Source: a bacterium (lineage in GTDB: Bacteria; Patescibacteriota; Patescibacteriia; JAACEG01; JAGUWE01). Taken from it: a stretch of DNA of 64,000 nucleotides. The number at the start of each line of letters is the position of its first letter. Positions within the stretch are counted from its first letter, which is position 1. The translations under genes and the position numbers were made by a program. Positions 1 through 64,000 of the stretch are shown here, piece by piece. A model generated the notes under the pieces. It was not told the origin of the DNA. It searched no databases and saw nothing but the letters and a program-made list of their open reading frames with translations. Where the stretch lies: the NCBI GenBank assembly GCA_043798995.1, contig JAZDOD010000011.1:4737-68736 (forward strand), written 5' to 3'.

Positions 1-342
1 GGCGTGATTCGGGAATGCCTTAATCAGGTTTTTGATAAAAAAATTAAACTGCGTTTTCGGCCTGGTTATTTTCCTTTTACTGAGCCGAGCTTGGAAATGG
101 ACTTGGATTGTTTGGTTTGCGGCGGCAAGGGTTGCCGGGTTTGTAAACATTCCGGCTGGCTGGAATTTATGGGCGCAGGGTTGGTTCATCCCAATGTTTT
201 GCGTTACGGCGGCATTGATAGCGAAGTTTATCAGGGTTTTGCTTTCGGTTTTGGTTTGACCCGCTTAGTTATGCTTAAATATCGCCTTGATGACATTCGG
301 CTTCTTCACGGCGGCGATTTAAGATTTTTAAAGCAATTTTAA
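1..342 (+). CDS. pheS: Phenylalanine--tRNA ligase alpha subunit, C-terminal fragment (open at window start)
   Basis: Class II aaRS core with [39 protein letters not shown]; frame open to position 1. Confidence 0.9.
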
Positions 343-347
343 CTTTT

Positions 348-1220
348 ATGGCAAAGAAATTTTATCCCTTTTTATTTTTACTGATTATATTTTTATTTCC
401 CGTCTTATCTTTAGCCCAAAATCAAAATGGCTTTTCTTACGACAAAAGCAAAGTTGAAATTTGGCTTAATCAAGATTCAACTGTTGATATTGAGGAACAG
501 GATTATTTTGTTTTAAATGGTGACTTAGAGAGATTAAGCCGTAAATTTAGCGGTAAAAAGTTTGATTATTTTGCTAAATTAGAAATTCTAAATCCGGCTG
601 ACAAACCCTTAGAAAGAAAAGATTATACTTTTGCCAATAAAGCCGAAAGCTCAATTGACTGGCTGATCCCTCAAGATACTTATGTCGGCCAGGGCGTAAA
701 ATATACTTTAAAATACAAAATTTACGGAGCAATTTCTTTTTTGGCTGACAAAGATGAGCTGGTTTGGAATTTGATTCCGGCTGGAAACCGTCTTAAAAAG
801 ACCGAGGCGGTTATTCATCTGCCTAACATTAATATCAAAAAAGAAGATATAAAGATTGATCTTTCGACCGATGCGATTAATGTTGCCAAAGATATTTATC
901 GCAACGACAAATCAGTTTATGAGATTGTCAATGGCAGTGAATTTACTCGGCCAGTGGCAGCTTATTATTTAGCCGATGACAACACGATCCACTTTATTGG
1001 CCAGAATTTAGAAAAAGGCACTAAATTTGATATTCAGGTTTCTTTGCCCAAGGGTATTATTCTTGAACCAAAAGTAACTTATGGCAAAATGATTAACTGG
1101 TTAATCGGCCTGGGTGTTCTAATAGTTTTCCTTGGTTATTTGATTTACTATCGTTTTTTTGGCAAAAAGAAATTGCAAAAAGTTGAGGAAGAAGAGGAGG
1201 GCAATAGGTTTAGAAATTAG
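348..1220 (+). CDS. Hypothetical secreted/membrane-anchored protein
   Basis: N-terminal signal peptide (FLFLLIIFLFPVLSLAQ), C-terminal TM helix and charged tail; no family recognised. Confidence 0.55.
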   Translation: MAKKFYPFLFLLIIFLFPVLSLAQNQNGFSYDKSKVEIWLNQDSTVDIEEQDYFVLNGDLERLSRKFSGKKFDYFAKLEILNPADKPLERKDYTFANKAESSIDWLIPQDTYVGQGVKYTLKYKIYGAISFLADKDELVWNLIPAGNRLKKTEAVIHLPNINIKKEDIKIDLSTDAINVAKDIYRNDKSVYEIVNGSEFTRPVAAYYLADDNTIHFIGQNLEKGTKFDIQVSLPKGIILEPKVTYGKMINWLIGLGVLIVFLGYLIYYRFFGKKKLQKVEEEEEGNRFRN

Positions 1221-1232
1221 TAATTTAATTTT

Positions 1233-3725
1233 ATGTTTCTTTCCTACAATTGGCTTAAAGAATTTATTGAAATAAAATTACCGGCGGAAAAATTGGCGGA
1301 GCTTTTGACAATGCACTCGTTTGAAATTGATAAGATAAGAAAAACCGAGACGCAGATAGAAGGCGTTATTGTCGGGCAGATTAAAAAAACAAGAAAACAC
1401 CCGGAGCTTTCTAAACTTCAAATAGTTTTAGTTAATGTAGGTAAAAAGAATTTGGAAATCGTTTGTGGAGCTGCCAATATCAAAGTTGGCCAAAAAGTGC
1501 CGGTGGCTCAAGCGGGGACAAAATTACCAAACAATATAGTTATCAGTGATAGAGTAATCGGTGGTGTTAAATCAGCCGGTACGCTTTGTACGGCTCGGGA
1601 ATTAAAATTAGGCGAAGATCATAGCGGTATTATGATTTTGAGCAATTCTCTTAAAGTCGGCGAGTCGCTTGGTCTGGTTTTAGGTTTGGAAGACGTAATT
1701 TTTGAAGTTGATAATAAATCTTTAACTCATAGGCCTGATCTTTGGGGCCATTATGGCGTGGCGCGAGAAATTGCCGCTCTGACTAAAGCTAAATTAAAGC
1801 CCTTAACTTTCAAAGCGAGAATCCCGACTAAAATTAAAATTGAGCCGGATAATCATAAGGATGTTTTGGATGTCGTGGTTGAGGATTTTAAACTTTGTCC
1901 GCGTTATTTAGGAGTTGCCCTGGATAACATCCGCGTTGAGCTTTCACCGCTTTGGCTTAGCCAACGTTTAGAATCACTCGGAGTCAGGCCGGTCAACAAT
2001 ATTGTTGATTTAACTAATTATGTGATGCTGGAGGTGGGTCAGCCGATGCATGCTTTTGATTTGAACAAAGTTCTTAATAAAAAATTATTTGAGTCAATTG
2101 CTAAAATTGTCGCGAGAAAGGCAAGGAGAGGGGAAAGAATCGTGACCTTGGATAAAAAAACCAGGATTTTGGAAAGCGAGATGTTAGTTATTGCTGACAG
2201 TGAATCACCAATTGCTCTAGCCGGTATTATGGGCGGAATTAATTCCGAAATTGATGAAAATTCCAAGGTGATTATTTTAGAATCGGCTAATTTTAATCCC
2301 CTAAATATCAGACAAACCTCGGCTAAACTGGGACTACGCACCGAGGCCTCGATGCGTTTTGAAAAAGGTTTGGATCCGAACTTAGCCGAAATTGCTTTGA
2401 AACGCGCTCTGATACTTCTTTTTAAACTTTTACCTCAAGCCAGAATTGTCAGTAAAATTAGGGACAAGTCCCGTAAGTTTAAAAACTTACGGGACAAGAA
2501 AAAATTTAGTTTAAATGTCAAACCGATTAAAATTGAGTCCCGAATAATCAATCAGAAAATCGGAGTTGAATTGAAAGAAAAAGAAATTAAAGAAAGCTTA
2601 GCGCGGCTTGGTTTTAAAGTCAGCCGCCGCGGCCGGCAATTAGCCGTGACACCGCCGACCTGGCGCGCTACCGGCGATATTGTTATTGCCGAAGATGTTA
2701 TAGAAGAAGTTGCCAGAATCTATGGTTATAATAAAATAAATAGTTTTTTGCCCGCCATTAAACTTGAGGTTCCTAAAATTAGTTCCAGTTTGCGATTTGA
2801 AAGGGAGGTCAAGGATATTTTATTTGAACGCTTGGGTATGAGTGAAGTTTCAAATTATTCTTTCTTCAGCGCCGAACAGATTGTTAAATTGGGTTATCGG
2901 CCCACGAAATTTTTGCGACTTGCCAATCCAGTTTCCAAAGAAGCTGAATATCTGCGATTCAATTTACTGGGTAATCTGCTTCTTAATATTAATTCAAATC
3001 TCAGATTTTCCAGTGAATTTAGAATTTTTGAAATCGGCTCAATTTTTAAAAAAGAAACAAGCAACTATTTGAGAAGCAAAACCAGCAAAAAAAGATTGCC
3101 CAAACAGATAAAAACGGTGGTGGCCGCGATAGTTGATGAAGCCTTAAACTCCAAAGGCGCGCCGCATTTTTATCAGGTCAAAGGCATGGCGGAATATCTT
3201 CTTAAACATTTTGGCATTAATGATTATCAATTGGATGAAAAAAAGGTAAATAAAGAATTTTGGCATCCCAGCCGCGCTCTTACGGTAATTATTAATAATG
3301 AAAAAGTCGGCACTTTTGGCGAAATTCATCCGAAAATTCTAGAGCGTTTTGATATTTATACCCGGGTCGGCGCTTTTGAATTAAATTTAGAAAAACTGAT
3401 TAAATTCCACCAAGAAGAAAAAAAATACGAGCCGTTTTCCCGTTTTCCGGCGATTGTCCGCGATTTGTCATTTATCATTGATAAGAAAATTTTGTATAAT
3501 GATATTATGGCAAGTATCCAGAAAAATAATCCTTTAATTAAAAAATTAATTCTTTTTGATGTCTACCAGAGCGCTAAGATTGGCGCTAACAAAAAGAGTT
3601 TAACTTTTCATTTTATTTACCAATCAAATGAGCGCACCCTCAAAGCCGAGGAAGTGGAAGAGATTCAACTCAAAGTAATTAAAATGCTCCGAGAAAAATT
3701 CGGTGCGGAAGTGAGAGTAAAATAG
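1233..3725 (+). CDS. pheT: Phenylalanine--tRNA ligase beta subunit
   Basis: Canonical PheT N-terminus MFLSYNWLKEFIEI, 830 aa, directly downstream of pheS. Confidence 0.9.
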   Translation: MFLSYNWLKEFIEIKLPAEKLAELLTMHSFEIDKIRKTETQIEGVIVGQIKKTRKHPELSKLQIVLVNVGKKNLEIVCGAANIKVGQKVPVAQAGTKLPNNIVISDRVIGGVKSAGTLCTARELKLGEDHSGIMILSNSLKVGESLGLVLGLEDVIFEVDNKSLTHRPDLWGHYGVAREIAALTKAKLKPLTFKARIPTKIKIEPDNHKDVLDVVVEDFKLCPRYLGVALDNIRVELSPLWLSQRLESLGVRPVNNIVDLTNYVMLEVGQPMHAFDLNKVLNKKLFESIAKIVARKARRGERIVTLDKKTRILESEMLVIADSESPIALAGIMGGINSEIDENSKVIILESANFNPLNIRQTSAKLGLRTEASMRFEKGLDPNLAEIALKRALILLFKLLPQARIVSKIRDKSRKFKNLRDKKKFSLNVKPIKIESRIINQKIGVELKEKEIKESLARLGFKVSRRGRQLAVTPPTWRATGDIVIAEDVIEEVARIYGYNKINSFLPAIKLEVPKISSSLRFEREVKDILFERLGMSEVSNYSFFSAEQIVKLGYRPTKFLRLANPVSKEAEYLRFNLLGNLLLNINSNLRFSSEFRIFEIGSIFKKETSNYLRSKTSKKRLPKQIKTVVAAIVDEALNSKGAPHFYQVKGMAEYLLKHFGINDYQLDEKKVNKEFWHPSRALTVIINNEKVGTFGEIHPKILERFDIYTRVGAFELNLEKLIKFHQEEKKYEPFSRFPAIVRDLSFIIDKKILYNDIMASIQKNNPLIKKLILFDVYQSAKIGANKKSLTFHFIYQSNERTLKAEEVEEIQLKVIKMLREKFGAEVRVK

Positions 3726-3802
3726 TTACAAATAACTTTTTATATTTTCCCGCCCTAGGCGGGATCCCGCTTTAGCGGTGATAATTTTTAACTTAATAAT
3801 TT

Positions 3803-4093
3803 ATGATCTACACTAGCAAGGACATTTTTTTTGTCGTTTTGTCTTTTTGCATTTTGCTTTTGACTTTTTTTACCTGCTGGATACTGTTTTATGTGGTTTC
3901 TATGTTTCGTCAGCTTAATCACGTTTTCGATGGCGTCAAAAGAAAAATGGATGCGGTTGATGATATTCTCAAAACCATTAAGGAAAAAATTGAACATTCT
4001 GCCTCGGCGGTTTTGCTTTTAGTCAAGGGTATTGAAGAGCTTATTTTCTTTTTAAAAGAAAGAAAAAGTAAGGGTAAAAAAGAAAAATCTTAA
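3803..4093 (+). CDS. Hypothetical small membrane protein (N-terminal TM helix, C-terminal coiled coil)
   Basis: Hydrophobic N-terminus FFVVLSFCILLLTFFTCWILFYVV then charged helical tail. Confidence 0.45.
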   Translation: MIYTSKDIFFVVLSFCILLLTFFTCWILFYVVSMFRQLNHVFDGVKRKMDAVDDILKTIKEKIEHSASAVLLLVKGIEELIFFLKERKSKGKKEKS

Positions 4094-4341
4094 TTTTTTA
4101 TATATTTTTTAAAAAGAACTATTCTTCTAATTTTCCAAGTGAATGGTTCTTTTTTAATTTACCCCCACACCCAAAAAGCCCCATCTTTTAAAACAGACGA
4201 CACAGGACATGAGAAAAATTAATTATTTAGAAAATCCTAGCTATTTATGGCTGGGTGTGGGGGTGTACTAATTATTGCCAAAGTGTTATACTATACTAAT
4301 ATTAAATTAAATAAAGGCGAAAAGTGAAAAAATAAAAGATT

Positions 4342-7300
4342 ATGAAATTTGTTCACCTGCATACCCATTCACATTATTCTTTACTTGATGGCTTAGCCAA
4401 GATTGATGAATTAATCAATAAGGCCAAGGAAGACTGTGCAGAAGCCTTGGCCTTGACTGATCACGGCGTAATGTATGGCGTGATTGAATTTTATCAGAAA
4501 GCTAAAGCCGCCGGTATTAAACCAATCATCGGCTGCGAGTCCTATATTGTGCCGCATTCCCGCCATCAGAAAGGGCCATTAGCCAACGAAGAGAGGCATC
4601 ATTTGATTTTATTGGCTAAAAATCAAGTAGGGTATCATAATCTGATTAGATTAACCACTTACGCTCATCTTGAAGGTTTTTATTACAAACCGCGGATTGA
4701 CTGGGAGCTTTTGGAAAAATATCACCAAGGGCTAATTGGTTTATCGGCTTGTCTTCAGGGTGAAATTCCCACTGCTATTTTAAGCGGTAATCTTAAAAAA
4801 ACAGAAGATGTTTTGGCTAAATATTTAAATCTTTTCGGCAGGGAAGATTTTTATTTAGAACTTCAGCATCACCCGACAATGCCGGAGCAAGCTCGGGTCA
4901 ATAAAGCGCTTTTGGATTTGGCAAAAAAATTCAAAGTCCAGGTAGTGGCAACTAATGACGTTCATTATTTAAACAAAGAAGACGCCGAAGCTCAGGATAT
5001 TTTACTTTGTTTACAGACCAAGAAAAAAAGAGAGGATAAGGATCGGATGAGTTTCTTGGGCGAGGATTTTTCTTTTAAATCACAGGAAGAAATGATTGCC
5101 AGTTTTCATGATTGCCCTGAAGCCATTCAAAATACCGTCAAAATTGCTGAAAGTTGCGATTTAGAAATAGAATTGGGCAAAGTAACTTTGCCGCACTTTG
5201 AGGTGCCAAGCGGTAAAACTGCCGATGAATTTTTACACGAGCTTTGTCTTGAGGGTTTGGCTTTGCGTTATGGCAAACGCTCCGGAGATGCGGAATATCT
5301 CGAGCGCCTTGATTATGAACTGAAAATTATTAAGAAAACCGGTTTTGCCTCATTTTTTTTGATTGTTCAGGATTTTGTCAATTGGGCAAAAAAACAAAAT
5401 ATTGTGGTGGGGCCGGGTCGCGGCAGTGCCGCCGGTAGTTTAGTTTCTTACGTTTTAAATATTACTGACATTGATCCTTTAATTTATGATTTGCTTTTTG
5501 AAAGATTTTTAAATCCAGAAAGAGTTTCCATGCCGGATTTTGATTTAGATTTTGCTGACATTAGGCGCGAGGAAGTTATTCGTTATGTTGAAGAAAAATA
5601 TGGCCGTGATCGGGTGGCGCAAATTATTACCTTTGGCACTATGGCTGCCCGAGCGGCAATCAGAGATGTCGGCCGGGTAATGGCGCTTTCTTACAGTTAT
5701 TGTGATAAAATTGCCAAAATGATTCCTTTTTTTTCCAGTTTATCTCAGGCACTTAACACCAATGTTGAATTAAGAGAATTGTATCTTAAAGATCCAAACG
5801 CCAAAGAATTACTTGAAACAGCGAAAAAATTGGAAGGTGTGGCTCGGCACGCTTCAACTCATGCCTGCGGCGTTTTAATCACGCGCGAGCCGCTTTATAA
5901 TTATGTACCTTTGCAATTTGCTTCAAGCGGCGACAAAACCATAGTTTCTCAATATTCTTTGCATCCGATTGAAGATTTGGGACTTTTAAAAATGGATTTT
6001 TTGGGCCTTAAAAATTTGACTTTAATTGAAAATGTGCACGAAATTGTCCAAAAAACCCGCGGAGAAGATATTAAAATAGAGAAAATTCCTTTGGATGATA
6101 AAAAAACTTATCGCTTGCTTCAGCGCGGCGAAACAACCGGCGTCTTCCAACTGGAATCAAGCGGCATGAGGAGATATCTTAAAATGCTCAAACCAACTGA
6201 ATTTGAAGACATTATCGCTATGGTTGCGCTTTATCGGCCGGGCCCGATGGAATGGATTCCTGATTTTATTGACCGAAAACACGGCCAAAAGAAAATTGTT
6301 TATCTTCATTCAAAACTGGAGCCGATTCTTAAAAAAACTTATGGCGTGGCTATTTATCAGGAGCAGGTGATGAAGATCGCTCGGGAGCTGGCCGGTTTTA
6401 CTTTAGGCGAGGCCGATATTTTAAGAAAAGCCGTTGGCAAAAAAATTCCTCATCTTTTGACCAAGCAAAAGAAAAAATTTATTGAAGGTTGTGTTAAAAA
6501 TAATGTTTCAGCCAAGTTAGCCGAGCAGGTTTTTTCTTTTATTGAGCCATTTGCCGGCTACGGCTTTAATAGGAGTCACGCGGCCTGCTATGCCATGATT
6601 GGTTATCAAACCGCTTATCTTAAAGCCAATTTTCCGGTTGAATTTGTGGCCGCGCTTCTGACTTCCGAAGAAGGCAGCACTGAAAAAATCAATCTTATTG
6701 TCCAGGAATGCCTGGCAATGGGTATTGAAGTTTTGCCTCCGGACATCAATGAGAGTTTTAAGCATTTTACAGTTTTGCCAAAAAGCGAAAAGCCTACCAT
6801 TCGCTTTGGCCTTTTGGCTATTAAAAATGTCGGTGAAAATGTCATCAATGTCATTGTTCATGAGCGAAAACAAAATGGTTCTTACCAAAATTTGGAAGAT
6901 TTTCTTAGCCGGATTAAATGCAAAGACCTAAATAAGAAATCATTGGAAAGTTTAATTAAAAGCGGAGCTTTGGATCGGTTTGGCGAACGGGCGCAAATGT
7001 TGTATAATATAGAAAAAATTTTATCCTTTATCAAAGAAATTCAGAAAAACAGCCAAGACAAACAAGCCAATTTATTTGGCGCTACTTCTTCTGGCCAGTT
7101 TGCCAAACTAAATTTGGAAAAATTTGAAACAGCTTCAGAAAAACAAAAATTGACCTGGGAAAAAGAACTTCTCGGCCTTTATATTTCAGCCCATCCTTTT
7201 AAAAGTTTTGAGCCATATTTAAAGGAAATAATGGTTAATTGTTACGAGATTAATAAATTAGCCCAAAAAGAGAATGATATTGAGTACGTTCCTGATGGCG

Positions 7301-7632
7301 AACAAAATCCGCCAAATTTAAACGGCCATAATCTAAAAGGTCTGATTAAGATGGCTGGGGTAATTACCAAAATTCAAAAAGTTTTTACTCGAAGCGGCGA
7401 GCCAATGATTTTTGCCAATCTGGAAGATACAACCGGCAAAATTGAGATTTTAGTTTTTCCGAGCACTTTGAACCAAACCAGCCACATTTGGCAGGAAGAA
7501 AAAATTGTTATTGTTTTGGGCAAACTTTCAGATAAAGAAGGAGTGCCGAAATTGCTTTGTCAGGGAGTTTGCGAAGTGACCCCGCTTAATGTGAAGGAAA
7601 TAGCGCAAAGATTAAAAAGAGAAAATCGCTAA
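4342..7632 (+). CDS. dnaE: DNA polymerase III alpha subunit
   Basis: PHP domain MKFVHLHTHSHYSLLDG, 1096 aa pol III alpha architecture. Confidence 0.95.
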   Translation: MKFVHLHTHSHYSLLDGLAKIDELINKAKEDCAEALALTDHGVMYGVIEFYQKAKAAGIKPIIGCESYIVPHSRHQKGPLANEERHHLILLAKNQVGYHNLIRLTTYAHLEGFYYKPRIDWELLEKYHQGLIGLSACLQGEIPTAILSGNLKKTEDVLAKYLNLFGREDFYLELQHHPTMPEQARVNKALLDLAKKFKVQVVATNDVHYLNKEDAEAQDILLCLQTKKKREDKDRMSFLGEDFSFKSQEEMIASFHDCPEAIQNTVKIAESCDLEIELGKVTLPHFEVPSGKTADEFLHELCLEGLALRYGKRSGDAEYLERLDYELKIIKKTGFASFFLIVQDFVNWAKKQNIVVGPGRGSAAGSLVSYVLNITDIDPLIYDLLFERFLNPERVSMPDFDLDFADIRREEVIRYVEEKYGRDRVAQIITFGTMAARAAIRDVGRVMALSYSYCDKIAKMIPFFSSLSQALNTNVELRELYLKDPNAKELLETAKKLEGVARHASTHACGVLITREPLYNYVPLQFASSGDKTIVSQYSLHPIEDLGLLKMDFLGLKNLTLIENVHEIVQKTRGEDIKIEKIPLDDKKTYRLLQRGETTGVFQLESSGMRRYLKMLKPTEFEDIIAMVALYRPGPMEWIPDFIDRKHGQKKIVYLHSKLEPILKKTYGVAIYQEQVMKIARELAGFTLGEADILRKAVGKKIPHLLTKQKKKFIEGCVKNNVSAKLAEQVFSFIEPFAGYGFNRSHAACYAMIGYQTAYLKANFPVEFVAALLTSEEGSTEKINLIVQECLAMGIEVLPPDINESFKHFTVLPKSEKPTIRFGLLAIKNVGENVINVIVHERKQNGSYQNLEDFLSRIKCKDLNKKSLESLIKSGALDRFGERAQMLYNIEKILSFIKEIQKNSQDKQANLFGATSSGQFAKLNLEKFETASEKQKLTWEKELLGLYISAHPFKSFEPYLKEIMVNCYEINKLAQKENDIEYVPDGEQNPPNLNGHNLKGLIKMAGVITKIQKVFTRSGEPMIFANLEDTTGKIEILVFPSTLNQTSHIWQEEKIVIVLGKLSDKEGVPKLLCQGVCEVTPLNVKEIAQRLKRENR

Positions 7633-7680
7633 AATAAAATTAAAATTTTAAAGATAGTTTTGCCTTTTTCGTTGTTATTT

Positions 7681-7745
7681 TTCCGCCCGAGGCGTGCGCC
7701 CGAGGCCCATCCGCCTCTGGCGGAGATCCGCCTTTGGCGGAAACT
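7681..7745. repeat. 64-bp palindromic MITE-like repeat (family B: TTCCGCC...CCGCCTTTGGCGGAA), intergenic copy
   Basis: Near-identical to copies at 13117-13180 and (reverse-complement) 46184-46245; terminal inverted repeat TTCCGCC/GGCGGAA. Confidence 0.7.
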
Positions 7746-7759
7746 TTTAAGTTTATTTT

Positions 7760-8920
7760 ATGTTTGATTACAAAAAAATCGCTTTTATTTATCTTGGTTT
7801 GTCAATTTTGATTTTAGGCGCGGTTTTATATTTTACTTTATATAAAGCAACGATTATTATTACTCCGGCGGTGGAAAAAATGAGTTTAAATTTTGATTTA
7901 GTTGTTAAGGAAGTGCCTTTTGTTTCGCCTGACGACACAACCACCATTCCTGGTAAAATTTTTTCCGAGGAAAAATCTCTAAACGAAACTTTTTCAGCTA
8001 CGGCCAGCCAGAAAGTTGAAGTTACAACCTCGCCTAAAGTCACTTTGATTAATACTACCAATCAGAATCAGACTTTAATCGCCACCACGCGGCTGCTGAC
8101 GCCGGAAAATCATCTTTTTCGGCTAAAAAACAGGGTGATAGTGCCGGCCCAAGGGCAGATAGAGGCTGAAGTTTATCCCGATGATTCTAAATTAGAGGTT
8201 AATTTAAATAAAACCCGCTTGACGATTCCGGGCTTAAACAAGGAACTTCAGCAAAGAATTTATGGGCAAGCTCAAGATCTTGTTACCGGCAAATCGCGCG
8301 AAGTAAAAGTGATAAATCAGGTTGATCTGGACCAAGCCAAAGGAGCTCTTACTCAGAAATTATATGAAGAAATTGTCTCCGGTTTTAAAAATCAGTTAGT
8401 TGAAGCCAGTAACGACAAATTAGCCGCTAACATTTATGCCGCCGATACTTTAAAGATAGTCGGCAGCCGTGAAGTTTTAGAATCTCAAACTGATAAAACC
8501 GCCGGTGATATTTCCGACTCATTTGAACAAAAATTAAAATTAAAAGTAGTGGCCGCTGTTTTTGACGAGGCGCGACTCTTGGATTTAGCCAAACGCAAAT
8601 TAAATTCCTCCATCCCCAGCGATAAACAATTAATTGATATTGATAAGAAAAGTTTTAACTACTCGGTTGAAAGCTACGATCTGGCAGCAAAATCCATTAA
8701 TTTAAAGGTTTATGTTGATGGCAAAATAGTTATATCAGAAAAAAGCGGTTTTTTGGATAAGAGTAAACTTACAGGCCTGACCAAAGAAGAAGTGAATAAA
8801 TATTTTACTCAGTCACCGGCCATTAAATCAGTGGAAATTAAATTTTTACCCTTTTGGCTAAAACGAGTGCCTGCTTCTGTTGAAAGAATCACGGTTATTA
8901 TCAATCAACCAGCCATTTAG
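7760..8920 (+). CDS. Hypothetical membrane-anchored protein
   Basis: N-terminal TM helix (IAFIYLGLSILILGAVLYFTLY), 386 aa, no family recognised. Confidence 0.55.
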   Translation: MFDYKKIAFIYLGLSILILGAVLYFTLYKATIIITPAVEKMSLNFDLVVKEVPFVSPDDTTTIPGKIFSEEKSLNETFSATASQKVEVTTSPKVTLINTTNQNQTLIATTRLLTPENHLFRLKNRVIVPAQGQIEAEVYPDDSKLEVNLNKTRLTIPGLNKELQQRIYGQAQDLVTGKSREVKVINQVDLDQAKGALTQKLYEEIVSGFKNQLVEASNDKLAANIYAADTLKIVGSREVLESQTDKTAGDISDSFEQKLKLKVVAAVFDEARLLDLAKRKLNSSIPSDKQLIDIDKKSFNYSVESYDLAAKSINLKVYVDGKIVISEKSGFLDKSKLTGLTKEEVNKYFTQSPAIKSVEIKFLPFWLKRVPASVERITVIINQPAI

Positions 8921-8923
8921 GAT

Positions 8924-8951
8924 TTGACAAGGAATTTGAAAATGCTATAAT
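8924..8951 (+). promoter_or_regulatory. Near-consensus sigma70 promoter with extended -10 (TTGACA-16-TGcTATAAT)
   Basis: TTGACA 8924-8929, TATAAT 8946-8951, TG at 8943-8944; no protein-coding ORF downstream. Confidence 0.5.
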
Positions 8952-8957
8952 TTTATT

Positions 8958-9141
8958 GTTTAAAGGTAATTGCTGTGGCTACCGACCATAGTGCTCCGTT
9001 AAGGGGTAGAGAGTTAGCTCTCCTAAGCCAATTATAAATCAAGCGCCTTGCCGACCTTAAAATTGGTAGGGAATTTGGGTGGAACCGCCCCACTAAGAAT
9101 GGGTCCCAAAAGTCATTTCGATTTTTGGGTTTTTATTTTTT
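8958..9141 (+). ncRNA. Candidate ~185-nt small RNA (unclassified)
   Basis: Runs from the strong promoter to a stem CCCAAAA/TTTTGGG plus U-run (9105-9141); only a non-protein-like 68-aa ORF overlaps. Confidence 0.25.
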
Positions 9142-9239
9142 GTATATTTTGTTCCGGCTTCCGAACCAGAATCCAGAACCTTAAAAAAATTGATTCCCGT
9201 TTCCGCGAGAATGACACATATTTTTTAACAAAAGAAAAA

Positions 9240-9288
9240 CCGTCTAAAATTTAAGTCACTTGACTTTATTTTAGACGGCTAGATTTTT
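9240..9288. terminator. Bidirectional intrinsic terminator
   Basis: Stem CCGTCTAAAAT/ATTTTAGACGG with T-runs on both strands; ends the convergent minus-strand Zn-ribbon genes. Confidence 0.5.
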
Positions 9289-9302
9289 GAGACAGGATTT
9301 GG

Positions 9303-9716
9303 CTATAAGTAGATTGGTTTTTCTTTTTTTCGCCTGGGATAATCCCATGGAGCGATTGACTGGAAGCCTTTGAAGCTTAAAATAGTGCCGCAACTTGAGC
9401 ATTTCGTTTCTCTGGCAATCTTTTCAATAAATTGGGTGCCGGCAATCTGTTCAAGCGATAATTGGACTTCAATTCTTTCAAGCTTTCTGCAACTTGGGCA
9501 GTGGATTTTAAGAACCTGGGACGATAAGGGAGTCAACGCGGTTTGGCAACCTCTGAAACTTATTTCCTGGCTGCAGTGAATACACCTCTTTTCCCTGATG
9601 ATCTTTTCAATATAAAGGGTTTTAGCGTCGCTTGAGGCCGAGACCTCAATCTCAAAATTGATTACCCGTTTACATTTGGTTCTGGTGCACCTGATGTTAA
9701 GAAATTCTATCGGCAT
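9303..9716 (-). CDS. Hypothetical double zinc-ribbon protein (internally repeated CxxC pairs)
   Basis: Four CxxC pairs in two repeated halves; strong SD AAGGAGGTGG upstream. Confidence 0.5.
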   Translation of the reverse strand: MPIEFLNIRCTRTKCKRVINFEIEVSASSDAKTLYIEKIIREKRCIHCSQEISFRGCQTALTPLSSQVLKIHCPSCRKLERIEVQLSLEQIAGTQFIEKIARETKCSSCGTILSFKGFQSIAPWDYPRRKKEKPIYL

Positions 9717-9732
9717 CTTCCACCTCCTTTAT

Positions 9733-9975
9733 TCATTTTATCCCTGCTTTTTGGCCAAAATAACCGCATTTTTTACATTCAACGCAAAGTTCCGCAACCG
9801 AGCCGGTCTTGGACTGGCCTTTTGTTTTCTTTAATTCTACATAACATTCCCCGCCGTTAAGAGCTGTTTCGCCGCATATAGGGCAACAGAAAGTGACCCC
9901 GCTCGGTAAAAATAATACCCGGGCAAAAGACGCGGTACCCATCAACGAACCAATACCTAATCTCGCTGTTTTCAT
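9733..9975 (-). CDS. Hypothetical zinc-ribbon protein
   Basis: CPICGE...CVECKKCG motifs; SD AAGGAGGG 7 nt upstream of ATG. Confidence 0.5.
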   Translation of the reverse strand: MKTARLGIGSLMGTASFARVLFLPSGVTFCCPICGETALNGGECYVELKKTKGQSKTGSVAELCVECKKCGYFGQKAGIK

Positions 9976-10047
9976 TAATCCCTCCTTTTTTGTTAAAGTT
10001 CAATTTATATTTATTTAATCATTATATTATTAATTATTTTTAAAATT

Positions 10048-11907
10048 ATGTCAAGCCAATCCACCTTCGCTAAAACTTCAGCCGACGTCAAAGCTTTGTC
10101 GGAAAAATCGGCGAACAAGAAAGATAAAAATCAATCTAAAGATAAACTTGAGATTATGCGCCATTCTTTGGCTCATCTTTTGGCCGCTGCGGTTTTAGAA
10201 ATTATTCCCGAGGCGAAATTTGCTATTGGTCCGGCGATTGAGAATGGCTTTTATTATGATTTTGATTTACCCGCCGAAGCCTTGGCGAAGGCGGGTCTGT
10301 CCAAAACTCTTACCCCCGAAGATTTGCCCAAAATTGAAAAAATAATGAGCCAGCTGATTAAAAAGAATCTAAAGTTTGAAAAAAAAGTTCTGCCAATCAA
10401 GGAAGCAATCGCGACTTTTAAGGAGTTGGGCCAGGATTATAAAGCGGAATTGTTGGCAGATTTAAAAAAAGAGGGAGAGAAAGAAGTCTCGGTTTATCAA
10501 ACCGGTAATTTTCTTGATCTTTGCCGCGGGCCGCACATTGACTTAAGCGGCAAAGTTGGCGCTTTTAAATTAACTCATCTGGCCGGCGCTTACTGGAAAG
10601 CTTCGGAGAAAAATAAGATGCTCACCCGGATTTATGGCCTGGCTTTTGCCACGCAAAAAGAATTAGACGATTATTTAAAAATGTTAGTTGAAGCTGAAAA
10701 ACGAGACCATCGCAAATTAGGGCAAGAATTGGATTTATTTAGTTTTGACGAGGAATTCGGCCAGGGCTTGCCGCTTTGGCATCCCAAGGGCGCTATTCTT
10801 CGTCAAGTAATGGAGGATTTTGTTTTGAAAGAATATTTAAAGCGCGGTTATCAGTTAGTCAGAACCCCGCATATTGCTAGTTTGGAAATTTTTAAAACTT
10901 CGGGTCACTGGAATTTTTACCGCGAGAGTATGTATAGCCCGATGAAGATTGAAAATGAAGATTATATTATTAAGCCGATGAATTGTCCGGGCCACATTAA
11001 AATTTACAAAACGCAACTGCGAAGTTACAGGGATCTCCCGATTCGTTATACCGAACTGGGCGCGGTTTATCGCTATGAAAAATCAGGCACTTTGCATGGC
11101 CTGACGCGCGTGCGCGGTTTTACCCAGGACGACGCGCACATTATCTGCGCCCCAGGCCAACTCAAACAGGAATTAATAGAAGTTATTAAATTAGCCAAAT
11201 ATATTTTAAAAACTTTTGGCTTTTCCAATTTTGAAGTTAATTTAAGCATCCGCGACCCGGAAAATAAAAATAAATATTTAGGCGATGACAAACATTGGCA
11301 ACTGGCAGAAAAATCTTTAGCCGAAGCGATGAAAGAGGAAGGATGGCAGTTTAAGATTGATGAAGGCGAAGCTGTGTTTTACGGACCAAAAATGGATATT
11401 AAAGTCAAAGATGCTATTGGTCGGCCTTGGCAGATTTCCACGCTTCAAGTTGACTTCAATCTGCCCGAGCGTTTTGATTTAACCTATATTGATGAAAAAG
11501 GTAAAAAGCAGCGCCCCATTATGCTTCACCAGGCGATTTTAGGGTCGCTTGAAAGATTTACCGGTCTTTTGATTGAACATTATGCCGGCGCTTTTCCAAC
11601 TTGGCTTTCGCCCGTGCAAATTAAAATTATTCCGGTTGGCAAAGACCATTTTAAATATTCAGAAAAATTAGCCGAGGAGTTTTTGGCTAATGATTTTCGT
11701 GTAGAAGTCGATAATTTAAATGAAACCGTGGGCTATAAAATCAGAAAAGCCGAAAAGCAAAAAGTGCCTTATATGTTAGTGATCGGCGACAAAGAAACAA
11801 AAGGCAAAACTCTGAATGTGCGCCACCGCGATGAAAAAGACATGGTCCGAATGACGATTAAGAAGTTTATTGAGAGGATTAAAAGAGAGGTTGAAGAGAA
11901 GAAATAA
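10048..11907 (+). CDS. thrS: Threonine--tRNA ligase
   Basis: Class II motifs HRKLGQELDLF and TPHIASLEIFKTSGHWNFYRESMY; N-terminal editing-domain HxxxH (MRHSLAHLL). Confidence 0.95.
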   Translation: MSSQSTFAKTSADVKALSEKSANKKDKNQSKDKLEIMRHSLAHLLAAAVLEIIPEAKFAIGPAIENGFYYDFDLPAEALAKAGLSKTLTPEDLPKIEKIMSQLIKKNLKFEKKVLPIKEAIATFKELGQDYKAELLADLKKEGEKEVSVYQTGNFLDLCRGPHIDLSGKVGAFKLTHLAGAYWKASEKNKMLTRIYGLAFATQKELDDYLKMLVEAEKRDHRKLGQELDLFSFDEEFGQGLPLWHPKGAILRQVMEDFVLKEYLKRGYQLVRTPHIASLEIFKTSGHWNFYRESMYSPMKIENEDYIIKPMNCPGHIKIYKTQLRSYRDLPIRYTELGAVYRYEKSGTLHGLTRVRGFTQDDAHIICAPGQLKQELIEVIKLAKYILKTFGFSNFEVNLSIRDPENKNKYLGDDKHWQLAEKSLAEAMKEEGWQFKIDEGEAVFYGPKMDIKVKDAIGRPWQISTLQVDFNLPERFDLTYIDEKGKKQRPIMLHQAILGSLERFTGLLIEHYAGAFPTWLSPVQIKIIPVGKDHFKYSEKLAEEFLANDFRVEVDNLNETVGYKIRKAEKQKVPYMLVIGDKETKGKTLNVRHRDEKDMVRMTIKKFIERIKREVEEKK

Positions 11908-11908
11908 T

Positions 11909-12075
11909 GTCATTGCGAGTCATGCCTTTGACAGGGTGTGGCAATCTCATACTTTTTTTGTCATCCTGAACGGAGTGAAGGATCTCACGGGAGGCCATAA
12001 GCCGACCCGTGTTTTTTTCGCGGGTCGCAAGCTCCCGCGAGATTCCTCGGGCTACACCCTCGGAATGACATTTAA
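11909..12075. repeat. Two adjacent MITE-like elements (TGTCATTGCGAG...GCAATCTC end, then a TGTCATCCTGA...GAATGACAT element with nested hairpins)
   Basis: First matches the left end of the GIY-YIG unit at 28841; second is paralogous to 17881-18025. Confidence 0.6.
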
Positions 12076-12123
12076 TCAAAATAAAAAAAAGGAGCTTTTA
12101 GCTCCTTTTAAGATCGTTTGATT

Positions 12124-12468
12124 TTAATAATAAGTTGCCTGCAGGATTCTGCTGATGTCGTTTAAGGTTTTTGAGATCTCATAGAGTGAACCGCCCCTGT
12201 TTCTGCAGTCAGCAATATTAATATCAATAGCCAGTAACTTTTTCTTAAGATCTCGCGGCGAGCAATATTCAATTGATTCAATACTTGAAAAGTCAATAAA
12301 TTGCGTGCCGCCGCTGACTTTGAGGCCTAGACCATTGACCTTATTGATCTCAGAAAATCTGCCGTAAAAAGAACCATCCTTTTTGGTATTAACCTTAAGA
12401 AAAGGTTTTTTAATTTTTCTTTCTTGGCAAATTTCAGCTATTTTCTCCGCCACTTTTTGTTTAGTCAT
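12124..12468 (-). CDS. Hypothetical protein
   Basis: 114 aa, SD AAGGAGGG upstream, likely co-transcribed with 12470-12700. Confidence 0.5.
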   Translation of the reverse strand: MTKQKVAEKIAEICQERKIKKPFLKVNTKKDGSFYGRFSEINKVNGLGLKVSGGTQFIDFSSIESIEYCSPRDLKKKLLAIDINIADCRNRGGSLYEISKTLNDISRILQATYY

Positions 12469-12469
12469 T

Positions 12470-12700
12470 TTATCCCTCCTTATAGTTTTTATAGAATTTC
12501 AATACTTGCCAAAGTGCCGCCAACCATACAAGAATAAGTAGAATAATTAATAAAATCATTACTAATAGTTCCAATAATGAGGTTGACCCTTTTATTATCA
12601 TTGATACCCACTTCGTTCCGGCAGTTCCAAACCAAAAGGGTATTACTATTAATGTCAATAACTCCACCCAATTTGATTTTATAATTTTTTTAATCCTCAT
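12470..12700 (-). CDS. Hypothetical small membrane protein (2 TM)
   Basis: Two hydrophobic helices; SD AAGGAGGG upstream. Confidence 0.45.
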   Translation of the reverse strand: MRIKKIIKSNWVELLTLIVIPFWFGTAGTKWVSMIIKGSTSLLELLVMILLIILLILVWLAALWQVLKFYKNYKEG

Positions 12701-12756
12701 TTTTCCCTCCTTGATTTTAGATTGTTTTTAAGGTATCCTGATTAAGACATATATTC

Positions 12757-12852
12757 TGTCATTCCTGCGGAAGCAGGAATCCAGAGAAGTTATTTTATCA
12801 ACCAATCCTGACAAATTAAAATCTAGATTCCGCATCAAGTGCGGAATGACAT
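12757..12852. repeat. MITE-like element, family A (TIR GTCATTCC/GGAATGAC enclosing two palindromic hairpins)
   Basis: TGTCATTCCTGCGGAAGCAGGAATCCAGA ... GATTCCGCATCAAGTGCGGAATGACAT; same ends as the GIY-YIG unit at 19161-19542. Confidence 0.65.
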
Positions 12853-12878
12853 CAATTTTCAATTTTCAATGAGCATTT

Positions 12879-14021
12879 ATGAAAAGTAACACAAAAAAGA
12901 ACTTAAGTCAAGGCACAAACAATCGATATCATATTATCACCCATGGTTGTCAGATGAATGTTTCTGACAGCGAAAAAATCGTCGGTCTTTTGGAAAGGCA
13001 GGGTTATCAGAAAGCTAAAGATGCTAAATCGGCCAATTTAGTAGTAATTAATGTTTGTTCGGTGCGCCAGTCGGCGATGGACCGCGTTTATAGTAAAATA
13101 AAAGAATTACGAATTTCCGCCCGAGGCGTGCGCCAGAGGTCCATCCGCCTTTGGCGGAGATCCGCCTTTGGCGGAAAGAATTTAAAATTATTCCCTGAGC
13201 AAAGTCGAAGGGTAAGAATAATTTTAGCGGGATGCCTTTTAGAGACAGATAAAAAGAAATTAAAAGATAAAGTTGATGAGATTTGGTATCCTGACAAATA
13301 TTTTAGCATGGCTTCTTGCCGTGAAAATAAAAATTTAGCTTACGTGCCGATTATGACGGGGTGTAATAATTTTTGCGCCTATTGCGTCGTGCCGTATACC
13401 AGAGGTAGGGAAAAATCAAGATCAGCGTTAGAGATTATTAAGGAAGTAAAAAGATTAATTAAAAGTGGCTATAAAGAAATTGTGTTGATAGGGCAGAATG
13501 TTAATAGCTATTCATGTAACATGGAACATGAAACCTGTAACACAATTAATTTTCCAAAATTATTGAAAATTATCAATGATTTGCCGGGTGATTTTTGGTT
13601 GCGATTTATGACGAGTCATCCTAAGGATATGTCGGATGAACTGATTGAGGCGGTGGCAAAATGCGGGAAAGTCAAAAAAGAAATTCACCTGCCAATCCAA
13701 AGCGGCGATGACGAAATTTTAAAAAAAATGAATCGTGGCTACACTGTGAAAAAATATAAAAATTTAATTAAAAAAATCCGTCAAAAAATACCCGGCGTTA
13801 AAATTTCTACTGACGTGATTGTCGGTTTTCCCGGCGAAACAAAAAAACAATTTCAAAATACAGCCAAGCTTTTCCGCCAAATTAAATTTAACAAGGCCTA
13901 CATTGCCAAATATTCTCCTCGTCATGGCACGGCTGCGGCTAAGCTCAAAGATGATGTTTCACCGCAGGAAAAGAAAAGACGCTGGCAGATTTTAGAAAAA
14001 ATAGCTAATCAAAAGAAATAA
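12879..14021 (+). CDS. miaB: tRNA methylthiotransferase (MiaB/RimO radical-SAM MTTase family) carrying an in-frame repeat insertion
   Basis: MTTase N-domain HGCQMNVSDSE, radical SAM CNNFCAYCVVPYTRG, TRAM region; in-frame foreign peptide from the repeat at 13117-13180. Confidence 0.85.
   Translation: MKSNTKKNLSQGTNNRYHIITHGCQMNVSDSEKIVGLLERQGYQKAKDAKSANLVVINVCSVRQSAMDRVYSKIKELRISARGVRQRSIRLWRRSAFGGKNLKLFPEQSRRVRIILAGCLLETDKKKLKDKVDEIWYPDKYFSMASCRENKNLAYVPIMTGCNNFCAYCVVPYTRGREKSRSALEIIKEVKRLIKSGYKEIVLIGQNVNSYSCNMEHETCNTINFPKLLKIINDLPGDFWLRFMTSHPKDMSDELIEAVAKCGKVKKEIHLPIQSGDDEILKKMNRGYTVKKYKNLIKKIRQKIPGVKISTDVIVGFPGETKKQFQNTAKLFRQIKFNKAYIAKYSPRHGTAAAKLKDDVSPQEKKRRWQILEKIANQKK
13117..13180. repeat. 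Family-B 64-bp palindromic repeat inserted in frame within miaB
   Basis: Near-identical to 7681-7745; encodes SARGVRQRSIRLWRRSAFGGK without stop codons. Confidence 0.7.
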
Positions 14022-14029
14022 ATAAAAAT

Positions 14030-15058
14030 ATGTCAACTCTTTCACTTAAACCACCAAAAATTATCGCTGTTTTAGGAACAACCGCTTCGGGCAAAACCAA
14101 GCTGGCAGTTAGATTAGCTTATCTGTTTAATGGTGAGATTGTCTCAGCTGACAGCCGACAGGTTTATCAAGGTATGGATATCGGGACAGGGAAAGATCTT
14201 GACGATTATATCATCAAAGTCAAAAGTCCCATGCCTACCGGCCCGCTTCGCCGTAGCTTCAGCGAGGCGAGCAGGCAGGAAAAGTCAAAAGTCAAAATTT
14301 TTGAAATTCCATATTATTTAATTGATGTGGTAAGCCCCAAAAAGCAGTTTAATCTGGCGGATTATCAACGTTTGGCTTATCAGGCAATTGATAAAATTTT
14401 AAAAAAAGGCAAACTGCCAATCTTAGCCGGCGGCAGCGGACTCTACCTTCAGGCCGCGGTTGATGGCTGGCTTTTATCAAAAGCAAGACCAGACAGAAAA
14501 TTACGCCAAGAATTAGAAAAGAAGAAAACGAGCTGGCTTTTTTCTTTTTTAAAGAAACTGGATAAAGATTTTGCTAAAAAAGTCAGTCAAAGTGATCAAA
14601 AAAATAAAAGGCGACTGATTAGATATATTGAAATAAAATTAGTCGAGACAAAGAGATTGCCACACTCCTTTCAATCGCTCGCAATGACAGGAGGTGGATA
14701 TGATACCTTACTTCTCGGCCTTACTTATCCCAAAGAAACTTTAAACCAAAGAATTGATAAAAGACTGGAGGAGCGGCTTGAACAAGGTCTGATTGAAGAA
14801 GTTAAAAGATTGCGTCAACAAGGTTTAAACTGGCAGCGTTTAGAGCAATTCGGCCTGGAGTATAAATTTGTGGCTTATTATCTGCAGGGCAAATTAGATT
14901 ATGAAGAAATGGCAGAAAAATTAAAAACAGCAATTCAGCAATTTGCTAAAAGGCAACTTACTTGGTTTCGGCGCTGGCAGAAAATGGGGGCTAAAATTCA
15001 TTGGATAAAAAGTGAAAATGAGGCCAAAAAATTGATTAAAAAATTTTTAAAAAGATAA
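14030..15058 (+). CDS. miaA: tRNA dimethylallyltransferase
   Basis: P-loop GTTASGKT, SADSRQVYQGMDIGT, LAGGSGLY; ~25 extra residues from repeat at 14226-14285. Confidence 0.9.
   Translation: MSTLSLKPPKIIAVLGTTASGKTKLAVRLAYLFNGEIVSADSRQVYQGMDIGTGKDLDDYIIKVKSPMPTGPLRRSFSEASRQEKSKVKIFEIPYYLIDVVSPKKQFNLADYQRLAYQAIDKILKKGKLPILAGGSGLYLQAAVDGWLLSKARPDRKLRQELEKKKTSWLFSFLKKLDKDFAKKVSQSDQKNKRRLIRYIEIKLVETKRLPHSFQSLAMTGGGYDTLLLGLTYPKETLNQRIDKRLEERLEQGLIEEVKRLRQQGLNWQRLEQFGLEYKFVAYYLQGKLDYEEMAEKLKTAIQQFAKRQLTWFRRWQKMGAKIHWIKSENEAKKLIKKFLKR
14226..14285. repeat. Palindromic repeat (family E) inserted in frame in miaA
   Basis: GGCCCGCTTCGCCGTAGCTTCAGCGAGGCGAGCAGGCAGG is the reverse complement of the repeat at 39950-40010; flanked by AAAGTCAAAAGTC direct repeats. 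Confidence 0.5.
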
Positions 15059-15081
15059 GGATAAAATAAGCAAAAAAAGAA

Positions 15082-15108
15082 GGAGAGGGATTTATCCTCT
15101 CCTTTTGA
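15082..15108. terminator. Bidirectional intrinsic terminator between convergent miaA and pyrB
   Basis: Stem GGAGAGGGAT/ATCCTCTCC followed by TTTT. Confidence 0.6.
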
Positions 15109-15116
15109 ATTGAAAG

Positions 15117-15236
15117 TTAAAATTGAAGGACCCACACTATATAGCCTTGTTTTACCCAATGATTAAGACATTCTGTTTTTACATAGTCGTAAATATGTTC
15201 TTGACCATTCCAAGCAAGGACTCTTGCCATTCCCAT
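15117..15236 (-). CDS. Possible 39-aa W-rich small ORF just downstream of pyrB (speculative)
   Basis: ATG with SD AAGGAAGTG 7 nt upstream; peptide MGMARVLAWNGQEHIYDYVKTECLNHWVKQGYIVWVLQF. Confidence 0.15.
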   Translation of the reverse strand: MGMARVLAWNGQEHIYDYVKTECLNHWVKQGYIVWVLQF

Positions 15237-15252
15237 CTTTGTTCACTTCCTT

Positions 15253-16233
15253 TTAATAACCGACGAGAATCATTTTAAGGAGAGCTGCACGGATAAACAA
15301 GCCATTTTGAGCTTGAATAAAATAAAAAGCTCTTCCATCCCGGTCAACTATAGTTGGCAATTCTCCATCTTTCGGATCACGCGGTAAAGGGTGCATAATA
15401 ATGGCATCTCGGGGAAGTTTTGCTAAGACCACATTACTGATGGAACATTTTTCTCTGATTTCTTCGTAAAAGAAAACTTTGTCGCCTAAACTTTCTTTCT
15501 GAATTCGAGTTTGATAAATAACATTGACTTTATTAGCAATTTCTCTTAGATCATCATTTTCAAAAAATTTAATGCCATGTCGTCTTAGATAGTCTTTGAT
15601 ATCTTTGCCTATTTCTAAGGTTGGCGGTGAGACAAAGTAAACGGTTATACCTTTGTATTTTCCTAAAAGGTAAGCTAATGACCTGATGGTTCGGCCCTTA
15701 GCTAAATCTCCAACCATAGCTATGGAAAGACCATCAATTTTTTTGAATCTTTTCCAAATGGTGTAGAGATCTAACAAAGCCTGAGTTGGGTGTTGACCCG
15801 TGCCGTCACCGGCATTGATAATTGGAACCCCTGATATGGTCGCTGCTCTTTTAGCCGCTCCGGTTTCAAAATGTCTCAAGACAATTACATCCGGAAAATA
15901 CAAATTTAAAACCCTGATTGTGTCTTCTAACGTTTCTCCTTTGGCCGCCGAAGAAAACTCGCTGGCGTTTTCTGTAGAAAAAATTACCTTGCCACCTAAA
16001 GTTCTCATAGCGATTTCAAAAGAAGCACGGGTACGAGTACTTGGCTGATAAAAGAAAGAAACCATCTTTTTACCCTTTAAGTAAGTTCTCATTTTTTCTT
16101 TTTCCACTCGAGAAAGTTTGTTTAGTCTTTCACTGACCAGTAACTCTTCGATTTCTTCAGCTAAACAGAAAAGATCAGCTAAAAATTCCAAATCAAACTG
16201 CTGTGTTTCTAAAATATGGTGTAATTTTTTCAT
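15253..16233 (-). CDS. pyrB: Aspartate carbamoyltransferase catalytic subunit
   Basis: STRTRASFE, HPTQALLD and C-terminal HPLPR motifs; 326 aa; SD AAAGGAGGAGGG. Confidence 0.85.
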   Translation of the reverse strand: MKKLHHILETQQFDLEFLADLFCLAEEIEELLVSERLNKLSRVEKEKMRTYLKGKKMVSFFYQPSTRTRASFEIAMRTLGGKVIFSTENASEFSSAAKGETLEDTIRVLNLYFPDVIVLRHFETGAAKRAATISGVPIINAGDGTGQHPTQALLDLYTIWKRFKKIDGLSIAMVGDLAKGRTIRSLAYLLGKYKGITVYFVSPPTLEIGKDIKDYLRRHGIKFFENDDLREIANKVNVIYQTRIQKESLGDKVFFYEEIREKCSISNVVLAKLPRDAIIMHPLPRDPKDGELPTIVDRDGRAFYFIQAQNGLFIRAALLKMILVGY

Positions 16234-16331
16234 CCCTCCTCCTTTTCAAAGTTCGTTTTTAAAAGTATTTCCTAAAAATACCTTTTTGTTTTATATTTTA
16301 GAGAACGATTTATTATAAAGTAAAATTTTTT

Positions 16332-17855
16332 TTATGTCAAGAGTTCAAGCAAGATTTTTTTCACTATTTCTGGATTGGCTTTGCCGCGACTTTCTTTCAT
16401 TACCTGTCCGATTAAAAATTGCAAAGCATTAACTTTGCCGGCTTTATATTGAGCAATCGGTTCGGGATTATTAGCGATTATTTTTTCAACAATATCAATT
16501 AATTCTTTTTCGTCGCTGACTTGCTCTAAGCCGCTTTCTTCCAAAAGAGACGAAGGATCGGCGCCTGTTTTAAGCATTTTTTCTAAAATAACCCGCGCCG
16601 TGGTGGTATTAATTTTATTCTGGTAAATTAAAGTAATAAATTCAGCAAAATTTTCCGGTGTGATTTTAAGAGTTGAGACGCTGATATTTTTAGCTTTCAT
16701 TAGCCCGCCTAATTTATTAATTAGCCAGCCGGAAACAAAATTAATTAATTTCTTTTTATTTTTTTTCCAAATTTTTTTTTCAGCACCCTCAACTTCCTGG
16801 AGAGAAACTAACCAGGCCTTGAGTTCAGAAACCACCTGTTCGGCATAATTAGCTAAAAGTTTGTCATTGGTTAAAATTATAGCGTCTTCCGCTGAAAATT
16901 CATATTGGCTGATAAATCTTTGGAATCTCGCTTGCGGCAACTCGCCAAGATCTGCTTTCATTTTTTCTTTTAATTCAACCAGATTAAGAGGCGGAATATC
17001 CGGCTCGGGAAAATAGCGATAATCATGAGCGAATTCCTTGCTGCGCTGATGATAGGTTACGCCTTGGACCTCGTCCCAGCCGCGGGTCTCCTGATGAAGT
17101 TTGCCGGCCTCTTTTAGAGCTTTTTCCTGCCGGCGAATTTCATAAACAATCGCTCGCTCTACAGCGCGAAAAGAGTTGATATTTTTAAGTTCAATTTTAG
17201 GATTTAATTTGTAATTGCCAACGGGTTTGATTTCGCCGTTTTCATAACGCCACTTGTCCGCTTCCTGGATTGAGACATTAGCTTCGCAGCGCATTTGCCC
17301 CTTTTCCATATCGGCGTCGGAAACTTCCAAATAACGAAGTATTTTTTGGTATTCCTGGCAGAATTTTTTAGCTTCTTGGGCAGATCCGATAACCGGTTCG
17401 GTGACCAATTCCATAAGTGGCGTTCCCGCTCGGTTATAATCAACCAAACTGTATTTAGCGCCAGTTGGATGAAGTAGCTTTCCCGTATCTTCTTCTAAAT
17501 GGATGCGGGTGATTTCAATTTTAGCGCCGTTAATTTCGAGCCATCCATCATGAGCAATTGGCAGGTCATATTGGGAAATTTGATAACCCTTGGGCAAATC
17601 AGGATAAAAATAGTTTTTGCGGTCAAATTTAGAGTAATCAGCAATTTGGCAATTTAAAGCCAGGCCTGTCAAAATTGTCCAGCGGATAGCTTGTTCATTA
17701 GGTACGGGCAAAGTCCCGGGCTGGCCGGTGCAAATAGGGCAAATCGTAGTATTTGGTGATTGGAGTTCGCCGGTATTATCGCAATTACAAAACATTTTAG
17801 CTTTGGTTTTTAGCTGAACATGTATTTCCAAGCCGATAATGGCGTCGTAGGACAT
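16332..17855 (-). CDS. gatB: Asp/Glu-tRNA amidotransferase subunit B
   Basis: MSYDAIIGLEIHVQLKT start, GatB catalytic domain and C-terminal YqeY-like domain; upstream 12 codons of the ORF overlap a MITE and are unlikely coding. Confidence 0.9.
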   Translation of the reverse strand: MSYDAIIGLEIHVQLKTKAKMFCNCDNTGELQSPNTTICPICTGQPGTLPVPNEQAIRWTILTGLALNCQIADYSKFDRKNYFYPDLPKGYQISQYDLPIAHDGWLEINGAKIEITRIHLEEDTGKLLHPTGAKYSLVDYNRAGTPLMELVTEPVIGSAQEAKKFCQEYQKILRYLEVSDADMEKGQMRCEANVSIQEADKWRYENGEIKPVGNYKLNPKIELKNINSFRAVERAIVYEIRRQEKALKEAGKLHQETRGWDEVQGVTYHQRSKEFAHDYRYFPEPDIPPLNLVELKEKMKADLGELPQARFQRFISQYEFSAEDAIILTNDKLLANYAEQVVSELKAWLVSLQEVEGAEKKIWKKNKKKLINFVSGWLINKLGGLMKAKNISVSTLKITPENFAEFITLIYQNKINTTTARVILEKMLKTGADPSSLLEESGLEQVSDEKELIDIVEKIIANNPEPIAQYKAGKVNALQFLIGQVMKESRGKANPEIVKKILLELLT

Positions 17856-17880
17856 AATTTTAAAAGTCAAAAGTAACAAT

Positions 17881-18025
17881 AGTGCTGTCATCCTGAGGAC
17901 GCCTTTGGCGGCCGAAGGATCTCACGGGAGGAGCGAAGCGACGACCCGTGTTCGCGGGTCGCTCATTCCGCTACACTTTATTCGCTCCCGCGAGATTCTT
18001 CACTTCGTTCAGAATGACATAATAA
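17881..18025. repeat. MITE-like element with nested hairpins (TGTCATCCTGA ... TTCAGAATGACAT), family D
   Basis: Paralogous to 11960-12075 (shared GAAGGATCTCACGGGAGG, CGCGGGTCGC, CTCCCGCGAGATTC). Confidence 0.6.
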
Positions 18026-18039
18026 CATTAAGTAAATTT

Positions 18040-18651
18040 TTATAAAACTTTCTTTACCTCTTGCCAGATTAATTCATGGATAGTATTTATTTTTTGATTA
18101 GCATTAATTATGCTCCAATTATATTTTTTGGCCAGATTAAGATGAATTTGTCTGACGCGAGCGGTTAAACTTTCATTTTCCTCGTGAATATGATTAATTT
18201 CAATCGCATCTTTAAAACGTTCTCCGTCTAAAAGTATAGCCAAGTCCTCTTTTAAAAGATGGGAGTTGATAAATTCTAAAAATTCTTCCGAGATACCAGC
18301 ACCAATTCCCCAAGCCAGGCCTGTGCCAACATAATCTTCAGCTATAATATTAATTTCAGAGTTCAATTTTTCTTTTAAAGTTAATTCAAATTGAGTTTTG
18401 TTTAAGACCTGTATTATTTGAAATTCTCTGGCTGATAAATCGTGGGGATTGCCCTTTCTTAAGTATTCTTCAAGTAAAATTCCCGAAGGGCTAATTTCAT
18501 AACGGCCGTATTTGAGATATTCAGCCTGACATCCTTTTTTGATTAGTTTTTCTGCCAAAAGCTTGGCTTGGGTGGTTTTACCCAAATTATTAATACCATA
18601 CAAAACAATAAACTTTCCCTTTCCATTTTTTTTATTAATAGTTTTCATCAT
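18040..18651 (-). CDS. tmk: Thymidylate kinase-like P-loop kinase
   Basis: P-loop YGINNLGKTTQ; operon context with folA and thyA. Confidence 0.6.
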   Translation of the reverse strand: MMKTINKKNGKGKFIVLYGINNLGKTTQAKLLAEKLIKKGCQAEYLKYGRYEISPSGILLEEYLRKGNPHDLSAREFQIIQVLNKTQFELTLKEKLNSEINIIAEDYVGTGLAWGIGAGISEEFLEFINSHLLKEDLAILLDGERFKDAIEINHIHEENESLTARVRQIHLNLAKKYNWSIINANQKINTIHELIWQEVKKVL

Positions 18652-18653
18652 AT

Positions 18654-19139
18654 TTATCGCGTTAGTTCTAAATAAGTAAATTCATATTTACCATTAGAAC
18701 TTTTTTCTTCACTCACAATATTTTTAAATTCAGAATAATCCGGAAAGAAAGTGTCGGCGTCGTAATCGCCCTCAACAACGGTTAAATAAAGTTTATCAGT
18801 CATTGGCAAAAATTGGCGGTAAATTGAGCCGCCGCCGATAATGAAAATTTCTTCTTTTTCAATTTCACGGGCTTTGTTCAATCCTTCCTCAAAGGAGCGG
18901 GTGACAACAACACCTCTGGGATTAAAAGAATAATCATCCGAAATTACCACATTAGTTCTATTGGGTAAGGGTTTGCCGATTGATTCGTAAGTTTTTTGCC
19001 CCATCAAAACCACATGGCCCGAGGTTATTTTTTTAAAATGTTTCAAATCTTCTGGAATTTGCCAAAGTAACTGGTTGTCTTTGCCAATGGCCCGGTTTTT
19101 GGCAATAGAAACAATGATGCTGATAATTGGTTTTTGCAT
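18654..19139 (-). CDS. folA: Dihydrofolate reductase
   Basis: ISIIVSIAKNRAIGKDNQLLWQIPEDLKHFKKITSGHVVLMGQKTYESIG; 161 aa. Confidence 0.9.
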   Translation of the reverse strand: MQKPIISIIVSIAKNRAIGKDNQLLWQIPEDLKHFKKITSGHVVLMGQKTYESIGKPLPNRTNVVISDDYSFNPRGVVVTRSFEEGLNKAREIEKEEIFIIGGGSIYRQFLPMTDKLYLTVVEGDYDADTFFPDYSEFKNIVSEEKSSNGKYEFTYLELTR

Positions 19140-19160
19140 AATAATTTAATTATTTTTTCT

Positions 19161-19542
19161 TGTCATTCCTGCGGAAGCAGGAATCCAGACGATTAAAGAT
19201 CATAATACAGATCTTGCCAGTTAGGATTTGATTTTTCAATTAATTCTAATTTCCATTTTCTCTTCCATTTTTTTAATCTTTTTTCACCCTCGATAGCACT
19301 TTCTATACTAGCCGTTTCTTCGTAATAAACTAAATTATGGATTTTATACTTTTTCGTAAAACCGGAAATTAAATCGTTTTTATGTTCGTAAATCCTCTTT
19401 TTTAAATTTGATGTCACTCCGATATATAGAGTACCATTTCTTTTACTTGCCAAGATATAAACGTAATAAGATTTCATTGTTTTCTGGATCCCGCATCCCG
19501 CCTGCATTAAAATTACGGCGGGCAGGCAAGTGCGGGATGACA
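19161..19542. mobile_element. ~382-bp GIY-YIG-encoding unit bounded by inverted hairpin ends (TGTCATTCCTGCGGAAGCAGGAATCCAGA ... TCTGGATCCCGCAT...GTGCGGGATGACAT)
   Basis: Both ends occur fused, without the gene, as the 61-bp MITE at 55868-55928. Confidence 0.6.
19193..19477 (-). CDS. GIY-YIG nuclease family small protein
   Basis: MKSYYVYILASKRNGTLYIGVTSNLKKRIYEH...; the first 22 codons of the listed ORF lie in the right hairpin end, so start moved to M23. Confidence 0.8.
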   Translation of the reverse strand: MKSYYVYILASKRNGTLYIGVTSNLKKRIYEHKNDLISGFTKKYKIHNLVYYEETASIESAIEGEKRLKKWKRKWKLELIEKSNPNWQDLYYDL

Positions 19543-19596
19543 TAGGGAGAATTAGTGTGGAATGACAAAATAAATATTGTTAGGATGACAGAAAAT

Positions 19597-20409
19597 TTAC
19601 ACCGCTACCGGCGCTTTGATGGCCGGATGAGGATCATAATTTTCTAAAGTAAAATCTTCGTAGTGGAAACCGAAAATATCTTTGACTTCGGGATTAATTT
19701 TCATAATGGGTAGAGCTCGCGGCTCGCGGCTGAGCTGGAGTTTGACTTGCTCAAAATGATTATTGTAAATATGGACATCTCCGAAAGTATGAACAAAATC
19801 GCCAGGTTCCGTGCCCGTAGTTTGCGCCATCATCATGGTAAGCAGCGCGTAAGAAGCAATGTTAAAAGGCACGCCTAAAAAAACATCGGCGCTTCGCTGG
19901 TAAAGCTGGCAGGAAAGTTTATTATTGGCGACATAAAACTGAAAAATCATATGGCAGGGCGGGGGAGCAGTTTTTTTGCCGGAAATAAGTTGCCGCAAAT
20001 CCCCGACATTCCAGCCGCTGACAATAATGCGGCGGCAGTCAGGATTTTTTCTTATCATCTCCTGCGCCTCGGCGATTTGATTTATTTTTGTGCCGTCAGT
20101 CGCTTCCCAGCGCGTCCATTGTTTGCCATAAATTGGGCCAAGTTCGCCATTCTCATCAGCCCAAGCGTCCCAGATAGTCACGCCATTGTCATTTAAATAT
20201 TTAACATTAGTATCACCGCGCAAAAACCATAAAAGTTCATAAATAATTGATTTAAGGTGCAATTTTTTAGTTGTGACCAGCGGAAATCCTTCGGCTAGAT
20301 TAAAGCGCATTTGATAGCCAAAAATACTTTTTGTGCCGGTTCCGGTGCGGTCAGATTTATCAACGCCTTTATCTAAAATAGTTTGGAGAAGCTCTAGATA
20401 TTGCTTCAT
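19597..20409 (-). CDS. thyA: Thymidylate synthase
   Basis: [11 protein letters not shown] with catalytic Cys, [20 protein letters not shown]. Confidence 0.95.
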
Positions 20410-20421
20410 AAATTATTTAAT

Positions 20422-20982
20422 TTATATTTTTATTATATTGCCTATTATTGCATCAACTTGATTGAACAAACTTTCAAAGGTGCCGGTGTTATCAATGTTA
20501 TAATCAGCCATAACAATCGGCCCGGCCTGGAAAAGATTTTCAATCTGGGCATAGTCTCGGCCTTGCGCTTCTTGGGGAGTTAATGGCCTTAAAAGGCGTT
20601 TGCCCAAGCGTTCATATCTTAACTTGGGCGAAGCATAAATGGCAATGGTAATAAAATCATCACCAAATTTTTCCCGAAAAAGAAGATATTCCTGCCAGTC
20701 ATAAAGACTTTCAACCAAGATCGGCGAATCGCCAGGCAGTTCCTCTATTTTTTTAATTATTTGGCTGGCGTAATAAAGCCGACCGTATTTATCCCGTAAG
20801 CCTTCACGGACCATTCGTTCATTTTTTTCATTTATTTCCAAACCTTGTTTTTTTGTTTCGTCAAAGGTTACATCGCCAAAATAAACTTTGGGCCAATTGT
20901 ATTTTCCTATCAAATAATTGATAACCTCGGTTTTACCGGAGCCGGGCAGTCCCAAAATGGCGACGATTTTTCTTTTGGTCAT
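20422..20982 (-). CDS. P-loop nucleotide kinase (dNMP-kinase-like; exact substrate unknown)
   Basis: Walker A GLPGSGKT; first gene of the thyA-folA-tmk operon. Confidence 0.45.
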   Translation of the reverse strand: MTKRKIVAILGLPGSGKTEVINYLIGKYNWPKVYFGDVTFDETKKQGLEINEKNERMVREGLRDKYGRLYYASQIIKKIEELPGDSPILVESLYDWQEYLLFREKFGDDFITIAIYASPKLRYERLGKRLLRPLTPQEAQGRDYAQIENLFQAGPIVMADYNIDNTGTFESLFNQVDAIIGNIIKI

Positions 20983-21040
20983 AATTATCTCTGATTAATA
21001 AGTTATTAAATTTTGTCTAATCCCTTTTGGTTGTTATCAA

Positions 21041-21117
21041 GAGAAAAAAGCAGGGGATGAGCCCCTCTTTTGTGGATAAATCGTTTTCATTATATCAAAT
21101 GATTTTTGATTTGGCAA
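21041..21117 (-). promoter_or_regulatory. Minus-strand consensus promoter (TTGCCA-17-TATAAT) followed by a DnaA box and a terminator-like hairpin, upstream of the thymidylate operon
   Basis: Plus-strand ATTATA 21089-21094, TGGCAA 21112-21117; TGTGGATAA 21071-21079; hairpin AGGGGATGAGCCCCT plus T-run. Confidence 0.35.
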
Positions 21118-21120
21118 AAA

Positions 21121-21154
21121 ACAAAAAATCCGCCTCTTCGGCGGATTTTTTGTT
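21121..21154. terminator. Bidirectional intrinsic terminator downstream of rplA
   Basis: AAAAAATCCGCC-TCTT-CGGCGGATTTTTT. Confidence 0.6.
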
Positions 21155-21207
21155 ATTAGAATCCCAATCATCTCAATTATCCTAACAATCCCAATAATCC
21201 CATTATT

Positions 21208-21888
21208 TTATACCTGCACTTTGATCCCCGGGCCCATAGTAGAACAGATAACAACATTTTTAAGAAAAATACCCTTGGAAGAAGTGGGCTTGGCTTTGCG
21301 AAGGGCCGCAGTAAAGGCCTCAAAATTTTCCAATAATTTTTTTGTTTCAAGCGAAACCTTGCCGATAGCCTGATGAATATTGCCGGTCTCATCGTTTTTA
21401 AAGTTGATTTTACCCTTTTTAATTTCCAAAATTGTTTTGGCAATATTGGTAGTGACAGTTTCGTTTTTTGGCGAAGGCATGAGTCCTTTAGGGCCTAAAA
21501 TTTTAGCAATTTGGGCTAAATTTTTCATCATCTCCGGCGTGGCAATGGCTACATCAAAATTAACTTTACTGCTTTTTTTGATTTCTTTAATTAAATCATC
21601 ACTGCCGACTAAATCAGCTCCGGCTTCTTTGGCCGTTTTAGCGTCTTTATCAGCCACAAAAGCGGCGATTTTTTTAGTTTTGCCGATCGGGTGAGGAAGT
21701 GTGGCTACCGTTCTGACTTGCTGATCGCTTTTTTTGGTATCAATGCCCAAACGGCAGTGGACTTCAACTGAAGCATCAAAGTGAGTGGTTGAAATTTTTT
21801 TTACCAACTCTATAGCTTCCTCCGGAGAGTAAGTTTTGTTTTTGTCAATAAGTTTTGTGATTTCCTGATAACGTTTGCTTCTTGGCAT
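21208..21888 (-). CDS. rplA: 50S ribosomal protein L1
   Basis: MPRSKRYQEITKLIDKNKTYSPEEAIELVK..., 226 aa. Confidence 0.95.
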   Translation of the reverse strand: MPRSKRYQEITKLIDKNKTYSPEEAIELVKKISTTHFDASVEVHCRLGIDTKKSDQQVRTVATLPHPIGKTKKIAAFVADKDAKTAKEAGADLVGSDDLIKEIKKSSKVNFDVAIATPEMMKNLAQIAKILGPKGLMPSPKNETVTTNIAKTILEIKKGKINFKNDETGNIHQAIGKVSLETKKLLENFEAFTAALRKAKPTSSKGIFLKNVVICSTMGPGIKVQV

Positions 21889-21913
21889 ACCTTAAAAATT
21901 TTAAATTTTAAAT

Positions 21914-22339
21914 TTAGTCTTTAACTTCTATCCCCATTTGTCGAGCCGTGCCTTCAATAATTTTCATTGCCGCTTCAACTGAATTAGCGTTTAAATCGGG
22001 TAGTTTTTTTTCGGCGATTTCTCTGATTTGCGCCTTGGTGACTTTGCCGACTTTTTCGGTCAGGGGTTTGCCAGAACCTTTTTGAATACTGGCTGCTTTT
22101 TTCAGAAGTTCGGCGGCCGGCGGAGTTTTAGTGATAAAAGCATAGGTTCTGTCTTCGTAAACGGTAATTTCCACCGGTGTAATTTCACCTAATTGTTTTT
22201 GAGTTAAGGCATTGAACTTAGAACAGAATTCAGCAATATTTAAGCCATGTTGGCCCAAGGCCGGACCAACCGGAGGAGCGGGCGTTGCTTGTCCGGCCGG
22301 AATTTGTAATTTGATAATTGTTTTAATCTTTTTAGCCAT
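21914..22339 (-). CDS. rplK: 50S ribosomal protein L11
   Basis: [34 protein letters not shown]; start trimmed from listed ORF. Confidence 0.95.
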
Positions 22340-22384
22340 ACTTTTCCAAAAAATTCGAAATTCGAAGCACGAAATTCGAAACAA

Positions 22385-22517
22385 TATTTAATTTTTTAAA
22401 TTCCAAACAATTTTGAATTTTGGAATTTATAATTTGTGATTTGTTTAGTATTTCGCCCCTATCATTCGATGGGGCGACCCGTCGGATGACTGGGTCGGAT
22501 TTGGGGTTTCGGATTTG
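22385..22517 (-). promoter_or_regulatory. Structured rplK-rplA leader (candidate L1 autoregulatory site)
   Basis: Hairpins GACCCAGTCATCCGACGGGTC and GCCCCATCGAATGATAGGGGC on the mRNA strand, tandem TTCGAA-containing repeats; not U-rich. Confidence 0.3.
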
Positions 22518-23063
22518 TTAGATTTTTTTCACCTGAAGGAAATCCAATTCCACCGGAGTTTCGCGGCCAAAGACAGAAACTAAAATCTTAACTTTGCCGC
22601 GCTCTTCATCAATTTCGGCGACCTTGCCTTCATAATTCTTAAACGGGCCGTCAATTATTCTGACCGGCATTCCCTCGGTAATATCAATCTTGAATTTTGG
22701 TTCTTCCACGCCCATTCGTTTTTGCAAGGCCTCAACTTCTTCTTTGGAAATCGGAATAGGAGTAGTGCCGGAGCCGATAAAACCCGTGACGTTGGGAGTG
22801 TTGCGAACCACATACCAAGAATCGTCGGTCACCAGCATTTCCACCAAAACATAACCAGGGAAAATTTTTTCGGTGACGACTTTCCTTTTGCTATTTTTAA
22901 TTTTAATCTTTTTCTCGGTGGGAATCAGAATATTGAAGATTTTGTCTTCCATACCCATTGATTCCACGCGCTGGCGCAAATTGTGAGCAACATTTTCTTC
23001 ATAGCCGGAGTAAGTGTGAATGACATACCATTGCCGCCCTCGGTCTATAATTTGCTTAGGCAT
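22518..23063 (-). CDS. nusG: Transcription termination/antitermination factor NusG
   Basis: NGN domain WYVIHTYSGYE, KOW motif GMPVRIIDGPFKNYEGKV. Confidence 0.9.
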   Translation of the reverse strand: MPKQIIDRGRQWYVIHTYSGYEENVAHNLRQRVESMGMEDKIFNILIPTEKKIKIKNSKRKVVTEKIFPGYVLVEMLVTDDSWYVVRNTPNVTGFIGSGTTPIPISKEEVEALQKRMGVEEPKFKIDITEGMPVRIIDGPFKNYEGKVAEIDEERGKVKILVSVFGRETPVELDFLQVKKI

Positions 23064-23072
23064 ATCTAGAGA

Positions 23073-23267
23073 TTATTTATTAATTACTAAATTGACAAGC
23101 AAGGTAAAACCATAGTCAAGAGTTCCTAAAAAAATCGCTAGTCCCAAACTAATGCCAATAACCAAAAAGGAGTGGTTAATAGTTTCCTGGCGAGAAGGCC
23201 AACTTACTTTTTTAAGCTCTTGACGCGAAGCCTTGACATAATTAATTAATTGATTAAAAAGTTTCAT
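23073..23267 (-). CDS. secE: Preprotein translocase subunit SecE
   Basis: 64 aa, single C-terminal TM; conserved secE-nusG-rplK-rplA order. Confidence 0.8.
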   Translation of the reverse strand: MKLFNQLINYVKASRQELKKVSWPSRQETINHSFLVIGISLGLAIFLGTLDYGFTLLVNLVINK

Positions 23268-23304
23268 AAATTAAGAAATAAAATCATTTAATTAAAACTC
23301 TATC

Positions 23305-23335
23305 TTAAAAAGACCCCCGGGGTCTTTGATTATTT
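23305..23335. terminator. Intrinsic terminator after gyrB
   Basis: Palindrome AAAGACCCCCGGGGTCTTT with flanking T/A runs. Confidence 0.5.
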
Positions 23336-23374
23336 TATAGTATAGCATAATTAAAAAATTTGGCAAGAGGAGGT

Positions 23375-25465
<2,091 letters not shown>

Positions 25466-25656
25466 TTACTTTCCTCGTTATTTTAGATAGTTTTATAATC
25501 AATATTTAAATTAAAAATTGGCTTCAATCAGCCAAAATTTGGCGTCTTTTTTTTATTCTTTTAACTATAATTATTTTAGCATATCGGGAAAAAAATGGCA
25601 AGGCCATTTTTTTTATTTTTTTTAAATTTATGGTATAATTCTAAATAATAAATCTT

Positions 25657-26502
25657 ATGCCTGTATCAAACAAACAAAAAACCAACGGACAGTTGAGTTT
25701 TGGTTATTGGTGGGTCAGTAACCACCTGCTTATCAAGAAAATATTGCTTTGGCTTTTCGTTGTTTTTGATGCTTTTCTAATTGGTTTGTCGGTTTATTTT
25801 ATTGTCAGTTTTTCCCTGGAAAAGCCGTTGACCTGGGTTTTTACGCCGATTCGTTATGCCCAGCCGCCTCAAGCGCTTGAAGTTTTGGAAACTCAAGTTT
25901 TATCCACTGGCATTAACCGCTATGATTTAATAGCCAGAGTTAAAAATCCTAACGCTGCTATTGCCGTGGCTTCATTTGATTATCGTTTTAAAAGCGGAAC
26001 TTTTGTCGGCGAATTTCGCCGCAGTTTTATTTTACCCAATGAGGAAAAATTTTTAGTTGAACTGGGAGTTGAAAGCCAAACCGCGCCTAATTTAGCCGAA
26101 ATTGAAATTGCCACTAATATCCACTGGCTGCGTCTTGGCAAAATTCTGCCACCAGGTGGGTATGATGATTTTCGGGAAAATCACCTTAATTTTGAAATCA
26201 AAAACAAGGCTTTTACTTCGGCCGCTGAGCTGAAAGTGAGCGAGAAAATACCGATTAATAAATCCAGCTTTACCATTACTAATCAAACCGCTTACAGTTA
26301 TTATGAAGTCGGGCTTTTTATCGGTCTTTATAATTATGAAAAGTTAGTAGCCATTAATTATCTAAAACTTAATAATTTTTTAGCCGGCGAAAGCCGCCAA
26401 GTAGATTTGAACTGGCTGCAGAATCTGCCGCGCGTTAGCGAAATCAAAGTTGAGCCGGAAGTTAATATTCTTGACGAAGAAGCGTATATTAGACCTTTGT
26501 AA
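25657..26502 (+). CDS. Hypothetical membrane protein
   Basis: N-terminal TM helix, 281 aa; extended -10 TGgTATAAT upstream. Confidence 0.5.
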   Translation: MPVSNKQKTNGQLSFGYWWVSNHLLIKKILLWLFVVFDAFLIGLSVYFIVSFSLEKPLTWVFTPIRYAQPPQALEVLETQVLSTGINRYDLIARVKNPNAAIAVASFDYRFKSGTFVGEFRRSFILPNEEKFLVELGVESQTAPNLAEIEIATNIHWLRLGKILPPGGYDDFRENHLNFEIKNKAFTSAAELKVSEKIPINKSSFTITNQTAYSYYEVGLFIGLYNYEKLVAINYLKLNNFLAGESRQVDLNWLQNLPRVSEIKVEPEVNILDEEAYIRPL

Positions 26503-26520
26503 TTTATAAAATTAGGTTAT

Positions 26521-27630
26521 ATGAAATTAAAATTAAGTTATGTCAAACAATTTGACCTGATTTTACTAGCTTGCGTCGGGCTCTTGGTTTCAATCAGTTT
26601 AGCTACTATTTACAGTCTGGATTTGGCCAAAGATAATCCAGATTTTTTAAATTTTAATAAGCAACTGGTTTTTGCGGTTTTGGGCCTGGCTTTTCTTCTT
26701 TTTTTTAGTTTTTTGGATTACCGGTTGCTGCGCAATTACAGCTTTCTAATTTACACTTCAGCGGTTATTTTTTTAATTTCAGTTCTGTTTTTAGGCAGTG
26801 AAATTCACGGCACCAAAGGATGGTTTTATATCCGAGGTTTTGGCATTCAGCCGGTGGAGTTGGCCAAGATTGCCCTGATTATTTATTTAGCCAGTTTTTT
26901 TGCCCGGCATTCGCGCGAATCGCGGCGTTTTAGTTTCATTGGCATTACCGGTGTTATCACTTTTGGTTTAATCGCTTTAGTTTTGCTTCAGCCGGATCTT
27001 GGCTCGGCCACCATTTTAGCTTTGATCTGGCTGGGGATTTTGCTGATTTCCGGCATCAAACGCAAACATCTTCTGATTCTTGTCAGCATTTTTTTAATCA
27101 TTTTTATTTTTGCCTGGTTTTTTTTGCTTAAAGATTATCAGAAAGCGAGAATTCAGACTTTTTTTAATCCTTCGCTTAATCCGCGCGGCAGCGGTTACAA
27201 TGTTACCCAATCAATCGTGGCTGTCGGTTCCGGTAAAACCATTGGCCGCGGTTTGGAATCAGGCAGTCAAAGCCAGCTTAAATTTTTACCGGCCGCTGAA
27301 ACCGATTTTATTTTTGCCGTCATCGCCGAAAAACTGGGGATGGCCGGCGCCGGTTTGGTTTTGATAATCTGGTTTGTCCTTTTTTACCGGGGCTATAATT
27401 TATTGCGTCGCGTTCATGATGAGTTTGCCTTGTTTTTAATTATCGGCGCGATGATTTATTTTTTTGCCCAGGTTTTTCTTAATGTCGGCATGAATATCGG
27501 CATTGCGCCGGTGATGGGTTTGCCCTTGCCATTTTTGTCCGCCGGCGGGAGCTCACTCCTCACCAGCTTGGCCATTATCGGGATTTTGGAAAGTATTAAT
27601 ATCCGTAATCCAAAATTCAGGTCAGCGTAG
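26521..27630 (+). CDS. SEDS family peptidoglycan glycosyltransferase (FtsW/RodA)
   Basis: ~10 TM helices, GSGKTIGRGL, FLPAAETDFIFAVIAEKLG, PFLSAGGSSLL. Confidence 0.85.
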   Translation: MKLKLSYVKQFDLILLACVGLLVSISLATIYSLDLAKDNPDFLNFNKQLVFAVLGLAFLLFFSFLDYRLLRNYSFLIYTSAVIFLISVLFLGSEIHGTKGWFYIRGFGIQPVELAKIALIIYLASFFARHSRESRRFSFIGITGVITFGLIALVLLQPDLGSATILALIWLGILLISGIKRKHLLILVSIFLIIFIFAWFFLLKDYQKARIQTFFNPSLNPRGSGYNVTQSIVAVGSGKTIGRGLESGSQSQLKFLPAAETDFIFAVIAEKLGMAGAGLVLIIWFVLFYRGYNLLRRVHDEFALFLIIGAMIYFFAQVFLNVGMNIGIAPVMGLPLPFLSAGGSSLLTSLAIIGILESINIRNPKFRSA

Positions 27631-27708
27631 AGATAAGTTAAAAGTTAAAATTCAAAAGTTTTCCCTCCTTTAAGAAAGGAGGGTTAGGGTGGATTTAAAA
27701 ATAAAAAC

Positions 27709-27740
27709 AAGGTCGGTTTTTAAGCCGACCTTTTGAGGTT
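27709..27740 (+). terminator. Intrinsic terminator after the SEDS gene
   Basis: Stem AAGGTCGG/CCGACCTT then U-rich; preceded by SD/anti-SD hairpin CCCTCCTTTAAGAAAGGAGGG. Confidence 0.5.
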
Positions 27741-27832
27741 TCTCAAAAAGTCAAGGTTTTTCTTTTTAAGGAAGTTGTGGTAAAATATAATTAGTTAGAT
27801 TTAGGATTTATGATTTAAGAATTAAGGAATTT

Positions 27833-28432
27833 ATGGTGAACCCAAGCGTTAAAATTTCAAACATTATAACTAAAGACAATTATTTCAACAAACGAACTGG
27901 TCTTACTCTTATTGAGTTATTGGTAGTGATTGCTATCGTTGGTATTTTGTCTACCTTAACTATCATCACAATTAACTCCGCTAAAGCCAAAGCCCGAGAT
28001 GCCAAAAGAATGCATGACACCCGTCAAATCATTATTGCCTTGTCAATGTATTATCAAGATTATGGCTATTATCCCAAATATACTTTTAATTGCGGTTTTT
28101 TGATGAACTTTGGTGCAGAATGCTCAGGGGCAGATCCTTCTAATTTTTTAAAGCCGTTGCAAGACGCTGGTTATTTTGCCCAGACACCCGTTGATCCACT
28201 TAATAACGGGGGCTATTTTTATTATTATTTAAGTTACGCATGTGAGTTAACATTGGGTGGTAGTAGTCCAAATTATAATTCCAATACCCCAACAAATTAC
28301 GTACTTTGGTGGCAATACGAAAAAGCAAACAGAACCTGTGATAGCATCATTTATAATTTATGCAAAGTACCTCCTAATCAAGTGGATATTACCGGGTGGA
28401 TGAGTCACGCTGCTTGCAATTATAGTCAATAA
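27833..28432 (+). CDS. Type IV pilin-like protein (class III signal peptide)
   Basis: Prepilin motif KRTG-LTLIELLVVIAIVGIL with Glu at +5. Confidence 0.75.
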   Translation: MVNPSVKISNIITKDNYFNKRTGLTLIELLVVIAIVGILSTLTIITINSAKAKARDAKRMHDTRQIIIALSMYYQDYGYYPKYTFNCGFLMNFGAECSGADPSNFLKPLQDAGYFAQTPVDPLNNGGYFYYYLSYACELTLGGSSPNYNSNTPTNYVLWWQYEKANRTCDSIIYNLCKVPPNQVDITGWMSHAACNYSQ

Positions 28433-28459
28433 TATTTGGTTTAAACATATAATTTTATT

Positions 28460-28828
28460 ATGTCTCAAAACCCCGCCACTCAAGCGCTAAAATTTGTCCT
28501 GGTTGATTTAATCGGGGATGTTTTGTATTTTCCAATTTGGTGGTATAACGAGGGGTTGAAGAAAACCACCAATTTTTGCTTAAACCAAATTCGCGATATG
28601 GAAAAGAGTTTGGCTCTTAGAGTATGGCTCGTTAATTTTTTTGTGCCGATGTACGGCCAATATGATTGGCAGGGCCGGCTCATCAGTGTTTTTATGCGTT
28701 TTGCCCAGATTATTTATCGGATAATTGTGATTATTTTCTGGTCAATTTTAATTGCTTTACTTTTTTTAATTTATTTGATTCTGCCGTTTTTTGTTTTGAT
28801 TCAGATTTTATTGGTGATTGTTTCGTAA
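28460..28828 (+). CDS. Hypothetical membrane protein
   Basis: Hydrophobic C-terminal half (IIFWSILIALLFLIYLILPFFVLIQILLVIV). Confidence 0.45.
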   Translation: MSQNPATQALKFVLVDLIGDVLYFPIWWYNEGLKKTTNFCLNQIRDMEKSLALRVWLVNFFVPMYGQYDWQGRLISVFMRFAQIIYRIIVIIFWSILIALLFLIYLILPFFVLIQILLVIVS

Positions 28829-28840
28829 GGAATTTTTTTC

Positions 28841-29230
28841 TGTCATTGCGATCCGCCAGCTGGCGGAGAAGCAATCTCTTCCTTAATTTATGAAACACAA
28901 AAAATACTATGTCTATATAATGACTAATAAAACTAACTCCACGCTTTATAGCGGTGTAACAAATAATCTTAAAGAGAGAGTCTATCAACATAAAGGCAAA
29001 TTAATCGAAGGATTTACTAAAAAGTATAACATTAATAAATTAGTTTATTATGAGGAGTTTAACAATGCTTACGATGCAATCGCTCGAGAGAAACAAATTA
29101 AAGCGGGTTCAAGGAAAAAGAAAATTGAACTAATTGAGAAAGAAAATAAAAATTGGAAGAATTTAAGCGAAGATTGGTAAAGTGAGATTGCCGCGTCGTC
29201 CTGCCTGCGGCGGGACTCCTCGCAATGACA
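28841..29230. mobile_element. ~390-bp GIY-YIG-encoding unit with symmetric ends (TGTCATTGCGA-hairpin-GCAATCTC ... GAGATTGC-hairpin-TCGCAATGACA)
   Basis: 11-bp TIR TGTCATTGCGA/TCGCAATGACA plus inner inverted pair GCAATCTC/GAGATTGC; isolated ends at 11909 and 50748. Confidence 0.6.
28890..29180 (+). CDS. GIY-YIG nuclease family small protein
   Basis: YYVYIMTNKTNSTLYSGVTNNLKERVYQHK; paralog of 19193-19477. Confidence 0.8.
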   Translation: MKHKKYYVYIMTNKTNSTLYSGVTNNLKERVYQHKGKLIEGFTKKYNINKLVYYEEFNNAYDAIAREKQIKAGSRKKKIELIEKENKNWKNLSEDW

Positions 29231-29244
29231 AAAACACAAACTCC

Positions 29245-32013
29245 ATGCCGGAAAATAAAAAAATAGAATCAACCCCGCAACTTATCAATTGCCCGACTTG
29301 TGCCGGCAGAGGCAAGGTTGAAGGAAAAACCTGTCCTTTTTGTTTAGGTTTGGGCCAGATGGCTTTCTTGGACGGCCAGTTTTTATATTGGGATAAAAAA
29401 ATCAGCTTTTTAGCTATTCTTCAGCGAAAAACCGAACAGACGGTCAAAAATATTTTGGAGTTTAGTTTGTTTTTCTTTGGCATTTTGGGTTTGACCGTCT
29501 TGGCTTGGGAAATTTGGCAAGTTGGCGCCGCCAATTTTTTTAACTGGGAATATTTTTTCCATCAGGAAAAAATCATGCTTATCTTCTGGTTGAGTATTCT
29601 GACCGATATGTATTTTTTTTATCGTAAAGACCGAGAATTTACCGCCAAAGAAAAAGTCAGAAAAAGAAAATATGGCGCAATAGAAATACCCTTGGTTTTA
29701 GAAGAAAATTACTGGCCGGATTTAGCTAAAATTGCCAAAGACAATAAAATTGAAGTTTCACAGGTGATGTCGCAGGAAGCATTGATTGCCGTTGAACAAT
29801 CCTGGCAGATGGCCCAGCGCCTAAAACTTAAAGAAGTTTTACCAATTCATCTTTTAGCTCATTTATTTTTTTCTGATAAAGTAAGAATTATTTTTGCCCG
29901 ATTAGGCATTAATGTTGAGGAAGTGCTGACTAAAATCAGGCATTTAATTGAAGGGGGGAATCACCCTCCGGAAGAAGCGCCCGGCATTTCTCCCGAGCTT
30001 AAGCAGATTTTTTTCTGGGCTTATCAACATGCCTTCCTCAGCCAGCGGAAGGAAGTTGATGTGGTGGAATTGCTTTTGGCCTTAAGCCAGAAAAATCCGA
30101 GTATCCAGGATTTATTTTTGGACTTGGAAATTGATCAGGATAAAATTAGAAATGTAGTTGAGTGGGTCAAGATTCAGGAAAGCTTAAGGCAGCGCTGGCT
30201 GCGCTTCAGGCATCGGGCTGCCTGGAAGCCCAAGGGCTCAATGGATCGGGCTATGACAGCTGTGGCCACGCCCTTTTTGGATTATTTCAGCCAGGACTTG
30301 ACATTATTAGCCAAAATGGGTTATTTAGATTTATGCGTTGGCCGGGAAAAAGAAATAGAAGAAATTTTTCGGGTCATTGAAGCCAATCGGCAGAGCGTGA
30401 TTCTGGTCGGCAATCCCGGCGTGGGCAAAACCACCATTATTGAAGGCATTGCCGGATTGATGGTTTCGGAAGATGTGCCGAATCTCATTCAGGACAAAAG
30501 GTTTGTCAGTTTAAGCGCGGCCAAATTAATTAGCGGCGCTTCTCCCTCCGAGGCCCAAGGCCGGCTTTTAAGCGTTATTGAAGAAATCCGACGCGCCGGC
30601 AATATTGTTTTGTTTATCAGCGATATCCAGGAAATGGTTGGCATTACCCCCGGCGGCGAAGAAAGTTTAGATTTGGCCGGAGTGCTTTTCCAAGCGCTGG
30701 CTAAAAATTATTTTTTCTGTTTTGCTACCACCACGCCGTCTGATTACACCCGTTATTTGGAAGCAGCTTCGGGTTTAAGTCAGGTTTTTCAGAAAATTGA
30801 GGTTGCCGAGCCGGATGTTAATCAGACGATTCAGATTTTGGAAGCTAAAAGCGCCCGCATTGAAGCGCAAAACCAAGTTTATTTTTCCTATAATGCCATA
30901 GAAAGAACGGTTCAGCTGGCTATCCGCTATATTCACGATAGATTCCTGCCGGAAAAAGCCATTCGCATTTTGGAACAGGTGGCAATTTATGCGCAAAAGA
31001 AAAAAGGCGCTAATACCATTGTTGGAGCTGAAGATGTGGCGGAAATAATTTCTCAAAAAACCAACATTCCGGTAACCAAAGTGACCGAAGAAGAATCGGA
31101 AAAACTTTTGACTCTGGAAGACAAAATTCACGAGAGAATAGTTGATCAAGAAGAAGCTGTTAAAATAGTGGCCTCGGCCTTGCGCCGGGCCAGAGCAGAA
31201 CTCAGAGACATTAAGCGGCCGATTGTTAATCTGCTTTTCTTGGGTCCGACCGGCGTTGGTAAAACCGAAGTTTCCAAAACCGTGGCTGAAGTCTACTTCG
31301 GCTCCGAAGAAAATATGATTCGTTTGGATATGAGCGAATATCAGGAGCAGACCAGCGTCTATCGGATGATTGGCTCGCCTCTGGGCAGGCAGCGAGAGCC
31401 CGGCTACTTAACCGAAGCGGTCAGAAATAATCCTTTTTCTTTGGTACTCCTAGATGAAGTTGAAAAAGCTCATCCGGATATTTTAAATTTATTTTTACAA
31501 GTAATGGATGATGGTCGTCTGACTGATAATTTAGGCCGGACTATTGATTTTACCAATGTCATTTTAATCGCCACTTCCAATGCCGGCACCGGTTTTATTC
31601 AGGAAAAAATGAAAGAAGGTTGGTCGGTTGAAAAAATTAAACAAGGATTAATTGAGATGGAAATTAAGCAATATTTTCGGCCGGAATTTCTCAACCGTTT
31701 TGACGGCATTGTGGTTTTTAAACCTTTGAGTATGACCGAAGTGGTAGAAATCGCTAAATTACTTTTAAAGAAAGTTGCCCAAAGATTAGTTGACAAAGGA
31801 ATTAATTTAGAAGTCAGTGATGAAGCCGTTTCAGAATTAGCCCAGGCCGGTTTTGACCCGCAATTTGGCGCGAGACCCTTGCGGCGTGTCATCCAAGAGC
31901 GAATTGACGACAGTTTAGCCCATTATTTACTGACTCAAAAACTTAGCCGTCGCGACACCATTGTTTTTCAAGCCGGGGGAGTGATTGAAGTGAAAAAAGC
32001 CAGGAAGTTGTAA
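29245..32013 (+). CDS. Membrane-anchored ClpA/ClpC-like double AAA+ ATPase with N-terminal DnaJ-type zinc finger
   Basis: CPTCAGRGKVEGKTCPFCLGLG, two TM helices, Clp-N repeats, Walker A GNPGVGKT and GPTGVGKT, TGF loop; start moved to M22 of listed ORF. Confidence 0.85.
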   Translation: MPENKKIESTPQLINCPTCAGRGKVEGKTCPFCLGLGQMAFLDGQFLYWDKKISFLAILQRKTEQTVKNILEFSLFFFGILGLTVLAWEIWQVGAANFFNWEYFFHQEKIMLIFWLSILTDMYFFYRKDREFTAKEKVRKRKYGAIEIPLVLEENYWPDLAKIAKDNKIEVSQVMSQEALIAVEQSWQMAQRLKLKEVLPIHLLAHLFFSDKVRIIFARLGINVEEVLTKIRHLIEGGNHPPEEAPGISPELKQIFFWAYQHAFLSQRKEVDVVELLLALSQKNPSIQDLFLDLEIDQDKIRNVVEWVKIQESLRQRWLRFRHRAAWKPKGSMDRAMTAVATPFLDYFSQDLTLLAKMGYLDLCVGREKEIEEIFRVIEANRQSVILVGNPGVGKTTIIEGIAGLMVSEDVPNLIQDKRFVSLSAAKLISGASPSEAQGRLLSVIEEIRRAGNIVLFISDIQEMVGITPGGEESLDLAGVLFQALAKNYFFCFATTTPSDYTRYLEAASGLSQVFQKIEVAEPDVNQTIQILEAKSARIEAQNQVYFSYNAIERTVQLAIRYIHDRFLPEKAIRILEQVAIYAQKKKGANTIVGAEDVAEIISQKTNIPVTKVTEEESEKLLTLEDKIHERIVDQEEAVKIVASALRRARAELRDIKRPIVNLLFLGPTGVGKTEVSKTVAEVYFGSEENMIRLDMSEYQEQTSVYRMIGSPLGRQREPGYLTEAVRNNPFSLVLLDEVEKAHPDILNLFLQVMDDGRLTDNLGRTIDFTNVILIATSNAGTGFIQEKMKEGWSVEKIKQGLIEMEIKQYFRPEFLNRFDGIVVFKPLSMTEVVEIAKLLLKKVAQRLVDKGINLEVSDEAVSELAQAGFDPQFGARPLRRVIQERIDDSLAHYLLTQKLSRRDTIVFQAGGVIEVKKARKL

Positions 32014-32023
32014 GAGATTTTTA

Positions 32024-32058
32024 AAATAAAAAAAAAGGGTTCTTTTAAAAAGGAACCC
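32024..32058. terminator. Bidirectional terminator between convergent Clp ATPase and purD
   Basis: AAGGGTTCTTTTAAAAAGGAACCCTTTT. Confidence 0.6.
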
Positions 32059-32073
32059 TTTTGATTTTGGTAA

Positions 32074-33366
32074 TTATTTTTTTTGGTATTTGAGAGATTT
32101 ATGGGCAATATCGGTTCGAAAATGTACTCCGGGCCAGGAAATTTTATAAACGGCGCTGTAAGTTTTAACAATAGCTTCCGCAATATTTTTACCCAAGCCG
32201 GTGACGCCCAGGACTCTGCCGCCGTTAGTAAGAAAAAAATTATTTGCCAGTTTTGTACCGGCATGAAAAATCATAATGTCGGGCAGTTTAAGCGCTTTTT
32301 CTATCCCCTGGATAGTCATTCCGGTTTGATATTTTTCCGGATACCCCGAAGAGGCCATTACCACGCAGACCGAGGATCTTTTGTCCCATTCAATTGGACA
32401 AGAGAGAATGTCCTGATCATGGCCCTCGGTACAAGCTAAAAGTATGGGTACAATATCGCTTTTCAGGCGAGCTAAAATTGGCTGGGTTTCGGGATCTCCT
32501 AAGCGAACATTAATCTCGAGCACATGTGGCTCGCCATCGCAGATCATCAGCCCTGCATAAAGTACGCCGCGGTAAGGAATGCCTTCCTTGCGCAAGCCAT
32601 TAACAATCGGCATGGTAATCTTTCCCAAAATTTTTTGCTGGAGTTTTTCAGTAATAAGAGGTACGGGTGAATAAGCGCCCATTCCGCCGGTATTGGAGCC
32701 TTGGTCATTGTCAAAGATCGTTTTATGATCTTGAGAGGTTGGCATGGGCAAAATATTTTTGCCGTCGCTAAAAACCATAAACGAGGCCTCCTCGCCGTCT
32801 AGAAATTGTTCAATCAGTATTCTTTTCCCGGCTTGATTCAAACTTTTTTCTATCATCAGTGTCTTAATGAAATTAAGCGCTTCTTTTTTTTCGTGGCATA
32901 CTTTAACGCCCTTGCCTCCGGCTAATCCATCGGCTTTAATGACAAAAGGAAATTCTTGCTTTTTCACAAAATTAATTGCGCGGCTTGGCTCGTGAAAGAT
33001 CGCATAAGAAGCAGTTGGTACATGGTATTTTTTCATTAATTTTTTGGCAAAGATTTTGCTTTTTTCAAGTTTAGCCGCCCTTTTTGTTGGTCCGAAAATC
33101 TTCAGTCCGATCTTGTTAAAAAAATCGACGATGCCTAAAGCCAGTGGTTTTTCTGGTCCAACTACAGTTAGGCCAATTTTTTCTTCTTTCGCAAATTTAG
33201 CCAGTTGTTTAATATCGCTTGATCCTATCGGGATTCTTATTGCTTCTTTCATGCCGTCGTTTCCCGGAGCGCAAAAAATTTCATCCACCAAGGAACTTTG
33301 CCTGATTTTCCAAACCAGGGCATGTTCTCGGCCGCCCTTGCCAATAACTAAAACCTTCATTCCCAT
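32074..33366 (-). CDS. purD: Phosphoribosylamine--glycine ligase
   Basis: MKVLVIGKGGREHALVWKI start, ATP-grasp; SD AAGGAGGT. Confidence 0.9.
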   Translation of the reverse strand: MGMKVLVIGKGGREHALVWKIRQSSLVDEIFCAPGNDGMKEAIRIPIGSSDIKQLAKFAKEEKIGLTVVGPEKPLALGIVDFFNKIGLKIFGPTKRAAKLEKSKIFAKKLMKKYHVPTASYAIFHEPSRAINFVKKQEFPFVIKADGLAGGKGVKVCHEKKEALNFIKTLMIEKSLNQAGKRILIEQFLDGEEASFMVFSDGKNILPMPTSQDHKTIFDNDQGSNTGGMGAYSPVPLITEKLQQKILGKITMPIVNGLRKEGIPYRGVLYAGLMICDGEPHVLEINVRLGDPETQPILARLKSDIVPILLACTEGHDQDILSCPIEWDKRSSVCVVMASSGYPEKYQTGMTIQGIEKALKLPDIMIFHAGTKLANNFFLTNGGRVLGVTGLGKNIAEAIVKTYSAVYKISWPGVHFRTDIAHKSLKYQKK

Positions 33367-33499
33367 TTGTTACCTCCTTTAATTGATTTTGTTAGGATCT
33401 ACTTTTAATTTTAAAGATCAGATTTTTCAATATCACTTATAAAGTAATATTATTTTATTTTAATATTAAATTTGCCAAAAGTCAACCCTTAGGTTAAAA

Positions 33500-33534
33500 T
33501 TGAAAAGCGCAAAAATTTTTGCTAAAGTAAAGCC
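33500..33534 (+). promoter_or_regulatory. cutA promoter (TTGAAA-17-TAAAGT) with a perfect 14-bp palindrome in the spacer; probably leaderless
   Basis: GCAAAAATTTTTGC at 33509-33522; -10 ends 7 nt before ATG at 33535. Confidence 0.4.
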
Positions 33535-33843
33535 ATGAACTTAATCCTTGTTTATATTACAAATCCTTCTAAGGCCGAAGCTAAAAAAATCGCTGAATAT
33601 TTACTTAAAAAGCGATTGGCGGCTTGCGTTAATATTTTTCCAATTGAAAGTATGTATCGCTGGCAGGGAAAAATTGTCGACGAAAAAGAATTTGTTTTAA
33701 TTGCTAAAACCAAAAAAGAAAATTTTAACAAGGTTAAAAAAGAAGTGGAAAAAATCCACTCTTATTCCATACCTTGTCTAATTCAAATTCCGGCCAAAGC
33801 TAATGAAAAATATTTTAAGTGGCTAAAAAGGGAAGTGAGTTAA
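33535..33843 (+). CDS. cutA: Divalent-cation tolerance protein CutA
   Basis: 102 aa, MNLILVYITNPSKAEAKKIAEYLLKKRLAACVNIFP...YRWQGKI. Confidence 0.8.
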   Translation: MNLILVYITNPSKAEAKKIAEYLLKKRLAACVNIFPIESMYRWQGKIVDEKEFVLIAKTKKENFNKVKKEVEKIHSYSIPCLIQIPAKANEKYFKWLKREVS

Positions 33844-33866
33844 TTTATTTAATTAAAATAAGCACT

Positions 33867-34364
33867 ATGATTACAGAACAATTTGAGTTGCGCGAAGAAG
33901 AATCAAGAGAAGAAAAAGAAATTGATACGGATGAAATTGTCAAAGAGTCCATTGAAAATTTACGAAAAGATCTGCAACAAGAAAAAGAAAAGGGAGCTGA
34001 TTCTCACTGGAAAGGCATAAACGTTCCGGAATTAACCATGGAAGATTTAATGATTTATGACAAATGGAAAAAGGGGACTCTGGTCCCCCAGGAATTTAAT
34101 AGCTATTCGGAAAGATTGAGGCAATATTTCAAAGAGCAAAAGCAACAGAAAGCCGAGGAAACAATTAATAATTTGAGGAAAAAATTAAAAGAAAAAGAAA
34201 TTACCTCTGAGGAATTTGATCAACAAGTAAGAGAAATGCTAAAAAAAGAAGATGTCAAAAGGTCTCTTAAGGGATTGGGATATATAAGCGATTCTTTCAA
34301 AGATTCCCGAGCTAATCTTCAAGCAATGATCCGTAACCAAATGATAAATCAAGGTCTATTATAA
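33867..34364 (+). CDS. Hypothetical highly charged coiled-coil protein
   Basis: E/K-rich 165 aa; start moved to first M after cutA stop. Confidence 0.45.
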   Translation: MITEQFELREEESREEKEIDTDEIVKESIENLRKDLQQEKEKGADSHWKGINVPELTMEDLMIYDKWKKGTLVPQEFNSYSERLRQYFKEQKQQKAEETINNLRKKLKEKEITSEEFDQQVREMLKKEDVKRSLKGLGYISDSFKDSRANLQAMIRNQMINQGLL

Positions 34365-34449
34365 ATTTTGGAAGGGTCGCATTGCGCCTCTTCGGCGCAT
34401 TTATGCGCCAAGTTGGCGCATCCGCCGTTGAGGCGGAAGTGGAAAATAT

Positions 34450-34710
34450 ATGTATTATTTTTATGTTTTACAATTTAAGAATAATAAAAAATTATATAAA
34501 GGAATTACAAATAATTTAAGAAAAAGAATAACAGATCATCGTTCTGGTCAGTCAAAATTTACTTCACGAAACGGCGATTTTAATTTAATTTTTTATGAAG
34601 CGTATTTAGATAAAAGAGATGCCATAGAGGCGGAAAGATATTTTAAGAGCGGTCACGGCAGAGAAGTATTGAGGCAAAAATTAAAATATTATTTTGGAAG
34701 GGTCGCATAG
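34450..34710 (+). CDS. GIY-YIG nuclease family small protein; C-terminus overlaps tRNA-Ser
   Basis: MYYFYVLQFKNNKKLYKGITNNLRKRITDH; stop codon TAG at 34708-34710 inside the tRNA. Confidence 0.8.
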   Translation: MYYFYVLQFKNNKKLYKGITNNLRKRITDHRSGQSKFTSRNGDFNLIFYEAYLDKRDAIEAERYFKSGHGREVLRQKLKYYFGRVA

Positions 34711-34780
34711 TGGTCTAGTGCGCCTGCTTGGAGAGCAGGTATGCCGCAAGGCATCGCGAGTTCAAATCTCGCCCCTTCCG
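34696..34780 (+). tRNA. tRNA-Ser (anticodon GGA)
   Basis: Hand-folded: acceptor GGAAGGG/CCCTTCC, 3-bp D stem, anticodon stem CCTGC/GCAGG loop TTGGAGA, long variable arm ATGCC-GCAA-GGCAT, T-loop TTCAAAT, discriminator G. Confidence 0.85.
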
Positions 34781-34848
34781 TTTGAGTTTTTTGCGGCAAA
34801 AATTATCAAAGCACTTGGCGTTTCTATTGAGGAGTTAATAAAATAACT

Positions 34849-35400
34849 ATGAACGAACATCTTTTGGTAGTTAATGAAAATGATGAAATAGTCAGATTGG
34901 ATACCAAAAAAAATTGTCATTCCGGCAATGGTATTTTACATCGTGCAATCACAATTTTTATTTTTAACGAAAAAAATGAAATCTTGCTGACAAAAAGAAG
35001 CTCTCTTAAAAAACTATGGCCTGAATTTTGGGACACATCTTGCTCTACCCATGTCCGGCCAGATGAAACATATGAACAGGCCGGCGAAAGACGATTATCA
35101 GAAGAGCTCGGTTTTTCGTGCAAGTTAAAATTTATTTTTAAATTTCAATATCAGGCCAATTTTCAAAATATCGGTTCCGAAAATGAAATTTGCGCTTTAC
35201 TGATTGGAAATTATGTAGGAGATATAAATCCGAATCTTAATGAAGTTTCAGAATATAAATGGATTGATTTTATAGAATTGAAAAGAGAAATCAATAGTCA
35301 AAATAATTATTCTCCATGGTTAAAAATTGCTGTTGAAAAATATTTAAAATCCGGCTCCGAATGTATGGGGAAAATAGCAGAAATTCTACCCCGGACTTGA
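34849..35400 (+). CDS. idi: NUDIX hydrolase, isopentenyl-diphosphate delta-isomerase type 1-like
   Basis: WDTSCSTHVRPDETYEQAGERRLSEELGF matches the Idi/NUDIX core. Confidence 0.7.
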   Translation: MNEHLLVVNENDEIVRLDTKKNCHSGNGILHRAITIFIFNEKNEILLTKRSSLKKLWPEFWDTSCSTHVRPDETYEQAGERRLSEELGFSCKLKFIFKFQYQANFQNIGSENEICALLIGNYVGDINPNLNEVSEYKWIDFIELKREINSQNNYSPWLKIAVEKYLKSGSECMGKIAEILPRT

Positions 35401-35471
35401 CATTTTTTATTTCTTGTGCTAAAATAATTTATCTGTTTTAAATCGCTCTTTCTAAAAATAAGGAGGATAAA

Positions 35472-35696
35472 ATGGTAGACATAAAAAAAATTATGCTAAT
35501 TACTTTTAGTTGTCAGAATTGTGGTTATATGATTGAACACTCGATAAGGAAAGATGCTGATTCAGTCAGAGAAGGTTTTCCCGTTCATTTTGTTAACAAT
35601 AAAGAACCGGAGGACGTAGTTATCTGTAAAAATTGTAAAGAAGAGTGGACGTTCCAACTCAGTATGCTTTTAGGCAAAAAGAACAATAAACGTTAA
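35472..35696 (+). CDS. Hypothetical zinc-ribbon small protein
   Basis: CQNCG...CKNCK; SD AAGGAGG; 5-prime UTR motif AATCGCTCTTT shared with the two cassettes downstream. Confidence 0.45.
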   Translation: MVDIKKIMLITFSCQNCGYMIEHSIRKDADSVREGFPVHFVNNKEPEDVVICKNCKEEWTFQLSMLLGKKNNKR

Positions 35697-35841
35697 AACC
35701 CTCAAATCCAATAGAAATATTCAGCGGCGGTTCGTAAGGGCCCCGCTTTTTTATTCCAAACCCAACCGCGCCGTAAGCCCGAGAAAAACTTTCCCTTGAC
35801 AAAAAAATTTCATTATGTTATTTTAATAAAAAGATAATAAT

Positions 35842-35988
35842 ATGAATAATTTTTCATTAAAGAAAATTAATTTATCAAATCTCTTAACCAATTTTTCTTT
35901 TGGTTGGTTTTTCTTTTTCTTTGCTTTTTTAAATTTGGTTAGGAGACCGTTAAAATATCAAATATTAAAAATAAAAAATCAAATATAA
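35842..35988 (+). CDS. Candidate 48-aa hydrophobic small peptide (cassette copy 1)
   Basis: MNNFSLKKINLSNLLTNFSFGWFFFFFAFLNLVRRPLKYQILKIKNQI; paralog at 36520-36663; followed by hairpin AAAGGCCTCC-TAATCAC-GGAGGCCTTT. Confidence 0.3.
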   Translation: MNNFSLKKINLSNLLTNFSFGWFFFFFAFLNLVRRPLKYQILKIKNQI

Positions 35989-36087
35989 GATAATTAGAAA
36001 TAAAAATAATAATATAAAGGCCTCCTAATCACGGAGGCCTTTAAAATTAGTTAATCGTTCTTTAATAAATTTTAAAAAGGAGGGGAG

Positions 36088-36399
36088 ATGACAAAAAAAT
36101 ATTTTACGTTTAGTGATGCCACTAAGGCAAATCAATCTTTGGAAGTAAAAAAGGTGGTGACTGCCTATCTTCAGGTTGAAAAAGGAGAGCCGGATCTCAT
36201 TCAACACATTTTAGAAAAAATGCGTGGGGACAGGTTAATAATTCATTTTCGCAAAAACGGATTTAAAGTAGAGGATGTCTTGAAAGATGTTACAGCAGAG
36301 TCGCTTTTTTTAGAAGGAGGAAAAGAAATACCAATTCAGAAGATAGCCAGGATTGAACGAGTTGAATTATTAGCCAAAGTGGAACTTTGGCTTTACTAA
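36088..36399 (+). CDS. Hypothetical protein (103 aa)
   Basis: Strong SD AAAGGAGGGGAG; downstream gene of cassette copy 1. Confidence 0.5.
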   Translation: MTKKYFTFSDATKANQSLEVKKVVTAYLQVEKGEPDLIQHILEKMRGDRLIIHFRKNGFKVEDVLKDVTAESLFLEGGKEIPIQKIARIERVELLAKVELWLY

Positions 36400-36519
36400 G
36401 AATTAAGAAGTCAAGAGGGCTTTTAGCCCTCTTTTTTCTTTTAAGTAATCACTAACTATTTTATTGGCTCTTGACTAATTTTTAAAAATAGCTATAATCA
36501 AAGAAATAATCAAAAAACA

Positions 36520-36663
36520 ATGAATAATCTTTTTTTAATCAAAGTTAATTTATTAAATCTCTTAACCAATCTTTCATTGGTTTTATTGCTCTTGCTTTTG
36601 AGCCGTTTTTTGGTTGGGAGACCATTAGAATGTCAAATATCAAATATCAAAAATAAAAAATAA
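36520..36663 (+). CDS. Candidate 47-aa hydrophobic small peptide (cassette copy 2)
   Basis: MNNLFLIKVNLLNLLTNLSLVLLLLLLSRFLVGRPLECQISNIKNKK; TTGACT-16-TATAAT promoter upstream; followed by hairpin AAAGCCTCCC-AACCAAAA-GGGGGGCTTT. Confidence 0.3.
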   Translation: MNNLFLIKVNLLNLLTNLSLVLLLLLLSRFLVGRPLECQISNIKNKK

Positions 36664-36779
36664 TTTAAGATAAATAACTAAAATTAGATAAAAGCCTCCC
36701 AACCAAAAGGGGGGCTTTAAATTTTATTTGAATCGTTCTTTTTAACAATTTTAAATCCAAAAAACCAAAGGAGGGTAAA

Positions 36780-36986
36780 ATGGAAATTATTTTAACAGAC
36801 GAACGAGACGATGAAGTTAAGAAAAAAATTTGGTTCTGCGACAAATGCGGAAAAATATTTAGAAACGGCGGTGATGAATTAACCAAGGCCGAAATAGCTA
36901 TCCTTAAAAAAGAGTTTTGCCAGGCAGGTGGTTGTCATTCAATAATTTATCGCGAGGTTTCGGTTAACCAAAAAATCGCACTTTAG
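36780..36986 (+). CDS. Hypothetical zinc-ribbon small protein (68 aa)
   Basis: CDKCG...CQAGGCH; SD AAAGGAGGG; downstream gene of cassette copy 2. Confidence 0.45.
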   Translation: MEIILTDERDDEVKKKIWFCDKCGKIFRNGGDELTKAEIAILKKEFCQAGGCHSIIYREVSVNQKIAL

Positions 36987-37099
36987 CATTTTGCTTAAAG
37001 GGTAGGCCAAGGCGTCTACCCTTATTTTTTATTTTGATTTATAATGAAAGTTAGCTAATCTCGGCCGTTTTTAGCAAAATAGCCAGATTTAATTTTATT

Positions 37100-37993
37100 T
37101 TGAATATGAAGATTTCAATTGGCATCATCGGCTTGCCCAATGTGGGCAAATCAACCTTATTTAAGCTCTTAACCAAGCAGGAAGCCAAAATTGCCAATTA
37201 TCCTTTTGTCACCATTGATCCCAATGTGGGCGTGGTCGCCATGCCTGATGAGCGCTTGGCGCAGGTGGCCAAAGCCATTGGTTCAAAAGCAATTTTTCCG
37301 GCGGTTTTTGAATTTGTTGATATCGCCGGTTTGGTCAAAGGCGCCCACGAGGGAGCGGGTTTGGGCAATCAATTTTTATCGCATATCCGCGAAGTTGACG
37401 CTATTGTCCATTTAGTCAGAATTTTTAAAGACAGCGATATTATCCAATTTGATGCCGCCAGTAATTCCGTTAGCGATTTTGAAACAATTTTAGAAGAATT
37501 AAAACTAAAAGATGAAGAGTCGCGCGAAAAAATCAATCTTTTAAGCGCCAAGCCGCAATTAGTGGTTTTAAACGGCCAAGCCGAGGAAATACCGCCCGAA
37601 TTAATTAATAAATTTAAATCATTAAATCAGCCCTATCTTCTGATTAATCTTAAGAATGAACTGGGCGAAGAAGATTTAAAAAAAATATTTGGCGAATTTC
37701 TTAAATTTCTTAAATTGATCACTTTTTTTACAGCCAATGAAAATGAAGCGCGCAGCTGGTTTGTCAAAGTTGGGACTAAAGCCCCGCTAGCAGCCGGCGT
37801 GATTCACACTGATTTTGAACAAAAGTTCATTAAAGCAGAAGTGATTAATTGGCAAATATTGATTGATATTGCCCGTTCGGCAAGCTCAGGGCAGGGCAAC
37901 TGGCAACAGGCCAAGCAAAAAGGTTTGGTCCGCCTGGAAGGTAAGGAATATATTGTTCAAGAAGGAGACGTGGTTTTAATAAAGCATGGTTAA
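37100..37993 (+). CDS. ychF: Ribosome-binding ATPase YchF (Obg-family GTPase fold)
   Basis: GIIGLPNVGKSTLF, ANYPFVTIDPNVG, FVDIAGLVKGAHEGAGLGNQFL; short C-terminal domain. Confidence 0.85.
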   Translation: MNMKISIGIIGLPNVGKSTLFKLLTKQEAKIANYPFVTIDPNVGVVAMPDERLAQVAKAIGSKAIFPAVFEFVDIAGLVKGAHEGAGLGNQFLSHIREVDAIVHLVRIFKDSDIIQFDAASNSVSDFETILEELKLKDEESREKINLLSAKPQLVVLNGQAEEIPPELINKFKSLNQPYLLINLKNELGEEDLKKIFGEFLKFLKLITFFTANENEARSWFVKVGTKAPLAAGVIHTDFEQKFIKAEVINWQILIDIARSASSGQGNWQQAKQKGLVRLEGKEYIVQEGDVVLIKHG

Positions 37994-38019
37994 AAATTTC
38001 TAATTTCTAATTTTTATTT

Positions 38020-39177
38020 ATGTATCGCGGAATCGCTACTTTTACTTTGGACTATGGCAAGTGCCCGCGTTGGCTTTTTGAGCGGATGGTTAAACTTGGC
38101 CGGGAAATGACAAGGGTTTTAATTGACGAGTATGGCCCGGATGAATTTATTAAAAGAATTGCCGATCCGGTTTGGTTTCAGTCCTTGGGCACGGTTTTGG
38201 CTTTTGACTGGAATGCCAGTGGCCTCACCACTATTTTAACCGCCGCGCTTAAAGAAGCCATTCGTGGCCAGGAAAAAGATTTAGGAATTTTTATCTGCGG
38301 CGGCAAAGGCAAAACTTCGCGCAAAACACCGGATGAGATTGCTCTTTGGGGCCAGAAATTATCGCTGCCCGAAGATAAAATCAATTCCTTAATTTATAAT
38401 TCCAAAATGGCGGCTAAAGTTGACAGCTCCCTGGTTCAGGACGGATTTCAAATTTATCATCACACCTTTTTCTTTAGTAAAAATGGAGGGTGGGCTGTGG
38501 TTCAGCAGGGGATGAATGCCCAAAATCAGACCGCCCGGCGTTATCATTGGTTTTCGGAAAATATCCAAGATTTAGTGGTGGAGCCGCATAGCGGCGTGGT
38601 TTCTGACAGCCGCGGTATAGTTTTAAACTTGGTGGCTAAAGAAAGCGATAAGACCCGAGAATTGTCCACCGAATTAGTCCAAAGCGGTTATAAAACATTA
38701 ATGAAAGATATTGAGCTTTTGCGCCGCCACAGTTCAAGTTTAAGCCGGATGCTGGCGCTTAAATTTAAAGGCGAAAAATTAACCTTTCTGGAATTAGCCA
38801 ATACCGAATTTAAAACTCATCCGGTTTTAGCTGAGGATTTTTCCAAGAGTTGTTATCTGGAAAAAATTTTAGCCAAAGTAACAGATGAAAAGCCAAAAAC
38901 CTACGAAGAACTTTTAGCCACTTCTGGCGTTGGTCCGAAAACTATGCGGGCTTTAGCATTGGTCGGCGAAGTAATTTACGGCGCCGAGCCGTCTTACGAG
39001 GATCCGGCACGCTATAGTTTTGCTCACGGCGGCAAAGATTGGACACCCTATCCGGTTGACCGCCCGACTTATGATTTTACCATCCAGACCATGCAGCGAT
39101 TGGTTGCCAAAACTAAAATCTCGCTTTTTGAAAAAAAGCGAATTGAAAAAAGATTATTAATTGAACATCCTTTTTAA
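38020..39177 (+). CDS. Conserved hypothetical protein with C-terminal helix-hairpin-helix-like motif (possibly DUF763-like; family from memory only)
   Basis: 385 aa; GVGPKTMRALALVGEVIYG resembles HhH. Confidence 0.5.
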   Translation: MYRGIATFTLDYGKCPRWLFERMVKLGREMTRVLIDEYGPDEFIKRIADPVWFQSLGTVLAFDWNASGLTTILTAALKEAIRGQEKDLGIFICGGKGKTSRKTPDEIALWGQKLSLPEDKINSLIYNSKMAAKVDSSLVQDGFQIYHHTFFFSKNGGWAVVQQGMNAQNQTARRYHWFSENIQDLVVEPHSGVVSDSRGIVLNLVAKESDKTRELSTELVQSGYKTLMKDIELLRRHSSSLSRMLALKFKGEKLTFLELANTEFKTHPVLAEDFSKSCYLEKILAKVTDEKPKTYEELLATSGVGPKTMRALALVGEVIYGAEPSYEDPARYSFAHGGKDWTPYPVDRPTYDFTIQTMQRLVAKTKISLFEKKRIEKRLLIEHPF

Positions 39178-39217
39178 ATAAATTTTCAATTTTTTAATTA
39201 AATAAAATAAGAATTTT

Positions 39218-39547
39218 ATGAATTTTGAAGAGTATCAAAAACTTTCGCGGCGGACTGCGTTTTATCCTAACAAAGACAATAATTTTGTTTATCCGACTCT
39301 GGGCTTAAGCGGGGAAACCGGGGAAGTGGCGGAAAAAATCAAAAAAGTTTTGCGTGACAAAAATGGGGTAGTTGACGAAGCCACCAAAGCCGATTTAGCC
39401 AAAGAATTGGGTGATGTTTTGTGGTATATGGCGCAAATTGCCACTGAACTCGGACTTTCACTTGATGAGATTGCTAAGAATAACATTGTCAAATTAGCCG
39501 ATAGGCAGAAGCGAGATATGCTTAAAGGCAATGGTGATAACAGATGA
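39218..39547 (+). CDS. MazG-like nucleoside triphosphate pyrophosphohydrolase
   Basis: YPTLGLSGETGEVAEKIKK...ELGDVLWYMAQIA...NNIVKLADRQKR. Confidence 0.75.
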   Translation: MNFEEYQKLSRRTAFYPNKDNNFVYPTLGLSGETGEVAEKIKKVLRDKNGVVDEATKADLAKELGDVLWYMAQIATELGLSLDEIAKNNIVKLADRQKRDMLKGNGDNR

Positions 39548-39680
39548 CCCCACTTAGTGGGGTCATCCCGAGTGCAGCTCCGTCTAACGGAGCGAAGTCG
39601 AGGGATCCCGTTTAATGAAATAAGAGATCCTCGCGTCGTCCCGCCTTTGGCGGGACTCCTCAGGATGACAAGAAAGTAAT

Positions 39681-39865
39681 CCCCCCTGTGGATAACTTTT
39701 AACAAAAGGACTTGACAAGTTTTTTTTAAAATAGTAAAGTAAAGGCACAATCAACAAACACCACACTCTATATCTATCAGCCATCGACGGCACCAAAAAC
39801 CCAAACAACCAACCCAACCCCACAAACAATCAAACCAAAACACATACTTTTTTTATTGGTAAAAA
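39681..39865 (+). repeat. 185-bp repeat copy 1: DnaA box + TTGACA promoter + CA-rich unstructured segment + U7 (candidate sRNA)
   Basis: TGTGGATAA at 39687-39695; ~95% identical to 40279-40463; (CAA/AAC)n-rich stretch ending CATACTTTTTTTATTGG. Confidence 0.5.
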
Positions 39866-40045
39866 ATTTTCCTTTGTCTTTCAGGGCTTATTAAAATGTC
39901 ATACTGAACTCGTTTCAGTATCTCACAGAGAATTCAAAAAGAGATCCCAAAACCCGCCTGCTCGCCTCGCTGAAGCTTATGACGAAGCGGGCCAACGAGG
40001 CAGGCAAATTCGGGACGACAACTTAAGAATAAGGAATAATAAGCC

Positions 40046-40135
40046 ATGAAAGGCGGGGGATTTTTTCCTTTAGTGTTGGCGGTAGCGCTCAATTCCTTAA
40101 AGTATGTGTTTTCCGGATGGTTAATTAAAATTTGA
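40046..40135 (+). CDS. Possible 29-aa small membrane peptide between the two CA-rich repeats (speculative)
   Basis: MKGGGFFPLVLAVALNSLKYVFSGWLIKI with AAGGA 10 nt upstream. Confidence 0.2.
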   Translation: MKGGGFFPLVLAVALNSLKYVFSGWLIKI

Positions 40136-40223
40136 CTGTCCGGCGCTTGTGGGAAAAAAATATATATAGTGTGGTGCTATATCAAAAATGATGCGCTACT
40201 GCCAGCACTAAAGGAAGAAATAA

Positions 40224-40256
40224 AGAGCGACTAAAAAACGCTCTTTTTATTTTTTA
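40224..40256 (+). terminator. Intrinsic terminator
   Basis: Stem AGAGCG/CGCTCT followed by TTTTTATTTTTT. Confidence 0.6.
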
Positions 40257-40278
40257 AGATCAATAAATGACGAAATCT

Positions 40279-40463
40279 CCCCTTGTGGATAACTTTTAGC
40301 AAAAGGACTTGACAGGCCTTTTTTAAAATAGTAAAGTAAAGGCACAATCAACAAACACCACACTCTATATCTATCAGCCATCGACGGCACCAAAAACCCA
40401 AACAACCAACCCAACCCCACAACCCAATCAAACCAAAACACATACTTTTTTTATTGGTAAAAA
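40279..40463 (+). repeat. 185-bp repeat copy 2 (DnaA box + promoter + CA-rich segment), followed by a terminator hairpin
   Basis: TGTGGATAA at 40285-40293; downstream GAACTCC-TCATC-GGAGTTTTTTT. Confidence 0.5.
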
Positions 40464-40701
40464 CAGAACTCCTCATCGGAGTTTTTTTATTCTCCTTCGC
40501 CAGAATACCTCACCGCTTGCGGCGAGGATGAATGGCGAGGAGAACCCTTCCGAAGCTCGAAGAGCGAAGGAGGGTTGGCTTCGGAAGAATTCCGATACCG
40601 CACCGCTTGCGGTGCGGTTCTTTATTTGGCTTTGTTACTAAAAATTGTTATTATGATATTAACTTAATCGCGTTTAATTTTTATTAGTAGAGTTAATTTT
40701 T

Positions 40702-42861
40702 ATGAGCAAAAGCGAAGATCATCACCATAAAAAAGAAATTAACAATCAAGAATTTAGCTGTCCCATGCATCCAGAGGTGAGACAATCGCAAGAGGGGATT
40801 TGTCCTCTTTGCGGTATGAAGCTTGTGCCAATCAAGAAAAAAACCGAAATTGAGGAAAAAGAATCTTCTGACAAGCATGCCGGCCACGCTTTAAGGAGTT
40901 TCGCCCGAAAATTTTGGCTAAGTTTAATTTTAACCATTCCGGTTATTTTCTTTTCCGAAATCGCCTATAAACTTTTTGGCCTACCCATCTCAATTTCGCC
41001 GGGTTCGCCATATCTGCGATTCATTTTTGGTTCTATTATCTTTTTTTACGGCGGCTGGGTTTTTATTCGGGGCGCCAAAAGAGAACTCCAGGCCAAATTG
41101 CCCGGCATGATGACGCTCATTGCTTTAGCAATTTCAGTTGCTTATTCTTACAGCGTAATCGTTACTTTTATAATTTCCGGCGAGGATCTTTTTTGGGAGT
41201 TAACAACTTTGATTACGATTATGCTTTTGGGGCATTGGTTGGAAATGAGAGCTGTTCAGGGAGCTCAACGCGCCTTACAGGAGCTTTCTAAACTTTTGCC
41301 AGAAACCGCTGAAATAATTGAAGGGACCGAAACAAAAATCATTTCTTTGAAAGAACTTAAAATCGGCGATTTAGTTTTAGTCAGACCCGGAGCTAAAATT
41401 CCGGCCGATGGGCAGGTTCGCGAGGGAGAATCGGAAGTTAATGAAGCCGTCATTACCGGCGAATCAAAGCCGGTTCGCAAACTTTCCGGCAGTGAAGTTA
41501 TCGCCGGCTCAATTAATGGCGACGGAGGGCTCAAAGTTGAAATTACTAAAATTGGGGAGAACACTTTTTTAGCCGGCGTGATGCGCTTGGTGGCCGAAGC
41601 TCAGGCCTCAAAATCCCGCCTGCAAACACTCTCGGATAAAGCAGCTTTTTATTTAACCATTATTGCTGTTTTGAGCGGTGCCTTAACTTTTTTGATTTGG
41701 CTTTTGGCCAGCGCAGGATTTAATTTTGCGCTTGAACGATTGGTGGCGGTTTTAGTGATCGCTTGCCCCCATGCTTTGGGCTTAGCCATTCCTTTAGTTG
41801 CTTCCATTTCCACTGCCTTAGCGGCTCGCAGCGGCTTTTTAGTCAGAGATCGTCTCTCTTTGGAAGCCGCGCGGAATGTCAATATTGTTCTCTTTGATAA
41901 GACCGGCACCTTGACCAAGGGCGAATTTGGCGTTCAGGAAATTATAATTAATAAAGAAGCAAAACTTCCCCGGGAAAATTTTGAAATTAATGAAAATACA
42001 ATTTTACAATGGGCCGCCTCGGCCGACAATCAGGCCGAACATTTTTTAGCCCAAGCCATTGTCAAGGAGGCGCAAAAAAGAAATTTAGAACTTTGGCCGG
42101 CCCAAAATTTTCAGGCCTTAAAAGGCAGAGGAGTAATTGCCAATGTTCAAGCTCAAGAAGTTTTAGTTGGAGGCGATATTTTATTCCGCGAAAAAAATCT
42201 GATTTTTTCCGGCCAATTTAAAGAAACGGCTGAATCCTTAGCCCAACAAGGCAAAACCATTATTTATCTTATTGTAAATAATGAAATTTTAGGCGCCATC
42301 GCTTTGGTTGATCTTATTCGGGATGAATCGCGAGAAGCGATTAAAGAGCTTAAAGAGATGGAAGTGAAAGTGGCTATGATTACCGGCGATTCAGAAGAAG
42401 TAGCCGAGTGGGTGGCAAAGGAATTAGAAATAGATGAGTATTTTGCCAGAGTCCTTCCTCAAGAAAAAGCAGAAAAAGTAAAATTGCTTCAAGGGAATGG
42501 TTATCGCGTCGCGATGGTCGGCGACGGCATTAATGATGCGCCGGCTTTGGTTGGGGCCGATGTGGGCATTGCCATTGGCGCCGGCACTAACGTCGCCATT
42601 GAATCAGCCGGCATTGTTTTAGTCCGAAATGATCCGCGAGACATTGCTAAAATCATCAAACTTTCGCGTCGCACTTACCGAAAAATGATTCAAAATCTTT
42701 TCTGGGCAACCGGCTATAATATTGTAGCTTTGCCTTTGGCGGCCGGTGTTTTAGCTTCGCACGGAATTTTGCTTCAGCCGGCTTTGGCAGCTGTTTTTAT
42801 GTCGCTAAGCACGGTGATTGTGGCAATTAATGCTATGGCACTAAGAAGAGTTCAGTTATAA
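40702..42861 (+). CDS. copA: Heavy-metal (copper-type) translocating P1B-type ATPase
   Basis: His-rich N-terminus, CPMHPE...CPLCGM metal-binding, CPH in TM6, DKTGTLT, GDGINDAP. Confidence 0.9.
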   Translation: MSKSEDHHHKKEINNQEFSCPMHPEVRQSQEGICPLCGMKLVPIKKKTEIEEKESSDKHAGHALRSFARKFWLSLILTIPVIFFSEIAYKLFGLPISISPGSPYLRFIFGSIIFFYGGWVFIRGAKRELQAKLPGMMTLIALAISVAYSYSVIVTFIISGEDLFWELTTLITIMLLGHWLEMRAVQGAQRALQELSKLLPETAEIIEGTETKIISLKELKIGDLVLVRPGAKIPADGQVREGESEVNEAVITGESKPVRKLSGSEVIAGSINGDGGLKVEITKIGENTFLAGVMRLVAEAQASKSRLQTLSDKAAFYLTIIAVLSGALTFLIWLLASAGFNFALERLVAVLVIACPHALGLAIPLVASISTALAARSGFLVRDRLSLEAARNVNIVLFDKTGTLTKGEFGVQEIIINKEAKLPRENFEINENTILQWAASADNQAEHFLAQAIVKEAQKRNLELWPAQNFQALKGRGVIANVQAQEVLVGGDILFREKNLIFSGQFKETAESLAQQGKTIIYLIVNNEILGAIALVDLIRDESREAIKELKEMEVKVAMITGDSEEVAEWVAKELEIDEYFARVLPQEKAEKVKLLQGNGYRVAMVGDGINDAPALVGADVGIAIGAGTNVAIESAGIVLVRNDPRDIAKIIKLSRRTYRKMIQNLFWATGYNIVALPLAAGVLASHGILLQPALAAVFMSLSTVIVAINAMALRRVQL

Positions 42862-42915
42862 TTTTTTTAATTTTCGCTTTTTGAAAACTAAATAATTCAA
42901 AGAAAGGAAAAAACA

Positions 42916-43146
42916 ATGGTTGAACAAGGAAGAAAACGAATAATTATCACCCATTATTGTGTGCCCGATGATTTTGAAGGAATTTTTAAATGTGAGAGGT
43001 GCGGCAAAGAAGCACCCTGGAAAAATGAAAATTATAAAACACGGCGTCGCGACGACCCTAAATGCAATGGCCGGATGCATTTGCAATTATTCAGAAAGAT
43101 AAAAAAGGAGGTAAAAACAAATAAAATTTTAGGATTAACCTCTTGA
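42916..43146 (+). CDS. Hypothetical Cys-rich small protein (76 aa)
   Basis: YCVPDD...CERCGKE...CNGRMH; SD AAAGGAAAAAACA. Confidence 0.45.
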   Translation: MVEQGRKRIIITHYCVPDDFEGIFKCERCGKEAPWKNENYKTRRRDDPKCNGRMHLQLFRKIKKEVKTNKILGLTS

Positions 43147-43168
43147 TTGCTCAAGAGGTTTTTTTTTA
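43138..43168 (+). terminator. Intrinsic terminator
   Basis: AACCTCTTGA-TTGC-TCAAGAGGTT followed by T8. Confidence 0.7.
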
Positions 43169-43181
43169 TTCTATTTAATCC

Positions 43182-43210
43182 TTGACAAAATCGGCTAAAT
43201 CTGTTATAAT
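43182..43210 (+). promoter_or_regulatory. Consensus sigma70 promoter (TTGACA-17-TATAAT)
   Basis: TTGACA 43182-43187, TATAAT 43205-43210. Confidence 0.55.
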
Positions 43211-43211
43211 A

Positions 43212-43350
43212 AAAGATCAAAAAGTAAATAAAATTTTGATAATGTTCTTTTCAAAAATTCAGAGGTCTAAGCGGCGGTTAGCTGGTGATCCAGATAATTG
43301 CCACCTAGCTCTTTGAGTAAACATCTTTTAAAAAAGAAGGAGGAAAGAAG
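43212..43350 (+). promoter_or_regulatory. ~140-nt structured leader (candidate cis-regulatory RNA, unclassified)
   Basis: Possible 3-way junction: P1 UCAGAGG/CUCUUUGA enclosing hairpins CUAA-GCGGCGG-UUAG and GCUGGUG...CACCUAGC, ending at SD AAGGAGG. Confidence 0.25.
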
Positions 43351-43539
43351 ATGTATTATATTGACGGTGATATTGTAGATGTAGAAACTTATGTAGAATT
43401 TTTGGAAAGAATAATAATTTATGCAAAAGAGGTAATAGAAGGTAAATATGATAACATTAAAGAACACAAGATTTTACCAATTGAAGCGGTTGTAAAAGAT
43501 ATTGAAAGAAATAGAGAAAGGAGGAAAATGCTAAAATAA
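43351..43539 (+). CDS. Hypothetical small protein (62 aa)
   Basis: Strong SD AAGGAGGAAAGAAG; two downstream hairpins plus T-run. Confidence 0.45.
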   Translation: MYYIDGDIVDVETYVEFLERIIIYAKEVIEGKYDNIKEHKILPIEAVVKDIERNRERRKMLK

Positions 43540-43673
43540 ATTAAGCAAAACATAGGTTGGTGGCAAAACCCTTAAAACTTAAGCCACCGGGAGAGGAATG
43601 TTGCAAAATTTTCTCTCCTTTTGTTTTTTAAAATATTTTGTTAAGATAAGGAAATATCTATTTAATTTAAAAT

Positions 43674-44561
43674 ATGAAAAAATATTTTTTAATCGTTCTA
43701 ATAATTATTATTAGTTTTTTTGTTTTTCTGCCTAAGATTTTGCCGGCTAAAAATGAAAATCAGACAAAAGAAAACTATCAGCCGACAAAGAAAGAAGAGG
43801 CCGTGTTTGCTATCCAAGTAGAATCAAAAACTGTTTTTAACCAAAGAGCCGAGGCGCCGATCTTTCTTTTTCATCATATCAGGCCGTTTGATAAAAATTT
43901 AAGCCCGGCCGAGTTTGATTTAACCGTTTGGCAGAACATTTTTGAAGAGCAGCTTAAGTTTTTTAACCAGCAGGATTTTCATTCAATTAGTTTGCAAGAA
44001 CTCAATAATTATTTCTATCAAGGAAAATCATTGCCAGCCAAACCCTATATTTTAACTTTTGATGACGGCTATGAAGATTTTTATAAATCTGTCTGGCCGC
44101 TTCTTGAGAAATATCAAACTAAAGCCACAATTTTTGTTATTACCGGTTTGGTCAATCAACCCGGCTATTTGACCTGGCCGCAGATTGAAGAGCTGGCTAA
44201 AAGCGATTTGATTGAGTTTGGCGCTCACACCATTGATCATAAATATTTATCATTAGCGCCGCCTTCGCTTACTTTTTATCGTTTAAGCCAAGAAATTTTT
44301 GGACCAAAAACAGAGCTCGAAAAAAGGACCGGCCGCCGCGTTGAATTTTTTTCCTATCCCTATGGTTTTTATAATCAGCAGATTTTAGACCTAGTCAAAG
44401 AAGCTAAATACGCCGGAGCAGTGACAACCGATGGGGGAGTTTGGCAAGAAGCGGAAAAAATTTATGAATTAAAGCGGCTCCGGCTTTCCAATAGCGACAC
44501 GGCCGGTAATTTAGATTATAGATTAAAAGGTTTGCTTTCAAAAAATTATTTTTCAAACTGA
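43674..44561 (+). CDS. Polysaccharide deacetylase (NodB-homology domain), membrane-anchored
   Basis: N-terminal TM; YILTFDDGYEDFY, GAHTIDHKYL, FFSYPYGFYN. Confidence 0.85.
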   Translation: MKKYFLIVLIIIISFFVFLPKILPAKNENQTKENYQPTKKEEAVFAIQVESKTVFNQRAEAPIFLFHHIRPFDKNLSPAEFDLTVWQNIFEEQLKFFNQQDFHSISLQELNNYFYQGKSLPAKPYILTFDDGYEDFYKSVWPLLEKYQTKATIFVITGLVNQPGYLTWPQIEELAKSDLIEFGAHTIDHKYLSLAPPSLTFYRLSQEIFGPKTELEKRTGRRVEFFSYPYGFYNQQILDLVKEAKYAGAVTTDGGVWQEAEKIYELKRLRLSNSDTAGNLDYRLKGLLSKNYFSN

Positions 44562-44626
44562 AGCGTTGACATTTTTTAAAAATTAACTTAAAATTTAAAT
44601 GTAAAAATTCAAGTCAAGGAGGAGAA

Positions 44627-44893
44627 ATGAGAGATTTAAAACTCTCGCAATTGGGCATTGATGGTTTGATAAATTTTATTCAACAAAATCCTCGACCCGG
44701 GGAGATTGAGGGGGTTAAAACCGGTTCAAAAATAAGACACTGGATGATAGTAGAAATTTTATGCAGGCTAAAAGATTTAACTAAAGAGAACAAAGAATTA
44801 AAAAAGAGAATTAAGATTTTAGAAGAAAGTGTTAAAGTTTGCAAGAAAATTTCTGAAAAGATTTCTAAATTTGATCGCAAGCAAGGAAGGTAA
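44627..44893 (+). CDS. Hypothetical small coiled-coil protein
   Basis: Promoter TTGACA-17-TAAAAT at 44566; SD AAGGAGGAG; terminator GGAAGG/CCTTCC plus T-run. Confidence 0.4.
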   Translation: MRDLKLSQLGIDGLINFIQQNPRPGEIEGVKTGSKIRHWMIVEILCRLKDLTKENKELKKRIKILEESVKVCKKISEKISKFDRKQGR

Positions 44894-44940
44894 TACCCTT
44901 CCTTTTTTCTTGCCCATACATTAATATAATAATTACATTT

Positions 44941-46050
44941 ATGATAAAAACCAAAAAAATTTGTCCTGAGCACTTCGATTTCACTCAGTGTAAACTTCGT
45001 CAAAGGGTTTTAGTGGCCATGTCCGGCGGAGTTGATTCGTCGGTGGCGGCTTGGCTTTTAAAAAAACAAGGATTTGAGGTTAGGGGAGTTTTTTTGAATT
45101 TAGGGCAAGTTAAATATAAAGAATCAGTTGTGGCAACTAAAAGAGTAGCTAAAAAGATAGGCATTCCCTTTCGAGTTATTGATATAAGAAAAGAATTTGA
45201 AAAGGAAGTGGTTGATTATTTCTTGCAAAGTTATTTCCATGGCCTGACACCTAATCCTTGTGTAGTTTGCAACCAGAAAATTAAGTTTGAGACCCTTCTT
45301 AAATTGGCTAAAAAATATAGGGCCGATTTTGTGGCAACGGGTCATTATGCCCGGCTCCGCCGTAGCCGACAGCCGACAGCCGACAGCCGACATCTCTTAA
45401 TCCTTTGGCAAGCCAAAGACGAAAAAAAGGATCAGTCGTATTTTTTATATACTTTGAAGCAAAAACAATTGGCCAAAATATTATTCCCCCTGGGCAATTT
45501 AACCAAAGAGGAAGTAAAAAAAATAGCGGACAAAAATTATTTACCTTATTTCAAAAAAGAAAGTCAGGATATTTGTTTTTTATTTTGTGAAACTTCTGAA
45601 TTTTTAAAACAAAATCTTAAACTAAAGCCCGGGCCGATTGTCACAACAGCGGGCAAACTCATTGGCCGACACGAGGGCTTGCCGCTTTATACTTTAGGCC
45701 AGCGCCGAGCAGTTAAAATCGGCGGCATCGGGCCTTTTTATGTGGTCGGCCGCGATTTTAAAAAAAATCAATTAATTGTCACGGGCAAATTTGACGATTC
45801 GGTTTTGTATTCAGATAAACTTTTAGCCGGTCAAGTTAACTGGCTTGCTGGCGAAAGCCCAAAATTGCCTTTGAAATGTCGGGCGCGAGTCCGTTACCAA
45901 CAGCCATTGGTTGATTGCTTGGTCAGCAAAAAAGGCAAAAACTATCTGGTTAAATTCAAGCAAAAACTGCGCGCTATCACACCGGGACAGTCGGTGGTTT
46001 TCTATAAAAATAAAGAGATATTAGGCGGGGGAGTTATCGTTGACGAATAG
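44941..46050 (+). CDS. mnmA: tRNA-specific 2-thiouridylase
   Basis: PP-loop VAMSGGVDSSVAA, ATGHYARL, DQSYFLY; contains heptanucleotide repeat. Confidence 0.9.
   Translation: MIKTKKICPEHFDFTQCKLRQRVLVAMSGGVDSSVAAWLLKKQGFEVRGVFLNLGQVKYKESVVATKRVAKKIGIPFRVIDIRKEFEKEVVDYFLQSYFHGLTPNPCVVCNQKIKFETLLKLAKKYRADFVATGHYARLRRSRQPTADSRHLLILWQAKDEKKDQSYFLYTLKQKQLAKILFPLGNLTKEEVKKIADKNYLPYFKKESQDICFLFCETSEFLKQNLKLKPGPIVTTAGKLIGRHEGLPLYTLGQRRAVKIGGIGPFYVVGRDFKKNQLIVTGKFDDSVLYSDKLLAGQVNWLAGESPKLPLKCRARVRYQQPLVDCLVSKKGKNYLVKFKQKLRAITPGQSVVFYKNKEILGGGVIVDE
45364..45391 (+). repeat. Tandem heptanucleotide repeat (AGCCGAC)x4 inside mnmA
   Basis: Four perfect tandem 7-nt units translated as SRQPTADSR. Confidence 0.8.
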
Positions 46051-46142
46051 GCCAAAATCTTGTAATCTTTAACTTGTAACCCGCAACTTATTTTTTTGGT
46101 ATTTATGTTATAAGTTACAAGTTTTAAGTTTCAATAATTTAT

Positions 46143-48095
46143 ATGACAGCTAAAGAAGTCCGCGAAAAATTTTTAGATTTTTTTTCCGCCAAAGGCGGAT
46201 CTCCGCCAAAGGCGGATGGACCTCTGGCGCACGCCTCGGGCGGAAAAGGTCATACCATTATCCCTTCGGCGCCGCTTGTTCCAGAAAACGATCCAACGGT
46301 GCTTTTTACTACGGCCGGTATGCATCCTTTGGTGCCTTATCTTCTGGGCGAAGACCATCCGGGTGGGAAAAGGGTGGCCAATGTTCAGATTTGCCTAAGA
46401 ACCGATGATATTGAAGAAATCGGCGACAATCGGCATTTGACTTTTTTTGAAATGCTGGGCAATTGGAGTTTCGGAGACTATTTTAAGCGCGAGGCGATTG
46501 AGTGGAGTTTTGAATTATTAACCTCTAAGGATAAAGGTTTTGCTTTGGATCCGAAACGATTATACGTCACAGTTTTTGGCGGCGTTAAAGAATTAGGTTT
46601 AGAGCGAGACGAAAAGTCAATTAAAATCTGGCAAGAAGTTTTTGCCAAAGCTGGTTTAAAAGCTGAAGTTGCCGACGAAGGTAATATTTGGAAAAATAAA
46701 AATATAAGAATTTTTCCTTTGGGCATGAAAGATAATTTTTGGGGACCGGTTGGAGAGATTGGTCCTTGCGGTCCTTGCACCGAAATGTATTATGATCTCC
46801 ACCCAAAAAAAAAACACAGCAAAGTATCATTTGATGATTTGATTGATCAGTTTAGATTTTTGGAAATTTGGAATGATGTTTTTATGGAATTTAATAAACT
46901 GTCCGATGATAAATATGAATTGTTAAAGCAAAAAAACGTTGATACGGGTATGGGCGTGGAACGAATGTTAGCCGTCTTAAATAATAAAGAGAATATTTTT
47001 GACATAGAACTTTTTAGCGCAGTTTTTGAAAGTATAAAAAAATTGTCGGATAAAAATTATAATAATTGTCAAAAGGAATTTAGAATTATAGCCGACCACT
47101 TAAAAGCCGCGGTTTTTATCTTGGCGGAAAACATTGAACCGTCTAACGTTGATCGCGGCTATGTGCTTCGCCGTCTTATTCGCCGGGCCATTCGTTGCGG
47201 CAAACAAATCGGCATTAAAACTCCTTTCACCCATAAAATCGCCGAAGTTATCATTAATCTTTATCAAGATCCGTATTTGCATCTAAAGAAAAATCAGGAT
47301 TTTATTATTGAGCAACTGGTCAGAGAAGAAGAAAAGTTTGGCGAAACCCTGGAAAAAGGTTTAAAACAATTTAAATTTTTAATCAGGCGTAAATTAATAA
47401 TTACTCCCGTTGAACCGGGATCGCCAACCACCGATATAAAAGATAAAATGAAAATTACTGGCAGAGAAGCGTTTGATTTATATCAGACCTACGGTTTCCC
47501 CTTAGAGTTAATAAAAGAATTGGCAAGAGAAAATAGATTTACAGTTGATGAAGATGGTTTTAATGAGGAAATGAAACACCATCAAGAGCTTTCGCGCACT
47601 GCCGCGGCCGGTATGTTCAAGGGCGGTCTTTCAGACCATTCGGAAATTGCTACCCGCTATCATACGGCCACGCATTTGCTTTTGGCGAGCTTACGGAAAG
47701 TTTTGGGCGAACACGTTTTTCAGCGCGGCTCAAATATTACGGCCGAAAGATTGCGTTTTGATTTTTCCCATTCGGAAAAGTTGACGCCCGAGCAGATTAA
47801 ACAGGTTGAAGATTTGGTTAATCAAAAAATTCAAGAAGGTCTGCCGGTCAAGGTTGAAGAAATGACGGTTAACGAAGCCAAAGCCCAAGGCGCTATCGGC
47901 GTTTTTGAGCAAAAATACGGCGAGCGAGTTAAGGTTTATACGATTGGCCTCTCGACAAGCTCGGGGTCTATTTTCAGTCAGGAAATTTGCGGCGGACCGC
48001 ATATTAAAAATACCCGACAGCTTGGTAAATTTAAGATTATTAGAGAAGAGGCTAGCTCTGCTGGTGTAAGGAGAATAAAAGCGGTATTGGAGTGA
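46143..48095 (+). CDS. alaS: Alanine--tRNA ligase (short form lacking C-terminal domain) with in-frame repeat insertion
   Basis: FLDFFSAKG...HTIIPSAPLVPENDPTVLFTTAGM, editing-domain HTATHLL, CGGPH; 650 aa. Confidence 0.9.
   Translation: MTAKEVREKFLDFFSAKGGSPPKADGPLAHASGGKGHTIIPSAPLVPENDPTVLFTTAGMHPLVPYLLGEDHPGGKRVANVQICLRTDDIEEIGDNRHLTFFEMLGNWSFGDYFKREAIEWSFELLTSKDKGFALDPKRLYVTVFGGVKELGLERDEKSIKIWQEVFAKAGLKAEVADEGNIWKNKNIRIFPLGMKDNFWGPVGEIGPCGPCTEMYYDLHPKKKHSKVSFDDLIDQFRFLEIWNDVFMEFNKLSDDKYELLKQKNVDTGMGVERMLAVLNNKENIFDIELFSAVFESIKKLSDKNYNNCQKEFRIIADHLKAAVFILAENIEPSNVDRGYVLRRLIRRAIRCGKQIGIKTPFTHKIAEVIINLYQDPYLHLKKNQDFIIEQLVREEEKFGETLEKGLKQFKFLIRRKLIITPVEPGSPTTDIKDKMKITGREAFDLYQTYGFPLELIKELARENRFTVDEDGFNEEMKHHQELSRTAAAGMFKGGLSDHSEIATRYHTATHLLLASLRKVLGEHVFQRGSNITAERLRFDFSHSEKLTPEQIKQVEDLVNQKIQEGLPVKVEEMTVNEAKAQGAIGVFEQKYGERVKVYTIGLSTSSGSIFSQEICGGPHIKNTRQLGKFKIIREEASSAGVRRIKAVLE
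46184..46245. repeat. Family-B 64-bp palindromic repeat (reverse orientation) in frame within alaS codons ~15-35
   Basis: Reverse complement matches 13117-13180; encodes GSPPKADGPLAHASGGKG between conserved FFSAKG and HTII. Confidence 0.7.
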
Positions 48096-48122
48096 ATAGA
48101 AATTAGTGATTAGAATTTTTCT

Positions 48123-48191
48123 TGCGGGATCGTTTCTAACGGCCCGCCAAAGGCGGGTAAATAAGACAGCGGCCGGCGCTTGTCCCGCACA
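48123..48191 (+). other. tRNA-Gln-like remnant (acceptor arms retained, interior replaced by hairpins)
   Basis: Begins TGCGGGATCGT and ends GTCCCGCA like tRNA-Gln at 48549; interior CCCGCCAAAGGCGGG. Confidence 0.35.
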
Positions 48192-48196
48192 AAACT

Positions 48197-48230
48197 GGGG
48201 GGTCGTCTAATGGTAGGACACCAGCCTTTT
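48197..48230 (+). other. Diverged duplicate of tRNA-Gln 5-prime half, ending in the anticodon loop
   Basis: GGGGGGTCGTCTAATGGTAGGACACCAGCCTTTT vs TGCGGGATCGTCTAATGGTAGGACCGCGGCCTTTG. Confidence 0.45.
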
Positions 48231-48306
48231 CCGCCGGAGGCGGACTCGCCTTTTCCGCCAAAGGCGGATCTGCCTTGGGCATGAGGCGAGGAAGCCGAAA
48301 ATAAAA

Positions 48307-48645
48307 ATGTATTACACTTATATATTAAAAAGCAAAAAAGACGGAATTCGTTATGTTGGTAGCGGTGAAGATGTATTAGAAAGATTACGTCGGCATAATA
48401 AAGGTGACCATCAATTTACAAAAGGGCACCGACCTTGGGAATTAATTTATCAAGAAAAATATAGCACAAGATCAGAAGCTATGAGGCGTGAAAAATTTTT
48501 AAAATCAGGTCAAGGAAGAAAAATTTTAGATGAGGTTCTCGGCAAGGCTGCGGGATCGTCTAATGGTAGGACCGCGGCCTTTGAAGCCGTTAATCATGGT
48601 TCGAATCCATGTCCCGCAGCCTTGCCGAGAAATAGTAAAGAGTAG
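48307..48645 (+). CDS. GIY-YIG nuclease family small protein; reading frame runs through tRNA-Gln
   Basis: MYYTYILKSKKDGIRYVGSGEDVLERLRRHNKG; last ~30 codons overlap the tRNA, true C-terminus uncertain. Confidence 0.7.
   Translation: MYYTYILKSKKDGIRYVGSGEDVLERLRRHNKGDHQFTKGHRPWELIYQEKYSTRSEAMRREKFLKSGQGRKILDEVLGKAAGSSNGRTAAFEAVNHGSNPCPAALPRNSKE
48549..48619 (+). tRNA. tRNA-Gln (anticodon TTG)
   Basis: Hand-folded: acceptor TGCGGGA/TCCCGCA with U1-A72, D stem GTCT/GGAC, anticodon stem GCGGC/GCCGT loop CTTTGAA, T stem CATGG/CCATG loop TTCGAAT, discriminator G. Confidence 0.85.
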
Positions 48646-48720
48646 GAGAGACGGCCTTTTCCACTGGGGGCGGACTTGCTTGTCCCGCCTTGGCGGGGCG
48701 GCCTCCTTGCCCCGCTATAG

Positions 48721-48760
48721 GCGGGGTGAAGAGCCGTTAATCATGGCCCGCCCCGCACCA
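48721..48760 (+). other. tRNA-Gln 3-prime-half-like fragment ending in CCA
   Basis: TGAAGAGCCGTTAATCATGG matches the tRNA from anticodon loop through T stem, then CCCGCCCCGCACCA. Confidence 0.35.
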
Positions 48761-48840
48761 ATCCTAAGTAAAATTTTCCTAATTTTTCCATTTGTGCTAA
48801 AATTAAGTTAAAAGATATTTAACATTAATTTTTTAATTTT

Positions 48841-49869
48841 ATGGAAGAAGTTAACCCCGCAAAAAAAGACGAAGTTTTAGACAAAACCATCCTTCAGCCG
48901 CCCCAAAAGATGGAAAATTCTTACGGGGCAAGAAAAACCGGGCCGCGAGATGTTTTTTTGCACCTTCTGGCCATTATCACGCTTTATTTCAGCGCCGTTA
49001 ATGTGGGAATCTTGCTTTTTCAGTATATTAATCTGGCTTGGCCCGATCCTTTGTGGGATCCTTTTTTTCGGCTTGACGCCGCTCGGCGCTTGATTCGTTG
49101 GGCCATCTCCGCTTTGGTAGTAGTTTTCCCTGTTTATGTCTGGGTCAATTATTTTTTAAACAAGGAATTAATCCGGCTTCCGGAAAAGAAAGAACTGCGC
49201 ACCCGCAAGTGGCTGCTTAATTTCACTTTATTTGTGGCGGCTTTGGTTATTATCGGCGGTTTGGTTTCTTTAATTTATAATTATCTTGGCGGTGAAATTT
49301 CACTTCGTTTTATTCTTAAAATTTTAGTTGTGTTTTTGATTGCCGTCGCAGTTTTTGCCTATTATCTTTGGCAGTTAAGACGCGAGCAACTGGCTAAATG
49401 GGATAAAATAATGAAATTTTTTCCCCGGTCAATCGTTGCTCTAGTGGCGCTTATTATTATCAGCGGTTTTTTTATGGCCGGCTCGCCGCAAGCGGAGCGC
49501 CTGCGCCGTTTTGACGACAGGCGAGTGGGAGATCTTCAGGGGATCCAACGTCAAATCGTCTTTTTTTGGCAGCAAAAAAATAATCTGCCGCAAAATCTTG
49601 ATGAATTGATAGACAATATTTCCGGCTATCTGCCGCCCGTTGATCCGGAAACCAACCAGCCGTATGAATACCGCGCCACCGGTGATTTAGGGTTTGAGCT
49701 TTGCGCCAATTTTAAAACCAAAGGCACGGGGATAGAAGGACAATCTATGCCACAACCGGTTGAAGGGCCGAAAATTTACTCCGATACTTTTAACAATTGG
49801 CAGCACGAAACCGGCCGAGTTTGTTTCCAGAGAAAAATTGATCCGGAGCTGTATAAGAAATTAAAATAA
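48841..49869 (+). CDS. Hypothetical polytopic membrane protein
   Basis: At least 5 TM helices, 342 aa. Confidence 0.55.
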   Translation: MEEVNPAKKDEVLDKTILQPPQKMENSYGARKTGPRDVFLHLLAIITLYFSAVNVGILLFQYINLAWPDPLWDPFFRLDAARRLIRWAISALVVVFPVYVWVNYFLNKELIRLPEKKELRTRKWLLNFTLFVAALVIIGGLVSLIYNYLGGEISLRFILKILVVFLIAVAVFAYYLWQLRREQLAKWDKIMKFFPRSIVALVALIIISGFFMAGSPQAERLRRFDDRRVGDLQGIQRQIVFFWQQKNNLPQNLDELIDNISGYLPPVDPETNQPYEYRATGDLGFELCANFKTKGTGIEGQSMPQPVEGPKIYSDTFNNWQHETGRVCFQRKIDPELYKKLK

Positions 49870-49888
49870 TTAAATTAAAACAAAGCTT

Positions 49889-50140
49889 ATGAAAAAGTTT
49901 TTTGCCATTTTTTGTGTTTTGTCGCTTATGCTTTTCGTAAGCGGCTGTGTCATGCAGCAGCCAAGCAAAGGTCCGGCAGCAACTCCCAAAACCCCGGCTT
50001 TAAATCAGAATCAAGCCGAACCCTATCCCGATTCTGATGAGTTAGTACCCGAAGAGGAGGAAATGGACGAGAGTAGTTCAACGGAAGAGGAGGTAGACGA
50101 AAATTTTTTAAACGGTGATTCTTCAGACGAAGAAGAATAA
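49889..50140 (+). CDS. Putative small lipoprotein with acidic C-terminus
   Basis: Lipobox LFVSGC after hydrophobic signal; D/E-rich tail. Confidence 0.5.
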   Translation: MKKFFAIFCVLSLMLFVSGCVMQQPSKGPAATPKTPALNQNQAEPYPDSDELVPEEEEMDESSSTEEEVDENFLNGDSSDEEE

Positions 50141-50324
50141 TTTTCAGACGACGAGGATTTTTAAAATAAGGTTTTTTTTAAGCCTTTTTGTCGAAAGCTA
50201 AAAAAACTTTGCGGTAATGAGACATACCGACAAGTATTTTGTTTGGTGATTAACTGTTTTTCGCAAAGGATAATATTGTTCTGGGCTTACGCAGTGGCCA
50301 TCTACAGATGACCAATGCCAGCCG

Positions 50325-50429
50325 ATGTTGGATGTGGCAATTTGTATAAATTGTCCCGATGGTCAATGCGGACCCGGTGAAAATAAATGCAATTGTCCGA
50401 ATGATTGCCAAGAAAAAACTGTAGAATAA
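50325..50429 (+). CDS. Possible 34-aa cysteine-rich peptide (speculative)
   Basis: MLDVAICINCPDGQCGPGENKCNCPNDCQEKTVE; six Cys; immediately before a strong terminator. Confidence 0.2.
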   Translation: MLDVAICINCPDGQCGPGENKCNCPNDCQEKTVE

Positions 50430-50454
50430 ATTAATATAGTGATAAATTAGATTG

Positions 50455-50490
50455 AAGCCCCCCGCTTTTAAAAGCGGGGGGCTTTTTGTT
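50455..50490 (+). terminator. Strong intrinsic terminator
   Basis: GCCCCCCGCTTTT/AAAAGCGGGGGGC then TTTTTG. Confidence 0.7.
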
Positions 50491-50674
50491 TATTTGTCTA
50501 AATTTTAAGTTCAATAATATATGTTATTCCTGTGAAAACAGGAATCCAGACCATTGAACCGGAATCTAGAGCTCGGATCAAGTCCGAGGTGACAATAAGG
50601 AATTTTGGTGGCGGGGTAAATACAGTCTAAATTTTCAATCCTGCCAAGGCGGGAGAAAAAATTTAGACAAATAA
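50489..50674. repeat. ~186-bp element bounded by perfect 18-bp inverted repeats TTTATTTGTCTAAATTTT, containing MITE hairpins
   Basis: Left IR 50489-50506, right IR 50657-50674; same end sequence after T-runs at 59758 and 60150. Confidence 0.5.
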
Positions 50675-50771
50675 ATAATCCGCCGTCTCCGCCATCCACC
50701 AACTGGCGGAGGCGGAAACAGCGGATCAAACTTCGGCAGATTGCCTATAATGTCATTGCGAGATTAAACAT

Positions 50772-50800
50772 TGTGGAAACCTTGACAATTTTTCCAACCT
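50772..50800 (+). promoter_or_regulatory. Sigma70 promoter TTGACA-17-TATACT
   Basis: TTGACA 50772-50777, TATACT 50795-50800. Confidence 0.5.
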
Positions 50801-50846
50801 TTGCTATACTACTATATTAGTTGAAAAAGAAAAAAGGAGGTGAAAA

Positions 50847-50981
50847 ATGGAAGCACTGCTCAAAATAAAGCAACAGATACAAAAATGCAATTCTCTCGGT
50901 CCGAGTCATTTTTGCAAATATTGCGAGGGGAGGCTCCTTTGCTGGAAATTGGCCATTGATAAAATCATCAATGCCACTTAG
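50847..50981 (+). CDS. Hypothetical 44-aa Cys-containing small protein
   Basis: SD AAAAGGAGGTG; MEALLKIKQQIQKCNSLGPSHFCKYCEGRLLCWKLAIDKIINAT; own promoter and terminator. Confidence 0.3.
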   Translation: MEALLKIKQQIQKCNSLGPSHFCKYCEGRLLCWKLAIDKIINAT

Positions 50982-50995
50982 TTAAAAAAACACAT

Positions 50996-51031
50996 AAAGC
51001 AGTAAGATTTACTTACTGCTTTCTTTTTTTA
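50996..51031 (+). terminator. Intrinsic terminator
   Basis: AAAGCAGTAAG-ATTT-CTTACTGCTTT plus T-run. Confidence 0.7.
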
Positions 51032-51040
51032 TCCTTTAAT

Positions 51041-51074
51041 AAAAAAAACTCATTTTGGCGCCAAAATGAGTTTT
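51041..51074 (-). terminator. Intrinsic terminator for minus-strand gene 51080-51469
   Basis: AACTCATTTTGGCG/CGCCAAAATGAGTT with U-run on minus strand. Confidence 0.6.
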
Positions 51075-51079
51075 GATGC

Positions 51080-51469
51080 TTAGCGGTTGAATTCCGCTTC
51101 GCTTATGGACTGGGTGTCATAATTTCCGCCAACGATCGGGTGAAGAGTGATATTGGCAACTGCATAGTAAGGATCAAAGGCCTTTAGTTCAAAGTACTCG
51201 CCTTTGATGTAGCGGCAATGGCCCGGGGTGCCATAGCGGACTTTGACGTGGTAGGTGTCGTTGCCAAGGTTATAGATAGTTTCTTTTGAGCCGTTGGGAA
51301 CGGTAATTTTTTGCGCTTCGCCCGCCGAAGAAATTAATTTAACCAAAGCGTCTTCGCCTGATTGATTGTCAAAAGTTACGCTGTTGTCCTGGGCCAAAGC
51401 CAGGATCGGATTGATCAGGAAAAGAATTAAAAATAAGAAAAACAAAGACCAAAGAACTCCTCTTCTCAT
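51080..51469 (-). CDS. Hypothetical secreted protein
   Basis: Signal peptide LWSLFFLFLILFLINPILALAQD; 129 aa. Confidence 0.55.
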   Translation of the reverse strand: MRRGVLWSLFFLFLILFLINPILALAQDNSVTFDNQSGEDALVKLISSAGEAQKITVPNGSKETIYNLGNDTYHVKVRYGTPGHCRYIKGEYFELKAFDPYYAVANITLHPIVGGNYDTQSISEAEFNR

Positions 51470-51654
51470 CTCGTCCTCCTTTTTAAAAGATTTAGTTTAA
51501 ATTTTAATTGCAAAACAAAAATTTGTCAAGATTTTTACGGCATTTATTAAATTCATTAGGTTAAAATAAGCCGGCTTGAATCCGGCGTCTTGTTACGCGA
51601 CTTGACAAATCATATGATTTTATAGTAACTTTAATTATCTATTAATATAAAAAT

Positions 51655-53409
51655 TTGTTTATGATTAGCTTTTTTACTAAAAGTAGAAATCATGCCGAAC
51701 TCGGCGAAATACTCAAAAAAGAAGGCCTCTTAACCAAAGAGCAGTTTGAAACAATTGTCCGCCAGGCCGAAAAGGCAGGCCGCCATTTGACAGAGATTAT
51801 TTTTGAGGACAGCTCATTGCCCGAGGAAAAAACTTTGGCGCTACTTTGCCAGTTTTATGATTTACCGCCTGTTTTTCTAAGAAAGAAAGTAATTTCTCCG
51901 TTGGTGATCAATCTTATTCCCAAAGAAGTTGCCGAACAGCACAATGTTATAATTTTTAAAAAAATCAAAGATGTAATTCATGTTGCCATCACCAACCCGG
52001 AGAATTATCAAATTTTGGAATTTATTAAAAAGAAAACCGAATTGGAACCGATACCCCATCTGACCACGCCCAAGGATATCAATGTCGCTTTAAGAAAATA
52101 TAATACCCAGATCGGCGAAGATCTGGCCCAAATCATTGATTATAGCGTTAAGGAAGCGGCAGCTTTGAATGTTTCTCCGGAACAGGCCGCTCGCTTTCTT
52201 CCTGTTATAAAAATGGTTAATGGAATTATTGAAAAAGCCCTTGGCAAAGGAGCATCCGATATTCACGTGGAGCCGACTTTAGACAAAATTATTATCCGTT
52301 ACCGAATCGACGGCATGTTGAATAGGGTAGCGGAATTGCCGAAAGAAGCTTTGCCCCTTTTTATAACCAGAATTAAGATCTTGGCCAATCTTAAAATTGA
52401 TGAACACATGATACCTCAGGACGGTCGTTTTCATTTTAAATATCAGGATCAGGAAATTGCTATCAGAGTTTCAATTATTCCAACACTCCACGGCCCCAAA
52501 GCAGCCCTGCGGCTTTTGGAAATGCAACAGAAAGTTTTTACCCTGAGGAAGCTCGGCCTGAATCAAAATCACTATGGTTTGCTCAAAAATGAAATCAAAG
52601 CCAATCAGGGCATGATTTTGGTTACCGGCCCTACCGGCAGCGGCAAAACTACCACTCTTTATACGCTTATGCGCATGCTCAACCGAGAAGATGTTAATAT
52701 CTGCACCATTGAAGATCCGATTGAATATAGCATTGACAATATTAATCAAATGCAAGTTAAGCCCCAAGTCGGCCTGACCTTTGCTTCGGGGCTGCGGTCG
52801 CTTCTCCGCCAGGACCCCAATATCATAATGGTTGGAGAAATAAGAGACGAGGAAACGGCCAGTATGGCGGCCAATTCTGCCATGACCGGCCATTTAGTTT
52901 TATCAACTTTGCATACCAATAACGCCTTTTTTGTTGTTCAAAGGTTATATGAAATGGGCATTCAGCCCTATCTTTTGGCTTCGGTTATCAATTTGGTTAT
53001 CGGCCAACGCTTAGTCAGAAGAATTTGTTCTAATTGCCGCGGTCGGGGACGTTTTCCGGAAAAAATTATCGCCAATTACCAGCCATTTTTAAAAATTAAA
53101 GAAACAATAACAAAATTAAAAAAACAGGATCTTTTGCCCAAGGACATTAAAGTCCAAGAATTTCGGCTACTTCACGGGAGAGGTTGCGCCAAATGCAATT
53201 ACACCGGCTATCAGGGCAGAGTAGGAATTTACGAAATATTAAAAATAGACAGAAAAATGCGAAAATTAATTCTGAGCGACAACAGCGAAGAGGCAATTAG
53301 AAGATATGCCGCCTCACAAAATATTTTGACCATGGCCGAAGACGGCATTCTAAAAGTTCTAAACGGCGTCACTACTTTTGACGAAGTTTTAAGGGTAACC
53401 AAAGAATAA
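51655..53409 (+). CDS. pilB: Type IV pilus assembly ATPase (GspE/PilB family)
   Basis: T2SSE_N-like N-domain, Walker A LVTGPTGSGKTTTLY, Asp box, GEIRDEETA, tetracysteine motif. Confidence 0.9.
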   Translation: MFMISFFTKSRNHAELGEILKKEGLLTKEQFETIVRQAEKAGRHLTEIIFEDSSLPEEKTLALLCQFYDLPPVFLRKKVISPLVINLIPKEVAEQHNVIIFKKIKDVIHVAITNPENYQILEFIKKKTELEPIPHLTTPKDINVALRKYNTQIGEDLAQIIDYSVKEAAALNVSPEQAARFLPVIKMVNGIIEKALGKGASDIHVEPTLDKIIIRYRIDGMLNRVAELPKEALPLFITRIKILANLKIDEHMIPQDGRFHFKYQDQEIAIRVSIIPTLHGPKAALRLLEMQQKVFTLRKLGLNQNHYGLLKNEIKANQGMILVTGPTGSGKTTTLYTLMRMLNREDVNICTIEDPIEYSIDNINQMQVKPQVGLTFASGLRSLLRQDPNIIMVGEIRDEETASMAANSAMTGHLVLSTLHTNNAFFVVQRLYEMGIQPYLLASVINLVIGQRLVRRICSNCRGRGRFPEKIIANYQPFLKIKETITKLKKQDLLPKDIKVQEFRLLHGRGCAKCNYTGYQGRVGIYEILKIDRKMRKLILSDNSEEAIRRYAASQNILTMAEDGILKVLNGVTTFDEVLRVTKE

Positions 53410-53415
53410 AATAAT

Positions 53416-54624
53416 ATGCCAATCTATACTTTTAGCGCGCTCAAAGAAGACAATTCTTATATAAAAGGAAAGGTAAAGGCGCGCAGTCAGAAAAAAGCTA
53501 TAAAGATATTAGAAAAAGAGAAATTGTTGACGGTAAATATAAAAAAGGAAAAAAAGTTTGTCTGGGATAAAGTTTTAGCTTTTTCCACCGTCAGCCGGAT
53601 TGATAAGATTAATTTTACCAGGCATTTGGAGGCTTATCTTGAAGCAGGGGTTAATTTGGGCGAAGCGGTTAAAATCGCCGCCGAGCAAACCACCAATAAA
53701 AAATTGCAAGGAATTCTTGATGATATACACAAGAAAATTATGGGCGGCCAGAGTTTAAATGGCGCGCTTTCCCAGCACAGTAAATATTTTTCAAAATATT
53801 TTATTCGCCTGATAAGGGTAGGGGAAGAAAGCGGCTCCTTGGATAAAATACTGCGGCAGCTTTTAGAGCAGCAGGAAAAAGAATACGAATTAATAGGGAC
53901 CGTTCGCCGCTCTTTAACCTATCCGATTATCATAATCTTGGCTGCGATCGCGGTGGTAGTTTTTATGATGACTTTTGTCATCCCGACCGTTGCCAAAGTT
54001 TTGATTGATTACGGCGGCAAGCTGCCTTTGGCCACCAAAATCCTCATTACCGTAAGTAATTTTTTGGTTAATTTTGGCCTCTTGATGGCGCTGCTGATAA
54101 TTGTTATCGTTGTTTTTCTGCGGATTATAATCAAAAGAACTCCTTGGGGCAAATGGTATTTTGAATCTTTTCTCTTTTCCGTACCTATTCTCAAGAGAAT
54201 TATCATTGAATACAACATTGCTCATTTCACCACTTCAATGAGCGCGCCTCTTATGAGCGGCATACCCATAGACAAAGCTCTTGAATTAGCGGCAGAATCC
54301 TATCCTAACAGCCATTACCGGAAAACCATCAAAGAAAGCATAATTTTTATCCATCGCGGAGTTTCGCTTTCCGAGGTTTTGCGGGCGCACCCCAAGCTTT
54401 ATCCGCCGAATGTAATCCGCATAATCGAGATCGGCGAGCGAACCGGCCGGATTGACAATATGTTTTCCCACCTGGCTAATTTTTATCAAAAGTCGGTGAC
54501 CAACACCCTTAGCAATCTATCAACCGTTATTGAGCCGTTTTTATTAATTGCCATCGGTTTGACGGTTTGCTTTATTGCCGTTTCAATCCTCACGCCGATT
54601 TGGAGTTTTGCCGAAACCGTTTAA
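53416..54624 (+). CDS. pilC: Type IV pilus inner-membrane platform protein (GspF/PilC family)
   Basis: Two GspF repeats with 3 TM helices, 402 aa, follows pilB. Confidence 0.9.
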   Translation: MPIYTFSALKEDNSYIKGKVKARSQKKAIKILEKEKLLTVNIKKEKKFVWDKVLAFSTVSRIDKINFTRHLEAYLEAGVNLGEAVKIAAEQTTNKKLQGILDDIHKKIMGGQSLNGALSQHSKYFSKYFIRLIRVGEESGSLDKILRQLLEQQEKEYELIGTVRRSLTYPIIIILAAIAVVVFMMTFVIPTVAKVLIDYGGKLPLATKILITVSNFLVNFGLLMALLIIVIVVFLRIIIKRTPWGKWYFESFLFSVPILKRIIIEYNIAHFTTSMSAPLMSGIPIDKALELAAESYPNSHYRKTIKESIIFIHRGVSLSEVLRAHPKLYPPNVIRIIEIGERTGRIDNMFSHLANFYQKSVTNTLSNLSTVIEPFLLIAIGLTVCFIAVSILTPIWSFAETV

Positions 54625-54667
54625 CTTGATAATTCATTGTTGTCTTGCCGCAGAGTTGCCTTCGTCT

Positions 54668-54790
54668 GTCATTCCCGCGGAAGCGGGAATCCAGACGCCG
54701 TTCCTGCGAAAGCAGGGAGCCAGGGGATGTGGATTCCCGTTTTCACGGGAATGACAAAAAAAGAAAAAGTGCGGGATGACAAATAGAACG
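54668..54790. repeat. Compound MITE-like hairpin repeats (family A variants)
   Basis: TGTCATTCCCGCGGAAGCGGGAATCCAGA ... GGATTCCCGTTTTCACGGGAATGACA ... GTGCGGGATGACA. Confidence 0.6.
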
Positions 54791-54807
54791 CAAAAACTTC
54801 AACTTTT

Positions 54808-55257
54808 ATGAAAAATAAATTTAAAAGCAAGGGAGGTTTTACCTTAATTGAGATGCTTGTAGTAATGGCGGCTTTCGGTTTTATTTTAGCCATTACTGTT
54901 TTGTCTTACAATAATATCAGAAACAACATTGTCTTAAACAATAACGGTTTTGAGATAGCAAACGCCCTAAGAGAAGCGCAAAGCCGGTCCATCGTTTCTA
55001 AAAATAACCAAGTGCACGGCGTTCATTTTAATTCTGCCGATTATATTTTATATGACGGTCATTGGCCGGACATTACTTCTCAAACTGCTTATTCTTTTTC
55101 CCAAGGCATAAATATTTATAGCGGCGAAGGCATTAGCGTGGAATTTATGCGTCTCACCGGAGGAGCCGTCCAAGCAGAAGAAATTGTCATTGGCACAACC
55201 TCGGGCAACCAGAAGACAATCAGAATTGCCGCTAGCGGAAGAATTTCCATTGAATAA
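54808..55257 (+). CDS. Type IV pilin / pseudopilin
   Basis: Class III signal KSKGG-FTLIEMLVVMAAFGFIL, Glu+5. Confidence 0.8.
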   Translation: MKNKFKSKGGFTLIEMLVVMAAFGFILAITVLSYNNIRNNIVLNNNGFEIANALREAQSRSIVSKNNQVHGVHFNSADYILYDGHWPDITSQTAYSFSQGINIYSGEGISVEFMRLTGGAVQAEEIVIGTTSGNQKTIRIAASGRISIE

Positions 55258-55261
55258 ATAT

Positions 55262-55855
55262 ATGAAAAAACATCCTAAGGGATATATTATATTGGAAGTC
55301 ATTTTAGTTATCGGTATGGTATCATTGATTGTTCTTAGCGTCGGTAAAATTTTAGACACGCTTATAAGGTTAAATAAAATCAGCGAATCGCAAAGCAAAG
55401 CCCTAAGCTTTGCCCAAGAATCTTTGGAGATAATGAATGCCATAGGGCCGGCGAACTTTGTCTGCAGCTGCAACTTGGGCGATAGTTGCTCTTCTGGTAC
55501 CTGCACCAGGGCAAGCGATAGCCAACCTTGCAGTTTGTTTGCCGGCTACACCAGTTGCTGGACAGCTTATCCAAAAGATTTTGTCGGGCAAACAAATTTT
55601 TATTTGGAAAAAGTTGGCACAGAGTGGCAACTGCGCGTCTTAAGCACTCCGAGTGAAACCATTGCCGCGGATACTCATTTTACCAGAAAGTTAACCATTG
55701 AAAATGCCTTGCGTGATGCCGATGGCAACATTGCTTCAGCCGGCACGCCTGACTCCAATACCAAAAAAATAACGGTTAAGGTTTGGTACAGTGAGCGCAG
55801 CGTAGTCCATGAAGTTGCTTTGAAAACAATTCTGACTGCTTGGAAGAATTATTAA
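55262..55855 (+). CDS. Minor pilin-like protein (Cys-rich)
   Basis: MKKHPKG-YIILEVILVIGMVSLIVL with Glu+5; start trimmed to ATG 55262. Confidence 0.6.
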   Translation: MKKHPKGYIILEVILVIGMVSLIVLSVGKILDTLIRLNKISESQSKALSFAQESLEIMNAIGPANFVCSCNLGDSCSSGTCTRASDSQPCSLFAGYTSCWTAYPKDFVGQTNFYLEKVGTEWQLRVLSTPSETIAADTHFTRKLTIENALRDADGNIASAGTPDSNTKKITVKVWYSERSVVHEVALKTILTAWKNY

Positions 55856-55867
55856 AACAAATCTGTC

Positions 55868-55960
55868 ATTTTGACTTCTTCTCTTTGTCATTCCTGCGGA
55901 AGCAGGAATCCAGAGCTGGATCCCGCATCAAGTGCGGGATGACATAGATGAGGCACAGGA
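55868..55960. repeat. MITE: fused left and right ends of the GIY-YIG unit (gene deleted) plus extra hairpin
   Basis: TGTCATTCCTGCGGAAGCAGGAATCCAGAGCTGGATCCCGCATCAAGTGCGGGATGACAT. Confidence 0.7.
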
Positions 55961-55992
55961 ATGACAAAGAGAATATAAAATAAATTATAGAT

Positions 55993-56535
55993 ATGAAAAA
56001 TAATTTTAAAAATCAAGCCGGGCCTGCCCTCACACAAAAATTTGTTGTGACCCTGCGAAACAGGGGAGGGTTTACCATGATCGAGTTGCTTATTTATCTT
56101 GCCTTGACTACCGTGATTATTACGATTTTTACCGCTTTTATGGCCGAGGCCCTAAAAAGCCAGAGAAAAACAATTAACTCTCAAGCGGTTCAGCAGGAAA
56201 GCCGTTTTATTATTTCCCGCATCACCCAAGAGGTAAAAACTGCCCGGGAAGTTACCAGCGTTGAGCCCCAAAGATTAACCCTGAAAAATCCGGACAATCA
56301 AACAATCCAACTTTATCTAAATAGCATCGATGGCCTGGTTTATTTTGACAACAGCGTCCAAACCTCGCCTCTTTCCAGCCAAGACATTAAAATAACCCAA
56401 CTTAATTTTTCCCAAGAAGGTGATATTATTTATATCAATCTTACGGCCGAGAAAGATGAAACGCCCGACCAGCCAGGAGGCATATACTCACTTAGCTCGT
56501 CTTCGCTGGTGGTTCCCCGGGAGAAAATATATTAA
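55993..56535 (+). CDS. Pilin-like protein with long leader
   Basis: RNRGG-FTMIELLIYLALTTVIITIF with Glu+5. Confidence 0.65.
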   Translation: MKNNFKNQAGPALTQKFVVTLRNRGGFTMIELLIYLALTTVIITIFTAFMAEALKSQRKTINSQAVQQESRFIISRITQEVKTAREVTSVEPQRLTLKNPDNQTIQLYLNSIDGLVYFDNSVQTSPLSSQDIKITQLNFSQEGDIIYINLTAEKDETPDQPGGIYSLSSSSLVVPREKIY

Positions 56536-56550
56536 GAGAAAAACCTTATT

Positions 56551-56700
56551 TTTTTACCCTGTCATTCCGGACTCCCTTCTGTCATTCCTGCGAAACTTGT
56601 CCTCGAGAAATCGGGGAGCAGGAATCCAGGAGAATTGATATGGTTCCCCGTTTTCACGGGGACGGAGTCTGGATCCCGTATCTAGTACGGGATGACAAAG
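56551..56700. repeat. Cluster of MITE-like hairpin repeats (family A variants)
   Basis: GTCATTCCGG..., TGTCATTCCTGCGAAAC...GCAGGAATCCAGG, GGTTCCCCGTTTTCACGGGGACGG, GGATCCCGTATCTAGTACGGGATGACA. Confidence 0.6.
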
Positions 56701-56713
56701 AAAGAAGCGCAGG

Positions 56714-58096
56714 ATGGTATTCAATAATTCTATAATTATGAATTTTAAATATCAAAAACCAGAAGGGATGATTGCAGTGCTTACTTTGTTCGGCGTTACG
56801 GCCGTGACCTTGGCTATTGCCTCAACTTTGGTTTCGCTTTCAATCGGCGATCTTAAAATGAGCCGGGCAGGAGGATCTTTAGAACAGGCCTTTTATTCGG
56901 CCGAGTCAGGTCTTAACGAAGCGCTTTATCGGCTGATTAAAAATCCCGTTCCGGGAAATTATTCAATTAATCTTGACGGCACCAGTATTGCCATTTCCGT
57001 TTCAACTAATCCCGCCGATCATTACCAGCGAATCATTCAGTCGCAAGCTACAGACCCAACAGGTAAAATCCGCACCGTTAGAATTATTGCCAATACTTCT
57101 TCTTTCGCCGGCGGTTTTGATTATGCCGTTCAGGGCGGCAATGGCGGCATTCATATGGATAATAACAGCGAGGTAGCAGGCGGTGTTTATTCCAACAGCA
57201 GCATTTTACCAGCCGGCGCTTGTCCCGGGGGCGAATCAGCCAAGCCCCTTATTAACGGTAATGTCTGGGTGGCTAATAGTAATCTTTTAGATTGCGTTAA
57301 AGTAGGCGGCGAGGTCCGCTCCAATACTATTCATCGTTCAATTATCAGCAGCAATGCTTATTATCAGACAATTGACGGGTCAACAAAAGTTGGCGGCACG
57401 CCTTGTCCTAACGGCCATTGCTTTCCCTCATCACCCGATCCTTTGCCTAAGCCCATGCCGATTAATGATGACGATGTTAATACTTGGAAAACCGAGATTA
57501 TAAATGCAGGCAATCCTGTTTTACTGCCCAACACAGCTGATTGCCCGATTGATGCCCTCGGCAATCATCTTCCCAATACTTATTGTATAATGGCAGATAC
57601 AACCTTGGGTTTGCAAAAAATAGAAGCCGATATTTATATTGACAATGGCGTTACCCTTACTTTACTTGGCAATATTTGGGCAACGGGGAAAATTATTTTA
57701 CAGAATAACGGTCTTATCAAAATTGATCCGTCTTTGGGCTGGGGCAGCGCGGTGATTATTACCGATGACATTGTTGATGTTGGTGAAAATTTCAGTATTT
57801 CCGGCTCGGGCGATCCGCGCAGTTTTGTTTTGATTCTTTCAACCAGCACCAGCGTTGATCCGGCTCTGCCTGCAGTTTATGCTTCCAATAATTCGGCTTC
57901 CATCGTCTTTGCCGCTATCCACGGCCTGCTAAAGGTTAAAAATAATGGCGCGCTTAATGCCGCAGCCGCAGAAGAGCTTTGGCTTGAGCCCAACAGTCGG
58001 GTAACCTACAATCCGCTTTTGGCAGCTTTTTCCGTGCCCGGCGGCGGTGGCGGCGACGAAGTCGGTACTGCCCTGGGAACTTGGGAAGAGAAATAA
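56714..58096 (+). CDS. Type IV pilus-associated protein with PilX_N-like N-terminus
   Basis: MIAVLTLFGVTAVTLAIASTLVSLSIGDLKMSRAGGSLEQAFYSAESGLNEAL; 460 aa. Confidence 0.6.
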   Translation: MVFNNSIIMNFKYQKPEGMIAVLTLFGVTAVTLAIASTLVSLSIGDLKMSRAGGSLEQAFYSAESGLNEALYRLIKNPVPGNYSINLDGTSIAISVSTNPADHYQRIIQSQATDPTGKIRTVRIIANTSSFAGGFDYAVQGGNGGIHMDNNSEVAGGVYSNSSILPAGACPGGESAKPLINGNVWVANSNLLDCVKVGGEVRSNTIHRSIISSNAYYQTIDGSTKVGGTPCPNGHCFPSSPDPLPKPMPINDDDVNTWKTEIINAGNPVLLPNTADCPIDALGNHLPNTYCIMADTTLGLQKIEADIYIDNGVTLTLLGNIWATGKIILQNNGLIKIDPSLGWGSAVIITDDIVDVGENFSISGSGDPRSFVLILSTSTSVDPALPAVYASNNSASIVFAAIHGLLKVKNNGALNAAAAEELWLEPNSRVTYNPLLAAFSVPGGGGGDEVGTALGTWEEK

Positions 58097-58118
58097 TTAT
58101 AACTGCAAATTCGGTAAA

Positions 58119-58150
58119 AATAAAAAAGTCCTGTTTCAGACTTTTTTATT
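58119..58150. terminator. Bidirectional intrinsic terminator
   Basis: AAAAAAGTC-CTGTTTCA-GACTTTTTT. Confidence 0.6.
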
Positions 58151-58166
58151 AATTTTTTAAAACAAT

Positions 58167-58466
58167 TTAATATTCTAATTTGACGCCAAGTTTTTCAGCT
58201 AATAGCTGAATCCATTTTTCATGGCGATCTAATTTAGAATTTATAAATACATATTCTTGGCTAAGATTTTCAACGGTTTTGGTTAATTTATCAACAGAAA
58301 TAATTAAGTTCTCAATAGCCATCCTGAGACTATCAAACTTTTCGTCTGCATCTTCTCTGAATTCAGCAAATTCTTTTTGGGTAACTAACTGAGTAACCAA
58401 GTTAGTTACATCATCTTTGGTCGCGACTATTTCACTAAGTTTTTGAATATCCTCATTAGTCAACAT
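58167..58466 (-). CDS. Hypothetical coiled-coil protein (99 aa; start MLTNEDIQ)
   Basis: Start trimmed to sit downstream of the consensus minus-strand promoter; likely leaderless. Confidence 0.45.
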   Translation of the reverse strand: MLTNEDIQKLSEIVATKDDVTNLVTQLVTQKEFAEFREDADEKFDSLRMAIENLIISVDKLTKTVENLSQEYVFINSKLDRHEKWIQLLAEKLGVKLEY

Positions 58467-58496
58467 ATTTGGAAAATTATTTAATTTATTAGCTAT

Positions 58497-58525
58497 ATTA
58501 TAACTTGTTGCCAGAAGGGTGTCAA
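58497..58525 (-). promoter_or_regulatory. Perfect-consensus sigma70 promoter on minus strand (TTGACA-17-TATAAT), with DnaA box 58563-58571 just upstream
   Basis: Plus-strand ATTATA 58497-58502 and TGTCAA 58520-58525; TTATCCACA at 58563. Confidence 0.5.
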
Positions 58526-58795
58526 ATTTTGCTTTTCCCCGTTTTTTGAATAGGTGGGGGATTATCCACAAACCCTTCCCCAATTTATCAACTATTTATC
58601 AACTTTTAACCCTTGACAAAACTGGCCAAAGATTTAAGATGACAAAACCATTAAAAATAATAAAACAAAATTGTCAAGCTGAATTTGCCTGCTTGCTTGC
58701 TGCGCCAAGATTCGGGTTTCAGGATTTTTTAGTTCTGGGGTCCGTCTATCAAGGCGACTGGAAGGCAGGTGAATTCAGTTTGAGAATTTAAAAAT

Positions 58796-59029
58796 TTATT
58801 TCTTTAAAAATTTAATGAGTTCGTCGGGTGAAATTTCTATTTCTCTTAAAATTTGTCTTAGGAGTCCCCGGCCAATATCTTCTCCGCAGTGAAAGGGAAC
58901 TAAAGTTGTTCTTCCGTCTTGATGCTTAAAAAAAATATGCGATCCTTTTTGTCGCACTGAATAAAAGCCAAGTTCTTTTAAAATTTTTATTAATTCTTGA
59001 GCTTTGAGAGTTGGCAGTTTTGGACTCAT
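58796..59029 (-). CDS. hicA: HicA-family mRNA interferase toxin
   Basis: KGSHIFFKH...TLVPFHCGEDIGRGLLRQILREIEI; 77 aa; overlaps hicB by 4 nt. Confidence 0.8.
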   Translation of the reverse strand: MSPKLPTLKAQELIKILKELGFYSVRQKGSHIFFKHQDGRTTLVPFHCGEDIGRGLLRQILREIEISPDELIKFLKK

Positions 59030-59274
59030 ACATTGACAGTTTGAAGACCGATAAAGGTGGGCTCATAGCTTAGGTGTTTAATCTTTTTTCTGTATTGAGG
59101 GTCTTCTTTTGCCACTTCAAGACAAAGCAGAATTGCTTCTCTAATTCTTTTATTAAGTTCATTAAGGGTTTTGGCTTGAGTACAGCAGCCCGGTAAAGCC
59201 GGCACAGAAGCAACAAAAAAACCATCCTCATCTTGCTCAATAATGACTCTAAATTGTCTTTGAACTTTCGCCAT
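59026..59274 (-). CDS. hicB: HicB-family antitoxin
   Basis: EQDEDGFFVASVPALPGCCTQAKTLNELNKRIREAI (UPF0150 fold). Confidence 0.8.
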   Translation of the reverse strand: MAKVQRQFRVIIEQDEDGFFVASVPALPGCCTQAKTLNELNKRIREAILLCLEVAKEDPQYRKKIKHLSYEPTFIGLQTVNV

Positions 59275-59391
59275 ATTTTTAGATAGATAGATTTTAAAAC
59301 TATTTTTAGTTTATATTTAATCAAAACGAATGTCAAGGTAAGGTTTAAAAAGGAGATTGTCGCGCCAAAGGCGGGACGTGGCAATCTCTTT

Positions 59392-59460
59392 TTCTCTTTG
59401 TCATCCCGCACTTGATGCGGGATCCAGCTCTGGATTCCTGGTCAAGCCAGGAATGACAGA
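59392..59460. repeat. MITE (reverse orientation of the fused-end element, variant hairpin)
   Basis: TGTCATCCCGCACTTGATGCGGGATCCAGCTCTGGATTCCTGGTCAAGCCAGGAATGACAGA. Confidence 0.65.
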
Positions 59461-59534
59461 AAGGAGCCAGGCAATGATGGAAAAGCGAGTGGGGGGAGTT
59501 TCCCCCACCTATTAGAGTTATCCCCAGCTTAAAA

Positions 59535-59563
59535 AAAATCGGCTTGACACGAATTTTTAAAAA
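59535..59563 (+). promoter_or_regulatory. Sigma70 promoter TTGACA-17-TAAGAT
   Basis: TTGACA 59535-59540, TAAGAT 59558-59563. Confidence 0.4.
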
Positions 59564-59569
59564 TCATAA

Positions 59570-59755
59570 GATGATTTAATGTCTAATTGATATTGTAGAT
59601 AAACGACCCCGTGCCTCGATATGGGGCAAGTCTCGTACTTTGCGGGGTAAACCAATAAACTAAATCCGAAACTTTTTAAAAATAAGGAAGGCACCCCGAA
59701 AATTAAACTTCGTTTAATAACGGGGCAAAGGGAGGAAAAAGTTATTGGTTTTTTT
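59570..59755 (+). ncRNA. Candidate ~185-nt structured small RNA (unclassified)
   Basis: No ORF; hairpins CCCC.../GGGG, CACCCCG...CGGGG with nested CGAA/TTCG; closing stem CCAATAAAC/GTTATTGG then U7. Confidence 0.25.
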
Positions 59756-59757
59756 GT

Positions 59758-59900
59758 TTATTTGTTTAAATTTTCGATTCCATTAATATATGTCATTCCT
59801 GTGAAAACAGGAATCCAGAGCTGGATCCCGCATCTACCGCCTTTGGCGGGACAAGCAAGTGCGGGATGACAATAAGAGAAATTCAGGATGACATTGAAAA
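59758..59900. repeat. Compound repeat: TTTGTTTATTTGTTTAAATTTT end plus family-A MITE hairpins
   Basis: Shares terminus with 50489 and 60150; contains ATTCCTGTGAAAACAGGAAT and CCGCCTTTGGCGGG. Confidence 0.55.
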
Positions 59901-60149
59901 ATAATCCCGCATAGATTTTTGGACTAGGCCTATTTGCTGTCACGAGATTAAAAGTGGTTAAAACAGCTTAGGTTGTTTCTTAACTGCCTTCCTCGAGATG
60001 CCCTTAGGTGCGTCCAAAAATTTGTGCAGGATATATATTAAGTAATTAAAAAAGTATGACCTACACAGCAAGAGAAATTCATTTCCCAAACTTTTGTTTT
60101 TGTTGGAAAAAAATAAATTTAAATATTATAAAATCTCAAGTTTAGCTTG

Positions 60150-60270
60150 AGATTTTTTGTTTATTTGTTTAAATTTTCAATCACGCCAAAGTCGAGAGCA
60201 GGAAATTTAGCAACAAATAAACATCCTGCCGTATCCGCCTACTGGCGGAGAAGGCGGATAAAAGGTTAGT
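60150..60270. repeat. Repeat with TTTGTTTATTTGTTTAAATTTT end and CCGCC...GGCGG hairpin
   Basis: Inserted after the T-run of hairpin CTCAAGTTTAGCTTGAG. Confidence 0.5.
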
Positions 60271-60300
60271 CAATTTAAGAACTAATAAATAATAAATAAT

Positions 60301-63300
60301 CAAAACCATATGGACAACAAAACATTCAAAGTCAAAATGCTGGTTGTTTTTGCCATCACGGCAATTACTTTGCAACTTGGCATTTTTAGTATTCAAGCTT
60401 TTGCTCAAGAAGCAGATGCGCCAACCGAAGCGGTTGAGGCCGCAACGGAACCGGCTGTAGAGCCAGCACCCGCCACCGAAGGTGTCGAGGCGATGCCCGC
60501 CACCGAAGGTGTCGAGGCAACGCCGGCTATAGAAGAAACTGCCTTGGCAGCCGAAGAGGCTGCTCCGACAGAAGAACCCGCCTCCGATGGAGTCGAGGCA
60601 GGGCTTAATTATTGTCCGGTAAATCCTGAAATCACTACTGCCGCTGCCAGCGAACCAGCTCCCGCTCCGGTTTTAACAACTGACAAAGCTGATTACGCTC
60701 CTACAGAAAAAGTCACCATTTTCGGCAGACTATTTCAAGCTTTGCAAAATTTAATTTTAAGAATTGTCGGCGGCTTTCCAGATGGGAGCCAGCAAGTGAC
60801 CCATGAAGACACGGTTACTACCGACGACCAAGGCGCTTTTACTTATGAATACCAACTGGACGGCACCTACCGCCCGGATTATACCGTTACCGCCAGCAGC
60901 GAAGCCGGCGAAGAATTGGCGAGAACGACCTTTACGGATCCTCCCGCCGGATTTAATCCTTCAGTTTCAATTGATCAATGTGCAAACGGTGGTATCGGTA
61001 ATACTCCCGAAAGCTGTGCAACCAAACCGCCTCTTTCAAATGCCACTTATCAATCAGGTAATGTTAATGGGCAAAAAGCTCATTGGCAAGAAGGAGATGT
61101 ATTGCCGTATAGAGCTGTTTTAAAAGATTTAGCCGCTGGGATTAACAGAGTAACTTTTAGTTTTGATACTGCTAAAGGTAGCGAAATGAAACATGCAATA
61201 GATTATCTTGCTAGTTTTGATTATACCGAAACAACAGGCCCAGCAACGCCAAATCATGCAAATCAGAATAATCCTTGTGCCGATACAATCGTCGGATGCA
61301 ATCCGGCAGCTCCGACCGCGACAGCAAATATAAATGTTCCAAGTTATTTTACAACAGGATATCCAATAGCATGTGCTAATGGAGCTTGGGCTGGTGGTAA
61401 TCCAATTGCTAATCAGCAAATCAAAGCCTGGGGTAATATAGATTCTTCAATGATTCTCACTTATCCTGATGGCGGGATTCCAACTTCCGGTGATTGTTCT
61501 CCAAGATTCACAATTGAGTTTAATGTAACAGTCGCGCATTCAGATGTAGTTATCGCTTGGGGCGGACACGTAGCGGCAAATCAAGATCCCGGAGCCGGAG
61601 GTTATTGGGGTACAGGAAATGCCGTACCAACTGGATCACCTTATCATATGCATGCAGGGTTTCCCCAGGAAAGTCCTAGCGGGACATTTTATCAAGTAGG
61701 CAATCAAGATTTACAGCTTGCCTCTTCTGCCATATCCGCACCTGGTTCAATCGTCATTATTAAAAATACTGTAGGCGGTGATAATACATTTAATTATACG
61801 GCAACTGGTGGAGGAATAACTTCGCCTTTTTCTATCACGACTAGCGGCGGAGCTAATAGCGTAACTTTTGGCAGTTTAGCAACCGGAGCCGCTGGCGGAA
61901 GTCGTAGCATTACAGAAAATACTCAACCAAGCGGTTGGGGATTTACAAGTCTTTCATGCCAGGTTACGGTCGCAGGTGATGGAACAACAGCATATTCTAT
62001 AACAGGACCGACCGTTAACGTAACAAATTTAGGAGGCGGCGCTTCTTTAACCTGTACTTATACTAACACACTTCAAACAGGTCATGTTATTATCGTCAAA
62101 GATGCAATTCCTAATGATGCCCAAAATTTTGCATTCGCGAATAACTTCGGAAATGGAAATCCAGCATCATTTAATTTAGATGATGATGCCGACGGCACTT
62201 TGTCTAACTCCAGAGATTCCGAAGTCTTAGCTGGTACTTATGCCGTTTCCGAAACCGTTCCATCCGGCTGGGATCTTACTTCTGCCACTTGTGATCATGG
62301 CACAATTGGAGCTATACAAGTTTTAGCCGGACAGACAACTACCTGCACTTTTACCAACACCAAGCGTGGTTCAATTACTATTATCAAAAATACAATTGGT
62401 GGTGACGGAACATTTAATTACACCAGTAATTTTGGTGTAAGTTCGTTAACTACCAGTGGCGGCACTGCTTCGCAAACTGTTAATGATTTAGTTCCAGGAA
62501 GCGGTTATAGTATTTCAGAAACCGTTCCAGCTGGTTGGGATCTAACCAGCGCAACCTGCGATCACGGTACGATTGGCGCTATACAAGTTTTAGCCGGACA
62601 AACAACTACCTGTACCTTCACCAATACCAAACGCGGACATATTATTGTTGATAAAGTAACCGATCCGTCTGGCGATCCGCAAAGCTTTGCCTTTACCACA
62701 ACCGGTTCTGGCTATAACGGTTTTTCATTAACTGATGCCGCAGCCCCGAACAACCAAGAAGTTGCACCAGGCGCTTATTCGGTTGCCGAATCTGTTCCTG
62801 CCGGCTGGGATCTGACTTCTGCCACTTGCGATATGGGCGAGACGCCCGCGAGTTTAGATGTCGAGCCTGGCGAAACAGTAACTTGTACCTTTACCAACCA
62901 AAAAGACGCCATTATAATTATTGAAAAGCAGACCTTGCCAGATGGTGATTCACAAGTTTTTGACTTTGACTTAAGTTACGGGGATGGCGATGCTGACTTG
63001 TCTGACGGCCAAACTGATAACTCCGGTGATTTAGATCCGGGTACCTATTCGGCTTGGGAAAACGTTCCTGCCGGTTGGGACTTTACTTCCGCTGTTTGCA
63101 GCGATCAAAGCCCCGTAGGAGCTATATCTTTACAGGCCGGTGAAACAGTCACTTGTGTCTTCACCAACACCAAGCGCGGACATATTATCGTTGATAAAGT
63201 AACCATTGGCGGAGATGCCACTTTCTCGTTTGACGCCAGCGGCGGAACAGATCCAGCTTATGCTAATTTCACTCTTACCGGCGCACAAACGCCTAATAAT

Positions 63301-64000
63301 CAAGAATTAAAACCAGGATCTTATTCCGTATCCGAAGGCGCATTGGCCGGTTGGGATTTAACTAACACAGTTTGCGTCAGTTCAATTGGCGACACGGAAA
63401 CCGCCGGCAGCTTAGAATTAGACGCTGGCGAGACCGTTACCTATACCTTCACTAATACCAAGAAACCAACCTTAACAGTAAATAAAGTTTTAGTTCCCTC
63501 AAGTGATAATGGTTTATTCAATTTACAAATAGATAGTTCTACTGCCGGTACCGGCGCAAATGTCGGTGATGGTGGAACAACCGGAGCGGTAGAAGTGACA
63601 ATCGGCGCTCACACCGTTGGCGAAACCGCCGGCACCGGTACTGATTTATCACACTATGTAACCGTAATCAGTGGTGACTGTGCCGCTGACGGAACCGTAA
63701 GTTTAGCTGCCGGTGAAAACAAGACCTGCACTATTACCAATACTAGAAAAGGCAGCATCACAATTAAGAAGGTCACAGTTGGCGGTGATGCCAGCTTTAC
63801 CTTTACCGGTGATGTGGCCGGTTCATTAAGTAATAATCAAACAGCTACAGCTCAAGTTGTGCCCGGTACTTATCATTCAACTGAAACCGTACTTACTGGC
63901 TGGGATTTAACGAATATTACTTGCAACGATTCTGACAGTTCTGGCGTAATTAGTACTGGCGTTGCTACCTTTAATGTGGCAGCCGGTGAGGATGTCACGT
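60301..64000 (+). CDS. Giant cell-surface adhesin-like protein with tandem SpaA/CnaB-type (prealbumin-fold) domains; open at window end
   Basis: Signal peptide; A/P/E-rich linker; >=9 ~100-aa repeats with GxYxxxExxxAGWDLTxxxC ... TCTFTNTKRG; frame checked codon by codon, no stop through 64000. Confidence 0.8.

What the first reader, a model, noticed from the sequence alone, without database searches (positions are those of the whole stretch)
34366..34780. GIY-YIG gene inserted into the 5-prime end of tRNA-Ser(GGA) with a 17-bp direct repeat of the tRNA start
TTTTGGAAGGGTCGCAT (4 nt upstream plus tRNA positions 1-13) occurs at 34366-34382 and again at 34692-34708, bracketing hairpin repeats and the 86-aa GIY-YIG ORF. 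The ORF stop codon lies inside the intact tRNA. This looks like site-specific insertion at a tRNA gene with regeneration of the tRNA 5-prime end (target duplication or an element-borne copy). The junction is in the D-arm rather than the usual 3-prime end used by integrases, which is unusual.
Basis: seen in the sequence. Interest (0 to 1): 0.8.

Follow-up and report, generated by a model that had tools for sequence, protein, structure and literature searches.

The report
GIY-YIG mini-element inside a tRNA-Ser gene
A 326-bp selfish-looking cassette (GC hairpins plus an 86-residue nuclease gene) sits in the 5' part of a serine tRNA gene and supplies a fresh copy of the tRNA start, and the same design recurs in dozens of Patescibacteria genomes without, as far as I could find, having been described.

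Summary
An exact 18-bp repeat (34365-34382 and 34691-34708: 5 nt plus tRNA-Ser positions 1-13) brackets three GC hairpins and an 86-aa GIY-YIG ORF. The ORF's TAG stop is tRNA positions 13-15 of an intact tRNA-Ser(GGA).

The insertion reading is supported and generalises.
- About 25 other Patescibacteria genomes carry the same layout: own tRNA-Ser 1-13, a covarying hairpin pair, GIY-YIG, then intact tRNA-Ser. It occurs at three different isoacceptor genes.
- There are tandem, nested and ORF-less copies.
- In an unbiased sample of 106 tRNA-Ser genes with the same D-arm, only 4 carry a GIY-YIG gene.
- The window's only other tRNA (Gln) carries a paralogous cassette.

Two refinements.
- The hairpins lie inside the left tRNA copy, which resumes after them (AGTGG, positions 14-18).
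- Three loci where the copies differ point to an element-borne or co-converted 5' end rather than a target-site duplication.

The protein is a minimal Slx1/UPF0213-type nuclease under purifying selection.

Most likely this is a homing-type element. The cleavage step is inferred, not shown. I rate it a new variant of a known kind.

The parts
34365..34382 (+). Left copy of the repeat: 5 nt (ATTTT) plus a displaced copy ('fossil') of tRNA-Ser positions 1-13 (GGAAGGGTCGCAT)
   Evidence: Exact 18-bp direct repeat. The equivalent 13-mer, matching each genome's own tRNA, lies upstream of the GIY-YIG gene in about 22 of 29 related loci.
34383..34437 (+). Hairpin block: TGCGCC-TCTTC-GGCGCA (34383-34399), TGCGCC-AAGTT-GGCGCA (34404-34420) and TCCGCC-GTTGA-GGCGGA (34421-34437). 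The first and last correspond to the conserved hairpin pair; the middle one is an extra copy.
   Evidence: MFE -38.8 kcal/mol, z -3.6. Across 28 loci the two-hairpin structure is 99.7% paired, with 6 of 12 pairs showing double-sided changes and 0 of 500 shuffles reaching the observed values.
34438..34442 (+). AGTGG: continuation of the displaced tRNA copy (positions 14-18) on the far side of the hairpins
   Evidence: Identical to 34709-34713 in the intact tRNA. In 27 of 27 related loci the base at position 16 (T or C) after the hairpins equals that of the locus's own tRNA D-loop.
34443..34449 (+). A/T-rich spacer before the start codon
   Evidence: Read directly from the sequence. It varies in length and sequence among related loci.
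34450..34710 (+). 86-aa minimal GIY-YIG nuclease gene. The last four codons (GRVA) and the TAG stop are encoded by tRNA positions 1-15.
   Evidence: Pfam PF01541 E=6.7e-16. 116 homologues, most of them 86 aa and ending G-x-V/F/I-A. dN/dS about 0.1-0.2. AF2 model pLDDT 88, closest to UPF0213 1zg2 and Slx1.
34691..34708 (+). Right copy of the repeat: end of the ORF plus positions 1-13 of the working tRNA
34696..34780 (+). Intact tRNA-Ser(GGA)
   Evidence: ARAGORN; Rfam RF00005, 57.1 bits.

Best explanation
This is a small mobile cassette of a family that lives in tRNA genes of Patescibacteria. The unit is a conserved pair of GC hairpins, a short spacer, an 86-aa Slx1/UPF0213-type GIY-YIG nuclease gene, and, fused to the end of that gene, a replacement copy of the tRNA's first 13 nucleotides. 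It sits at position 13|14 (D-arm) of tRNA-Ser. The old 5' end is left upstream as a dead fragment split by the hairpins, and the tRNA downstream stays whole.

Shown: the architecture; its recurrence at three different tRNA-Ser genes in many genomes; empty sites; tandem, nested and decayed copies; base-pairing constraint on the hairpins; purifying selection on the nuclease.

Inferred: the nuclease breaks an unoccupied tRNA-Ser gene near 13|14. The break is then repaired by copying from an occupied allele, as free-standing homing endonuclease genes do. In that repair the 13-nt fragment serves as the left homology arm and the rest of the tRNA as the right arm, so tRNA sequence is often co-converted. 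The hairpin pair probably keeps the displaced copy from being a target, or is a structure that the branch-specific nuclease binds. Because the regenerated tRNA is still a target, arrays can build up.
For: The layout is confirmed in the window.

Of 80 genome loci with relatives of the protein, about 65 have a same-strand tRNA within about 300 nt. In roughly 24 of the closest loci the ORF stop overlaps tRNA-Ser by 11 nt. The upstream 13-mer always ends at position 13 and follows each genome's own acceptor sequence.

Three isoacceptors are occupied: GGA, TGA and GCT.

Only 4 of 106 sampled tRNA-Ser genes with the identical D-arm have a GIY-YIG upstream. A clean empty site exists in L082-84, and a scar-only site in L081, the closest relative found (neighbouring IDI gene 90% identical).

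In L018, L089 and L098 the displaced and working 5' ends differ. In L098 the working tRNA's two acceptor strands pair with each other but not with the displaced fragment. This argues for an element-borne or co-converted 5' end.

There is a tandem array in L209 and ORF-less scars in L189, L198 and L205.

The hairpins covary. dN/dS is about 0.1-0.2, and the tyrosines, arginine, histidine and glutamate conserved across the family are intact. Fold and sequence are closest to UPF0213 and Slx1.

The window's only other tRNA (Gln, 48549-48621) has a paralogous GIY-YIG directly upstream, with a displaced 1-35 | hairpins | 36-42 copy.
Against: No cleavage activity or target has been measured.

At 86 aa the protein is a catalytic domain only, with no DNA-binding domain to give a long recognition site, unlike characterised GIY-YIG homing enzymes.

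The occupied allele keeps an intact tRNA, so it is not obviously immune.

The tRNA-derived AGYGG between the hairpins and the ORF is not predicted by a simple contiguous-insert model.

Six orthologous tRNA-Ser(TGA) loci in deeply diverged genomes are all occupied. In them the fragment, hairpins and ORF are conserved while the neighbouring intergenic DNA is unalignable. That pattern suggests long-term constraint or concerted evolution rather than a short-lived parasite.

No relatives were found on viral contigs that could explain horizontal spread.
Confidence: 0.6

Rival explanations
1. A resident, host-useful tRNA-linked gene. On this view the small nuclease is co-transcribed with tRNA-Ser. 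The upstream 13-mer plus hairpins is a functional 5' leader: for example it could compete with the tRNA's own 5' strand for the 3' acceptor strand, or stabilise the mRNA and so set the balance between mRNA and tRNA output. The arrangement would be old and inherited vertically, with mobility rare or extinct.
For: dN/dS is about 0.1 with saturated dS. All six orthologous tRNA-Ser(TGA) loci in deeply diverged genomes are occupied. The 13-mer follows the tRNA's C6:G67 to T6:A67 change while flanking intergenic DNA is scrambled. RNase P cutting at tRNA +1 would remove the ORF's last four codons and its stop codon, so some RNA-level interplay is unavoidable (sequence). A TrmH (tRNA D-loop methylase)-GIY-YIG fusion in this protein lineage hinted at an RNA role (PMC1564403).
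Against: Occupancy is only about 4% among tRNA-Ser genes with the same D-arm. Three different isoacceptor genes are occupied. There are tandem and nested copies and ORF-less scars. Some ORF-intact copies lack any tRNA fragment (L022, L023, L026, L028, L035). In 7 or more loci the fragment differs from the tRNA.
Confidence: 0.15
2. The hairpin pair is a recombination or transposition site. It consists of two inverted 11-bp cores, GCCTCnnCGGC and its reverse complement, 6 bp apart. That geometry resembles dif/Xer sites, and as a folded hairpin it resembles integron attC or IS200/IS605 ends. A host recombinase or a single-strand mechanism would then insert the cassette, with the GIY-YIG gene as cargo or as a nickase.
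For: The same hairpin pair is conserved across cassettes that target different tRNAs (Ser, Gln, Pro), and it is always flanked on both sides by target half-sites. The hairpins covary, as structured single-strand sites do. A circle carrying 1-13 | hairpins | 14-18 | ORF that crossed over within the 1-13 segment would give exactly the observed layout (inference).
Against: No recombinase lies in or next to the 326-bp unit. The hairpins are at one end only. No second site or circular junction was seen. The displaced and working copies sometimes differ in ways that a short-core crossover does not predict.
Confidence: 0.15
3. An ordinary cut-and-paste transposon, with the 18-bp repeat as a target-site duplication.
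For: The two copies are identical in the window and in most related loci.
Against: There is no transposase and no terminal inverted repeats. Repeat length varies from 13 to 21 bp, always ends at tRNA position 13, and its upstream extension is ORF coding sequence. In L018 the middle copy differs from both outer copies, and in L089 and L098 the copies differ.
Confidence: 0.03
4. A chance repeat or an assembly artefact.
For: None beyond the AT-rich context of the first five bases.
Against: Shuffle expectation for the 17-mer is a mean of 0.31 matches even allowing up to 3 mismatches. The same architecture occurs in independent assemblies from many studies.
Confidence: 0.01

Closest known systems
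Free-standing GIY-YIG homing endonuclease genes of T-even phages, especially SegB in the T4 tRNA gene cluster (PMC2330249)
   Same: A stand-alone GIY-YIG gene next to tRNA genes, with presence/absence polymorphism. Spread with co-transfer of flanking tRNA-region sequence is the likely mode here.
   Different: Seg proteins carry DNA-binding domains and, according to PMC1564403, belong to the UvrC/I-TevI lineage. They lie between genes and leave no gene-fragment duplicate or hairpin module. The protein here is a catalytic domain only, of the Slx1/UPF0213 lineage. It lies inside a cellular tRNA gene, with a replacement 5' end.
Mitochondrial GIY-YIG ORFs that bring a replacement gene end and leave the displaced end as a pseudogene (Allomyces atp6, recalled from my own knowledge of Paquin et al. 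1994); host gene-fragment exchange through intron mobility in Tremella (PMC7315562)
   Same: The same strategy: an endonuclease gene inserted in an essential gene stays harmless by carrying a copy of the part it displaces, and a fossil copy remains.
   Different: Those are protein-coding genes in organelles, they replace the 3' end, and they have no hairpin module.
Phage and genomic-island integration at tRNA genes by tyrosine integrases (established knowledge)
   Same: The target is a tRNA gene, the element carries a copy of the displaced tRNA segment, and direct repeats mark the ends.
   Different: Those use the 3' part of the tRNA, require an integrase, and are kilobases long. Here it is the 5' 13 nt (in sister families 21-22 or 35 nt), there is no integrase, and the unit is 326 bp.
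Bacterial UPF0213 / Slx1-like minimal GIY-YIG proteins (PDB 1zg2, 1ywl; PMC1564403)
   Same: The protein belongs here by sequence and fold.
   Different: PMC1564403 describes this lineage as mostly vertically inherited, and derives the selfish members of the superfamily from the other (UvrC-like) lineage. The members here behave as mobile cassettes.
[quoted passage not shown]
   Same: The same phylum, and insertions in stable-RNA genes. PMC11270868 notes GIY-YIG ORFs in rRNA-gene insertions that resemble neither intron class.
   Different: No ribozyme is present (no Rfam hit). The tRNA is not interrupted and then spliced; it is regenerated at the DNA level. PMC13011429 does not mention GIY-YIG.

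Membership tests
GIY-YIG nuclease superfamily, Slx1/UPF0213 branch | GIY-YIG domain by sequence profile | tested here: met
   Pfam PF01541 E=6.7e-16, 58.8 bits against a cut-off of 22.6.
GIY-YIG nuclease superfamily, Slx1/UPF0213 branch | Closest solved relatives are UPF0213/Slx1 rather than I-TevI/UvrC; minimal domain without accessory domains | tested here: met
   Profile against PDB: 1zg2 at 8e-10 and 1ywl at 2.5e-8, with no I-TevI or UvrC hit. Foldseek on the AF2 model (pLDDT 88): 1zg2, then six Slx1 chains, then I-TevI and UvrC. Length is 86 aa.
GIY-YIG nuclease superfamily, Slx1/UPF0213 branch | Catalytic residues intact (Tyr of the GIY and YIG motifs, Arg, His, Glu) | tested here: met
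   Invariant Y3/Y5, Y16, G18, R26, H30, E50 and E62 in 22 aligned members. Activity itself was not tested.
Free-standing homing endonuclease gene | Sporadic presence at an otherwise conserved site, with empty alleles | tested here: met
   4 of 106 sampled target tRNAs are occupied. Empty syntenic site in L082-84.
Free-standing homing endonuclease gene | Co-conversion of flanking target sequence | tested here: inconclusive
   The displaced and working 5' ends differ in L018, L089 and L098, and in L098 the whole working tRNA is coherent but foreign to the fragment. This is suggestive, but no donor/recipient pair was available.
Free-standing homing endonuclease gene | The enzyme cleaves the empty allele at or near the insertion site | not testable with these tools
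   Needs a biochemical assay.
Free-standing homing endonuclease gene | DNA-binding module giving a long recognition site (as in I-TevI and the Seg proteins) | tested here: not met
   86 aa, a single domain covering residues 1-71, and no other Pfam domain.
Integrase-mediated tRNA-gene integration | Tyrosine or serine recombinase gene in the element | tested here: not met
   The only ORF in the 326-bp unit is the GIY-YIG gene. The neighbours are a hypothetical protein, CutA, PurD-like and IDI/NUDIX genes.
Integrase-mediated tRNA-gene integration | The direct repeat corresponds to the tRNA 3' segment | tested here: not met
   The repeat is positions 1-13 plus 5 upstream nt.
Group I or group II intron in a tRNA gene | Ribozyme structure, and a tRNA interrupted at the DNA level | tested here: not met
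   No intron family is matched at gathering threshold or at E<=1. The tRNA is contiguous.
DNA transposon with target-site duplication | Transposase, terminal inverted repeats, and a fixed-length duplication derived from the target | tested here: not met
   No transposase and no terminal inverted repeats. The repeat is 13-21 bp and is sometimes non-identical.

The most novel reading that the evidence does not exclude
The hairpin pair flanked by the two target half-sites (1-13 | hairpins | 14-18) may be the working substrate or targeting device of a catalytic-domain-only, Slx1-like nuclease. Specificity would then come from element-borne tRNA fragments (homology or a guide-like role) together with a DNA cruciform or RNA hairpin, not from a DNA-binding domain. 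That would be a new structure-dependent way of moving DNA into tRNA genes. It would also continually rewrite tRNA acceptor stems and leave split or chimeric tRNA genes across Patescibacteria.
Probability: 0.15. Interest if true: 0.85.

Novelty: new variant of a known kind. Interest (0 to 1): 0.68.

Why it matters
If correct, this adds a widespread and very small (about 0.3 kb) class of tRNA-gene-resident selfish elements to bacteria.

- It shows that the supposedly housekeeping Slx1/UPF0213 branch of GIY-YIG nucleases includes mobile members.
- It gives a concrete DNA-level route to chimeric, duplicated and fragmented tRNA genes in the reduced genomes of Patescibacteria.
- It has a practical consequence for annotation. 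Gene callers fuse tRNA fragments and hairpins into the ORFs (N-termini such as MEGSHCASSAHP..., C-termini such as GGVA), and the ORF stop lies inside the tRNA.
- The conserved hairpin pair offers a testable substrate for a minimal structure-specific nuclease.

Tried and rejected
- Exact-sequence look-ups of the GIY-YIG protein and of the upstream hypothetical protein found no contig on record.
- The upstream neighbour has no homologue other than itself, so no empty allele with that flank could be sought.
- A scan of viral contigs with the family profile found no relatives.
- The promoter/terminator scan gave nothing useful around the element.
- Rfam has no family for the fragment or hairpins.
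- I considered a kissing interaction between the two hairpin loops (TCnnC against GnnGA). The variable middle bases do not pair, so I rejected it. The loop conservation instead reflects hairpin 2 being the inverted copy of hairpin 1.
- I considered that hairpin 1 (TGCGCC...) is a remnant of tRNA positions 23-28. It does not follow the tRNA sequence in other loci, so I rejected it.
- A neighbour-joining tree of the 82-aa proteins is star-like and cannot settle vertical against horizontal history.
- The hairpin at 21129-21145, which matches the motif, is an ordinary bidirectional terminator with A and T runs.
- Seven literature searches found no description of this arrangement.

Full report
**1. 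Observation**

The window carries an exact direct repeat, ATTTTGGAAGGGTCGCAT, at 34365-34382 and 34691-34708, 326 bp apart. The right copy is 5 nt plus positions 1-13 of a tRNA-Ser(GGA) that both ARAGORN (34695-34781) and Rfam (34696-34780, 57.1 bits) accept.

Between the copies lie:
- three GC hairpins (34383-34399, 34404-34420, 34421-34437);
- an ORF, 34450-34710, of 86 aa that matches Pfam GIY-YIG at E=6.7e-16.

The ORF's stop codon TAG (34708-34710) is tRNA positions 13-15. Shuffled sequence gives a mean of 0.31 matches to the 17-mer even with three mismatches allowed.

**2. The same window repeats the theme**

tblastn finds three more GIY-YIG paralogues. One (48307-48540) lies directly upstream of the only other tRNA in the 64 kb, tRNA-Gln(TTG) at 48549-48621. 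Upstream of it lies a displaced tRNA-Gln copy. It consists of positions 1-35 (48196-48229), a hairpin cluster (48230-48290), and then GAAGCCG, which is positions 36-42. Further tRNA-Gln remnants lie at 48123-48190 and 48651-48760.

**3. Relatives elsewhere**

The protein has 116 homologues at 52-100% identity. All that carry an informative taxon name are from Patescibacteria.
- Most are exactly 86 aa and end in G-x-V/F/I-A, which is the translation of a tRNA-Ser 5' end.
- Over-long gene calls start MEGSHCASSAHP... or MRLFGASAVEAE..., which is the translated tRNA fragment plus hairpins.

I fetched 80 genome loci.
- About 65 have a same-strand tRNA within about 300 nt.
- In roughly 24 of the closest loci, the ORF overlaps a tRNA-Ser start by 11 nt, as in the window.
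- The tRNAs are GGA, TGA and GCT isoacceptors.
- In 22 of 29 loci with the canonical hairpins, the genome's own tRNA positions 1-13 are repeated exactly, 43-73 nt upstream of the ATG. The repeat always ends at position 13, and its acceptor sequence differs from genome to genome.
- Other loci show one or two mismatches, truncation, or no fragment at all.

**4. The hairpins**

After the 13-mer come two hairpins, nnnGCC-TCnnC-GGCnnn and nnnGCC-GnnGA-GGCnnn. The second is the inverted copy of the first. On 28 loci the structure is 99.7% paired, 6 of 12 pairs have double-sided changes (16 cells), and none of 500 shuffles reaches these values. No Rfam family matches.

**5. Refinement: the hairpins sit inside the displaced tRNA copy**

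The bases after the hairpins are AGTGG or AGCGG, which are tRNA positions 14-18. The T or C at position 16 equals the locus's own D-loop in 27 of 27 cases. In the Gln and Pro families the displaced copy likewise resumes after the hairpins: 1-21 | hairpins | 22-27, extending to about position 37 in L040. The window's Gln locus does the same at 35|36.

**6. Empty sites**

I scanned metagenome contigs for the uninterrupted target D-arm (GGnnnnnTCGCATAGYGGYCTAGTGCRC). The scan returned 120 loci, of which 106 have at least 400 nt of upstream sequence. Only 4 of those 106 have a GIY-YIG gene there, and three more carry ORF-less fragment-plus-hairpin scars.

Among relatives identified through the neighbouring IDI gene:
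- L082-84 (78% identity) have a clean tRNA-Ser(GGA)-IDI junction;
- L081 (90% identity) has no GIY-YIG, but it has a displaced 5' fragment with the left end of a different cassette type and a displaced 3' tRNA remnant.

**7. Target duplication or element-borne copy?**

- In L018 a second cassette is nested in the anticodon loop. The middle copy of positions 1-13 (GGAGAGG...) differs from both the outer fragment and the working tRNA (GGAAGGG...).
- In L089 and L098 the displaced fragment differs from the working 5' end. In L098 the working tRNA's own acceptor strands pair with each other but not with the fragment.

This favours a 5' end brought in with the cassette, or co-converted during repair, over a target-site duplication.

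L209 shows a tandem array: fragment-hairpins-GIY#1-fragment-hairpins-GIY#2-tRNA-3' remnant. The regenerated site can evidently be used again.

**8. The protein**

- The conserved Tyr, Arg, His and Glu residues are invariant.
- dN/dS is about 0.1-0.2, with dS at or above 0.85.
- The AF2 model (pLDDT 88) and a sequence profile both place it closest to UPF0213 (1zg2, 1ywl) and Slx1, ahead of I-TevI and UvrC.
- PMC1564403 treats this lineage as minimal, mostly vertically inherited, and distinct from the selfish homing and restriction enzymes.

**9. A complication**

Six tRNA-Ser(TGA) loci (L001, L013, L014, L020, L027, L034) are orthologous. They share two to four upstream genes, and the adjacent host protein is 37-83% identical between them. 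All six are occupied.

The intergenic DNA next to the fragment is unalignable even between L013 and L027. Yet the fragment, the hairpins and AGTG are conserved, and the fragment follows the tRNA's C6:G67 to T6:A67 change. So the fragment is not simply decaying. It is either renewed by repeated re-insertion, homogenised with the working copy, or under selection, for example as a homology arm.

**10. Interpretation**

The best-supported reading is a homing-type selfish cassette that occupies tRNA genes and keeps them functional by carrying the displaced 5' segment. The nuclease-induced break and the role of the hairpins are inferred.

Rivals are a resident tRNA-linked operon with an RNA-level role for the leader, and hairpin-site recombination with the nuclease as cargo or nickase. 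A transposon with a target-site duplication, chance, and assembly artefact are effectively excluded.

**11. Literature**

Seven full-text searches found no description of this arrangement. The nearest items are:
- SegB in the T4 tRNA cluster (PMC2330249);
- group I introns in patescibacterial tRNA genes (PMC13011429, with no mention of GIY-YIG);
- GIY-YIG ORFs in non-intron insertions of CPR rRNA genes (PMC11270868).

I rate it a new variant of a known kind.

Noticed in passing
window 48120-48765: A second tRNA-linked cassette. The GIY-YIG paralogue (ORF 48307-48645) reads straight through tRNA-Gln(TTG) at 48549-48621. Upstream is a displaced tRNA-Gln copy: positions 1-35 (48196-48229), a hairpin cluster (48230-48290), then positions 36-42. 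An older remnant lies at 48123-48190. A downstream remnant (48651-48760) also has a hairpin insert at anticodon position 35|36. The displaced copies have different acceptor and anticodon stems from the working tRNA.
   Followed up: partly
window 48538-48548 and 48619-48629: An 11-nt inverted repeat, CTCGGCAAGGC / GCCTTGCCGAG. The right arm starts inside the last three bases of the ARAGORN tRNA-Gln call, so together with the acceptor stem it would give an extended stem of about 18 bp.
   Followed up: no
window 28842-29232 (+) and 19162-19567 (-): Two further GIY-YIG paralogues (28893-29142 on the plus strand; 19193-19477 on the minus strand) are not next to tRNAs. They are flanked by inverted copies of a hairpin module (GTCATTGC...GCAATCTC upstream, GAGATTGC...GCAATGAC downstream; TGTCATTCC...GGAATGACA).
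   Followed up: partly
window, at least 12 sites, e.g. 11909, 12758, 19162, 54668, 55887, 56561, 56581, 59400, 59792: An abundant intergenic palindromic repeat family, TGTCAT(T/C)CC...GG(A/G)ATCCAG, often in clusters. It is the same family that flanks the two non-tRNA GIY-YIG genes.
   Followed up: no
window 34793-34846: The stretch between tRNA-Ser and the IDI gene is the C-terminal tail of an XRE-type HTH gene (...AKIIKALGVSIEELIK*). The gene is intact in more distant relatives (L085-87) and truncated in the window and in L081. The tRNA-Ser block therefore appears to have displaced most of that gene.
   Followed up: partly
L041-L078 (e.g. L043, L052, L063, L066, L068, L070): More distant GIY-YIG subfamilies sit just downstream of intact tRNAs (Met, Asp, Ala, Asn, Gln, Ser). 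Their hairpins, TG[ACT]ACC-nnnn-GGT[AGT]CA(T/G)GGC, start right at the tRNA 3' end and are sometimes tandemly repeated. L063 and L068 carry an extra copy of the last ~15 nt of the tRNA before the hairpins.
   Followed up: partly
L081 2000-2250; L209 3195-3320: These loci carry displaced 3' tRNA-Ser remnants downstream of the working tRNA. In L209 the remnant has a further hairpin-containing insert in the T-loop. tRNA acceptor stems differ between close relatives (the window against L081) while the anticodon and variable arms are identical, which suggests piecewise tRNA replacement.
   Followed up: partly
L022, L023, L026: The same hairpin pair plus GIY-YIG occurs directly after the stop codon of a glycine-rich protein gene, with no tRNA fragment. 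A tRNA-Ser(GGA) lies 1.3-1.6 kb downstream in L022 and L023.
   Followed up: no
L006 3247-3336: The cassette-adjacent tRNA-Ser has anticodon ACT by ARAGORN, while a conventional tRNA-Ser(GCT) with a different D-arm lies 230 nt upstream of the cassette. It may be a chimeric or non-functional tRNA created by the element.
   Followed up: no
window 21129-21145: TCCGCCTCTTCGGCGGA, flanked by an A run and a T run between convergent genes, is an ordinary bidirectional intrinsic terminator whose stem resembles the cassette hairpins.
   Followed up: yes

Follow-up and report, generated by a model that had tools for sequence, protein, structure and literature searches.

In the classical enterobacterial attenuators (pheA/pheL, pheST, leu/leuL, ilvGMEDA/ilvL, trp and his), a short open reading frame (ORF) bearing a run of codons for a single amino acid (or for the I/L/V group) overlaps the first of four RNA segments, which pair as 1:2 and 3:4 or else as 2:3, and a terminator stands just before the gene. 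The pheL leader peptide carries FFFAFFF, that of leuL LLLL. Here we describe two leader modules of similar layout in a member of the Patescibacteria (CPR), bacteria that make no amino acids, have very small genomes and in which few regulators are recognised. A full-text search found no paper on leader-peptide attenuation in Patescibacteria/CPR. We propose, with a probability of roughly 0.55, that both modules attenuate transcription by coupling it to translation, in the manner of the classical leader peptides.

The modules differ from the classical attenuators in several respects: there is no sequence or covariance-model relation, and the host belongs to the Patescibacteria/CPR. They precede Sm/Hfq-like and Zn-ribbon orphan genes, not biosynthetic or tRNA-synthetase genes. 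Their ORF lacks a Shine-Dalgarno sequence (SD) and usually runs through region 2, the codon run lies between regions 1 and 2, and the U-tract is weak in the window (the whole stretch of 64,000 nucleotides analysed).

Other known designs are comparable in part. As in the uORF attenuators of bmrB-bmrCD, vmlR and lmo0919, which respond to antibiotics or translation stress and feature in Term-seq studies, ribosome stalling would switch between terminator and antiterminator, and genes outside metabolism can be the targets; most of those uORFs are far shorter and stand before resistance genes, whereas here they have a conserved hydrophobic design, span 31-48 codons and precede small proteins. In the B. 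subtilis PyrR/pyr and E. coli BglG systems, as here, the gene of a candidate RNA-binding protein follows a leader with terminator, antiterminator and anti-antiterminator; however, those leaders have defined protein-binding stem-loops and no conserved translated ORF. Finally, the UTP-sensitive attenuator of E. coli pyrBI is similar in its leader ORF of ~44 codons, in U-rich tracts that could pause the polymerase and, on the proposed reading, in a ribosome-polymerase coupling that decides termination. Its ORF extends through the terminator and it has no antiterminator, whereas our modules have a covarying antiterminator and an ORF whose stop lies ~30 nt ahead of region 3.

Layout of the modules

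An earlier note on this DNA had described two tandem cassettes, each made of a promoter, a hydrophobic-peptide ORF, a hairpin, a UTR motif, an SD and a small gene; all of these are present at the positions it gave. The features of module 1 are as follows.

35796-35824 (+): promoter TTGACA-17-TATTTT, TG-extended, conserved in L001, L002 and L012
35842-35988 (+): leader ORF, 48 aa, MNNFSLKKINLSNLLTNFSFGWFFFFFAFLNLVRRPLKYQILKIKNQI; predicted 5' UTR of ~11 nt, without SD
35880-35891 (+): region 1, DNA TCTCTTAACCAA, RNA UCUCUUAACCAA, within the ORF (codons 13-17)
35900-35907 (+): proximal partner 1', DNA TTGGTTGG, RNA UUGGUUGG
35935-35948 (+): region 2, DNA TTGGTTAGGAGACC, RNA UUGGUUAGGAGACC, encoding L-V-R-R-P; partner of region 1 or region 3
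36016-36042 (+): regions 3 and 4, hairpin AAAGGCCUCC-UAAUCAC-GGAGGCCUUU, -16.6 kcal/mol; candidate attenuator terminator
36053-36063 (+): UTR motif AATCGTTCTTT, predicted partner of the SD at 36077-36083 (weak, no better than shuffles)
36088-36399 (+): 103-aa gene, with SD and its ATG at 36088
36413-36433 (+): terminator of ordinary type behind the 103-aa gene; its T-tract is long

Region 1 is the candidate 5' strand of an anti-antiterminator, and the 5' arm and loop of the hairpin (36019-36031) are the antiterminator partner of region 2. Eight Phe fall within codons 18-29 of the ORF. Read from the sequence, 1' (UUGGUUGG) and UUAACCAA can form a small hairpin, present in the minimum free energy (MFE) fold, and the U-rich Phe-codon run follows directly after 1' at 35908-35928; this structure may serve as a pause hairpin. 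The U-tract after the main hairpin is weak (UUUAAAAUUAG) and fails the + strand terminator scan. The same hairpin also scores as a terminator on the minus strand.

Module 2 repeats the arrangement.

36471-36498 (+): promoter TTGACT-16-TATAAT, 11/12 matches
36520-36663 (+): leader ORF, 47 aa, MNNLFLIKVNLLNLLTNLSLVLLLLLLSRFLVGRPLECQISNIKNKK
36558-36569 (+): region 1 (UCUCUUAACCAA), 1:2 duplex -15.4 kcal/mol
36576-36582 (+): proximal partner 1', AUUGGUU (DNA ATTGGTT), read as pairing with AACCAAU at 36564-36570
36610-36623 (+): region 2, DNA TTGGTTGGGAGACC, RNA UUGGUUGGGAGACC, 2:3 duplex -19.6 kcal/mol
36691-36718 (+): regions 3 and 4, hairpin AAAGCCUCCC-AACCAAAA-GGGGGGCUUU, then AAAUUUUAUUU, -16.3 kcal/mol
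36731-36741 (+): UTR motif AATCGTTCTTT
36780-36986 (+): 68-aa Zn-ribbon gene (CxxC...C..GGCH), an orphan
36998-37023 (+): ordinary terminator of the 68-aa Zn-ribbon gene

Here the hairpin with its tract UUUAAAUUUUAUUU qualifies as a terminator. In both modules the downstream gene is without a promoter of its own after the hairpin.

A third cassette nearby has no leader; its small Zn-ribbon gene has the same UTR, as the earlier note had pointed out.

35397-35425 (+): promoter TTGACA-17-TAAAAT, with TG, 11/12 matches
35441-35451 (+): UTR motif AATCGCTCTTT, resembling an anti-SD; predicted partner of the SD at 35460-35466
35472-35696 (+): 74-aa CxxC...CxxC Zn-ribbon gene, with the common UTR and no leader

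This sister cassette is missing from the related strains L001 and L002. Its motif:SD hairpin is weak (8 bp, -8.6 kcal/mol, z -1.8). The consensus AATCGYTCTTT has three exact copies, all in the three cassettes, and with one mismatch is not above chance; it pairs with the SD in five of six MFE folds, and an SD-sequestering role is unproven because the energies are no better than those of shuffles. Two other motifs exceed expectation: TTGGTTRGGAGACC has four matches at up to two mismatches against 0.52 expected, the two exact ones being the modules, and AATCTCTTAACCAAT has three against 0.36. As for the CA-rich sRNA-like repeats nearby, their pairing with the leader reaches significance in module 2 alone (1-3 of 300 shuffles), module 1 showing none, and is for this reason a lead only.

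Mutually exclusive helices and their covariation

Both modules hold four RNA segments that pair either as 1:2 and 3:4, the latter being the G+C hairpin, or alternatively as 2:3, region 2 being complementary both to region 1 and to the hairpin's 5' arm and loop. The two states exclude each other and have almost equal energies; in module 1 the 1:2 duplex has -15.8 kcal/mol. In each of the nine full copies, no stretch of the leader upstream pairs better with region 3 than region 2 does. The 2:3 duplex reaches -16 to -23 kcal/mol, compared with -8 to -10 +/- 2 for dinucleotide shuffles, and is equalled by 0-1 of 500 shuffles per copy.

Folding predictions point to a switch. The complete leader folds as 1:2 and 3:4 in five of the seven window-clade copies, the nascent RNA without region 4 adopts the 2:3 pairing in all seven, with 12-13 pairs, and with region 1 and the codon run masked, 2:3 becomes the MFE structure of the full-length leader in four. 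Hairpin 3:4 has -14 to -19 kcal/mol in every copy. Only L028, L029 and L012 have a good U-tract after it; window copies continue UUUAAA...

Covariation was followed in an alignment (A4) of nine copies that includes the distant relatives L028 and L029; the family is small (9 full copies, 4 lineages), and most of the covariation comes from these two distant sequences. Helix 2:3 is paired in 89.8% of cells, with four pairs changed on both sides, against 24-53% in slid controls; in module 2, an A-to-G change in region 2 is matched by U-to-C in region 3. Helix 3:4 is paired in 92% of cells, with two pairs changed from C-G to U-A. For helix 1:2 the value is 98.8%, all changes being wobble-compatible bar one cell. 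Helix 2:3 of L028 extends over 16 bp and is mostly of different sequence; in L029 alone the 1:2 helix is weak (-6.9 kcal/mol), region 2 being held by a local hairpin instead.

These results refine what the earlier note had read from the two modules. It had seen compensatory changes between their hairpins, which do not hold cleanly for that pair: the 5' arm is nearly identical (GCCTCC), the register is shifted by one base and U-A becomes U.G. Compensatory exchange, C-G to U-A, appears only once L028 and L029 are added. Of the options that the note had offered, the leader-peptide attenuator is favoured by the exclusive, near-isoenergetic helices and the covariation of the antiterminator; the toxin option found no specific support.

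The modules are ~60-70% identical overall and 100% identical in regions 1 and 2. Regions 1-3 stand out as islands of identity in diverged modules because of their triple complementarity; in known attenuators, too, the segments that take part in several pairings are the most conserved (PMC1262725). A recent local duplication without function of its own, the similarity reflecting ancestry only, would fit the adjoining position of the modules and the great rarity of the family (4 and 2 homologues of the downstream proteins). We find it barely credible in view of the contrast in identity just given, the pairing-preserving changes, and the persistence of copies in diverged strains and two distant lineages.

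The leader reading frame

An ATG ORF of 31-48 codons spans region 1 in 9/9 copies, with the ATG conserved. By chance the frame would be open in 1.1% of shuffles for module 1 and 2.4% for module 2 (1-3% overall). From the ATG through AGG-AGA-CCN, the frame is kept in three deep lineages although their lengths differ by 3, 18 and 21 nt: the distance from ATG to GGAGACC is 107, 104 and 86 nt in module 1, module 2 and L028, always 2 mod 3. Translation itself appears to be selected, since the frame survives these differences. There are two exceptions (L001_m1 and L029), where the stop falls just before or inside region 2, as in classical trp; L002 ends early.

The amino-acid sequence is much less constrained. 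The earlier note had called the differences between the two peptide ORFs mostly nonsynonymous, and the count bears this out (18 nonsynonymous and 2 synonymous codon differences). Between close strains, ~9 synonymous to 16 nonsynonymous substitutions indicate nearly neutral drift. Distant copies agree in AGGAGACC even at synonymous sites. The note's further suggestion of constraint at the RNA or DNA level rather than the peptide level agrees with this drift and is at odds with the conserved reading frame.

What persists is the hydrophobic run. The eight Phe codons of module 1 are eight Leu codons in module 2, at exactly the same positions; by our own arithmetic, random single-base nonsynonymous changes would give Leu at all eight with a chance of ~(3/8)^8. 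Between close strains the run is unchanged while flanking residues vary. Phe runs occur in module 1 (FGWFFFFFAF) and L029 (FGWFFF) and a Leu run in module 2 (LVLLLLLL), all of them also compatible with a transmembrane (TM) helix. The family as a whole is not specific for one amino acid, because L028 has a mixed I/L/V segment without a single-amino-acid run.

No copy has an SD upstream of the leader ORF except for a short AAGGA in L012, while the downstream genes have AAGGAGG. Because the predicted 5' UTR measures 0-15 nt, initiation on the leader would need a leaderless mode or an A-rich UTR. Within the 64 kb, the only two intergenic short ATG ORFs with at least six of seven identical residues are these leaders, and by exact look-up none of six leader peptides was ever called as a gene.

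The peptide has a hydrophobic segment of TM length (18-22 aa) in all four lineages and a conserved basic tail, (R/G)RP-x-(K/E); M-x-N, IN and GW are also held in common. The ORF could accordingly be a real gene for a small membrane protein with a single TM helix and a basic tail, the first cistron of a two-gene unit in which the hairpin, as a leaky intercistronic terminator or stabiliser, sets the product ratio, the RNA alternatives being incidental or tuning translation. The common residues, the conserved frame, the strong promoter and the F-to-L exchange, conservative for a TM helix, would suit such a protein. Yet its C-terminal tail is dispensable (shortened in L001_m1, L029 and L002), its substitutions between close strains are near-neutral and it has no SD; nor does this account explain the complementarity of region 2 and terminator with its compensatory changes, or the synonymous-site identity of AGGAGACC. 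We consider it a serious if unlikely alternative.

The TM-like core and basic tail are also the reason for which the toxin-like option was retained, as a locus akin to type I toxin-antitoxin systems in which mRNA structure and an antisense RNA restrain the translation of a toxic hydrophobic peptide. A peptide of 31-48 aa, a structured mRNA and the minus-strand terminator score of the module 1 hairpin are in keeping with it. Against it, minus-strand promoters are weak (9/12) and at chance density for AT-rich DNA, no toxin family matches, the ORF tolerates truncation, and the downstream genes depend on read-through; such a locus is very improbable.

Copies in other genomes

The earlier note had staked its reading on further copies and covariation in other genomes; five close and two distant relatives carry copies. 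Strains whose YchF is as low as 86% identical still have them, as do two distant lineages whose downstream protein is 33-36% identical. The leader precedes at least four different genes.

Beyond these, the searches were negative. At the gathering threshold, Rfam found in the 64 kb two tRNAs only, and no relevant family, T-box and riboswitches included, up to E 10; the best sub-threshold match was Phe_leader RF01859 (31.2 bits vs 55), on the minus strand and covering the hairpin only. Mismatch pattern searches and nhmmer profiles detected no copies in the 64 kb other than the two modules, and a match at 9121-9269(-) was rejected as marginal and of low complexity. The pattern TTAACCAA-N(25-55)-TTGGTTRGGAGACC was used for collection scans: genome contigs gave two chance matches, in coding DNA of Verrucomicrobiales and Rhodoferax, metagenome contigs gave L003 and otherwise only chance matches, and viral contigs, with a looser pattern, seven chance matches. 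In the synteny of YchF homologues at 68-73% identity (Jorgensenbacteria-like L007-L011, L026 and L027), the leader is absent.

The downstream genes

The 103-aa product of module 1 is predicted to adopt an Sm/Hfq-like fold with an N-terminal helix and a five-stranded bent sheet, from a 6-sequence AlphaFold model of pLDDT 69.6; an earlier AF2 model of the protein from four near-identical sequences was unusable (pLDDT 49). Pfam Hfq or LSM do not match it, and one remote homologue has a weak, sub-threshold DUF2642 match (E 0.003). No Pfam/NCBIfam assignment was obtained for the Sm/Hfq-like protein, the Zn-ribbon orphan or a 67-aa orphan, and the Zn-ribbon Pfam matches of the 74-aa gene are all sub-threshold. 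Among 5.8 billion proteins, the downstream proteins have four and two homologues, the two being those of the 68-aa Zn ribbon. BLASTP found no homology between the 103-aa and 67-aa proteins or between the 68-aa and 74-aa Zn ribbons; hhalign gave a weak hint (E 0.066).

The Sm-like gene family stands behind the leader in three deep lineages (module 1 of the window, L028 and L029), and the leaders of module 2 and L012 precede other genes. The 103-aa gene is the ancestral downstream gene, the leader having later been copied before unrelated tiny genes.

The linkage raises the prospect of protein-mediated attenuation, in which the Sm/Hfq-like product binds U-rich and/or A-rich tracts of the leader, favours one of the competing folds by stabilising it, regulates itself in this way and acts on the paralogous leader in trans, the ORF being secondary. 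Hfq binds U-rich and A-rich stretches and a hairpin plus U tail; the leader offers a U-rich stretch between regions 1 and 2, an A-rich spacer and a hairpin with U tail, and regulators behind their own attenuator are known, e.g. PyrR and BglG. We nonetheless think this quite unlikely: A/U-rich tracts are the background composition of the genome, the fold comes from the AlphaFold model described above and is without a Pfam Hfq/LSM match, the conserved ATG and frame are left unexplained, and module 2 and L012 precede other genes.

Proposed mechanism

Under the leader-peptide attenuator that we favour, a strong sigma-70-like promoter would start a leader RNA in which a minimal 5' UTR is followed by a short ORF, its hydrophobic codon run consisting of Phe for module 1 and Leu for module 2. 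With no ribosome suitably placed, 1:2 would pair and 3:4 form, so that most transcripts would end before the small gene. A ribosome held on the run between regions 1 and 2 would instead cover region 1; region 2 would then be free to form 2:3 with the hairpin's 5' arm and loop, no terminator would form and RNA polymerase would read through. A ribosome running through region 2 to the stop codon would also permit termination.

The analysis shows the ORF with its conserved frame, the three exclusive helices with their energies and covariation, and the lack of a separate promoter for the downstream genes; translation of the leader ORF, termination at the hairpin and slow decoding of the run as the signal are inferred. 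Such slow decoding might be caused by a short supply of aminoacyl-tRNA for Phe, Leu or the branched-chain residues, or by translation stress in general. Against a classical role, the downstream genes are unconnected with the metabolism of amino acids. Streptomyces cases of similar look failed mutational tests (PMC1262725).

A more specific version would make this a CPR-specific module whose translated hydrophobic leader senses the supply of particular amino acids in an organism unable to synthesise them, its paralogues retuned from Phe to Leu to branched-chain, gating an Hfq-like chaperone and tiny effectors; possibly the Hfq-like protein would feed back on the U-rich/A-rich leader. We regard this version as doubtful and put it forward with little confidence.

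Implications

If the attenuator reading is true, the oldest known form of RNA-based nutrient sensing would operate in CPR, implying tight coupling of transcription and translation, and the attenuator would be used beyond biosynthetic operons, for an Hfq-like protein and Zn-ribbon orphans. The Phe and Leu paralogues would then be a natural experiment in re-specifying an attenuator. At ~210 nt, the leader element is a small mutable construct for in vitro testing, and through it the function of a family of small orphan proteins can first be approached. Should the CPR-specific version also be true, a sensor of host nutrients would be wired to post-transcriptional control in an episymbiont.

Cassette row and leader modules

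Three small-gene cassettes stand in a row at 35.4-37.0 kb on the plus strand, each served by a separate sigma-70-like promoter and a separate ordinary terminator. Modules 1 and 2, two paralogous leaders, lie within the second and third cassettes. In the list, regions 1 to 4 are leader RNA segments.

35397-35696, plus strand: first cassette (promoter, AATCGCTCTTT UTR, 74-aa Zn-ribbon gene), without leader
35796-35824, plus strand: module 1 promoter
35842-35988, plus strand: module 1 leader ORF, ATG, 48 codons
35880-35891, plus strand: module 1 region 1, UCUCUUAACCAA
35900-35907, plus strand: module 1 proximal partner, UUGGUUGG
Between proximal UUGGUUGG and region 2, plus strand: module 1 U-rich run, encoding F-S-F-G-W-F-F-F-F-F-A-F
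35935-35948, plus strand: module 1 region 2, UUGGUUAGGAGACC
Between region 2 and hairpin, plus strand: module 1 A-rich spacer
36016-36042, plus strand: module 1 hairpin, regions 3 and 4, AAAGGCCUCC-UAAUCAC-GGAGGCCUUU
36053-36063, plus strand: module 1 UTR motif, AATCGTTCTTT
3' of the module 1 UTR motif, plus strand: strong SD, then 103-aa gene with ATG at 36088
36471-36782, plus strand: module 2, parts ordered as in module 1, with the 68-aa Zn-ribbon gene downstream

The conserved islands of the two modules occur at a frequency well above chance, and exact copies of the UTR motif are found only in these three cassettes. Since neither module has a plus-strand promoter between hairpin and downstream gene, transcription of the downstream genes must start at the leader promoter and pass the hairpin.

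Immediately 5' of the variable row, an 86-aa GIY-YIG nuclease ORF extends into the 5' end of tRNA-Ser(GGA) (34450-34781), an arrangement typical of an insertion hot spot. Further small multi-CxxC Zn-ribbon proteins, of 137 aa (with repeated CxxC pairs) and 80 aa, are encoded at 9303-9975 on the minus strand, and such small Zn-ribbon genes seem unusually frequent in this genome. Located 3' of the 137-aa gene (8953-9110, minus strand) is a G+C-richer, apparently structured non-coding stretch (…GGGGCGGTTCCACCC…GGTCGGCAAGGCGC…GGTCGGTAGCCACAGC) that matches no Rfam family at threshold and may be an unrecognised RNA gene.

Alternative structures of the leader RNA

Three helices compete in each module: the 12-bp 1:2 duplex, or anti-antiterminator (-15.8 kcal/mol in module 1, -15.4 in module 2); the 2:3 antiterminator, formed by region 2 with the 5' arm and loop of the hairpin (12/14 bp; -16.2 and -19.6 kcal/mol); and the 3:4 candidate terminator hairpin, at about -16.5 kcal/mol. 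In every copy examined, the best partner of region 3 anywhere upstream in the leader is region 2; of 500 shuffles that preserve dinucleotides, no more than one pairs equally well. The full-length leader folds as 1:2 plus 3:4 in five of the seven window-clade copies, while nascent RNA ending 5' of region 4 adopts 2:3 in all seven. When a stalled ribosome is mimicked by masking region 1 plus the codon run, 2:3 stays the full-length minimum-energy fold in 4/7 and is near-isoenergetic in the others. These alternative helices follow the four-segment scheme of classical attenuators. The scheme also accounts for the retention of AACCA in the "terminator" loop and for the identity of regions 1-3, which stand as islands in modules otherwise only ~60-70% alike.

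The comparative set for this leader family is small, with nine full copies from four lineages in the alignment. There, 89.8% of the cells of helix 2:3 are paired and four pairs have both sides changed, against 24-53% paired and 0-1 double-changed pairs in slid controls. The terminator helix has 92% of its cells paired and two C-G to U-A exchanges. In L028, a distant relative, helix 2:3 is a 16-bp duplex of largely different sequence (UAAGGAGACCGGUUAA with UUAGCUGGUUUCCUUA, -22.7 kcal/mol); in L029, another, a local hairpin rather than region 1 holds region 2. Both have terminators with proper U-tracts; behind the window hairpins there is UUUAAA instead of a U-run. The RNA switch is thus conserved with compensation in distant copies, and it is quite probable that some terminator/antiterminator switch is present.

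The leader frame

The leader ORF, called by no annotation pipeline, is conserved as a frame. An open frame of its length arises in only 1-3% of shuffles, and the stretch that begins at the ATG and closes with GGAGACC measures 107 nt in module 1, 104 in module 2 and 86 in L028, always 2 modulo 3. In the two exceptions, L029 and the module 1 copy of the close relative L001, a stop codon falls immediately before or inside region 2, which is equally compatible with attenuation. No copy has an SD before the ORF; predicted 5' UTRs span 0-15 nt, and the L028 leader mRNA would be essentially leaderless.

The peptides share M-x-N, IN, GW and (R/G)RP-x-(K/E) around a hydrophobic core that is Phe-rich in module 1 and L029, Leu-rich in module 2 and mixed Ile/Leu/Val in L028, and they resemble small membrane proteins with a single transmembrane pass. 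At AGGAGACC, synonymous positions are identical in distant copies; there is therefore an RNA-level constraint on top of coding. Where module 1 has its eight Phe codons, module 2 has Leu codons throughout, and among close strains the residues between the run codons vary while the run codons are unchanged, a pattern that fits regulatory codons. Amino-acid specificity is plausible for the window modules; we do not take it as a family rule, because L028 has no single-residue run. Slow decoding, whatever its cause, is the safer statement of the signal.

Proposed mechanism

Structures, frame and covariation are shown by the analysis; for translation, termination and signal we infer the following. 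By default, region 1 and the proximal UUGGUU would first make up a small hairpin; region 2 would next take over region 1 through a UCUCUU/AGGAGA toehold, and region 3 would finally be free to pair with region 4, ending transcription. A ribosome slowed on the run of hydrophobic codons that separates region 1 from region 2 would cover region 1, so that region 2 would capture region 3 once made and the polymerase would read into the small gene. A ribosome moving over region 2, or halting at its edge, would permit termination again. We put the odds that the modules are translation-coupled attenuators slightly above even (roughly 0.55).

In its workings the element would resemble the attenuators of pheA, leu and ilv. 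It has the structural features of that class (ORF, 1:2, 2:3 and 3:4) but departs from it in three respects: its leader ORF lacks an SD, the genes it would regulate have no link to amino-acid metabolism, and no Rfam family matches. Published Streptomyces look-alikes failed mutational tests (PMC1262725). In full-text literature searches, no account of leader-peptide attenuation in Patescibacteria/CPR came up.

Two copies of another unit, 92% identical, lie at 39682-39866 and 40279-40464 on the plus strand: a promoter (GGACTTGACA-N17-TAAAGT), then ~120 nt of G-poor, C/A-rich sequence (…CAACCAACCCAACCCCACAA…) with a T-run at the end. The unit has no plus-strand ORF, looks like a duplicated small-RNA gene and matches nothing in Rfam. 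Its CA-rich core forms a predicted -33.9 kcal/mol duplex with GU-rich parts of the module 2 leader (equalled in 1-3 of 300 shuffles); pairing with the module 1 leader is not significant.

Relatives and cassette turnover

The window derives from a Patescibacteria (CPR) MAG whose YchF shares 73% identity with its counterpart in a Candidatus Jorgensenbacteria genome. The modules are present in the close relatives L001, L002, L003/L004 and L012, among which cassettes are gained and lost; DNA-pattern scans of genome, metagenome and viral collections gave no further copies. We compared window 35397-35750 with L001 2850-2910 and L002 120-160, and window 36471-36986 with L002 780-840. The 74-aa Zn-ribbon cassette is missing in L001 and L002, where a NUDIX gene directly adjoins the module 1 promoter, and in L002 a clean deletion has removed module 2, promoter included, as far as the 3' end of its 68-aa gene. 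In L012 (319-719; YchF 86% identical), a leader and UTR of the module 1 type stand before two different tiny genes, of 67 aa and 55 aa, homology with the window ending near the SD. The JGI name of the 67-aa protein, "L-ribulose-5-phosphate 3-epimerase UlaE", is impossible for a 67-residue orphan.

The downstream proteins of the window are orphans: 5.8 billion proteins include 4 relatives of one and 2 of the other. A profile search of 1.84 billion cluster representatives found two remote homologues of the 103-aa protein (33-36% identity), both preceded by a homologous leader (L028 and L029). At L028 (4560-5306), the attenuator and the next SD are ~150 nt apart, and this interval contains a second SD-like AAAGGGGGTGA with a 14-codon GTG ORF behind it. 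The leader and the Sm-like gene (5001-5306) have between them an unrelated gene of 101 aa (4712-5017), which overlaps the Sm-like gene by 17 nt.

UTR motif and downstream genes

The motif AATCG(C/T)TCTTT is similar to the 3' end of 16S rRNA, and in 5/6 minimum-energy folds it is paired to the downstream gene's strong SD, with energies no better than those of shuffles. In L029, the GTTCTTT at the corresponding place simply belongs to the U-tract of the terminator. Through this motif, control could have a second layer at translation, though this is unproven.

The 103-aa protein has a predicted Sm/Hfq-like fold and matches neither the Pfam Hfq nor the LSM model; this is therefore fold resemblance, not family membership. 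It might bind U-rich or A-rich parts of its leader and autoregulate, as a rival or a complement to the ribosome-coupled reading, a possibility raised by the ancestry of the unit. In three deep lineages the leader goes with a gene of the Sm-like family; the unit was therefore ancestrally leader plus Sm-like gene, and the leader copies before the Zn-ribbon and 67-aa genes are secondary.

Follow-up and report, generated by a model that had tools for sequence, protein, structure and literature searches.

The LDR (ldr/rdl) loci, reportedly described by Kawano et al. in 2002, are said to be ~0.5-0.6 kb direct repeats around a very stable mRNA that encodes a hydrophobic peptide of ~30-35 aa. The locus analysed here resembles LDR and other tandem type I loci of enterobacteria in its direct repeats, its predicted stable mRNA and its small hydrophobic ORF, whereas the promoter and leader alone are repeated here, not the whole unit, and the opposite strand carries no conserved cis-antisense promoter. 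In the tisB mRNA, an unstructured standby site ~100 nt upstream is blocked by IstR-1, and synthetic CA-repeat 5' tails use standby to overcome a structured ribosome binding site, with a stimulation that depends on tail length (PMC5934652). The locus lies in a 64-kb stretch of DNA, hereafter the window, whose host is an uncultured member of the Patescibacteria; on the evidence of conservation and predicted folding, it is one conserved, tightly folded RNA gene of ~0.5 kb. The regulatory RNAs of the Candidate Phyla Radiation (Patescibacteria) are almost unexplored.

Two direct repeats lie at 39682-39840 and 40279-40437 and, with one 1-nt indel, reach ~39866 and 40463. The copies are ~185 bp long and ~97% identical, being five substitutions and one indel apart, and the 31-nt core of the repeat, TGTGGATAACTTTTARCAAAAGGACTTGACA, is present at exactly two sites of the window where zero would be expected. 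The original prediction had placed a pair of 185-bp repeats within 39681-40463, and both were recovered there, at 39682-39866 and 40279-40463, together with all the sequence features listed with them (box, promoter, CA stretch, ORF and terminator), each at its given position. Comparison of orthologues and folding models show the repeat unit to be the promoter plus the predicted 5' arm of one conserved transcription unit. In the public annotation nothing is recorded between mazG and the ATPase gene, and DUF763, MazG and ATPase are the consecutive entries MFH0820100-102.

A search of other genomes for the CA-rich module, as had been suggested, found it as one copy in a related MAG, L001, where it is joined to the ~360 nt that separate the copies in the window. 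Identity between the window and L001, segment by segment, was 43% upstream, 95% in the promoter, 98% in the 5' part of the leader, 77% in the CA core, 94% in the tail of the arm, 93% and 94% in the two predicted structured domains that follow (domains A and B), and 44% downstream, while four-fold sites of neighbouring genes were 58-76% identical. The repeat was to be dismissed if it proved to be decaying intergenic filler; instead, promoter and leader are conserved in relatives (93-98% versus ~60% at neutral sites). The single copy in L001 makes the duplication a peculiarity of the window's lineage and not a defining trait of the locus. Derived changes relative to L001 are present separately in each window copy, and three of the differences between the copies cluster in the promoter spacer. 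In a third lineage, L078, a DnaA box lies at the same place after mazG. The element was found in three closely related lineages only, and the reach of our findings is limited to these and to an inferred function. Homologues of the DUF763 protein (~75% identity) and of the ATPase (~65%) have different neighbours and no such element, and exact look-ups of MazG and ATPase returned no contig on record. In a metagenome scan, a 20-mer from the leader matched just one GC-rich contig, by chance; blocks of the leader and body gave none or chance matches only in IMG/VR, and blastn against phages and plasmids gave no matches. A deacetylase contig of the window's lineage (L079) stops short of the locus.

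As predicted, each repeat carries a perfect DnaA box, an exact 9-mer match: copy 1 at 39687..39695 (TGTGGATAA on the + strand, TTATCCACA on the - strand) and copy 2, also TGTGGATAA, at 40284..40292. By chance 0.36 perfect boxes would be expected in 64 kb; there are four, half of them inside the repeats. The box is also present in L001 and L078. In copy 1 the box is the left border of the block conserved with L001 and lies at about positions -60 to -52 relative to the inferred start of transcription (~39746-39748). The proposed TTGACA promoter was likewise supported. In copy 1 (39712..39740, + strand) a sigma-70-type promoter of TTGACA, 17 nt and TAAAGT agrees with the consensus at 10/12 positions and is kept with the leader in relatives; in copy 2 (40309..40337, + strand) TTGACA, 17 nt and TAAAGT recur with the hexamers intact, and both hexamers are the same in copy 1, copy 2 and L001. 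A consensus TTATCCACA in a fixed place beside the core promoter and kept in relatives is what would be expected of a DnaA-regulated promoter. Furthermore, a box followed after 13 or 14 nt by CTTGACA was found at 51 IMG/VR loci versus ~1 expected by our own estimate, with a spacing peak at 13-14 nt. Its presence in many phage contigs points to a promoter architecture that is general and has so far drawn little notice.

Downstream of each promoter lies a CA-rich, G-poor segment, which in copy 1 (39745..39866, + strand) is assigned by composition, predicted fold and conservation to the unpaired 5' arm of a long RNA, and in copy 2 (40342..40463, + strand) would be the body of a predicted stand-alone RNA of ~150 nt. 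The CA segments are the two most extreme windows of C minus G in the 64 kb (+32 and +34 per 90 nt; SD 6.4). The arm consists of 45% A, 33-34% C and 5.7% G with 18-20 YC dimers in 122 nt, and its mean unpaired probability of 0.83 predicts it to be single-stranded, in agreement with the unstructured CA-rich segment of ~110 nt originally described. No other CA-rich element like it was found elsewhere in the 64-kb window or in 640 kb of compared loci. With respect to L001, the first ~60 nt of the arm are 98% conserved and its tail, AAAACACAUACUUUUUUUAUUGG, is conserved as well, whereas the CA-repeat core (39801-39835) is length-variable. The arm was read as non-coding, since the lengths of its indels between orthologues are not divisible by three and no homologues of the minus-strand ORFs turned up. 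These minus-strand ORFs had already been taken for mere complement rather than genes, and they have no homologues (the 64-aa ORF had none among 5.8 billion proteins), while their frames are broken by indels between copies and between orthologues. Coding on the + strand was considered and rejected: an ORF of 94 codons in L001, or 101 codons in L077 (a JGI call), is disrupted in the window by indels that are not triplets. In the folding models the arm is a single-stranded segment upstream of a sequestered start, as in ribosome standby, and its composition agrees with that of a rut site, for which at least ~70-80 nt of C-rich, G-poor, unstructured and untranslated RNA would be expected.

The arm had been thought to end in U7. 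The run of U is present (CATACTTTTTTT), but no stem precedes it and it is not a terminator: none was called at 39840-39860 or 40437-40457, and folds around U7 contain just a weak 5-bp pairing across the U-run. Because U7 has no hairpin and both conservation and predicted structure continue unbroken for ~360 nt, copy 1 was read as the 5' arm of an RNA of ~510 nt. What remains of the duplicated sRNA of ~120 nt proposed at first is copy 2, which alone could give an RNA of ~150 nt.

Domain A (39867..40059, + strand) is predicted to be closed by a 22-bp stem, P1 (39871-39893 with 40037-40059), with three or four hairpins inside. The stem is invariant with respect to L001, and its 3' strand holds the AUG and first codons of a small ORF. 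Two hairpin tips of domain A differ from those of L001 by insertions, which leave the hairpins intact. A GC-rich palindromic insertion at such a tip (39953..39993, + strand), absent from L001, belongs to a dispersed repeat with another copy at 14240-14279 (- strand). Domain B (40060..40222, + strand) is predicted to be closed by a 29-bp stem (40060-40088 with 40193-40221), in which one compensatory change from G-C to A-U and one change from wobble to Watson-Crick pairing distinguish the window from L001; five of the other seven substitutions in the domain fall at consensus-unpaired positions and two disrupt pairs. The covariation evidence amounts to the one compensatory pair, from a comparison of two complete orthologous loci and a fragment of 30 nt. 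Folding z-scores were -7.6 for the ~510-nt RNA of the window and -8.4 for L001, with the arm remaining unpaired. The long RNA is predicted to end at an intrinsic terminator with an 8-bp stem and a U-run (40222..40255, + strand), which is the clean terminator expected between the copies; it is not homologous to the L001 terminator at the same place (44% identity). Copy 2, a partial duplicate, is followed 2 nt further by a true hairpin/U7 terminator (40465..40492, + strand), and since this matches the one at the end of the single long RNA of L001, it was regarded as ancestral. Against Rfam 15 at the gathering threshold, the window, L001 and L003-L005 returned just tRNAs or nothing; relaxing the threshold to E≤10 gave noise alone at the locus, with no type I toxin or antitoxin RNA family, and ARAGORN found no tmRNA. 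A role as leader of the P-type ATPase gene was rejected, as two terminators intervene, the ATPase gene has a promoter-like site of its own and the RNA persists in L001, where the ATPase is deleted.

The candidate peptide of 29 aa predicted between the copies corresponds to a 29-codon hydrophobic ORF at 40046..40135 (+ strand; MKGGGFFPLVLAVALNSLKYVFSGWLIKI), of moderate hydrophobicity, with a weak AAGGAA 9 nt upstream and its AUG paired in the predicted stem P1. Since a Shine-Dalgarno is absent from most genes in this genome, the AAGGAA carries little weight. Genes of this genome start in unstructured AT-rich contexts, whereas the AUG of the ORF is buried. In L001 the ORF has the same frame, length, start and stop, although there are eight substitutions in its 90 nt, which give three synonymous and four non-synonymous codon changes. 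The ORF has diverged more than the non-coding 3' part of domain B, and replacements in L001 from hydrophobic to polar residues (L9S, I27N, I29T) reduce the hydrophobicity there. The peptide has no Pfam or NCBIfam match. A hydrophobic ORF of <60 aa on a structured mRNA, with the start occluded by the predicted 22-bp stem, is the arrangement expected of a type I toxin mRNA.

Two loops exposed by domain B in the predicted fold are complementary to the CA arm, one internal (40099-40112) and one at a hairpin (40168-40176). A 14-nt arm segment, AAAACACAUACUUU (39837..39850, + strand), is the perfect complement of the internal loop, whose unpaired probability is 0.70. This match is the longest anywhere in the 64-kb window and was reached by 0/1500 and 2/1500 dinucleotide shuffles (p~1e-3), while the 9-nt complement of the hairpin loop is, taken alone, within chance. 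Net energies including opening costs were about -9.8 kcal/mol for the 14-nt and -8.9 kcal/mol for the 9-nt pairing. The minimum-free-energy fold of the full RNA contains no arm-body pairing, and forcing it in cis costs ~7 kcal/mol. The complementarity of the copy-2 RNA to the mRNA loops (14 + 9 nt) is shorter than in most known type I pairs, and the long RNA itself carries the same complementary sequence in cis. Possibly the 14-mer is left over from an old inverted repeat. We rejected a longer inverted-repeat match between domain B and the arm, since its alignment was reached by 46/500 shuffles and the 14-mer alone stands out. RNAcofold, which cannot represent loop-to-arm pairing, gave irrelevant dimers, and a window-wide duplex scan for trans targets returned just a GT-rich stretch inside pheS, diffuse and unconvincing.

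We tentatively prefer, as a plausible reading that falls short of probable, that the CA arm is a regulatory single-stranded platform for standby or antisense pairing that acts on its own RNA with a logic like that of type I toxins. A near-consensus sigma-70 promoter with a DnaA box would drive an RNA of ~510 nt (about 39747-40255), composed of a single-stranded, G-depleted CA arm of ~110 nt and two very stable stem domains that would hide the AUG and most of the 29-codon hydrophobic ORF. In this genome a segment of ~240 bp was inserted between the folded body and the ancestral terminator, bringing a new terminator, promoter and CA arm. From this position of the segment, the second promoter is expected to give an RNA of ~150 nt that consists of the CA arm alone and the terminator. 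The arm may serve as a standby landing site for 30S subunits otherwise unable to reach the sequestered start, and it may pair through its 14 + 9 nt with the domain-B loops, both within the long RNA (cis) and when supplied by the copy-2 RNA (trans). The copy-2 RNA could then act as an antisense or competitor regulator derived from the leader of its own target. By analogy, the pair would follow the logic of a type I toxin-antitoxin system, in which a small hydrophobic ORF locked in structure is joined by a small RNA, and the DnaA box would couple the transcription of both RNAs to the status of DnaA. The unit does not depend on the trans RNA, given that L001 works with one copy. A more specific form, in which a toxic-peptide mRNA is silenced by its own CA arm and the duplicate arm is now a trans regulator under a DnaA-controlled promoter, we consider quite unlikely; if true, this self-derived antitoxin would offer a snapshot of the birth of a trans sRNA from a cis leader, and a type-I-like module coupled to the status of the replication initiator in the reduced genomes of Patescibacteria.

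A possible, though rather doubtful, alternative is a new, narrowly distributed non-coding structured RNA, whose body of ~360 nt is functional, for example as protein partner or scaffold, and whose ORF is incidental; the CA arm would then be a selected single-stranded handle or spacer and copy 2 a by-product of local duplication. Conservation at the RNA level, with the non-coding 3' part of domain B better kept than the ORF, the very strong folding z-scores, the polar residues that replace hydrophobic ones in L001 and an AUG buried unlike the unstructured AT-rich gene starts of this genome all speak for it. However, no Rfam family was matched even at E≤10, the frame, length, start and stop of the ORF are preserved in L001 despite the eight substitutions, and both the 14-nt arm-body complementarity and the intactness of the two promoter copies are left unexplained. 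That complementarity is equally unaccounted for if the arm is a leader that loads Rho to bring about conditional attenuation, with the copy-2 RNA titrating Rho or a masking factor. We regard this as unlikely. The arm does resemble rut sites in 5' leaders (mgtA, rho) as a C-rich, G-poor, unstructured segment of an untranslated 5' region, with the cytosine excess and YC dimers given above in the most extreme C>G stretch of the 64 kb. Unlike in rut sites, the conserved parts here, the first 60 nt and the tail, flank the length-variable C-rich core, and a constitutive rut site before a conserved RNA would defeat its expression.

The original prediction, two independent CA-rich protein-sponge sRNAs that bind Hfq/Crc or another single-strand RNA-binding protein in the manner of CrcZ, is now very unlikely. 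Strong conserved promoters, an unstructured CA-rich RNA and the terminator of copy 2 would suit it, and with CrcZ/CrcY/CrcX of Pseudomonas the locus shares an A/C-rich unstructured RNA under a dedicated promoter, gene duplication being known in that family. The analogy failed at the level of sequence: by regex, copy 1, copy 2 and L001 contained no AANAANAA (A-R-N) motif and no run of at least three A-R-N triplets. In addition, copy 1 has no terminator and runs on into the conserved structured body, so that it is not a separate sRNA, L001 carries one copy only, no similar element was found elsewhere in the window or the 640 kb of compared loci, and the organism is unrelated to Pseudomonas. Least of all do we expect an element acting as DNA, whether a replication origin, a DnaA-titration site or neutral duplicated filler, which seems extremely improbable. 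The perfect DnaA boxes and a GT-rich complementary strand with G-runs, including a G4-like motif in copy 2 and L001, would fit such an element, whereas there is one box per copy and no cluster, the distance of ~55 bp between the box and the start of the CA repeats is larger than a DnaA-trio arrangement allows, and cumulative GC skew climbs smoothly through the locus with no inflection; neutral filler is excluded by the 93-98% identity against ~60% at neutral sites.

A strongly selected, very stable RNA gene of ~0.5 kb with an unusual G-depleted 5' arm and a promoter that bears a DnaA box, the locus is a concrete target for metatranscriptome mapping. If, as we tentatively prefer, the arm controls the buried ORF, the locus would be a natural example of CA-tail standby combined with a trans RNA that arose by leader duplication. 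Like synthetic and natural CA-rich translational enhancers and standby tails, it has a predicted single-stranded CA-rich 5' tail before a structurally sequestered start. Those tails lie directly before the hairpin of the ribosome binding site, whereas ~180 nt of folded RNA separate arm and AUG here; in the model, however, the closing stem of domain A brings the AUG stem beside the arm. The present locus differs from tisB/istR-1 of E. coli in that it has no sequence or Rfam similarity to it, the small RNA runs in the same direction as the mRNA and is identical to its leader, rather than being divergent and antisense to the standby site, the complementarity is to loops of the ORF and 3' UTR, and one relative, L001, is without the small-RNA copy. 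It resembles tisB/istR-1 in its 29-aa hydrophobic ORF with a start region locked in a predicted stable structure, in a long 5' UTR that has an unstructured region ~100-200 nt ahead of the start, in an adjoining small RNA predicted to be able to pair with the mRNA, and in a promoter with a site for a global regulator of DNA status, LexA there and the DnaA box here.

Two direct repeats of about 185 bp were found at 39682 to ~39866 (copy 1) and 40279 to ~40463 (copy 2), with a period of 597 bp and with five substitutions and one 1-nt indel between them. As the original prediction had stated, each contains a perfect DnaA box (TGTGGATAA in both copies, the box lying on the other strand), a TTGACA promoter (CTTGACA-17 nt-TAAAGT in both, 10/12 consensus positions) and a CA-rich segment (~110 nt, A/C-rich, 5.7% G). 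In C-minus-G excess these two CA stretches surpass every other part of the 64 kb, at over 5 standard deviations, and no comparable stretch was detected in 640 kb of other loci examined, except in the orthologue of a related genome (L001). A G-quadruplex-type motif with four G3+ runs is present on the template strand of copy 2 (40411-40439, loops up to 10 nt) and on that of the L001 leader (loops <=7 nt); copy 1 has only three runs. The U7 thought to end the segment is present, but it lacks a preceding hairpin and no terminator was called there, indicating that copy 1 is not an independent sRNA, as had been proposed, but the 5' arm of a longer RNA.

This predicted RNA, of ~510 nt, would start near 39747 and end with a terminator hairpin at 40222-40255, which is the terminator noticed earlier between the copies. 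Its predicted fold has an energy of -157.5 kcal/mol (z = -7.6; z = -8.4 for the L001 orthologue). The CA arm (39745-39866) is unpaired in the fold, with a mean unpaired probability of 0.83, in agreement with the unstructured segment that had been described. Domain A (39867-40059) is closed by a 22-bp stem (39871-39893 with 40037-40059) whose 3' strand contains an AUG at 40046, and domain B (40060-40222) is closed by a 29-bp stem (40060-40088 with 40193-40221) that corresponds to inverted repeat I1. The comparison with L001 revealed two broken pairs in the 29-bp stem, together with a compensatory change from G-C to A-U and a change from G-U to A-U; five other domain-B substitutions fall at positions unpaired in the consensus fold, mostly loops or bulges. 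Insertions distinguish two hairpin tips from those of L001, with the hairpins kept. One of them, a 41-nt insertion in the window (39953-39993), has the sequence of a dispersed GC-rich palindromic repeat; a second copy, 90% identical, lies at 14240-14279 inside ORF 14030-15058. In L001 it is another hairpin tip of this RNA that carries a palindromic insertion, of different sequence (TCCGCCAGTCGGCGGA). GC-rich palindromic (REP-like) elements also dot the AT-rich intergenic DNA at 39548-39680 and 40491-40620. No Rfam family matched the RNA locus.

The window has a GC content of ~39% and short genes, and its DUF763, MazG and ATPase proteins are MFH0820100, MFH0820101 and MFH0820102 of an NCBI MAG. 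A GTDB genome scan for box-N-CTTGACA-N-TAAAGT, in which its nearest relatives were Patescibacteria MAGs, located L001 in MAG DeMMO5_21 (JGI version, L077). The comparison covered two full loci and one fragment (L078, from a Logan assembly). The search for the CA-rich module in other genomes thus yielded a match in L001, which has a single copy; immediately after it comes the sequence orthologous to the ~360 nt that separate copy 1 from copy 2 in the window. Identity with L001 was 43% upstream of the DnaA box, 95% in the box and promoter, 98% in the first 60 nt of the transcript, 77% with a 9-nt deletion in the CA-repeat core, 94% in the tail with U7, 93% in domain A, 94% in domain B and 44% past the base of the last stem. 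Since four-fold degenerate sites of flanking genes are only 58-76% identical, sequence comparison indicates that the block 39684-40222 is one unit under purifying selection, with the DnaA box as its left edge. L078 represents a third, equidistant lineage, whose DUF763 is ~90% identical to both others; ccccTGTGGATAACTTTTGCCAAAAACCCT follows directly after mazG, and the contig ends there. This contig (3966-3995) stops exactly 30 nt into the conserved module, which is k-1 for k=31. A de Bruijn assembler entering a repeat ends its contig k-1 nt in, which points to a possible duplication of the module in the L078 genome as well. Insertions and deletions are concentrated at this locus: a 114-aa ORF and a gene for a nitroreductase occur there only in L001, and its P-type ATPase (HMBD-type, probably copper; 40620-42861 in the window) is deleted save the last ~25 codons (3440-3540).

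Four perfect DnaA boxes, all intergenic, were observed in the window (21071-21079, 39687-39695, 40284-40292 and 58562-58570) against 0.36 expected. The box of the RNA gene lies at about -60 to -52 and is shared by the three lineages. The composite TGTGGATAACT-N10-16-CTTGACA-N16-18-TANNNT was found at 51 IMG/VR loci, against ~1 by chance by our own estimate, on diverse phage contigs (GC 23-66%) that often bear extra tandem or inverted boxes. The spacer between box and -35 peaks at 13-14 nt in 27 of 48 distinct sites and is 13 nt in the window element. This recurrence and the spacer peak support a real DnaA-linked promoter geometry; DnaA may bind the box. Another of the four boxes, 58562-58570 in minus orientation, precedes by 36 nt a consensus promoter (TTGACA-17-TATAAT) for a gene whose 99-aa product matches DUF16 weakly, below threshold. 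A Parcubacteria MAG (L004, 7300-7430, minus strand) has the same box-promoter architecture before a G-rich, apparently structured untranslated segment without an Rfam match, which may be another unannotated RNA.

The terminator of the long RNA in L001, hairpin ACTCCTCATCGGAGT plus a U-run, is found after copy 2 in the window (40465-40492), whereas the window's long RNA ends at the different hairpin described. The simplest history would be placement of a ~240-bp segment, comprising a new terminator, short spacer, promoter and CA arm, after the folded body and ahead of the ancestral terminator. Promoter 2 would then produce a predicted ~150-nt RNA consisting of arm and terminator. Both copies carry derived changes of their own when set against L001; neither has a damaged DnaA box or promoter hexamer, and three inter-copy differences cluster in the -35/-10 spacer, which argues against copy 2 being a decaying duplicate.

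The 29-aa candidate peptide (MKGGGFFPLVLAVALNSLKYVFSGWLIKI, 40046-40135) stands as an ORF whose start, frame, length and stop are all kept in L001. On the other hand, its codon changes are mixed (three synonymous, four non-synonymous, including L9S, I27N and I29T at hydrophobic residues), its conservation is slightly below that of the non-coding 3' part of domain B, no family matched the peptide and Shine-Dalgarno sequences are few in this genome, so the ORF may or may not be coding. A Shine-Dalgarno-like motif is absent in ~30 of 37 long ORFs of the window, whose starts are preceded by AT-rich, unstructured sequence; strong GGAGG occurs at a few (15253-16233, 32074-33366). The plus strand of the arm was rejected as coding, a 94-codon ORF in L001 being broken by non-triplet indels in the window, and the JGI 101-aa 'gene' spanning CA arm and domain A in L077 (2926-3231) is an artefact of stop-poor CA-rich sequence. 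The minus-strand ORFs, already discounted as genes, gave no homologues.

Arm segment AAAACACAUACUUU (39837-39850) is a perfect complement of 40099-40112, an internal loop of domain B with an unpaired probability of 0.70. No longer complement to the arm exists within the window, and a length of 14 nt was reached in 0/1500 and 2/1500 dinucleotide shuffles. In addition, a 9-mer (39759-39767) is complementary to the loop of a hairpin at 40164-40182, with a 7-mer match between these sites, colinear and antiparallel. Net pairing energies, opening costs included, were about -9.8 and -8.9 kcal/mol. L001 retains each of the three sites, with informative variation absent; extended arm-body similarity was not significant as an alignment. 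Pairing of arm and body in cis does not occur in the MFE fold and, when imposed, carries a penalty of about 7 kcal/mol.

The features first noted were thus confirmed, and their interpretation was right in part. Several explanations were weighed. The CrcZ-like sponge first suggested for the CA-rich RNA failed the motif test, with no AANAANAA and no runs of three or more A-R-N triplets. Box number, spacing, GC skew and conservation spoke against an origin, a DnaA-trio element and filler, which were excluded; decaying filler in particular is excluded by conservation in relatives. That the RNA serves as a leader for the copper-type P-type ATPase gene downstream is unlikely, because L001 keeps the RNA although its ATPase is a 3' remnant, and homologous ATPases elsewhere lack such an element upstream. 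A Rho-loading leader would fit the CA arm, whose composition suits this prediction. A purely non-coding structured RNA, in which the ORF is incidental, is nearly as likely as the model that we favor, in which the arm would control its own RNA and the copy-2 RNA would act as a competitor or antisense in trans, a logic like that of type I toxin-antitoxin systems. This model is favored because of the arm-body complementarity and the standby-like architecture. Our analysis thus identifies the locus as a predicted, previously unannotated gene for a structured RNA, which is strongly conserved and whose promoter-leader module is duplicated; it is of narrow reach and lies outside every described family.

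Where the ribosome binding site is structured, CA-repeat tails strongly boost translation, and in tisB an unstructured site ~100 nt upstream is used and is blocked by IstR-1 (PMC5934652). The unstructured CA-rich 5' tail, the start codon in a long stem and the small hydrophobic ORF resemble tisB, and this architecture would be compatible with ribosome standby.
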